Below are positions 1 through 64,000 of a stretch of DNA of 64,000 nucleotides, piece by piece. Position numbers and translations under genes: made by a program. Origin of the DNA: Yuukianura sp. NJ FZ-2021 (Eukaryota); assembly GCA_046563655.1 (NCBI GenBank), contig CM102283.1, forward strand, positions 9,300,001-9,364,000, given 5' to 3'. The notes beneath the pieces were generated by a model, which ran no database searches, had not been told where the DNA came from, and was given only the letters and a program-made list of their open reading frames with translations. Numbering within the stretch: the stretch's first letter is position 1; the number at the start of each line of letters is the position of its first letter.

Positions 1-1
1 T

Positions 2-277
2 CGGTACGAACGTCAAGTTTTTGAAGACGACGCAGACTCAGATGGAGAAATGGCTTTGGATTTTAGCAATAACAACAACACTTACAAACAGCAAGGGCAG
101 AAACAGCTTTTGTGCAAATTCTGTGAAATTGCATTTCCGGATCAAATTTTATACCAAATGCATATGAGTTACCATTCACAGGAATCGGATCCTTTTGTTT
201 GCAAAAAATGTGGAAAACGAACACAAGACAAAATTTCATTTTGTCTTCATCTCAACACAGATTCTCACTCAAACTAA
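2..277 (+). CDS. hb: Hunchback/Ikaros-family C2H2 zinc-finger protein, C-terminal part (5' truncated by the window)
   Basis: The frame is open from base 2 (RYERQVFEDDADSDGEMALDFS). It ends in the paired fingers CKFC..LYQMHMSYH and CKKC..FCLHLNTDSH, matching the Hunchback/Ikaros C-terminal dimerisation fingers. ALDFS resembles the PLDLS motif. Confidence 0.8.
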   Translation, partial: RYERQVFEDDADSDGEMALDFSNNNNTYKQQGQKQLLCKFCEIAFPDQILYQMHMSYHSQESDPFVCKKCGKRTQDKISFCLHLNTDSHSN

Positions 278-3200
278 CTTTTTAAATGATTTTTAAGGTC
301 CTAAATTGCACATAACGTCAAAATGCGGGTAAAAACGATTTTAAAAAATATAATTTCTAGTCTAAAAAATAGTAAAACATAAGTTGTCATTTGTGGCACA
401 CAAAAAAATGACAAGCGGAGAATATTTTTCAACTCTTTCATTTAGAAACACAAACTAAATTTTTGTGCTATTTTTTGTCAAAAATGGAAATGGATTACGG
501 GTAAATTATATTTTGAAATCCATACGGGGAAGAAACAACTAAAAAAGCAATTGTGTACAAAACTAAATTTTGAAAAAACTAAATTTTCTTAATGGATTTT
601 AGATTCTGCAGTAGTTTAAAAATATAAGCTTAGTTAACATTGTTACAAAAAGTAGCAAAGTGGTCATTACGGGTATAACTGACTGTATTATACTTTAGTT
701 GATAGGAATATTTTAGTTCCTTTCTAAAAATAATTTTGATGTAGATTTTCAAAATTATCAACTGTACAACAAACTACCTCAAAAATACAAATTTGCAAAA
801 AAATTGCACAACAAGATTAAGAAGATACATAACTAAAATGTGTATATATTTTTTGTAAGAAAAAAATAGTTTTTAGTACACGCTGTCTAAACCCAGCACC
901 AGCACTGCAAAAAGTTCCTATTTTTTGTACAAAGAAAAACTGTAAAAATAATATTCTTGTACAAATTTTTATAAATTTTAGTTGAATTCACTTGACTCAA
1001 TACTTTTAAAAAATTTCTTATTGTTTGCTAAATTAGCAATTTTGGATGCTCCAAAATGGCCAAAAGCCAATCAGACCAACCTAATTTTTGCAACAAAACT
1101 CACTTTTTTTCGTTTTATGAAATCCTAGTCTGCCTAATCATTTTCTCCTGTAGCATTAACTAAATTCAGTTGCAGTAGTTACGTAATGTTAGTTAATTTA
1201 CCCACCATAATTTTAGTTAATTACTGACCTTTTAAGTTAAAATCCACCCCATACTAATTTCCTTCTGAAATAAATTAAAAAGTGAAGAAACTCGGTCATT
1301 TCTTGCCTAATTTTTAAATTTGAAGTCAAAAACGCTAATTTTTGTGATTCTTTCATTTAAATTCATTGATTAACCTTAGTTATATTGCACGACTGAGTTA
1401 GTTACGTTATAAATTGAGGTCATGACCATGTCACGACCATGTCAATTGGTAGGATGACATGAGAATGGATGATGAGGAAGCGACTGTAGCAGTGCGTGAC
1501 TGCAGTGGTGTCATTAAGGCCATCAGTAGGTCGGGCAGGCGCTAATTACAAACTTCACTTTTTAGTACAAAGAAAAGGAGGAGATGTTTGTCAAATTGCT
1601 TCTGCTTTTAAGCACAAACAAATTAAACTGTGATGCAATACTGCAGTTTTACAGATTCAATCTTAAGAGCAAAAGAAAACCTCGGAAGTTGATGAAGGAA
1701 CAATCGGTTTGCACACAGACTCATTTTTTTTACGTCTTCTGTCATCATGACAGATCCACAAACTTTTTGAATTTGTATAGAAATTGTTATTTGGATTGTT
1801 GCACAAGTAGGTCTCTTCCTCACCTCCAAAAATAAAAACAACTTCAACTAAATTTTACAGTTGTCATTTTTAGTACTAACTAATTCCCAAAATAAAAATC
1901 ACGCAAACTCTTAAAAAAACACGAAACGAAAACATCATCCGAAAAGAAAACATTGACCCACATGCTCTCTTGTAAAAAAATCCACGTTTTGAAACGCTCA
2001 AAGGAAATTGCATTTTCCAAAACTAATTGCAAGTTTTAACTTTTACCTGCTTTAAGATGTAAACAAACCGCAAATAATTAATCAGAGGATGCGATTAATT
2101 GATTGATTGTGTCCAATCGATTGATTAATGAGACTCAAATTTTGAATTCATGAGGTCAAAAAATCTGACAGATCAAGATCATGAATCACAACTACAAGAA
2201 AAAGTTCAATCGGCTTCCAAATAGACAGAAAAAGAAAAGCGAAGCGTGTCTTGTGCAAATTTTGGGATCCAATCAAGGAAGTCCATTTTGATTCTCGCAA
2301 AAAAAAACTCAAATTGGCAATGAAGTGGAGTTGTACGCTGCAAGGGAAGTTTTTAATAAAAGGGAAAGCTTCTGATGTCACTTTCATTTTAATTTGAGAC
2401 TTAAACTTTCATTTAAAATCTCCAATTCATTAAGCTCCTTACAGTTTTTTTTAGTTCCAAATTAATTACGGCTTAAGGAAATCACAATTTTTTGTAACAA
2501 AATTTATAAAAATTAGTCTCAACTGCCAAAACACAAAAACAGAGGAATTTTTAATTTCAATTGGAGATTAAGCAGTCAAGAGAAATTGGTAAAACATGAT
2601 CAAGCAAAAGCTTTTTTGTTTTGGCAAATCCAGCTTTAAGCCGTGAAAGTTTGCAAAATTGACGTCAATGTCATCTTCACTTCCTCTCACAGCTTAATTT
2701 ACATTCCAACAAAAAATTTTGGTTTTCATTTCAACTTTTTTGTCAAAGACAATAAAACTCTACACATCGTCTCAAATTACAGTTTTGAATTTCAACATTT
2801 CAAGTTTTCACTAAAGAAAAAAGATTGCTCTGCCCAAAACTTCCTTTACAGTTTTGCCATTTCTTTCTTTTTAGCAATGAAACTGAAAACTAAGCCAAAA
2901 CCACCATTTCAATATGAACTCAAACCAAAACTGTTTTGCACTTTGCCAAAAAAAAAGTGCATGCGCAAGAAGGGGAGGTTCAACGAGTTCATGAATCACA
3001 AAAACTGCAGTTACTTTCTATTTCTTCTTAAAAACTTCGTAAATTGGAAAAACCTGACAGGGTTAATTGACATTTGCACTTTAAATCATCCAAATGGATC
3101 CTCCATCTTCACGATTCTAACAAACCGGATTCCTTCAATTGTCAAAATCAACTGTCATTTTTCCTTTATAATAAAAAAAACCGTGACTTTGTAAAAATGT

Positions 3201-4064
3201 AAATGAATAAAAGTCTATGATTATGTCATAACTCGCGTCACAATACAATTGTTGTCTCTCTGCCAATTTCCCTCTTAAGATCTTAATCTCAGTGCAAAAT
3301 TTCTTCTTCCGGCCTAATTCTGTCATCACTTCCTTCCGTCCGCTTCTTCGTCATTCCACTTCACTTTTTACATAAAACATCTTACATAAAATTTTTACAT
3401 AAAATGAAGTCGTATCCCGTTGATCTTGTTTTCTTAAGGATTCAAGCTTCATTATGTCTACTGTAATTGTAAACCTCATTTGCATTCTCGTCAAATTGTG
3501 CGTGAGAAGCACAACGTTCAACAAAGTGTGAAATTTTCCACTCACGCAACAAAAAATGTCCACTTTAGTCAAAATTTGCCACCACCTCTTAATTACCCCA
3601 AAGGCAAAAGTAATTAAATTAAAATTAAATTAAAAACGACAAGGAGCCAAAAGTGTCAATTTTCTCAAAAATTGATAAAAATATTGAACAAGTTGAGTAA
3701 TTAAGTTTAGTAAAGCAACAAATAATGAAAGTACTAAAGTTATAGTACACGTAATGGATTTCGAGTACGAAAAGAAGTTCGAGAGGGGTTGGAAATTGCA
3801 ATAACTTTGGCAAATCGTAAGCTCTTAAGAGGATTAATTTGGTTTGGGTGAGCACAAGGGTGCCTTTGCGAAAAATTAGTTTGCAAAAAATTGCACAGCA
3901 TTGTTATGTCTACTCTCCTTTGTTATGTTATTGTTTTCTTACGTTTCTGAGTCAGTCCATCTTTGGCAGTTCAAGTGAAAAGGGCATGCACTCTCCATTT
4001 CATACTCAACTTTCCAAAAAATCAAGTGCGAAATAATTTTCAAATTGGTCCTCACAATTACAAG

Positions 4065-7000
4065 ATGTGGACCACTAAATTCCTGGTAAGACACGTAGCT
4101 CTAGTTTTTGTTAAAAAGCTTTAGTCTCACAAAAATTTTGCACTTTTTTTTCAAAATTTTTTCATAGGATTTCAATTTTGACAAAAGAAAAGTGTAGAAA
4201 TCATTTTGTTTTTTTAGGTTTTAGCCTATTTTGCACTGCTAATTTCTCTTGTGGCTTCTCACGAAACCTCTACGCAAAAACCCAAACGGAAACAAAGATA
4301 TCGAATAGTCAAAGTTTATACACGGAGATTCAAAAATAACGCAACTGCGCAGGCACAGCTTCTGTCTACTGCGCAGCCTCTGCAAGTTATCCCAGCCGAA
4401 AGATGGGCGTATCGTCAAAAACTAAAAACTTCAGAGGAAAAACCAGAACTTCCACGAGAAATGCTGCAAGGTGAAGCCGACTCTTCGCGGAATACGGTCA
4501 ACCTAGGTCAAATGGACCTCGAGAACTTTGATGTCGGAAAACTATTGGCTGCTGCTGGTCATGTGACTGGAGGTGATCCATTGGCACCAACAGTCATTCG
4601 ATTCTCGGCTCCTTCCGGCGACTCTCAACTGGATCCCGAGTATCTCTCAAAAATACTAAGAGAGCAGTTAGGCCAAGATGCTCAGTTTCAAATAATGCCA
4701 GCATCTGGAAATGCTGGGGACAACGCAAATTTTAGGCAGATCTACAACGCCAAACCATCACAACAATCAAGAGAAGAACAAAATTCAAAACAGCAAGGAC
4801 GGCAAAATCCACCTCCACAGCAAAATCTAACGCCACCCACACAGCAAAATTTAAATCCACTACCACTGCAAAATTCAAAACAACCGCCACCACAAAACTT
4901 AAAACACGCGCCAACGGCGCGTCCTGCTCCTCCAGTTCACCACTTTTCAAAAGAAAACACTTTTCCCGCCGTTTTGCAAAATGGAAAAGCAGTTGAAATT
5001 AAAAATCACGGGACTAACTATCAAGGTCACCAGGTAACAACACCAGCCAATCACATTCCAGCATTCTCCACAACAGCCAATCACAATTCAGCCTACTCCA
5101 CAACAGCCAATCACAATCCAGCATACTACTCCACTACCGAACTTCCCAAAACTCACTATTCAAAACCAACCAAGAAATATCCTCTGTATCCAAGAAATCC
5201 TACGGGGTCACAGGGCGCCAATTTCAGTGGATTTAAAATCCATACAGCAATTCCCACTCAACCTCCTAAAATTCAAAATACCGATTTTTTCGCGGGTCAC
5301 TCCAGCTTTACTTCAGCAGTAGAAGCTGCTGCTGCTGGATATTCAACACTCAGCCAAGAGATGACAGCACCCGGACTTGCACCAGCAGTTACAGGTCAAT
5401 ATCCAGACTGGAACAAAGGTCACGAAGGTCAACTGCCGACCACTTCTGATCAGCAAGGTAAAAAGTACTCTACAACTTTTGTAAGAGGATTTACAGATAA
5501 AGACGTCGGTCAACCACTCCCCCCGGGTCAACAAGGTCAAGTACCCTCGGGTCAACCACAGAAAGAGGCAAGTCAGCTGACCAAGGTCAAGGTTTTACCA
5601 GAAGGTAGACATTATAATCCCGGTCCTACACAGAAAGCTGAACCAAATTTAAAAATTTCCGCACCCAAGGCGCGTGGTGAGCCCACCGGAAGCGCGTCTT
5701 CTGCACAGGCATGGGAGGCTTCAGGCTACTACAAAGGTCAACAAAGTGAAGAAACTGGTCAGCAGGGGTCATCCGAGTCATGGGGAGGTCAACCCCATAG
5801 TGAGCATGCGCAGTCACATGATGCTGGAAAACTCAAATTCGGCCCATCAAAAATAGAATACGGTCCCCCGCCACCTAGCGGAGGCTACAGCGACTACCAA
5901 TCACAGTCACCCCCTACGGAATACGGCCCACCCCCACACCACCCAAAAATAACTAAAACAATTTACATAAACCTGCCACCCGAGGGAGCGTCGACCACCA
6001 GCACTCCGAAACCCTACAAACACCACAACCACCAGTACGTCCTTCCACAAAAACACTACAAAATAGTTTTCATTAAAGCTCCAACGGCCCCACCCACTGA
6101 AGAACCCGAAATTGAACTACCCCCACCCACCCCACAAACCAAAACAATCATTTACGTTTTACACAAAAAACCAGAGCCACCAAAAAAAGTTGTCATCACG
6201 GCCCCACCATCAACTGAGCCACCATCACCAGAAGTATTTTTCATTCAATACAATGACAAAGAGAAACAGAAATCGGAAGAAGCAAACAACGAAAGCGGGT
6301 GGAATAAACCGAAGAACGATGGCGGTTGGAGTAAGCCAGAAACACCAAAATGGGAACAGAAAAATGACGGTTGGAGCAAACCGGTACCGAAATCGGAAGA
6401 GCCGAAAAACCACGGCTGGAAATCGACGAGTTCAGAACAATCAAAACCGGAACAGAAAAACCACGGCTGGAAATCGACGAGCTCGGAGCAGTCGAAACCG
6501 GAACAGAAAAATACCGGTTGGGGCAAATACGAACCGACACAGAGTGTGCAATGGGATGACGTTCAAGACCAAGGTGGTTGGAGTAAACCAGAAACTACTG
6601 TAAACTCAGTCTGGGAAAAACAAAAAAGTCAAGTGTGGGGCAACCCGGTACCTTCTACCGGTACCAGTACCGGTTGGGATTCAGAACCGACGACACAAGA
6701 AGAAACGGATTCGGATTGGACCAAAGACGATAAAAACTCAGGTTCCGGTTGGAGTACCGGCACAGATTCGAAGTGGGAGGACCACAAAACATGGAGTACC
6801 GGACCAGATACCGGAACAAAATGGAACGAACCCAAAAATCAAGGCTGGTCGTCAAATTCAAAACCCGGTAAAGTTGAAAAACTTGAAGTTTCGCGGGAAA
6901 GTTCGAGTTGGGGTCGTCCGAAAATCAATAGTGAAGGTTGGTCACCGATTTTTAGCGGAAAAGAGCATCAAAACTATGACGACCATACACAGGGGTATCC

Positions 7001-7103
7001 AGAGGATGGTTACCAAGCGGCTGCTTCTGCGTCCGCACCCATGCGCGTCAGTGTTATCAAAACAGTAACCACCAAAATTTGTGCACACAACAAGCCGTGC
7101 TAA
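4065..7103 (+). CDS. Secreted Tweedle-family (DUF243) cuticular protein; 2 exons (4065-4085, 4218-7103)
   Basis: Exon 1 MWTTKFL|gtaag joins ttttag|VLAYFALLISLVAS in frame to give a signal peptide. The four Tweedle blocks lie at about 5949-6251: TKTIYINLPP, KHYKIVFIKAP, KTIIYVLHKKPE, PEVFFIQY. Confidence 0.85.
6404..6512 (+). repeat. 51-bp coding tandem duplication (KNHGWKSTSSEQSKPEQ x2)
   Basis: Two near-identical units are visible in both DNA and protein. Confidence 0.85.
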
Positions 7104-7727
7104 TCACAATTAACTTAATTTTGAAATAAAATTTGAAAACAAAATTAAAAATTTGAGTTTTAGTTTACAACTATTCCGGTATTAGTTTTAGAAAGTGTCG
7201 ACTCTAGTCGTTTGGTAAACATAAATTAATTAAATTACTTTACATTTTAATGCAAAAAAAAATATTAATATAGAAAAGGTTCCTTGGCACAGACAAATTG
7301 TGGAAGAAATGTGAAGTGTATGTGAACCAAAACTTATGAATTTCCGTGTAGCATTTTAAGATTTACGATGAAAATTTAAAGTTAAGGAAGCATTTCTTCC
7401 ATTTTTTTTTCTTTGCTCTGCTTGATCTACTTCTCATAAAATTAAGTTTTTACAAAGCAACAAGCGAAAACAAACAAAAAGAGAAAGTTTTTAACACGCA
7501 ACATTGCTAATAACTTGATACACTTTATATTATATTACTTCATTAAAAAAATTACGCCTAGGGCCGAATTACTAGTAATTAGTAATTAAACTTTTGTATA
7601 ATTTGTACCTCAAATAAAAAAAATATACTTGTTTCAAAAATTCCCAACAACACAATTTCAGATTATCTTTGATGATTTTTGATGAATTTGCAGAAATTTT
7701 GGTTTTTCTAGATCTATTGCTGGCTTT

Positions 7728-7741
7728 GTTGTCATAGCAAC
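7728..7741. promoter_or_regulatory. RFX X-box upstream of CASC1/DNAI7
   Basis: GTTGTCATAGCAAC fits the X-box consensus GTHNYY-AT-RRNAAC and lies about 190 bp upstream of the ATG of an axonemal gene. Confidence 0.7.
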
Positions 7742-7928
7742 ACCACGTGAAAAAAAAACTAAAAAATATAAAACAAATATACTAACTGAAATTGGCTGCG
7801 TGACAGCAAATTGTAGTTTTTGTAATAATTTTTTTTGTAAGTTTAGGAAGTCAATTTGTAGCTCATACTTTTAGTTAAGCTTTTTTTGTAATTGACACAA
7901 GAGTAGGAGAAAACTTGTAATTGGAAAG

Positions 7929-10900
7929 ATGCCGAAGAAGAAATCTCGCAGTAGAAGCAAATCCAAGCGACCAAAGGTAAGGCCAAAAGGTCAATGACCT
8001 TTGACCTGCACTATTCCTAGAAAATACACCTAAAATTGTGTTTTGTAGGGAAAACGGAGCAAATCCAAGCGCTCGAAATCAAAACTCCAAAAGAAGACGA
8101 GGAATGCCAAAGAAGTAATTTCCGAGACACAGCCAGAAGTAGATGAAGCTGAACCCACCTCGGAGGTCAATGACCCCAACACAGAGGTCATTGACCCCAC
8201 TGCCGAAGCCTCTGATACCAAACCTCCACCGGCTGAAACGAAAGGCGGCAAAAAGGGCAAAAAATCTAAAGACAAGAAGGCAAAGAAGTCAAAATCAAAA
8301 AGTGGTTCCAAATCCGTAAGTTTTCAATTACATCCAATAAAAAAACCCAAATCTTCAAAATTCTAAAAACCTTGCACTCTTTTTTTAGAAAGGGAAAAAA
8401 GACAAAAACAAATCAAAAAGTAAATCGGTAAGTTTATCACCACCATTACAATTCATAGCCACACGAAATTTCGGAAAACGTTGTTATTTGTTTCTATTTT
8501 CAAAAAATTTAGAAAGACAAGAAAAAAGACCGAGGTCGATCCAAATCCAAAAAGAAAGGCGGTCGCAGCAAATCTTCAAAATCTGGCAAAAAATCAAAAT
8601 CCGTAACCACAATACACCAAAATTCAAAATTTCAAAATTTACAAATTTGACTATTCTCAACGCCATTCAAATCTTTTTCGTTTCAGAAGTCTAAAGGAAA
8701 GGGAAAGTCAAAATCCAAGGTAATGATGTAGTAGGATCAATCAAATAAGGACTACCAGCATGATCCTTTAAAAAAAAAAACAGAAATTTTGAAAAACCAG
8801 ATTTTAAAAATGCTTTTTGAAAACGTGATTTTAAAAGTACTTTTGGAAAACTGCTTTTCAGGATGGCGGAAAAGGAAAAGGGAAGAAGGGGTCAAAGGGC
8901 AAAGGGAAAGGCGGGAAGAAAGGTCAAAAGGTCAAGGAGTTGACTAAAAAGCAGAAAGAAGCGGAAGAGGCCCGTATCGCTGCTGCCGCTCAAAAGCAAA
9001 CTGAGGCTGAAAATTCAAAACGACCAGAACACTTAGCTCAGTCTGCCGCCATTTTGTCAGCCAATGAAAAAGCTGTTTTTGCTTACAACCTAGCGGAACG
9101 TCTCAGAAAAGAGGTCGGTGACCTTTGACCTTTTGAAAATTGGCATAAACTGAAACTAAAACTTTAACTTTTTGATTAATTAAGTTCAATTAATTTGTTT
9201 TTAGTGGGAAGACTACATCGCTTGTCTTCCGACACCCAATGTCGCTAATCTGGTTGACGTCAATTCGTTCATGACAGAATGGATTTACGAACTGGGAGAA
9301 ACCCCTACGCTAGACGCCATTCTAGAATACTCCATCTTAGTTCTCCAGGTCATTCACCTTTTCAAATTTTGAAATTTCGAAATTTTGAAATTTCGAAATT
9401 TTGAAATGAAATTTTGAACTCCCCTTCCAGGTGATAGACGAACTGCAAGACCTCCTTCTACTTCCACCGGATAGCATCAAGATTGAGAATCTGAAAGAAC
9501 TTGGATTGGTAAAAAATCCACCGAAATTCAAAAATTTGTCAAAATTCAAAAGATTTCAAAATGCTCATTTTTTGGCAGATCTACCACGAAATGAAAGAAA
9601 AACAGAAATCTTTGATAGACGACGGAACGTACCACGTGATTCAGGATTTGACTGAATACTATGACCGAGAAGTGGGAGTATTTGAATACATTGAGCCCAG
9701 TAGTGACAACCAAATCACGCATGCCCTCTGGGGAAACCTCTTCGCCTCTCCTGACAACGATGGACACTCTTTTTCAAAATTCGGATTTCAATTTCAAATT
9801 CCCGAGTCACTACATTTTACTCCCGGAATTTACCGTGTTCTACACACAATGTACGACCACTACTCTGACACTTCCATGTCATTCTTCTCTCCAGTAGTCG
9901 AAACGGCTCTCAAACAATGTAAGAATTCCAAAAAGTTAAAAACAATTCAAATTACTTTCTTTAAAACTACTTTGGTTTTCAAAAAATTTCAGCAATCATC
10001 AACTGGATCGCCAAGAAAAACGAGGGCAAACCAGTTCCGCTGCAACTTGAATCTCCGCCAGACGATACCCTTGAAGCAGGCGACGTAAGACTTAAATTTT
10101 CACAAACAAAAAGAGGTTAAATTTTTAAAAAATCTTTAAATTTTGAACAAATTTGTATTCCGTGCCTTAAAATTTTGAACGAATTTGCATTCTCTGCTTT
10201 GAAATTTTGGACTTTGTTATCATTCGCTTAAAAATTTGAATGCAGGTGAAAAAGAAGAAGAAAAAGAAGAAAGGGAAGAAAAGTAAAAGCAAGAAGAAGA
10301 AATCGAAGAAAAAGAAGAAAAAAGGCGGAAAAGGTGATGGGCCTGACACTACGGACGGAGAGGAAGAATATGATGGTGAAGATGAAGGTGAAAGTGGCGG
10401 GAAAAAGAAGAAATCCAAGAAAAAGAGCAAGAAAAAGAGTAAGAAAAAGAAAAAGAAGAGCAAAAAGAAGAAGAAAGGGAAAAGCAAGAAGAAAAAGTCC
10501 AAATCCAAGGGAAAGAAGAAGAAGAAAAAGAAAGTGGGAGATGAGGAAAGTACGTTGACCCTTGACCTCGAGACTGACATTTGGGGGTCATCTTCTGAAT
10601 GGGAAGAAGAAGACGAAGATGAAGGAGAAGAGTATGAAACTTCTTCAGAGTGGGAAGACATTGAAGAAGAACACGAAGAACGGAAATCCGTTCCTCACTG
10701 GGCGGCAGTAAATTCAAAATTTTAAAAATCCTTCAAAAAAATTCTTCCCACTAAAAAATTTGAAGTCTAATTCTAATTGAACTTTGTCTTTTTGAAAAGA
10801 AACTCAAACAGCATCACCCAAAGCGCAAGGAAGGAAGTAAACGCAAGAAACTCACAATTTCGGAGGAAAGTGAAGCGGAATTTGAAGAAGAACAAGTTGA

Positions 10901-13900
10901 AAAGGTTTGACAAAAATTAAAAATCATATGAAACCAAGTTCAAAATTTTCTAAAAATTTGAAACTTTTCCAAAATTTTTGATCAGCCGAAACGCGTCAAA
11001 AGTCGTACTAGTACCACACACCACAAAAAACGGAAATCTACTAAGAATAAAGATCTGAATACGCTGGAATCGCTGAAATCTGTAATCAGCACAGCGATTC
11101 AAGGAATTGCCGAAAGCGATGCAAAGAAAGACCAGGATTTTATGCAAAGCGTCGGAACTGAACTGGTGGGGCTTACAATTCCAAAATCTCAAAAAATTTC
11201 CAAATTCAAAATTTTCAAAATTTTTTAAAATTTTGAACCTAGGCAAGACAACAACACCACAGAAAGAAAAGCAGCAGGAAAAGTGTGTTTTACGTTGGTG
11301 GTGAAGATGAGAGTAACAAAGATTCTGAATATTCTGATGGAGAATATGAAACAGAAGATGAAGGAGAGGATCAAAGCGATGCTGCAGCACTTGCAACTAC
11401 TGTAAGAATTTTCAAGTTTTTAAAAAATTTCCAATTTTTTAAATTTATACTTTCTAAATTTTGTGTTTTTGTTTAGAAGCCTCCAAAACCGCCAAAAGTC
11501 AAAGCAAAGAAGGGAAAGCGGAAGAAGGGCAAACGTCGCAAAAAGAAAGGAAAAAAGGGAAAGAAAAAGAAAAAAGTTCGTTTCGCTTCAGAAATTCTCT
11601 CAAACTTTTTGAAAAAAACAAACATTTTTTGAAAATATTAAAACTATGTGATAGCGCAAGCGTTCAGAAGAAATAGAAGGCCTTGGAGCCATCCTCAAAT
11701 CTTTGACCAGTTCCGCAACAAACGTGAGGGACAAAAAGAGAGGACGGTCAAAATCAGTAAGCAAACTTTTTAAACAATTTTTCCTTTTAAAAGTTGACAA
11801 CATTAACTTTCTACAAAACAGAAAAAAGGTAAAGCGAAAAAGTCAAAGTCAACGGACGGCAGTAGCGAGAGCTCAAAATCTAAAACCAAGGAAGAGTCGT
11901 CGTCGGTAATCTTTGACTTTACGGCAAAGTTAAAAAATCCAACAGTTAGCAAGCTCTCAAAATTCAATATGGTTTACAGAAGTCCAAATCAGCTAAAGCC
12001 AAAGCAGCAAAGGAAGACAAGTCAAAGGCAAAGGCAAAATCAGCTTCAAAGTCAAAGTCAAAAACAAAGTCAAAATCAAAGGACAAGAAACCCAAAACAT
12101 TGAAAAAGTCAAAATCCAAGAGTCGTGGACGTTCTAAAGCTGTAAAATTCTCAAACATAAGCAAAACCTTTTACACGCAACTTTAAACCATTTCCAAAAT
12201 TTCACAACTCATAATTTCAAAATTTCGATTTAGAAAAAGAAAGGATCGAAATCCAAATCCAAATCGCCTAAACGCTCCAAGTCCAAAACCAAAGGAAAGA
12301 AGAAATCTTCTAAAAAGAGCAAAAGTAAAAGTAAAAGCAAAAGTAAAAGTAAAAGCAAAGGTAAAAAGAAGGGCAAGAAATCGAAGAAAGGCAAGGTAAA
12401 TTAATTCCTGCTCAATATAAAAAAAAAATATTTTAGCAAAAAAAACGGTCTAATTAATATGATTTTTTAAAAATTTTGTTTTTGAAAAATAAAACTTTGT
12501 TTCTTTACAGAAGAAAGGTTCAAAAAAGAAAGGCAAAGGAAAGGGCAAGAAAGGAAAGTCAAAAAAGAAAAAAGCAAGTCCAAATTTTCACATTTTTCTT
12601 TCAAAATTTTCAACTTTAAGATCCTGTTTTACATAAACTTGTTTCTGCGTTTCAGAAAAAGGACAAAAGTGCATCAGCGGAAGGTTACAAACTTATTTCA
12701 CTTTCAAAAAGTACAAAATGCATTTTCAGTGAAAGCTGAAAAACTTCTTTTATTTCAGCACGTGACAAAGAAAAAATGGAAATAAAGCAACTGATTCCAA
12801 AACTTCATGAAAACGAGCTCAATTTAAGAAATTTTGCTGTGCAAGGAGGCGTTTACGACTTTCGATTCGTCCAAGTGCCACCACAACCAGTGGAAAAAGG
12901 CGAATGGGTTCTTCATATGAGTAAGTCACTTCAAAATTTTCAAAATCCACACTTTTTTTCTGAAATTACCTCCAAAAATTTTGAAAATTTCAGTTGAAGA
13001 TGAGCTTTGCATGAAAGACATTCCATTTTACGAGGAGTACATTGAGCCACCAATGCCACCAGAACCGGAAGCAGAAGCCCCACCACCAGGCACCACTGCT
13101 GGTGCAGACGGTGCCCCTGCAGGCCCACCCGTAGATGGAGACGAAGTCATTGCTCAATTTCTGGCAAAAGCTGAAGCCAAAGCGGCTAATAATGGAGTAG
13201 ACCCAGACGTCGATCCAACACTACCAAAGTACATTTCACAAAATTTTTCAAAAACTAAAAATTTTCAAAAAAATTTCAAAAATTTTCAGAATGCCAACTG
13301 TTCCTGATATGACATTGTATGAAACTCCAGAAGAGGCGGCAGAACGGAAAAAACAAGAATACGAGCAAAAACTGCAAGAACGTGAAGAGGAAAAGGCGGC
13401 TATGATGGAAAAACTCGTCAGTTTTAAAATCGAGTACGATTTTTATGATTCTTAAAATTTTTAAATTTGAAAGCAAACTCCTTGAACCTTTTTTCAAAAT
13501 TTCAGTTTGCCCAAAACTATGCTCTGGTTCGACCATCCTCCGACTCCGGTACGATGGGATCCGGAAGAACGAATTTGGAAACCGGAAGGATTTCAGGACA
13601 TAAAGTTTGACTACACGACAAACCGGTTTGAAGCTCGAACTCAAAGTTTCGGTACGATCGGCATCACGGCAAACAGAGTTACAAACTTTCCCTTCAAATG
13701 CTGGGAAATGATTCCGCTGGATGCCAACAAAAGCAAAATCACAGTCCACGGAGACAAAATTTCAGTCGATTTCTTGATTGAGGTAAGAAATATATCAAAG
13801 CAAACAAAAACGGCAAAGATGACAAGCAAAATTTTGCTTTTTATAGAATGACCTCGTTTGCTTGACCGACATCTACACAACTCCAGAGGAAATTGACAAA

Positions 13901-15406
13901 ATGCTTTTGAAACGCGGAAGGAAGAAGAGCAAAAAGTCAAAATCCAAAGGCAAAAGGTCAAAATCCAAGGGAAAGTCTAAATCAAAGGGTTCAAAATCAA
14001 AATCCCCAAAAGGGAAGTCAAAGTCAAAATCCAAAGGCAAAAAGTCAAAATCACGAGGCAAACTAAAAGGCAAAAGGTCAAAATCTGCTACTGACGTTCC
14101 TTCAAAAACGAATAGTATTAATTCAGATACTGATGATGACACAGCAAACGCAACGAAATCATCCAGATCTCTTAGCAGGAAGAAATCCAAAAAGAAGAAA
14201 TCAAAATCCAAAAAGAAATCCAAATCCAAGAAAAAATCGAAATCCAAAAAGAAAAAATCCAAGTCACGAAAAAAGAAAAAATCAAAATCTTTGTCAGTAA
14301 GAAGCTCCAAGTCAAAATCAAAATCAAGATCCTTGTCAGCAAAAGCATCAAAAGCAAAATCAAAGACAAAATCTTTGTCAGTATCTTCTTCAACTACGTC
14401 CAAAAAGTCAAAATCAAAGACAAAGACCAAGTCAAAATCAAAAAAGGGAAAATCCAAGTCAAAATCAAAGTCAAAATCTCGTTCCAAATCGCCTGGAGGG
14501 AGTAAAAAGAACAAACGCGGGAGAAGTAAGAGCAAAAAAGGCGGCAAAAAAGGCGACAGCCCGGGCAAAAATGTCGAAATTCCTCCTCCAAATATTTTCG
14601 TTTTTGATGAAATGAAGGCAGCTTTGCTCAACAAATCCATGAAAGTCCCTGCATTAATCAAGGTACAAATAGAATTTCAAAAACCGAAATCAAATTTCTA
14701 AACTTTCAAAATTTCATGTTAAAACACAGCTGATGAAGCAGCATGGACTGGACTTTTTTCCAGAACTGGACGCTTATGCATACCTTAAAGATGTGATGGT
14801 GAAGCGCTTTGATGTTGAAGACCACCTATACGAGTATACCTTAGAAACAATTTTTTTTAAAAAGCGAGGCAATTTTTAAAAGCGATTTTTGAAAAACTGA
14901 CCTTTGACCTTTAGATGTTTGGCGGTAGTTGCTCCCGCGTTTGAATTTAGTTGGAGCCGCTGGAACCTGGACAAATCCCGACGAGATACGATTGTTTTCC
15001 TCATGCGAGAAAAGAACTCTACGGTACAACTAGGTTCAAAATTTTGAAAAACTGTCCCCTGAAAAATTTCGAAATCTCTGAAAATTTTTTAGGAAGAGAA
15101 AAAAACTGTGATGACCAACTGGCGACAAAGTGCTTTTGTCACAGCTACTGAAAAGTCTAGCGATTTTTCATCTGAGCTGGTTCCGAATGTTGAGGTAAAA
15201 TAAAACAAAACCTTGAAAAAAAACTAACTTTTTCAAAAATATACTAAAGTTTTTCAAAATTTTTATAGTACTCAGCCGATTTGATAATTTTGGCCAATCG
15301 AATTGTCACACCACAAGTTCAAGAAGCTCTGCACCAAGCAACTCCTCCGTTTATCGAAACAACTCGGCAACTCATTTCAGCAATTCGCCCATTCTCCTAC
15401 TCCTAA
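7929..15406 (+). CDS. CASC1: CASC1/DNAI7 (CFAP94, IC97-like) axonemal dynein-associated protein with large Lys/Ser-rich inserts; more than 25 exons
   Basis: Conserved blocks: WEDYIACLPTPNVANLVDVNSFMTEW (~9205), LNLRNFAVQGGVYDFRFVQVPPQP (~12820), LWFDHPPTPVRWDPEERIWKPEG..NFPFKCWEMIP (13507-13782), and C-terminus TRQLISAIRPFSYS* (TAA 15404-15406). Start MPKKKSRSRSKSKRPK|gtaag. Some internal exon boundaries are uncertain. Confidence 0.85.
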
Positions 15407-15671
15407 ACTGCTCAAATATCTCAAAAACATTTGAAAATATCTGAAAATATCGAAAAAATATTTTCGAAAACACATTTTTCGAATCCATTTTTTAATAAAT
15501 CAAAATTATCTTGTGTAAAGTTACTTCAATACTAGACAAATTGAACTAATCGAGGGGTGGAGCTAACAGAACAAGTTTTTGAACTAACCGAGGGGTGGAG
15601 CTACCAGAGCGACAAGCTTTTTACGATTTACGACGTAAATTTTACGATGAGAAGCCGAAGCGAAGTTAATT

Positions 15672-15768
15672 GAAATTTAAATCTTACCGGGTTGAAGTAA
15701 ATTCAGGTCGCTTGTATCCACGGTGTTGAAATTCAAATCTTAGCGGGTTGAAGTAAATTCAGGTAGGT
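15672..15768. repeat. 56-bp-period tandem duplication covering the PIH1D1 stop codon
   Basis: gggttgaagtaaattcaggt occurs at 15689 and 15745 with similar flanks. Confidence 0.8.
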
Positions 15769-17229
15769 TGTGTCCATGATCTTTCCAGTTCTGGATCATC
15801 TGTTCAGTCATTGGAGCCAACTTGAGTTTAAGTGTGACCGTGTTTTTAGAGTAATCGAACTCAGGTTTGCACGAAACAATGTTAACTGGAGCCTTCATTT
15901 TGGATTTTCCCACGACACTGATCACTTCCAGTGTATCTCCTGCACAGTTGACAATGACAGAGGAATAGTCACATCTTCGCATGCCAGGCAGTTTGACAAC
16001 GGCAGTAGCCGAGGTGTCTCCGTCTCTGTCCAAGGTCATGTCGAGAGAAGGAAGAGCGGCAGTCGGATCTTCCGGTTTTTTGAAAACTTTTGTAGAAACT
16101 TCACGAACGACTGGTCCACTTGGAGGCTTTTTGGAAAGTGGAGATTCGTTGTCGATTTTAGGACGTTGCTGCTTGGCTGCTGGTGTATCTTTGTTCAGAG
16201 GATTAGTTGGGTTAATCTCTTGAATCAATGGTTTCCGCCCAGGAGCTGGCGGGGGTTGACTACTACCGGCAGTAGTACTGGAAGATACTTCGCGGATATT
16301 TGGTTTGTCACGGACAAACTGCGGCTCTGGCTTCCCATGACATGCTTTGTACTTCATAACGACGTAGTCGTTCTTCTCAAGTTGTACTTTGTGCTTCTCG
16401 TCCAGGGCTTCCATTGAAACGACGCAGAGGAATGTCCAGTACAAGTCTGAAGTCAGAATCTTCTGGTTGTAGAAATCGGTGTTGATGATGATATCGTATG
16501 CTTGACATTCAACACCGGCTGAAATGATATGCAAACCATACAGATTCTGAATTAGCACGTATTAAGTTTAGGTAAAGGTTAGTGTAAAGATTGATCCAGC
16601 AACCTTTGTCTTTGTCAACACGTTTAGCACCAATACTCATTGGAATCCGAATGTCATCCAGAGCATCGTCGTCCTCATTATGCAACAGATTTCGCAGTTG
16701 AGTATCAGAGAAGTAGATAGGCGGTTCCGGAACTTTACTGGAGTGGCAAATATTCACAAACACTTTCTGGTTAGAAATCTTGTCCTTCGTTTTGAAACAC
16801 TTTCCTAGATTTCAAAAAATCAGTGGAGTAACATGGATGGACGAAAGTAGGACGTATATCTGTAAGACTTCAACTTCCACTAAACTACTCTTACCCATCT
16901 CAGGAATAATGAATTTGCATTGCTTAGCATCCCTTGCTTGACTTGGAGTGAAGATATGATCCATGTCACTGTCTTTTTCCAAAGCCTAAAAGTATAAATA
17001 GGAGATTAATAAGTAGCAACGTTAAGGTTATAGCAAAAAGTCCCTCTCCTACCTCAGCATCAATCGACGGTCCTTCGTATCCAACTTTACGCAAGGTCTC
17101 GTCATCGAGCAGCAGTGTTTTTCTGAATAGGTTGTCATCGGCTTCCAAGAATATCTTATTGTCTCCTCCAGCTCCCTTACTACCCCGTTCAGGGAACGAC
17201 GTTGAGGTCGCGTTCTTAGACTTAGACAT
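15740..17229 (-). CDS. PIH1D1: PIH1 domain-containing protein (PIH1D1/Nop17-like R2TP co-chaperone), about 4 coding exons
   Basis: PIH-N motifs KVFVNICHSSKVPEPP, IRIPMSIG and YDIIINTDFY, plus a C-terminal CS-like beta region (VVKLPG..PEFDYSKNTVTLKL). Probable start MSKSKN at 17229. The paralog assignment is inferred. Confidence 0.75.
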
Positions 17230-17907
17230 GGTCCCGTTCCTTTCCTTCCAGCGGTGACTCGTATCAGTAATACCTGAAAAATCGTATGAAATCAAGCATA
17301 GCTCAAATACCCATATGATATCAAACTACGAAAAGACGGAATCAGTACTCTAAATATATTGCATTGTTAGGTCGATAATCCGATTAAGATGAAAAGTGTT
17401 ACCTTCGTTAAACCCTGATGGATGAATGAATGAATTAACGAACAAATGAGCAACGACCACGATGTCCAAACGTTCGCCTTCCGAGAATCCAATGCCAGCA
17501 CCAATTAATTAACTCCAATTAAACGTTTAAAAACGTTTTCGTTTCCGGTTTCCTATTTTTCTCTTCTTTTGTTTTCATCCAAGTTTGAATGAGTTCCCGC
17601 AAAATTGAATTTGCAAAAAAAAAATTAAGGGATTGTACGTTTGGCGCCCCAACGATCTTGGGGCAAATTGTGATGCGATGATGCAAAATTGAAAACGCGG
17701 GAAATTCAAAATTCTTTTGCTTTTGAATTTTTCAATTTGATTTTTTTCGGAAAATCTGCCCGCCTAATTTTTGTCATTGCTTTTTTGTAAACTTTGAAGT
17801 TAAAAACAGACATCAATCGTTTTCTAATTCTAACAGGCTACCAGGAGGTCAAAGATCAAGCAGGCATAAGCGTAAAACAGCATTGTAGAGCTTAATTAAG
17901 TTCAGAT

Positions 17908-19627
17908 ATGCCGGAAACAGACATGGTTTATGGTAAGCCTAAATTGTTCAATTTTGTGCTTTGAATTAGCTGAAGTTGTGAATTTGTGAATGTAATTAAT
18001 GGAATTTTTGTTTTAAAGAAGGGGAAGGAGAGGGAGACACTCAAGCAGAGGACTCAGACGTTCAGCAAGTACTGGACGATTCCAGTGACCCAGAATATGA
18101 AGTCGATAGTAAAGCAAATGTCAAATCCGCTGCAAGACGACTAAGGAAAACGATATCGACTGGATCAGGAGAGCTAAGGCGCGGCGGAAGACGAAAAGAC
18201 GACGTATGGAGTCGATTTACACAACAGATGCTGGGAGAACGAGCAGTGGCAACTTGCAACCGCTGTGGCCAGCATATGTTTCCCAGGGCTTATTCCTGTA
18301 AAATGCATCTTACCAAATGTACTGCTGGAGACAGTGATGCTAGATGCAGGTCTCTCCCGACACCAGCATCAAGAATCAAACAGTCCGTTCCAAGAGTAAG
18401 GACTGCAGAGGCCATATCCTTGACACATGTAGCCACTGGAGAAGTGGGTGACGAATATCAGACGACTCAGATTCAGTATGAAGTGGTCGCTCCAGTGTCG
18501 CCGCCAATTCCAAAATTTCCGACGAACATTCGGCTGGGGATTATCGGTGGCGGAGTTATGGCCAAATCAATAATGTTTCCATTATTCGAGCAAGGTAAAA
18601 AACAATCTTAAACATAACTTGACATACAATTAATCAAAATTCTTAATTATTCTCTGTATCTGTCAGGATTGGTCGATCCTTATAATGTCATCGTCGCTGG
18701 AAATACAGCTGAGACTTTGGGAGCCTGGACAGATAGAGGGTGCACTGCTGTCACGAATAACAACTGTATGAAATTACTTCACAATAGAACACTAAATTTC
18801 AATTACTAATTAATTAGTAATGTTAATTTCAGCCAAAGTTTTTGACGAAGCTCACGTGATCATCTGGGCCCTCAAACCCCAAGTTTTTCCAAAAGCAGTT
18901 GAAATCCTGGTAGACGAGTACGCTGAAAAATGTCGCCAGACAATGGAAATAAATCTGGCTCTCCACATCTCCGTCATGGCTGGAATAACTCTGGAGCAAT
19001 TCACTAACCGGATTTCAACAGTTCACGAAGGACATACCGCCGTCATTCCACGAACTGTCCGCACTATGCCCAACATCGGGCATCGTGTCAGTGTTGGCTC
19101 CACCGGTAAGTCCCCAAAACATACAATTAATCAAGTTAATCAAAGTAATCGTTTTGTTTTAATCAAAGTAATCATTGCGTTTTAAGCAAAGTAATCGTTT
19201 TGTTATAGTTTTTACCATGGGCATCAACACCGACGACGAGGACCGGAAGATCGTCCAGTCCCTATTCGCCTCTACTGGAATTTGTCTGGAAGTTCCAGAG
19301 ATGCAAGTCAATGGATTTGGAGCCTTGACTGGTTCTGGAATTGGCTTTATGTTTCCAATACTAGAAGCTTTGTCAGACGGAGCTGTGAAGGTCGGACTTC
19401 GACGAGAACTGGCACTCAAGATGGCTGCACAAACAATGCGTGGAGCAGCAGAACTTTTTCTAAAAGAAGGCAAACATCCAGGAGCTCTCAAGGATTGTGT
19501 CTGCAGTCCAGGAGGATCCACGATCGCTGGAATCGCTGAACTGGAAAAAGCTGGAGTTCGGATAGCTTTTATAAATGCACTGGAAGCTGCTAACAGGCGA
19601 TCAGAAGAAATTGGGAAACTAGGTTAG
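17908..19627 (+). CDS. Pyrroline-5-carboxylate reductase with an N-terminal acidic/basic extension and BED-type zinc finger; exons 17908-17932, 18019-18594, 18667-18766, 18833-19105, 19209-19627
   Basis: P5CR motifs GIIGGGVMA, WALKPQ, ISVMAGI, RTMPN, ALTGSG, LKDCVCSPGGSTIAG. All introns are GT-AG and phase-compatible. Confidence 0.9.
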
Positions 19628-19798
19628 CTTTTCAGTTGATTACCTCATTCATATTATGTTCATAATTTTTCTGGAATCGATGTAAATGTTTAATTTACTT
19701 TTTAAGCAAGAAACACAAATAACTTTATAAAGTTGAAGTTCACTTCAGGTAATTAGAGTGTAGAAGATTCTTTTTTGTGGGAACTTTTAAATTAGGTG

Positions 19799-22700
19799 TT
19801 ACTCTACTTGCATGGGCACATCGTTATTGTTTCCAATTCCAGTTACATCGTTCTGGACAGAGTCGTAGAGGACTTGGAGGTCGGGTGTGTTCCGAATGTG
19901 TGCCACAAACTCCATCAACGGAATATGTTTATCTGTAAAAACAAATTAATCGATTAATCACACTGATTAATTGAGTAATTGATTCATTTAACGACTTACC
20001 AGCGTCTGGAATTGAGCTGAGTGACATTACAGCACGGAGGGCTGCTCTTTTCAATTCATCTTGTTTCTCGTACTCTTGTTTCACTGAATTAGCTTTGACT
20101 TTGAGTGTAATCGTGCTTTTGAGGGGTTCAATGAGCCGATCCAGGCGATGCACAACTTGAGATGGGCAGAGAGCGGCCAGTCGAGCCACCATCAAGTACG
20201 TCAGCATTTTGATGTCGTAGTGATCACGCAGTCCATTCTCAACGTGAGTAATGAAATCACGAATTCCAAGACGGTCTAGACAAGAATCCAGCAGGGTGTA
20301 CATACACTCGAACGCTGCTTTGCGCAAATCCAGTCCATCGTCAACAGAATGCTTGAACGGCCCCATCTCAACTTCACGAATCAACTCTTTCTGCAAAAAC
20401 ACAGGAAAGCATGAATTCCAAATTCAAAATCACTTTTTTTCAAAGTTTTCAAAATCCTAAGTTTTCTTACCCGAACAATAGTTTCGACGTAGAGCTGTGG
20501 AAGTAACTGTGGAAGTAGATCACGGATGAGTGCTGGTTTGTTGTGTGCCGCCGAGTTGAAGGCTACAAGTGCCACTCTTCGCACGTTGAGATCTGGATCG
20601 GACAGACTTTGGAGGAAGTCTCCAATGGTACTCTTCAAAATTGGGTCGATTGCTTGTGGATGGTCAACAATTGTAAACTTGACTGCTGTTACTACAGTTG
20701 TGCGGAGGAGGTTAGACGGAGACAAAAGAGCATTCTTGAGACGTGGCAGAAACTCGGTTGGATTGGCCAATGTCAATCGGCCCAAACACTCCGCCACAAC
20801 ATTCCGAGTTCCTTCTTCTGGACACTCCGCATGGGCAAAAAGAGTTGCCCAAATATTCTCAGTGTATTCCGAAATATTGACAATCTGTTGAGCTGAAATA
20901 ATCTGCAAAACAAAAAAAAACATTTCAAAAAAGAACTTCGAAAAAGTTTTCAACAAATCTCAAAATTTTAAGAACTGCTAATAAAACCTACCTCTTTCAA
21001 AGCATGTAAAAGAAGATACTGTTTCTTCGGTTGAGCTCTCATTTCTTGTAAAAGTGCTGGCAGAAATGCTTCCAAGTTGCCCACTGCAACTGAACCGAGC
21101 GAATAGGCCGCTGCCGTTTTAACTTCTTCAGAAGGATGAGAGAAAAGTTGCAGAATTGTCGATCTCAGTTCCGCAACTTGTGATAAATCTCTGCAAGTAT
21201 TCAAATCATTATATTTTAAAATTCAAAGTTACGCCGAAACGTTGCCTAAAAAGTTTTGAGTAAAACTTACACATGACGACCAATTTCGCCGATTGACAGC
21301 AAGGCAATGATGATCTGGGCATCGGGTGAGTTTGTCTTGACACAATTGGCGACATAAGTGACAAAAGACGTCGCTACTCCAAGTGCTTCTTGGACATTCC
21401 CTGCTCCGACGCTGATCATGGAAATGCATTTGGCCAAACTGTAGTAACTTTGCTTATGACTTGCACTCAAATCTGCCACGGGAGCGTTTTTCTCTTGTCC
21501 CAAAAACATTTGCAGCAGTTGACTTGGAGAAAACGCCGGGATGTTGGTTTTGACGAGTGCTCGCAGAAATTCCAACAAAGCGTTCAGGGCAGCTCCTACA
21601 ACATTCCAAAACCAAAATTTTAAAAAACTTCAAAAAAAACTAAAAATTTCAAAAATATCCAACAGGTCTTAGCTTACCTTGCATGAGCGAAGATCTCACA
21701 AGAATTTTGATGGAAGGCATGCAGACTGCCGCTGCTCGCTCGAGTGTATGCGGCTGATAGTTGGCCAGCGACGTCATCAGTTGCAGCGCTTGTTGAGCCG
21801 AATGCAAATCACTTTCGCTTAGCAACGGAGAAAGCTCGATGATGACAGTATCCAGTAAGTGGGCATCCAGAACTCCGTATCTGCACCAAAGATTAGATAA
21901 GTAATTAAGTTAAGTTAATTAGATTAGTAATTAAGTTAAAGTTAGTTAGATTAGTAATTAAGTTAATTAGTTAAGTTAGATAACTTTAGTTAGTCATACC
22001 TCTTCACCATGGTATCCAGAAGTGTCAAAGTTGCTAGTTTGAGTGCCCGTTGGTTCTTGCGTAGAAACGAAGCCAGAAGTGGAATTGCTTCTCCAATTAC
22101 CCCAGTCATGTCCAAGTCAACAGCTGTTGAACTGGCAATGAGATTCAAAGCTTTGACGGCCGTTAGTCTTGTGATTTCGTTTTTGAGACGATCCAGGAAA
22201 ATTGGAATACACATTGGCCATACTTCCGGGATGTAGTGGCCCAGTTGAGCCAGTAGAGTGGCCATAGTAGTAATTGCAGTTTCTTTCACTTCTTGGTCAA
22301 TGTCTGTTGCCTTGAGACGCTGGAGCACGGCAGGATAGATCTTGTTGGCAATACTTCCAGCATTCGGATGCTCTCCTCCAGCAACGTCAGCATTTCGCAC
22401 AACTCTTGTCAAAACTTGGAGTGCCAGTAGTGCTTCTGCGGTCACTTTGTAGAAGGTGTCATCTGCACATTGCAGGAGAGACGGAAGAAGAACTTCGACA
22501 TGAGGCTGAACGACTGCTGCTGGATGAGAGCTCATGATGCAGTAGAGGAAGGAAAGCGTGTTTGTCTTGACGTTAGAAGTTGAAACTCGATCACTATAGT
22601 CAAACAGATGATTAATTAAGTTAGTTGATTAATTAGATTAATTGACTAAGTTAAGAATTAATCGACTTACGTCAAGCAAATGATGATGCCATTGACCATG

Positions 22701-24571
22701 TTGGCAAGAAACGGAGCGAGACAGCCGGGCAGAACGCTGACCAATTCGGACAAAAGCTGAAGCGCCACTTGACGACTCTTCACGTTCTTCTCTTTCAGTT
22801 GTCGCTGGACCACTTTGACCTATCACAAATTAATTAGTTAAGTAATTAATAATTAAAATTAATTAAGGTTATGTTAATGTTAAGTTAACTTTTGGATCTT
22901 ACGAGTTGTGGAATTTGGCCTTCAAGGGCCTTGACAGACGCTTCCGTTTCGTAGCAAGTGGGAAGTCCAGTGAGTTTAGCTTCGTTCATTGCAGCGACTG
23001 CTGGTTTAGTCACTTTGAGCAGCGCTCGGTAAGCGCTGAAAACGTCACACCGAACGTTCTCCTCACGTTCTCGGAAGCGCACAATAAGAACAAGCGACAC
23101 GTTTTGGTAAATGTAGAGCAAGTAGTCTGGTCTGGACACAATCACGGCTTCAATACACTTTGCAGCGGCTCGACGGACCTGCAAAGAAAAATCCATTTTA
23201 AAAAAATCCAAGAAAAAAATAAAAAAAAAAACCCAAAAGTAATCTAATAAAAAATCAAAAAGAAATCCAAAATAGTTCAACCTTCCATGACATGTCGTCG
23301 TCATCGGAGTACTCATCTTCCTCTTGTTCCTCTTCGTCATTCTGCAGCTCATCGTCTTCATCTCCAGTAGTTGTGTCCATGCTCTCCTCACTGACAGGAT
23401 TGAATGAACTGTTGTGCTCATCGTCATTATAGTTGGGGTCATGTGTGATCAATTTGACACACAGTTCAAGCACTTTCTCCAAGTACCCCAAACTTCCCAT
23501 TTCTTGAGGACATCGAGACACAAAAACTTCAAAAGCCTGGAGCGTGTTTTCCTTCAACTCGTCATCTTCATTGGTTTGACAAGCCCCAAGCAAAAGTCCA
23601 ACAACTTGATCCAAGTACTCAGCAAAACGTGGTCCAGCACTGCGACAAACAGTGGCACAACACTGGATGTAAGTGTTGGCATGTCCAGCTTCTAGTCCTT
23701 TTCTCATTTCCTCAATCAGAATCCCCACCATCTTGACATAATGGGCAGTACCACAGGATGCTGCCAAGTATCCCAGTGCCACGACAGTCCGTTTCCGAAC
23801 TGCTTGTCGGCAGGAGTTCAGCTGAGGAAGGAGAGCATCCAGAAGTAAAGCGTGATACTGTTGCAGTATCTGGCCGAATCTTAGAAGAAGGTCTCCAAGG
23901 ATATCCAACGCCTCCAGCTGAACAGTGACATCTTCTTGCTAAAAATCAAAATCATCTTAATTAACTACTCATTAATCGATTAATCATTAAGTGCACTAAC
24001 GTACCTTCGCAATAGCTACGGTCAGCTTTCCAATAATCTTCTTGCATATGACGGCAGCCAACTGCTGAGAAGTTAGCGGTAGCTCGGTGATGACAGTCTT
24101 TAGCCCGATTGACGAAATATCTCTGAGCTGTTCTTTGTCTCCAGTCATGTTTGTACAGAGAGTGTCCACGATGGTTTCCACTTGTGGCTCCTTTACTTTG
24201 GCCACCAATGGTCCCAAGCTAAAAAGCACATTAGCAATTAACAATCCAAATTTTAATTAACATCTTATCATATCCTTGACTATAACTTACCATTTCACTG
24301 CCAAATTCTGAACTTCCCCATTCTTATCTTCCAGAAGTTTGAGTAACATCCTGACAACTTTTCTTTCCGAGTCATCGTCCAACTTAATTGAGTCTTTCTG
24401 CAACTCCGACATCAAATCGTTCGTAGCCATAAATCGAAAATCCTTATCGCTGGAGGTCATCTGTGAATTAAAATGACACGACAATGTTAAGAGCTCAATT
24501 CCCAGCTGATAGATTCATGAAATACTCACCTTCTCCAATAAGTTAGCAATATGAAATGAAACTGTAGACAT
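19799..24571 (-). CDS. CAND1: Cullin-associated NEDD8-dissociated protein 1, multi-exon
   Basis: [96 protein letters not shown]. Ends PMQVE*. Confidence 0.97.
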
Positions 24572-26254
24572 TGTGAAGGCTGTTACCAGTTGTATCACGA
24601 TCTACAATAGACAAGTAATCATTAATCGTCCAATTGTTGTTAAGTATGCAGTAACTTACCAATTACTTTTGTATCCAAATGCTAAACAGGGATGATCAGA
24701 GTGAAATGGTAGTTTGTTCTACTCTTTGTATCCAAATTGCTTTTATATTCAAAATCCAAGGTGTGTGGCAATGTCGCCTGTTACGGTGACAGGTGACGGT
24801 TGATAGGTTAATCGTTTGTGTTGCCAATTAGTTTGCAAATTGTTCCTTCGCGAATGTCAATGTAGTTGACCACTTACCAGTGAAATCCAAAATGTCAAAT
24901 CGAAAAATCCAAGAGCCGATTTTCGCATACCAAAACCGCTGATCACCACAGTCCAAAACTTTTTGTGAAGCAAAATATAAAAAATGCAAAATTCAAATTC
25001 GCCGCCCATACAGAGCAGGGCAACACAAGAAAAAAAATTTGAAAGTTTATACTACAACAATGCTAAAAACGGTTTCCTGCATAGAAAAACGTAATTTGTG
25101 ATGGTAATTATTGAAACGTATTTTGACAGCTCCATTGTGCATCAAATTCTAACATGGACGTGGTTCTAACGGAAATTCAAATATTTTATTTTGCCCAGCT
25201 CTGAAATGGGTATTCCGAGTGTTGTAGGGATTGAGTCGTTAGGTGGCGCGAGCAACTTTGGAATTTTTTGTTGCCCACGCTTCGTTGTATAAAATCTGAA
25301 TTTGTAAATTACGAAAGACGCTGTGAATTAATTAATTAATTAATTAAACTACTTAAATGTTTGGAGTTTGGAAAAAATCATAATTTTAATTCAATCGTTC
25401 ACCGTGACCTATAGTGGTAAACGTATGGAAGTTACTAAAAGTAAACATCGTGTCACAGGTCACACGTTCCAATTTCAAAACCAAAATTTTGGATTTTTAA
25501 CTATCATTCATTTTCAATTAGAGTAAAAGTACCGCCTTTTCGTTGTATTGAGAGTCGTTGCAGTGCTGACCTGTCTTTCCTTATGGGGTTACTTTATTAT
25601 ATGTAATGTACACTATGTACCAAAATGTAGACAGACTAATGTTAGTGTGACCTATTTGAACTCAATTTTGTTTGCAACCATTTTGGTAAGATTGCATAAT
25701 GTCTTGATTTTGTCATGGCTTGACCCTACTCTGCCTCCCCAAACAGTAATCAGTACCCCCTTCCTTACCCCGTGCTTCGAATTTACAAGTTTCAATTAGC
25801 CAAGTCCACTTTATCCAACTACAGTTACGCAAAAACTCAATTCTTGAACTTATAACAACTTTTTGCATCAATTTCCATTTACTAAGATGCGTTTCCTATA
25901 ATATATCAATCTTCAACACTTATTTTCTCACCAACAAACTTCAACTGTTCTGTCGGATGTTGCAGTTTGGCTTGTCAATGGGCAGCACATGCAACCATTT
26001 CTGCAAATTTACTCTGACCTCTCTTCCTAATTCAGTCACTTCCGTATGGTCTCTGCAGTTCAACATCTTCATCATTACCACAAGTGGACCACTTTTCACT
26101 TTTTTGTAACAAACCTTAAGTGAATTTGAACAAGAAAAGTTTTTTTTTTCGGAAAGATGTTGAATAAATTTCAGAAACAGTGAATTTTGAAGAAAAAAAA
26201 ATTTCGTTGGAAAATTTAGCGTAACTCCATGTCGGAGTTTATATTTTTTGTGCA

Positions 26255-27955
26255 ATGGTGACAAAGTTATTCAAAAGTTTGTCAAAACGGTGTTTAAGGG
26301 TCAATTTTGGTGTCTATATTTATGTACTTTGTTTTATATTAGAAAATTCTAGTAAGTCTAACACTTTTCATAAATTTTTAAATTTTCCAAAATTCAAATT
26401 TTTCAAAATTTTGAAAATTGTATTTCAGTTTCCAATTCGTTATTCCTGGGCAGAAAGCCTTTTTACCGAGTAGAAAATGATCCGGAGCAGGTTGGTCAAG
26501 CGAGTACGCCATTGGCAAATCCCTTGGAGTGGATGAATCTAAAAAATTATATTAAATATAGACTATGGACTAGGTGAGTTTAACTAATCTAAAATTAAAA
26601 TAATATAATAATAATATAAAAATATATAAGTTGTTTGATTTTGATTAAATTGTGCTTTTCTTGAAGAAAGAATCCCTCATTGGCCCAACTTCTCAAGATT
26701 AATGACATGGGACTCATGGGGAACAGCAAATTTAATGCTAGTCACAACACTAAGATTATTATTCACGGGTAAGTTTAAACTAAAAACTTAAATTAAAATA
26801 TTATTATATTAATATATTTTAATTTGTTAACTTATTTTTTCACTTAATATGGTAGGTACGCTCATTCTGCGAATGAGCTGTACTTGGAGGAGTGGATAGT
26901 GAAGATGCGAGATGCTTATTTGAAGATGAGTGATTTAAATGTGATTGTTGTGGACTACACGTTCCTTGCTCTGCCGCAATTCTACTACCTTCCAGGACCC
27001 AATTTAGTGTCAGACCAATTAGCAGAATTCATTAAGTTTCTAGTTAGACACAGATTGGTCAACATGGACAATCTCCACTTGATAGGATACTCCTGGGGGT
27101 AACATTTTCAAAATTTAAAATCAAAATTTTGAATTTCAGAGTTTCAAATTATGATTTTTTTCAGAGCACATATTGCTGGAAACACGGGTCACAGGTTACA
27201 AGGTCGGATTGGCCGAATCACGGGCCTGGATCCAGCCAATCCGCTTCATCGCTACGTTCCAGACGAGCTGCGATTGGACAAAAGTGACGCTAAATTTGTG
27301 GACATCATCCATACGAACTGTGGGGGGTCCTTCAGCCAAGGCTACTTTGGCCTTGAGTTCCCTTTGGCCCATGCCGACTTCTACCCGAACGGCGGCAAGT
27401 CACAACCAGGTTCAAATTTTCAAAATATCTAAAAATTTCTATCTATTTTGGAACGTTTACGGTATTCTTGATTTTTAATTTGGTGTGAATTTTTACATTT
27501 TAGGCTGTCCAAAGCGGTGGATCATGGTGTATGAAAGTATGTAATACTAATTATAAATTTTTCAAAATTCTTCATTTTTTTCAAAAATTTTCAATTTTTT
27601 TTTCAAAGTTTTGTTACTTGTGTGTAGCTATAGAGTGTGACCATGTTCGATCAGTGATGCTTTTTACTGAGTCGATCCTATCTCCAGACTCGTTTCCATC
27701 TTGCGAGTGCCCTTCGTGGGACGAGTACCTTAAGGGCCCCTGTTCCTGTACAGCCGACAACTCCACTCTCATGGGGGAAGGAGCAAATACAAAGTAAGTT
27801 AAAGTTAAAACTTTAAAATTAAAACTTAATTAATTAATTAGTTAATTAACATTTTAACCAACAGAGCCCGCGGAATGTTTTATTTGTCTACAAGAGGAAA
27901 GTCTCCCTACGGCCTTGGAATAGCAGGGCCCTCAAACGCCACTCAAAAAGGCTAA
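26255..27955 (+). CDS. Pancreatic-lipase-family (neutral lipase/phospholipase A1-like) enzyme, about 8 exons
   Basis: IIIHGY; nucleophile elbow IGYSWG|AHIAG; ITGLDPANP; DAKFVDIIHTN; HADFYPNGG..QPGC; CDHVRS. The catalytic Ser/Asp/His are present. The start codon is less certain. Confidence 0.9.
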
Positions 27956-28266
27956 AAACTGTTCTAATTTTGAACACATTCGTCACCTGGATCTGACTGT
28001 ACAAATTAACTTTTAGTTTAACTTTTAAAACAATTATGGTTACCTTAAATTTTAATTAAAGTTAATTAGAAATGTTAATTAAAACAAGACTTAACAAAAA
28101 ATAAAATTTCTAAGTAAGCTCAACCAACCTGAAAATTTAAAAGTAATTCTTTTTACAAATGTAGAAAATGATATGTTGTAACTCCTTTTTTCTAAAGTTT
28201 TGTGCCTCTAGTAGCAGCCAGGTCAATGACCTTTGACCTTTTCACGTTGACCTTTGACCTTTTCGT

Positions 28267-29684
28267 TTACTTTGGCGATGGAGTGGCTGTTGTTGGAGTA
28301 TCGTGTAGCGGAATGTCATCTCCTTTGATTGGAATTACATGTGGAAAATTCAGTGTTCGATTCCTGCGGGATTGACGATCTCGCCAACACGGCAATCCAA
28401 TGTTATAAAAACACCAAAGCGCAGATCCGAAACCGATGATGGCCAAAACCAGGAAAATTATCGCCACGGCTGACATTCCGCCTTCACCTCCTGAAAATTT
28501 AAAAATTTTCAAAAAATTTGAACTAATTTTGAACGTTCTTTTTAGTTTTCTAAAACTTACTTGAGTATTGCGTTCGCTCCTGCACTTGGTAGTCTCCGTT
28601 CCAGTCTGCGTCTGCGTCGAAATCTTGCGAATCGCGATCTCTGTCTTTGTTTTTAGGATGAGCGTTTTTGTATCCACGATATGCTGCGTACGTCGCAACT
28701 CCGCCTGCCGTAATCAAACCAACTTTCTTCCCCGTAGAAAGTTTCCCGCCACTGGATTTTCCTGAGCCACTCCTTCCTCCTCCTCCTCTGCCTCCTCCAC
28801 CTCCGCCTCCTCTTCCTCCTCCTCCACCTCCACCTCCTTTAGCTTCACTGTCGTTACCGTTGAGGATTACTAAGAAATCAAAAGTAAAGTGAAAAACCTT
28901 GTTAAAACTCTAGTTAAAAACTTGATTGTGCTAAGGACCATGAACTGATTGAAAATTGTTATTTTTGTGAGTTGGCGTCTAACTTTTAAAAGGAAGTGAG
29001 TTGATGACAGATAAAAGTTTGACTGACAGGAACAGAGTTCGGATGTGGTTTTAGCTTTGCTTTAAAACTAAAACTTAAACTGCTAAGCTCATTCAGAGTA
29101 AAGCAGTCACTTTGAGTCTCAAGATTTTGCTTATCTGTGCAAATACACTTCCGTGGAATAGCTGACACTTACAAACTAATCCAGTGTGGCTAAATGGATA
29201 CACTTTCTGGAGATCAAAACACTAAACTGACTCAAAGTCTCAGCTAACTGTATAATTTTACTCTAAAAGAGTCTACTGAAAGTGTTGCCATTAGAACCTG
29301 ACTGAAAATAGAGGAAATGGAGTGGAGGAAGTAACTCTAAAAGTACCGTAAATTCTCTAATAGTACACCGGGTCTCTATTAGTACGCCACCCCTGGAAGT
29401 GGAAAACAAAATTAGGACAGCGGCTGTATTATTTGGGAATTTACGGTATATAATGTTATTAGGGTCAGTTGAAATTGGGCAAGGCTAAAAATAAAAGTGT
29501 AAAAGATTTCCACAGGATATGAGTCCATCCAGAACCTCCAAACTAATGATCTCTACCGTAAAATTGCTTTTCTCACAAATCATGGTCATTTTGTTATAAT
29601 TTATGAGCATTTGTTACATTTTAGTTTACTAATTTTTATAAACTTACCAAAAATGAGAATTAGGCAGACCGTACTCAACTTCAT
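28267..29684 (-). CDS. Small Gly/RGG-rich single-pass membrane protein; exons 29684-29648, 28869-28561, 28491-28267
   Basis: MKLSTVCLILIF|VILNGNDSEA (signal peptide), then a K-(Gly/Arg) run, KKVGLITAGGVATYAAYRGY, an acidic stretch, TM AVAIIFLVLAIIGFGSALWCFY and a short tail. Both introns are GT-AG, phase 1. Confidence 0.75.
29346..29446. mobile_element. MITE with CCGTA termini and TA target-site duplication (Tc1/mariner superfamily, Tc2/pogo-like)
   Basis: ta-CCGTAAATTCTCTAATAGTACA ... TGTATTATTTGGGAATTTACGG-ta: imperfect ~22-bp TIRs, located in intron 1 of the Gly-rich gene. Confidence 0.7.
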
Positions 29685-30704
29685 ACTTCATCGATTAACA
29701 AACTCAGATGCAATGAAGTGTGTTTAATTAATTGAGGTGCACACGTCTAAAAATTAAAAATGAAATTCACTTTTAGCACATTTTGAACTTAGGGACTAAA
29801 CGAGTTTTAGTTTGTGTTGAATGACGTTCAACCCTATCTGTACTACTTTATATCACTTTTAGCCTATTGTATAATCCACTTTAACTGAAAACTCAAAGTT
29901 TAACACTCTAAATGTTTATATTACGGAAACCTATACTTTGCTACTTCTGGTTCACACCATAACCTGTTTCATCTTTTTTGCCTGGACAAAAAGTTTCAGT
30001 ACAACACATTTAAAGGTTATAGGAAAAGATGAGAAAAAAGTTGATCTCTTACGTTTCTGTATAAAATGACCAAACCGGTAGAGTGATGCAATTTTTTCGA
30101 AACTTAAATTTGGTATGCAGAAGATTCTACTGGATGTTTTTGAAAAAAAGTTTTAGTATAGGAACCACAGATCAGAAAAATATTTAGTGTGTATAACAAA
30201 TGGAATGTGCCCTTAAACCTTGTTAAGGGATGAGGGGTTCGGACAAGAATCGGAGGGTGCAAAACCACCCCATGGAAAAATCAATCTCTCGCTTTCACTA
30301 TTCTCATCATTTCATCATCTCATCTTCTTTCTTTTCAAAATTTTTCAAAAAAAAAAATCGTTTCGAACTTTACTCTAGCCTTGACTTTACACAAAAATAA
30401 TAATTTCCTGATTTGCGGAAGGTTCTGATGTTGTGTATGTCATTTGTCAACGTTTGCTTGTCAAAAGATGGAATCAAAGATCATCCGGTTGGAATCATGC
30501 AATTAATCAACTAATTAGTTTAAAAAATTAACAAAAGTAATTAGTATTTAAAAGTTAGGAGACAAAAGGACATTGCTAAGGGGTCTGTTTAGCTTCAAAA
30601 CTGGAACAATGTCAATGTCAATCTCCTTTTTAGACTTTTAGTTGCAATGAGGAAGGTGATGGACGTTGACCAAAGTTGTTCCGGTGTTGACCAGCCTCAA
30701 GGAC

Positions 30705-30743
30705 TATAAAAAGTTTAACAAATTTTAGTCTCTGCTATTCAGT
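30705..30743 (+). promoter_or_regulatory. TATA box and Inr-like element of the OBP gene
   Basis: TATAAAA at 30705, TCAGT at 30739, ATG at 30781. Confidence 0.5.
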
Positions 30744-30780
30744 ATTTCATCAACAATTTAATTTTTGAAAAGTAGAAGCG

Positions 30781-31530
30781 ATGGAAATTTTGAAGCAACT
30801 GATTATTGTGGTTGTTGTTGGAATTTGTTTTGGAGCTACTGCGCAGGCGTGTCCTTCCAAATTTAAAAATGGCACTGCAATGTTCGACACTTTGGTGACA
30901 AAATGTGGAGCAATGCTAAAAATGGCTGAGAAAGATGTGAGCAAATTGCATGATTTGCTCAATGATCCAGAAGAAGATGACAAGGTACAGTTTTCAAAAA
31001 ATTCAGATTTTTAAAAAAGGTGGGGAAAAATTAAATTCATTTCATAACTGTTTTTGCAGTGTATGTCAAAATGCATAATGGAAAAACTGGACATGGTAAG
31101 CTTAATTTCAAAAAGTTGTGTGAAATTTTCGAATTTGTGTAGAAATTTTAACATTTTTTTCAATTTGACTTTTTTAGGTGAAAGAGGACAAATTTGACAT
31201 GGACGCTTTCTTGGCCATTTTGGATGACCAGGCTCCGAAGGCCCTCGTAACTAAAATCTCTGAACTCGCAGCGAAATGTGGAGATTATTCAGGTTGAAAT
31301 TTTGGTTGTTCAAATTTCGAAAGCTGAAAATGACTAAAATTTTAAAAAATTCAGGAATTGAGAAATTGAACACTGGTGGGAAAATGCAACCTGCGGAAGT
31401 ATGTAGCACACTACACAGCTACTACGCCTGTTTCATTTCAAATGCAGAAAAAGTAAGTTTCAAACAATGTTTTTAAAAAATTTTGCCAAAAAGAGTTGAT
31501 TTTTAAAAATTTGAATTTTAGCTCTGTTAA
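30781..31530 (+). CDS. Odorant-binding protein (PBP/GOBP family), 5 exons
   Basis: Signal peptide; Cys pattern C1..C2-X3-C3 (CMSKC, exon 31060-31095)..C4..C5-X8-C6 (CSTLHSYYAC); last micro-exon LC* at 31522-31530. Confidence 0.8.
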
Positions 31531-31779
31531 ATTGGCTCTAGGCAAAAAAGCACTCAAGCACAACAACATTTCGTATTTTTGTGTGATTTGGTTATAATTT
31601 CAGTCTTAAAATTCGAAAAACAATTAATACAAATGTTAAATTCTAACAATTGGTAAAAATGCACTGCGTTTGGAAACTAATTCTCTAAAAGAAGTTCATT
31701 TAATAAAAACTTGCACGTTTTACCGAAACTTGAACAAACAATTTTTTTTTGTTGGAGTTACGCTTAATTTTTGAGAGTT

Positions 31780-33420
31780 TTAGTTAGCATTGTAGTCAGC
31801 AAGTTGTAAGTACTGGTACAGCACTTTCGGAATTTGATCTTTCAAATTTTCCCAGTCATAAGTTCTGCTTCCAATCATTTTCCAAGTTGCAATTCGACTT
31901 TGTTCCTTCAGCGTCATTGGATTTGTCAGTTTTCCAAAAAGAAACTCGTTTTCTTCTTTTGTAAAATTTCGAAACGGGAACCCCGATTCCAGTTGCCCCT
32001 TAGCCAATCGTCCACCGGCGTCCCCCAACATGAACACTATTGAACGGAAAAGATGACCACCATCTTGCACAGCATCTTTAACAAAAATTCAAAAATATTG
32101 TTGAAATTTTTCAAAAAATGAAGAAACTAAAAAGTTACTGGAAAGTGCAGCGTGGAAAGGCGATACGCCAAATGAATTGAGGGCGTTTGGATCTGCACCA
32201 TGCTTGAGTAAAATTTGAATTGCTTTGGCATCGCGTCTAGAAGTTGCAAAATGAAGCAGTCCTTTCTCGTACAATTTTGAATTGAAGAAGTCATAGCCAT
32301 ACTTGAGCAGCATTTCCAAAGTTTTGTACTTTCTAAAAAAGATTTGAATAAGATAAAATATGACATTTTTTGAAAAAGCTTCAAGTTTTGTGCACTTACT
32401 TAACATCATCGTGAGAAATGGTTTGATAAATGAATTGTGAATAGGCATGCAGTTTCCGAAGAGCTCCATTTTGTAGCAGAAGCTCAATCACTTCCAAAGT
32501 GTAGTTGGTTGAGGTCATGTGATCAAGCACGGAATCCCCACACTTATCAACTGCATTTGCTTTGGCGCCATTCTAAATTCAAATATTACAAAATTAATAT
32601 ATTATAATATGCATATTATAAATTATATTACATTCAGGAGGAGCTTCATCAGATCCAAACGGTCAGTTTGATAATGACGCACGTACATTAGCGGAGTTCG
32701 GCCGTCACTGTCTCTGCGTGAGACGTCTGCGCCAAGTTCAATCAGACGTTTCGAAATATCTGGAAACAAAAAAAAAAATGATCACAATTTTCAAAAAAAA
32801 AAGAATCCTTAAAATTTTGAACTTTCTCATTCTCACCATCAGATTCGCGTTTCACTGACAAATGTAGCGGGGCAAGCCCATTGTTATCTTGGAGATTTGG
32901 ATCTGCACGGTGAGCCAGGAGAAGTTCACTGATTTTTTCGTATTTGTAATCAAGTGATACGAGCAGTGCTGTTCGTCCATTAGAGTCACGCAAGTCCACT
33001 GCTGCTCCGCTCTTCAGTAGCAATTCCACTGCAAAACACAAACCGTTATTACGGTTTTTAACAACACTTACTTAAAATGCGGGAAATTGAAAACTGACCA
33101 AGTGCGACGGAATTGCGCTCAACAGCAATATGAATTGCCGGTTTGAGGTTGCCGCCAATTTTGAAAGTCGTGTCTGGATCTACTCCCTCCGAAAGCAAGC
33201 GCCCACAATCCTCTGGAGAATCTTTTCCTAGAAACGAAAACATCAGAACATCTTCTGGAGCATCTACCATTCCAAGACGCAAACGCATCTTTGCCCTTTC
33301 CTCCCAAAAATTCTTCAACTGAAACCAAAAAATCAAATTCAATTAATTTGTCCTCATGAATTCAAGATTTTTAAATTTCAACTTTTAAAAAATGGATCTT
33401 ACCATCTCATTCTCATCCAT
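31780..33420 (-). CDS. Ankyrin repeat and SOCS box protein (ASB-like), about 6 exons
   Basis: Ankyrin repeats (GRTALL..LLAHRADPNLQDNNGLAPLH; LLKHGADPNALNSFGVSPFH) and a C-terminal SOCS-box-like PMTLKEQSRIATWKMIG..IPKVLYQYL. First exon MDENEM|gtaag has an upstream in-frame stop. Confidence 0.8.
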
Positions 33421-33970
33421 CGCAGTTCAGAGTGGTCCGGTTGGCTCCAAATTCAAAATGTTCAAATTTGAGTGTCAAATGAACGTTGAGTTGAGATTAT
33501 CTAAATCACTTGTGGCTAATTGATTGTTAGACGACTGGCTAATTGAAGATTGTGAAGATGAAGATCTGGAATGAAGTAGGACGTGTTCCTGTGCCCTTCT
33601 AAGGACAACAACCTCAGTTTAGGAGAAACCAACTCAAATGGAGACGTTGAAGGGTACGGTCAGGGCCAAGGTCACTCGGAGATTCCTCTTTTGAAATCCA
33701 AGTATTTTCACACACTCTGATCTCTAACAACAATGGACAACTTTGGAGATGAAGTTAGTTGGGAGGAGGCTGTCTGACCTTGAAGTAAACAAACACTATA
33801 GTAGTAGTTCTGGCTCCATACCAACGCATCTCACCAATTAAAGGCGATATCCAAAAAAAAATCGTTTTTTTTTTGTAATCCAAAAAAAAGTACAAGGAAG
33901 CATGAAGCAAAAAAAATTTCTTCGTAAAAGTTAACATATATTTAACCACAACTAAAAAATATTTTTTAAA

Positions 33971-35059
33971 TTAAGATTTCCCTGCTCTCGCCTTGATACG
34001 ATTGCTTTTTCCTGGTCGTTTGGCCGTACCCTTGGCAGCCCTTCCGCGACCACTCCGAATTGGTACGCTGTTGCCCGGTCTGCCACCTCCACGTCCAGTA
34101 TTAGCTCCTCCTCCTCTGCCACCGCCACGAAATCCTCTTGAACCGCCGCGGCCACCTCCACCACCGCGGAATCCTCGAGAAGGAACGTTATCCAAGGAGT
34201 CTCTCGTATTTCGCTTGAATCCGGACTTCTTCCCGCCGTAACCATAACGTTCATTCTTCAACTCCCTTTTACGATTGACCCCTCCTCCTCCCCGTCCACC
34301 ACGACTTGACCTCTTCTCCTCCAGAAAGTCCAAAGAGTTCTTCTGACCTTTGCGATACTTCTTCACACTGTCAATCAACTCCTTCTTGGCCTTCTGACGT
34401 TCTTGCATCACATGAACCTGGGTCTGCTTGGCAATCTTCTTCTGATCTCTCATTTTCCTTACTTTTTCGGCCTTCTCTGTTGCTGTTTGCTTTTTCAGAA
34501 GAACCGAGGCAATCTTTTGCATATGTTCATCCGATTTGGCCATTTCAGCAAAGTAGTCTTCTGGACGTTTCGTTGGAACTCCCAACTTATGTAGTTTCGG
34601 TAGACAAGTCATGATGGCTGACTGGGCTTGACGATGGAAGTTCAGTTCCCGTTGGAAATCGTTGTGAATTGGATCTTCTTCGATTGACTTTAGAGTTGGT
34701 GTGGCACTGGGACTCTTTTGCTTCTTTTTCTTTTTCATGGCATTGACATGCTTGATCTCCTTTTCACGTTTTTCACGATGCTCGTCCAGTTGAACTGCAA
34801 TTTCGGGTGCGAGAGGTGCTAGATCACTGATGACATCCAGTCTTTCGACCCAGTTGAAAGATGACGGTAGTTTGATTTGGTCCAGTATGGTCTTGAGGCG
34901 AGGGACATTGTTGTAGGTGATTGGCTTCTTGGTAGTTGATTCAGTGTGCTTTTCTAGAACGACGAGACCTGGTTTGAGGTCACCGCGGGCAAAGGCTTCT
35001 TGCAGCTCAACGTCAGAATCCGGCATAGACTCGTCAGACTGGTATTCGTCTTCCATCAT
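33971..35059 (-). CDS. EBNA1BP2: rRNA-processing protein EBP2 (EBNA1BP2), single coding exon
   Basis: ELQEAFARGDLKPGL, NDFQRELNFHRQA, PTKRPEDYFAEMAKSDEHMQKI, RYGYGGKKSGFKRNT, KRPGKSNR. Confidence 0.95.
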   Translation of the reverse strand: MMEDEYQSDESMPDSDVELQEAFARGDLKPGLVVLEKHTESTTKKPITYNNVPRLKTILDQIKLPSSFNWVERLDVISDLAPLAPEIAVQLDEHREKREKEIKHVNAMKKKKKQKSPSATPTLKSIEEDPIHNDFQRELNFHRQAQSAIMTCLPKLHKLGVPTKRPEDYFAEMAKSDEHMQKIASVLLKKQTATEKAEKVRKMRDQKKIAKQTQVHVMQERQKAKKELIDSVKKYRKGQKNSLDFLEEKRSSRGGRGGGGVNRKRELKNERYGYGGKKSGFKRNTRDSLDNVPSRGFRGGGGGRGGSRGFRGGGRGGGANTGRGGGRPGNSVPIRSGRGRAAKGTAKRPGKSNRIKARAGKS

Positions 35060-38000
35060 TCTGAATCTTCCTTAGAGCAATCTGTTCAGAACATTAGATT
35101 ATCAATTGCCAGGATAAACAACAAAATTACTAATTTATTTATTAGTAGTTTAAAAACTTTCTATAAAAACTTACCGGTTTAAACTTAAATTCTATTTCAA
35201 TTTTCCAATGTCCCTGAGTCCTACTGCACAGGAAGTGAAAATCAAGTTAACGATTACCCACAGATTCAAATGATTAATTAATTGAAAAGTAATTGAGTTC
35301 TTGACGTTCAAGACGAACAATTTCATGAGTACTGTTTTCTAAATCTCAATTTCCACGTGTGATGGTAGTGCAATTGCAACTGCAGTTTCGCAAAAAATGG
35401 CAATGGCAAAACACCACAATTGCAACTTCGTTTTTTGTTTTGTAGTCATGAATTGCCATTCAGGTACTGTTTTGCAACGTTTTGGAACCACCAATTGCCA
35501 TTTCAATTGGCAAAACTACAATTTATTATAGTTTTTGAATTCTGAAACCCGAGTTTTGAATTTCGCGGTAACCTGAGATTTCAAATTGAAAAAACTGGCG
35601 GCAAATGTTCCATGGCGTCCATCATGGCAGTAACTAGACGAGTTATCTTAAGAATATAATCCATTTTAGTAATTCAAACGAGTTAAAATATGATAAAACT
35701 AATATGTTGAAGTTAATTAACCCGATTATTGTTTTATTACAAACGTTTTACTCTCGTTTTCGTTCAAAAGTTAAGCCAGGAGTACTGAATAACCTTTTAA
35801 CTTTGAATCCTGTTCAAATAAAATGTGTTTTTAGTGAAGTTGTTGGTGTGTGACCTTTGACCTTTCGCTTTGGCTGTTGAGCACAACTGATTTGTTAGGA
35901 TTTGTGAGACTACTAATTCCGAAGTCCTTGGAAGTAGGCAGTTGTGACTTTGTTCCTGGAAGTTTTTGAGGAAGTGAAACGGAAGTAAAGTGTGCAATTA
36001 CTAACAGACTTTGGGTGGATTTATGAGTCCATTTGTGAACATTAAGACGGAAGTTGACTCGGTTGGAAATGACCAGAGAACACTTTCACTACTAAACTTT
36101 TAGGTTACTCAACAAAACTAGTCTAACATTACCTTATGACTTTCTGCTCAATCCTACAAGGTTTCACTTTCTCCTGTATCCAAACTCCCAGGAGAAAGCA
36201 AATCGCTCCCTTCAGCTCATTTCTTCCAGGAATTCTCTTTTTTCAATCAATTCGTTTCAAAATTTAGAACTGAATTTTGAAAAGTTTAGTTGAATTTAAT
36301 ACTATTCAAGTCTCATTTTCAAAGACAAAAACCTGATCAAAAAGAGCGTTTTCATTTTTTATTTTAAACTTTTTTTTTAATAAAATGAATAATTTTTGAC
36401 TTACTTTAGTAATAAGTATAAGTAAGTTAAATATTGACTAATAATTATTAATTAGATAACAAGATTTTCTCTTACTCAAAAAATTTCAAAAAAATGACAA
36501 GATCAAAATCCAAATCTTTCGTCTTAGTAATTTCAAATGCAACTATTTTATAGTGTATTACTTTGGTACAGTTTTTGGACAAGGCGAAAGGAGTTAGAAC
36601 AGGAGCATTAAACTAATTATTATAATTAATTATTATAAAAAATCTAACTACTAAAACTTTCTTATTATGTGCATGTTTGAAATAAGGAAGAACAAAGATG
36701 ATGGAAATAGTTTGGCGCTAAAACTTGAAATTTTGACCTGACATAACTAAAAGATGAGTTTTGGTTGTAGTTACTAAAAGGAGGTCATCTATTTTTAGTC
36801 TGTGTGTATACTCTACTCTCCAGAATTAGTTGTGGTGGAGTTCCCATTTTTAGTCTGGAGAAAGCCAGAGTGAAAGTATTTCGCAGTGGGGGGCCTTGGG
36901 GGGCCCTCAGACGCAAAGGGATCGATAAGGCTACCCGCCGACTCTGCTGGGGAAATAGCAAAACCTAAGCATCTTACTCATCTCCATCTTAAAACAAATA
37001 TTTAAACTTACAACTTCAGTTTTAAACACAAAACAAGCAAAAGTTTGTCCACAAAACAAGCAGAAATTCATTCACAGCAAAAGAAACAAGCAAAAAACCG
37101 TTGACAAAAAAAGTAAAATTGAAAATTTTTGACAACAAGACAAAAAGTTGCCAAAATGCTCCGGGAATTAAAAAAAAAACTAAGAAAAGCAAAAGCAAAA
37201 GTTTATCTATGTGAAAAAATGAAAAATGGACGAAAATTGTTAAATTCTCTTGTGGGATTTTTAAAATTGAAATCCAAAAACAGGAGAAATTTTTCTTTTG
37301 CTTTTGAGTCGTAAATTGGTGAAGCCTAAAATTAATTTAAATTGCAAATTGAAGAGTAGAACGGAGGTAAAGAAGGAAAGAATGAGTTTTTGAGGTCACG
37401 AGGGAATGCTTAAAACTGGAAACTGAAACTTGGATTAGGATTGTCTTATGGACTACTTTTAAGTTTCTTCTTTTTTGAAAAAAAGCGAGAAAGTGGCTGT
37501 TTTTAGTGAAAATTACTTTCTACAATTTAGTATAATTAAACCCACGTCCGCATCGCCTGCTCAACACTTTTTCTTTTTAATTAAGATTCTTGAAATAAAT
37601 TAGTCTTGGACTTAAAAGAGAAAAATGTACAAAATAAATTTTGTTGTTGCAACTTTAAGCTTTTAAGGCCATGCGGCGGAAAACACAAATTTAAGTTAGA
37701 TGTTTAAAAAAAATGTTTTTAATCAAAATTAAAAAACATAAAGATGTTCAAGAAACCGAAAAATTTATGTTCAGAATTCTTCTCATTAGAAAAGGATTAG
37801 GAAAAATGCAAACTTTCTTTCTTTCGTATATAAATTGCAACCTTAATGAATAATGATGTACGGCATGAAAAACTAAAAACTCCCCCAAAATTTTGGAAGC
37901 AACTTTCTTGAAATAACTTTTTAAATTTAATTTTGAACAAAAAGAAGCTGGAAGATGATTGGAATTTGGAATTGCCTAAAACCAAAACTTTTTGTTTTGT

Positions 38001-38328
38001 CAAACTAATCTGGAAGTTGAAAAATTTCCATTTTTTATCACAAAAGTTTAATAACGAAGACCGGAAAACTTTTTAGCCGGAGAATGTTGAGTTCAAGTTT
38101 CAAAATTTCAATTGTTTTTTGATTTCTAGTGAAAACTATGGTCAAGAGTGGATCTACTTCTTAAGTGTTGCGTGTCTTTTGGAAGTTTATTCTGGTCACG
38201 TGTGTTTTCTGTTCGTTTTTAGCCGTAGGTGCGGGAAATGTACTTTCCTTGTTTTCTCCAAAAAAAGAAAGGCGGGAAGAATAAAAATTCCGTTGGAGAA
38301 GAAGGAACAACGTGAAGTGAATTTTAGT

Positions 38329-38556
38329 GAAGACGGATCTCCGGTACTCCAACTCGGTACACATTGGAACGCCGATTTGGTTCAACTCGGTACCTCGGTA
38401 TTCGCTAATGAAGACGGAACTTCGGTACTCAACCTCGGTACCTCTGTTTTCGCCAATGAAGACGGAACTCCGGTACTCCAACTCGGTACTTTGGTATTCG
38501 CAAAGTGAAGACGAAATTCCGGTAGTCCAACTCGGTACAGCAACTCGGTACTTCGG
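38329..38556. repeat. ~48-bp minisatellite directly after the K+ channel stop codon
   Basis: Units starting gaagacg at 38329, 38410, 38458 and 38507, with a recurring cggtac core. Confidence 0.85.
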
Positions 38557-38567
38557 AATTTGCTTTG

Positions 38568-62987
<24,420 letters not shown>

Positions 62988-63675
62988 CTAAATTTCAAAA
63001 TTTCGAAAAAAAATCAATTTTTTTAAAATTTCAATTGAAAAGAACTAAAAAGGAAGAATTGAAACTGAAATTCCCTTGTGCTGGGCAATTGTTCTCTCTA
63101 ATTGGCCATTCGAGACTCACTTTCTCCACTTTCTCCAAAATTCTTTTAGATTCTGCTAGACTTAAGTTTCCAAATTAAGAACACAGTGTCTACGCTAATG
63201 GTTTTTCAATTTTTAAAAAAAGTTTGAAAAGTTTCTTTTCTGAAATTGTTTTTGAAAAGTATCGATTGTAATAAGTTTTGGTAGACTTTGACGGCTGGAG
63301 ATCGATTTCAAGAAATTGACAAGTTTCTAGGCAAACTTTTTCTACTTTTTTCTCTTTTTTCTCCAAAAAGTGACAGAACACGAGGAAGATGAAGACTAAT
63401 CGTTGGTTGCCTCCATTTTGAAAGTGTTTTCCAACTTAAAAAACAGTGTGAAACATGAAAACGAGTAAAATCAATCATGAAATCGTTTCTACCTCAACAT
63501 CTCCTTTGATTTATTACAAAATGTCACGTCATTCACATATTTCTCACTTCAAAACAAAAACAAATGAGACAAAGTGTTATAATAAAACTCAAATAAAACA
63601 CAAAGTGTTATAGAAACGCACCCAGTAAAAAAACACTCACTCATTTCTCCTCAATGCGAATATTCCAAGAATCCT

Positions 63676-63689
63676 GTTGTCATAGCAAC
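63676..63689. promoter_or_regulatory. RFX X-box (identical 14-mer to 7728)
   Basis: GTTGTCATAGCAAC. Confidence 0.55.
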
Positions 63690-63921
63690 CGCACAAATGA
63701 TACAACTTCCAAGAAAATAACAAACAACAACAACATTTTCAGGGATACTGCTCAAGAGAAAGTTGAAAAACAGGAAACTGTGACAAGCAGATTACTTTTC
63801 CAAGCCACTTTTCATTTACAAGTGAAACTTTTCAAAAATTAGTGTCATTTTCGAAATAATTTTTCACATTAGTTCAAATTTTAACACCAAAGTGTCAAAA
63901 ACAAGAAACTGAAGAGAGAAG

Positions 63922-64000
63922 ATGAGTATTTGGACGTGGTGCAGAAACGCTTGTGCTGGAACGAGACGCACAGGAGCAGCAGGAGCTCCGGCGGCTGGAA
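63922..64000 (+). CDS. Possible start of a further nested gene (3' truncated)
   Basis: ATG followed by a GC-rich open frame (MSIWTWCRNACAGTRRTGAAGAPAAG) running to the window end, with an X-box about 245 bp upstream. No homology recognised. Confidence 0.3.
   Translation, partial: MSIWTWCRNACAGTRRTGAAGAPAAG

What the first reader, a model, noticed from the sequence alone, without database searches (positions are those of the whole stretch)
7929..14662. Axonemal dynein subunit CASC1/DNAI7 inflated by protamine-like Lys/Ser tracts
Seen: three large low-complexity blocks interrupt an otherwise intact CASC1, at the N-terminus (7929-8940), internally (~10246-12683) and inside the C-terminal domain (~13915-14570). 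They consist of KSKSKSK/KKKK runs alternating with acidic runs, spread over many small exons with proper splice sites. Established: IC97/CASC1 associates with inner-arm dynein and tubulin, and such K/S/R composition typifies sperm H1/protamine-like proteins. Inference: a polycationic, phospho-switchable tether for polyglutamylated tubulin tails, or a chimeric flagellar/chromatin protein. I know of no CASC1 with this architecture.
Basis: partly seen in the sequence, partly recalled or inferred. Interest (0 to 1): 0.7.

Follow-up and report, generated by a model that had tools for sequence, protein, structure and literature searches.

The report
Springtail sperm dynein subunit, lysine-inflated
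A springtail-type genome encodes a sperm-tail motor subunit more than twice its usual length because of long, positively charged lysine/serine stretches, two of which other springtails share, and which probably grip the negatively charged microtubules of the tail rather than package DNA.

Summary
A 30-exon model (7929-15406, +) gives an intact 1,691-aa CASC1/DNAI7 (IC97) protein with 23% Lys and net charge +223, and an X-box motif 201 nt upstream.

It is not unique. The N-terminal and middle K/S blocks recur in related springtail-clade proteins: Folsomia XP_035703151.1 (annotated 'neurofilament heavy polypeptide-like'), an intronless 1,329-aa ORF whose K/S codons are under purifying selection (13 synonymous, 1 replacement change), and genomic loci. 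None of 37 non-springtail homologs exceeds 36 such residues, against 777 here. Block 3, about 240 aa in a predicted loop that spans 59-64 aa in 24 of 24 measured homologs, was seen only in this gene. A second CASC1 in this genome lacks the blocks.

The protamine reading fails: Arg is 4-6% and there is no winged helix. The tracts resemble the Lys-rich loops of DRC11/DRC4, which published work links to polyglutamylated tubulin. Best reading (about 55%): polycationic tails on dynein f that act as an electrostatic tether or brake. No transcript or binding data exist for this gene. Earlier scan notes showed no look-alike.

The parts
7728..7741 (.). Palindromic X-box-like (RFX) motif, 201 nt upstream of the ATG
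   Evidence: Matches a recalled X-box consensus; 4 sites (8 strand matches) in the window against 0.56 matches expected; a similar palindrome lies 250 nt upstream of the assumed ATG in the closest relative L005; none within 500 nt in L008 or L009
7929..8719 (+). Exons 1-5 (7929-7976, 8049-8315, 8389-8427, 8513-8602, 8687-8719): K/S block 1, with an acidic/Pro patch in exon 2; all introns phase 0
8862..9113 (+). Exon 6: K/G-rich end of block 1 (to about 8940), then the helical N-terminal part of CASC1
   Evidence: matches homologs from about aa 212
9205..10084 (+). Exons 7-10 (9205-9348, 9431-9508, 9579-9918, 9993-10084): Casc1_N core
   Evidence: Pfam PF15927; exon 9 is 68% identical to L005; same intron positions in the C8 paralog for exons 8-9
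10246..12683 (+). Exons 11-21 (10246-10707, 10800-10904, 10986-11165, 11243-11401, 11477-11575, 11655-11756, 11822-11905, 11980-12141, 12234-12395, 12511-12573, 12656-12683): block 2, alternating Lys-rich and acidic runs, then a 233-aa basic tail (net +102). Exons 11-20 are phase 0-0; GC donor at 12574
   Evidence: fills the variable linker that is 36-271 aa in 15 measured non-springtail homologs
12759..13782 (+). Exons 22-25 (12759-12920, 12994-13228, 13290-13433, 13506-13782): conserved middle motif, Pro/Ala/acidic spacer, start of Casc1_C
   Evidence: Pfam PF12366; blast to homologs
13847..14662 (+). Exon 26 (816 nt): conserved ends enclosing block 3 (about 13910-14575), an in-frame insertion of about 240 aa
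   Evidence: maps to the loop between strand 257-264 and helix 270-276 of the model of the relative L007
14730..15406 (+). Exons 27-30 (14730-14833, 14915-15023, 15093-15194, 15269-15406): rest of the C-terminal domain and stop codon
   Evidence: matches homologs to their last residues

Best explanation
This is an intact, diverged paralog of the inner-arm dynein f (I1) subunit IC97/CASC1/DNAI7 in a springtail-type genome. Its folded core is kept, while three flexible sites (N-terminus, central linker, one loop of the C-terminal domain) carry long Lys/Ser/Gly-rich tails. SHOWN here: gene structure, intact core, insertion sites, spread of blocks 1-2 in the springtail clade, purifying selection on K/S codons in a relative, uniqueness of block 3 among the homologs examined. 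INFERRED: the blocks are disordered; the protein docks on the IC-LC tower of dynein f in the sperm flagellum as its homologs do; its tails (about +270 net in the three blocks) reach acidic, polyglutamylated tubulin tails and form a sliding-tolerant electrostatic tether or brake, as the Lys-rich loops of DRC2/4/11 do. SPECULATIVE: tether strength is tuned by including or skipping the phase-0 exons, by Ser phosphorylation and by the built-in acidic runs.
For: Intact 1,691-aa frame. The core fold of the relative L007 matches DNAI7/IC97 chains in five axoneme structures (Foldseek E 2.5e-28 to 3e-14; sequence matches). Blocks 1-2 lie in one intronless ORF in L006/L007; between those two, basic K/S codons show 13 synonymous and 1 replacement change over 372 codons (pN/pS 0.02), other low-complexity codons 9 and 4, core 20 and 0. 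Linker net charge is +41 to +122 in 4 of 5 springtail-clade proteins, against -38 to +3 in 15 measured of 30 others. In the genome scans for K/S and K/G codon patterns, the only hit outside this gene that I could place in a recognisable gene with that reading was DRC11/IQCA1 (E 5.6e-31 to human DRC11). Passages of PMC10266980 say DRC2, DRC4 and DRC11 point at least 60 lysines at the neighbouring doublet; passages of PMC5555654 say adding 23 Lys/Arg to DRC4 slows swimming in a polyglutamylation-dependent way. Drosophila IC97 (CG15373) is listed as testis only (passages of PMC6367277). X-box motif upstream.
Against: No expression, localisation or binding data for this gene. The intronless ORF belongs to another branch (45% core identity to the window copy), so it does not show that these exons are spliced in. 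The passages read place IC97 on the LC tower and do not say that its loops face a doublet. The Kubo and Oda result implies so much charge could jam sliding. Allacma has only a 55-residue basic patch and a neutral linker, and the C8 paralog shows no K/S-rich window, so the tails are dispensable for some copies. A beetle protein (P0041) also has a long Lys-rich N-terminus (484 aa, net +30), so basic extensions are not exclusive to springtails. The DRC11 comparison rests on composition and a few tight patterns; the KSKSKSK DNA pattern was no more frequent than its reversed control (12 against 15).
Confidence: 0.55

Rival explanations
1. Tolerated expansion: the three sites are permissive loops that grew by codon slippage and exon duplication; only frame and rough composition are maintained and the tails have no specific partner.
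For: Insert length and charge vary widely in the clade (linker 290-614 aa, net 0 to +122); block 3 was seen in one gene only; tandem-repeat periods of 6-42 nt lie in the blocks; the central linker is variable in all homologs.
Against: pN/pS 0.02 on basic K/S codons between L006 and L007; the bias to Lys/Ser/Gly recurs on two separate branches at about 45% core identity; 42 Lys-Ser pairs in block 3 use 7 different hexamers.
Confidence: 0.18
2. The tails act off the doublet surface: in cytoplasmic pre-assembly, condensates or transport of dynein f, or by binding acidic non-tubulin partners or their own acidic runs.
For: Block 2 alternates basic and acidic runs, a pattern also seen in L005, L007, L008 and Folsomia; that such patterning favours self-association is recalled knowledge.
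Against: Blocks 1 and 3 and the last 233 aa of block 2 are almost purely basic and cannot be neutralised by the protein itself (net +223 overall).
Confidence: 0.13
3. Protamine-like or chimeric flagellar/chromatin protein: the basic tracts, perhaps cut out as peptides, condense sperm DNA.
For: Likely sperm expression; very basic, Ser-rich tracts; excised basic peptides are described for PL proteins (passages of PMC13148410).
Against: Arg only 4-6%; no winged-helix/linker-histone Pfam match on the exons scanned or on the full-length relatives; the tracts sit inside a conserved dynein subunit, one in the middle of a folded domain; the PL proteins in that paper are about 216 aa.
Confidence: 0.07
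4. Mis-prediction: most K/S exons are skipped or belong to something else, and the mature protein is near-normal.
For: 14 of 14 internal block 1-2 exons are phase 0-0 and so skippable, against 4 of 12 core exons; some splice sites are weak; no reads support this assembly or its splicing.
Against: Block 3 cannot be skipped without losing conserved residues and has no good cryptic intron; exons 1, 6 and 21 fuse K/S sequence to the start codon or the core; intronless relatives contain blocks 1-2; shuffle tests.
Confidence: 0.07

Closest known systems
IC97 / CASC1 / DNAI7 (CFAP94), inner dynein arm f intermediate chain (PDB 8j07_k3 human, 9fqr_Hn bovine, 8glv_AE Chlamydomonas)
   Same: Casc1_N and Casc1_C domains in order, complete to the C-terminus; same fold for the relative's C-terminal half
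   Different: 1,691 aa against about 700-800; net +223 against -59 to +11 in the 37 non-springtail rows; an insertion of about 240 aa where 24 of 24 measured homologs span 59-64 aa
Folsomia candida XP_035703151.1 ('neurofilament heavy polypeptide-like') and Allacma fusca CAG7823625.1
   Same: Same clade (bootstrap 100). Folsomia has K/S blocks 1 and 2 (308 basic low-complexity residues), Allacma a 55-residue patch
   Different: About 43% core identity; the Folsomia model stops before the C-terminal domain; Allacma lacks blocks 1 and 3
Lys-rich loops of N-DRC subunits DRC2, DRC4, DRC11/IQCA1
   Same: Flexible Lys/Gly-rich tracts on an axonemal regulator; this genome's DRC11 carries the same kind of tract
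   Different: No homology; different complex; at least 60 lysines on three subunits (PMC10266980 passage) against 388 lysines in this one chain; more Ser-rich
Protamine-like (PL) sperm nuclear basic proteins / histone H1 tails
   Same: Very basic, Ser-rich low-complexity tracts
   Different: No winged-helix domain found, low Arg, large size, embedded in a dynein subunit

Membership tests
IC97/CASC1/DNAI7 | Casc1_N domain (PF15927) | tested here: met
   Single exons hit at E 2e-5 and 4e-3, below the whole-protein cut-off; full-length relative L007 scores 70.9 bits against a cut-off of 28.2; exon 9 finds named DNAI7 proteins
IC97/CASC1/DNAI7 | Casc1_C domain (PF12366), intact to the C-terminus | tested here: met
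   27.8 bits against a cut-off of 26.2 on exon 25; aa 1529-1691 align to the end of Macrobrachium DNAI7
IC97/CASC1/DNAI7 | Fold matches solved DNAI7/IC97 | tested here: met
   Tested on the relative L007 (aa 890-1329), not on the window protein: pLDDT 82, top five Foldseek hits are axonemal chains
IC97/CASC1/DNAI7 | Bound to the IC-LC tower of dynein f in the axoneme | not testable with these tools
   Needs proteomics or cryo-ET; two copies exist in this genome and either or both may serve
Protamine-like (PL) SNBP | Winged-helix (H1-type) globular domain (defining per PMC13148410 passage) | tested here: not met
   No such Pfam match on 10 frames from the gene scanned (blocks 1-2 only partly covered) or on three full-length relatives
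Protamine-like (PL) SNBP | Arg- and Lys-rich basic stretch in a short protein | tested here: not met
   Lys 34-39% but Arg 3.7-5.8% in the blocks; protein 1,691 aa
Protamine-like (PL) SNBP | Present in sperm chromatin, binds DNA | not testable with these tools
   No expression or localisation data
N-DRC-type electrostatic tubulin link (works like, not a member) | Flexible Lys-rich region on an axonemal complex | tested here: met
   Composition and insertion at variable or loop sites; disorder itself is inferred from composition
N-DRC-type electrostatic tubulin link (works like, not a member) | Faces a doublet and depends on polyglutamylation | not testable with these tools
   Shown for DRC4 in PMC5555654 (passages); not for any IC97 in what I read

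The most novel reading that the evidence does not exclude
Springtails have turned IC97/DNAI7 into a second, nexin-like electrostatic link: dynein f carries several hundred lysines that grip polyglutamylated tubulin and brake or clamp doublet sliding, with the charge set by cassette micro-exons and Ser phosphorylation. This paralog is the extreme form, with a third tail inserted into the folded domain. It could hold stored sperm quiet until activation (that springtail sperm are stored coiled in spermatophores is recalled, not from a call).
Probability: 0.25. Interest if true: 0.72.

Novelty: new variant of a known kind. Interest (0 to 1): 0.48.

Why it matters
The molecular role of IC97/DNAI7 is described as unknown or poorly understood (passages of PMC10886578 and PMC11656769). 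In Chlamydomonas, 23 added basic residues on DRC4 slow the flagellum (PMC5555654 passages). A natural IC97 with about +270 extra charge, beside a plain paralog in the same genome and a graded series in related species (linker net 0 to +122), is a ready comparison for asking whether dynein f regulates sliding through electrostatic contact with tubulin tails. It also marks three sites of IC97 that tolerate large insertions and corrects a database name. If the tails are only tolerated expansions, it is a curiosity of springtail sperm proteins.

Tried and rejected
RNA evidence: no RNA holder listed for 7900-15450, so no reads were laid; this says nothing about expression. Exon 25 alone found no homolog among 16 candidates. 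The atlas search with exon 26 gave no usable hit. The top hit (P0001) is a tandem-repeat sequence matching 16 residues and was ignored. My first exon list had boundary errors that gave 25 stops; corrected. 'Genome-wide K/S inflation' is not supported. The four patterns hit outside this gene at: 0 places; 9 places at 8 loci; 1 place; 4 places. Of the 8 loci, 1 is DRC11; in 5 the motif lies in short frames of 56-81 aa with no recognisable gene; in 2 it was in no frame of 50 aa or more. Of the 4 places, 3 are simple A-rich repeats that I did not open and 1 lies in an 80-aa frame. These tight patterns miss looser tracts, and other dynein f subunits were not examined. A protein search with exon 19 found only itself. 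A cryptic intron removing block 3 was rejected. A last search for shorter relatives gave 6 fragments and no named species. L009 and the C8 paralog were not modelled exon by exon: their cores come from tblastn segments, the 5.4-kb middle of the C8 gene is unresolved, and K/S exons under 30 aa there could be missed. No complex prediction was run: binding of disordered tails to modified tubulin is outside its reach.
Full report
Gene structure. Reading 6000-17000 and listing splice sites gave a 30-exon model from 7929 to 15406 on the + strand: 5,076 nt, 1,691 aa, one stop at the end, introns of 61-161 nt, 28 of 29 with GT and one with GC. The protein is 22.9% Lys and 13.0% Ser, net +223, pI 10.0. 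Pfam finds Casc1_N and Casc1_C on core exons. Blast of the model against full-length DNAI7 proteins covers the core in order to the last residue. All 14 internal exons of blocks 1-2 (exons 2-5, 11-20) are phase 0-0, against 4 of 12 core exons. Block 3 lies within exon 26, between conserved ends.

Is it real coding sequence? In block 3 and exon 11 only the K/S frame of the three + frames is open; 5 of 2000 and 1 of 2000 shuffles were open in that frame. No credible cryptic intron removes block 3. No sequencing run was listed, so splicing of this gene and the assembly of block 3 are untested.

Relatives. A metagenome scan confirmed 5 of 120 candidate stretches. L005 is the closest (68% on exon 9). 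It has what reads as the same upstream neighbour gene, a short K/S/G N-terminus and the start of block 2 with the same basic-acidic alternation; its contig ends before block 3. L006 and L007 (98.4% identical DNA) each hold a complete, intronless ORF of 1,326 and 1,329 aa with blocks 1 and 2 but not 3. Their relatives have introns, so they are spliced transcripts or a processed copy; which, I could not tell. Between them, 372 basic K/S codons show 13 synonymous and 1 replacement change, 252 other low-complexity codons 9 and 4, and 697 core codons 20 and 0; 8 codons round an indel were left out. L008 models as 22 exons and 1,253 aa with phase-0 K/S micro-exons of 15-75 nt; L009 shows K/S-rich frames in the linker. 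A protein search with the L007 C-terminal part returned 31 proteins of 730-2,326 aa from 8,000 scored candidates, among them Folsomia candida XP_035703151.1, named 'neurofilament heavy polypeptide-like', which has Casc1_N and blocks 1-2, and Allacma fusca CAG7823625.1, which has a short K/S patch.

How unusual. Residues in basic low-complexity windows: window 777, L007 372, Folsomia 308, Allacma 55. Of 37 other full-length homologs, 34 have none and 3 have 30-36. Between anchor motifs the central linker is 602, 614, 566, 405 and 290 aa (net +122, +82, +71, +41, 0) in the five springtail-clade proteins, and 36-271 aa (net -38 to +3) in 15 of 30 others; the anchors failed in the other 15. The segment holding block 3 is 301 aa here and 59-64 aa in 24 of 34 homologs; anchors failed in 10. 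One counter-example: the beetle protein P0041 has a 484-aa Lys-rich N-terminus (net +30), without K/S repeats.

Paralog and tree. Two searches found a second CASC1 on contig C8 and no third. It has the core segments in order, shares intron positions where checked, has a short exon where block 3 lies, and shows no 30-aa window with 18 or more K/S/R in six frames. Its middle was not fully modelled. A tree of 23 rows on 533 columns projected on L007 (five rows cover only 111-265 columns) groups 11 rows, including Folsomia, Allacma, L005, L007-L009, the window gene and the C8 copy, apart from insects, crustaceans and others (bootstrap 100). Within them, window+L005 (98) and L007+L008+L009+Folsomia+P0003 (99) are separate branches and the deeper order is unresolved (48, 37). 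The genome is therefore springtail-type by inference, as earlier scan notes also concluded. Blocks 1-2 are either ancestral in the clade and lost or reduced in C8 and Allacma, or expanded twice; I did not run a test that decides this.

Structure. The L007 C-terminal 440 aa fold at pLDDT 82 and match DNAI7/IC97-type chains in five axoneme structures. By the aligned flanks (read by eye, where the automatic alignment spread the insert), block 3 enters the loop between strand 257-264 and helix 270-276 of that model, where the human and bovine chains also show small gaps. The fold can plausibly survive the insertion; the window protein itself was not folded.

Mechanism. Passages of PMC10266980 place IC97 on the LC tower of dynein f and say DRC2, DRC4 and DRC11 direct at least 60 lysines at the neighbouring doublet, probably binding polyglutamate. 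Passages of PMC5555654 report that lowering or raising the charge on DRC4 reduces motility and that the effect of 23 added Lys/Arg depends on polyglutamylation. That IC97 interacts with tubulin I saw only as the title of Wirschell 2009 in reference lists. Passages of PMC6367277 list Drosophila IC97 as testis only and dynein f as absent from chordotonal neurons; passages of PMC7140630 say springtail sperm axonemes lack accessory tubules. In this genome the only other recognisable gene hit by my K/S and K/G patterns is DRC11. An X-box-like palindrome lies 201 nt upstream, and a similar one in L005; the consensus is recalled. Together these favour an axonemal, tubulin-gripping role (about 0.55) over tolerated expansion (0.18), off-doublet roles (0.13), a chromatin role (0.07) or mis-prediction (0.07). 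The winged-helix domain that defines PL proteins (passages of PMC13148410) was not found.

Literature and novelty. Searches for CASC1/IC97/dynein, DNAI7 with lysine-rich, springtail with CASC1/DNAI7/axonemal dynein and Collembola sperm axoneme listed no paper describing a lysine-inflated IC97. I saw the top 9-25 listings of each; the library lacks most subscription journals, and I opened no supplements. For PMC11656769 I read the abstract, introduction and passages; for PMC10886578, passages. The scan's own index showed no look-alike.

Verdict. A real, intact and so far undescribed variant of a known axonemal subunit. Two of the three blocks are a trait of a springtail clade, one was seen only in this gene, and the protamine reading should be dropped. 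Interest 0.48; 0.72 if the electrostatic brake is shown.

Noticed in passing
window 4218-7103 (+): Long single ORF with a DUF243 domain (Pfam E 2e-16; that DUF243 marks Tweedle-type cuticle proteins is recalled) and Trp/Gly/Ser-rich repeats; what reads as the same gene lies upstream of the CASC1 relative in L005 (by eye)
   Followed up: partly
window about 15740-17325 (-): PIH1-domain gene lying tail to tail with CASC1 (Pfam; best solved matches are PIH1D1); PIH proteins act in dynein pre-assembly, but which PIH paralog this is was not settled
   Followed up: partly
window 43979, 54376, 63676: Three more X-box-like palindromes, the last identical to the one before CASC1; no clear gene among frames of 70 aa or more round 54376
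   Followed up: partly
L023 / L016 (G000:C6 about 477700-480700): DRC11/IQCA1 with long Lys/Gly-rich loops and a Lys/Ser/Gly-rich C-terminus; the loop before the AAA domain is a few residues longer than in human DRC11
   Followed up: partly
L003:2776 to L004:2115 (G000:C8): Second CASC1 copy with a Pro/Thr/Ser-rich candidate exon and short exons in the central linker instead of K/S blocks
   Followed up: partly
P0041 (Hypothenemus hampei); P0049, P0050 (mosquitoes): [quoted passage not shown]
   Followed up: no
L018 (G000:C6 about 6303800-6306800): Open frame of over 1,000 aa that reads like a polyketide or fatty-acid synthase (by eye)
   Followed up: no
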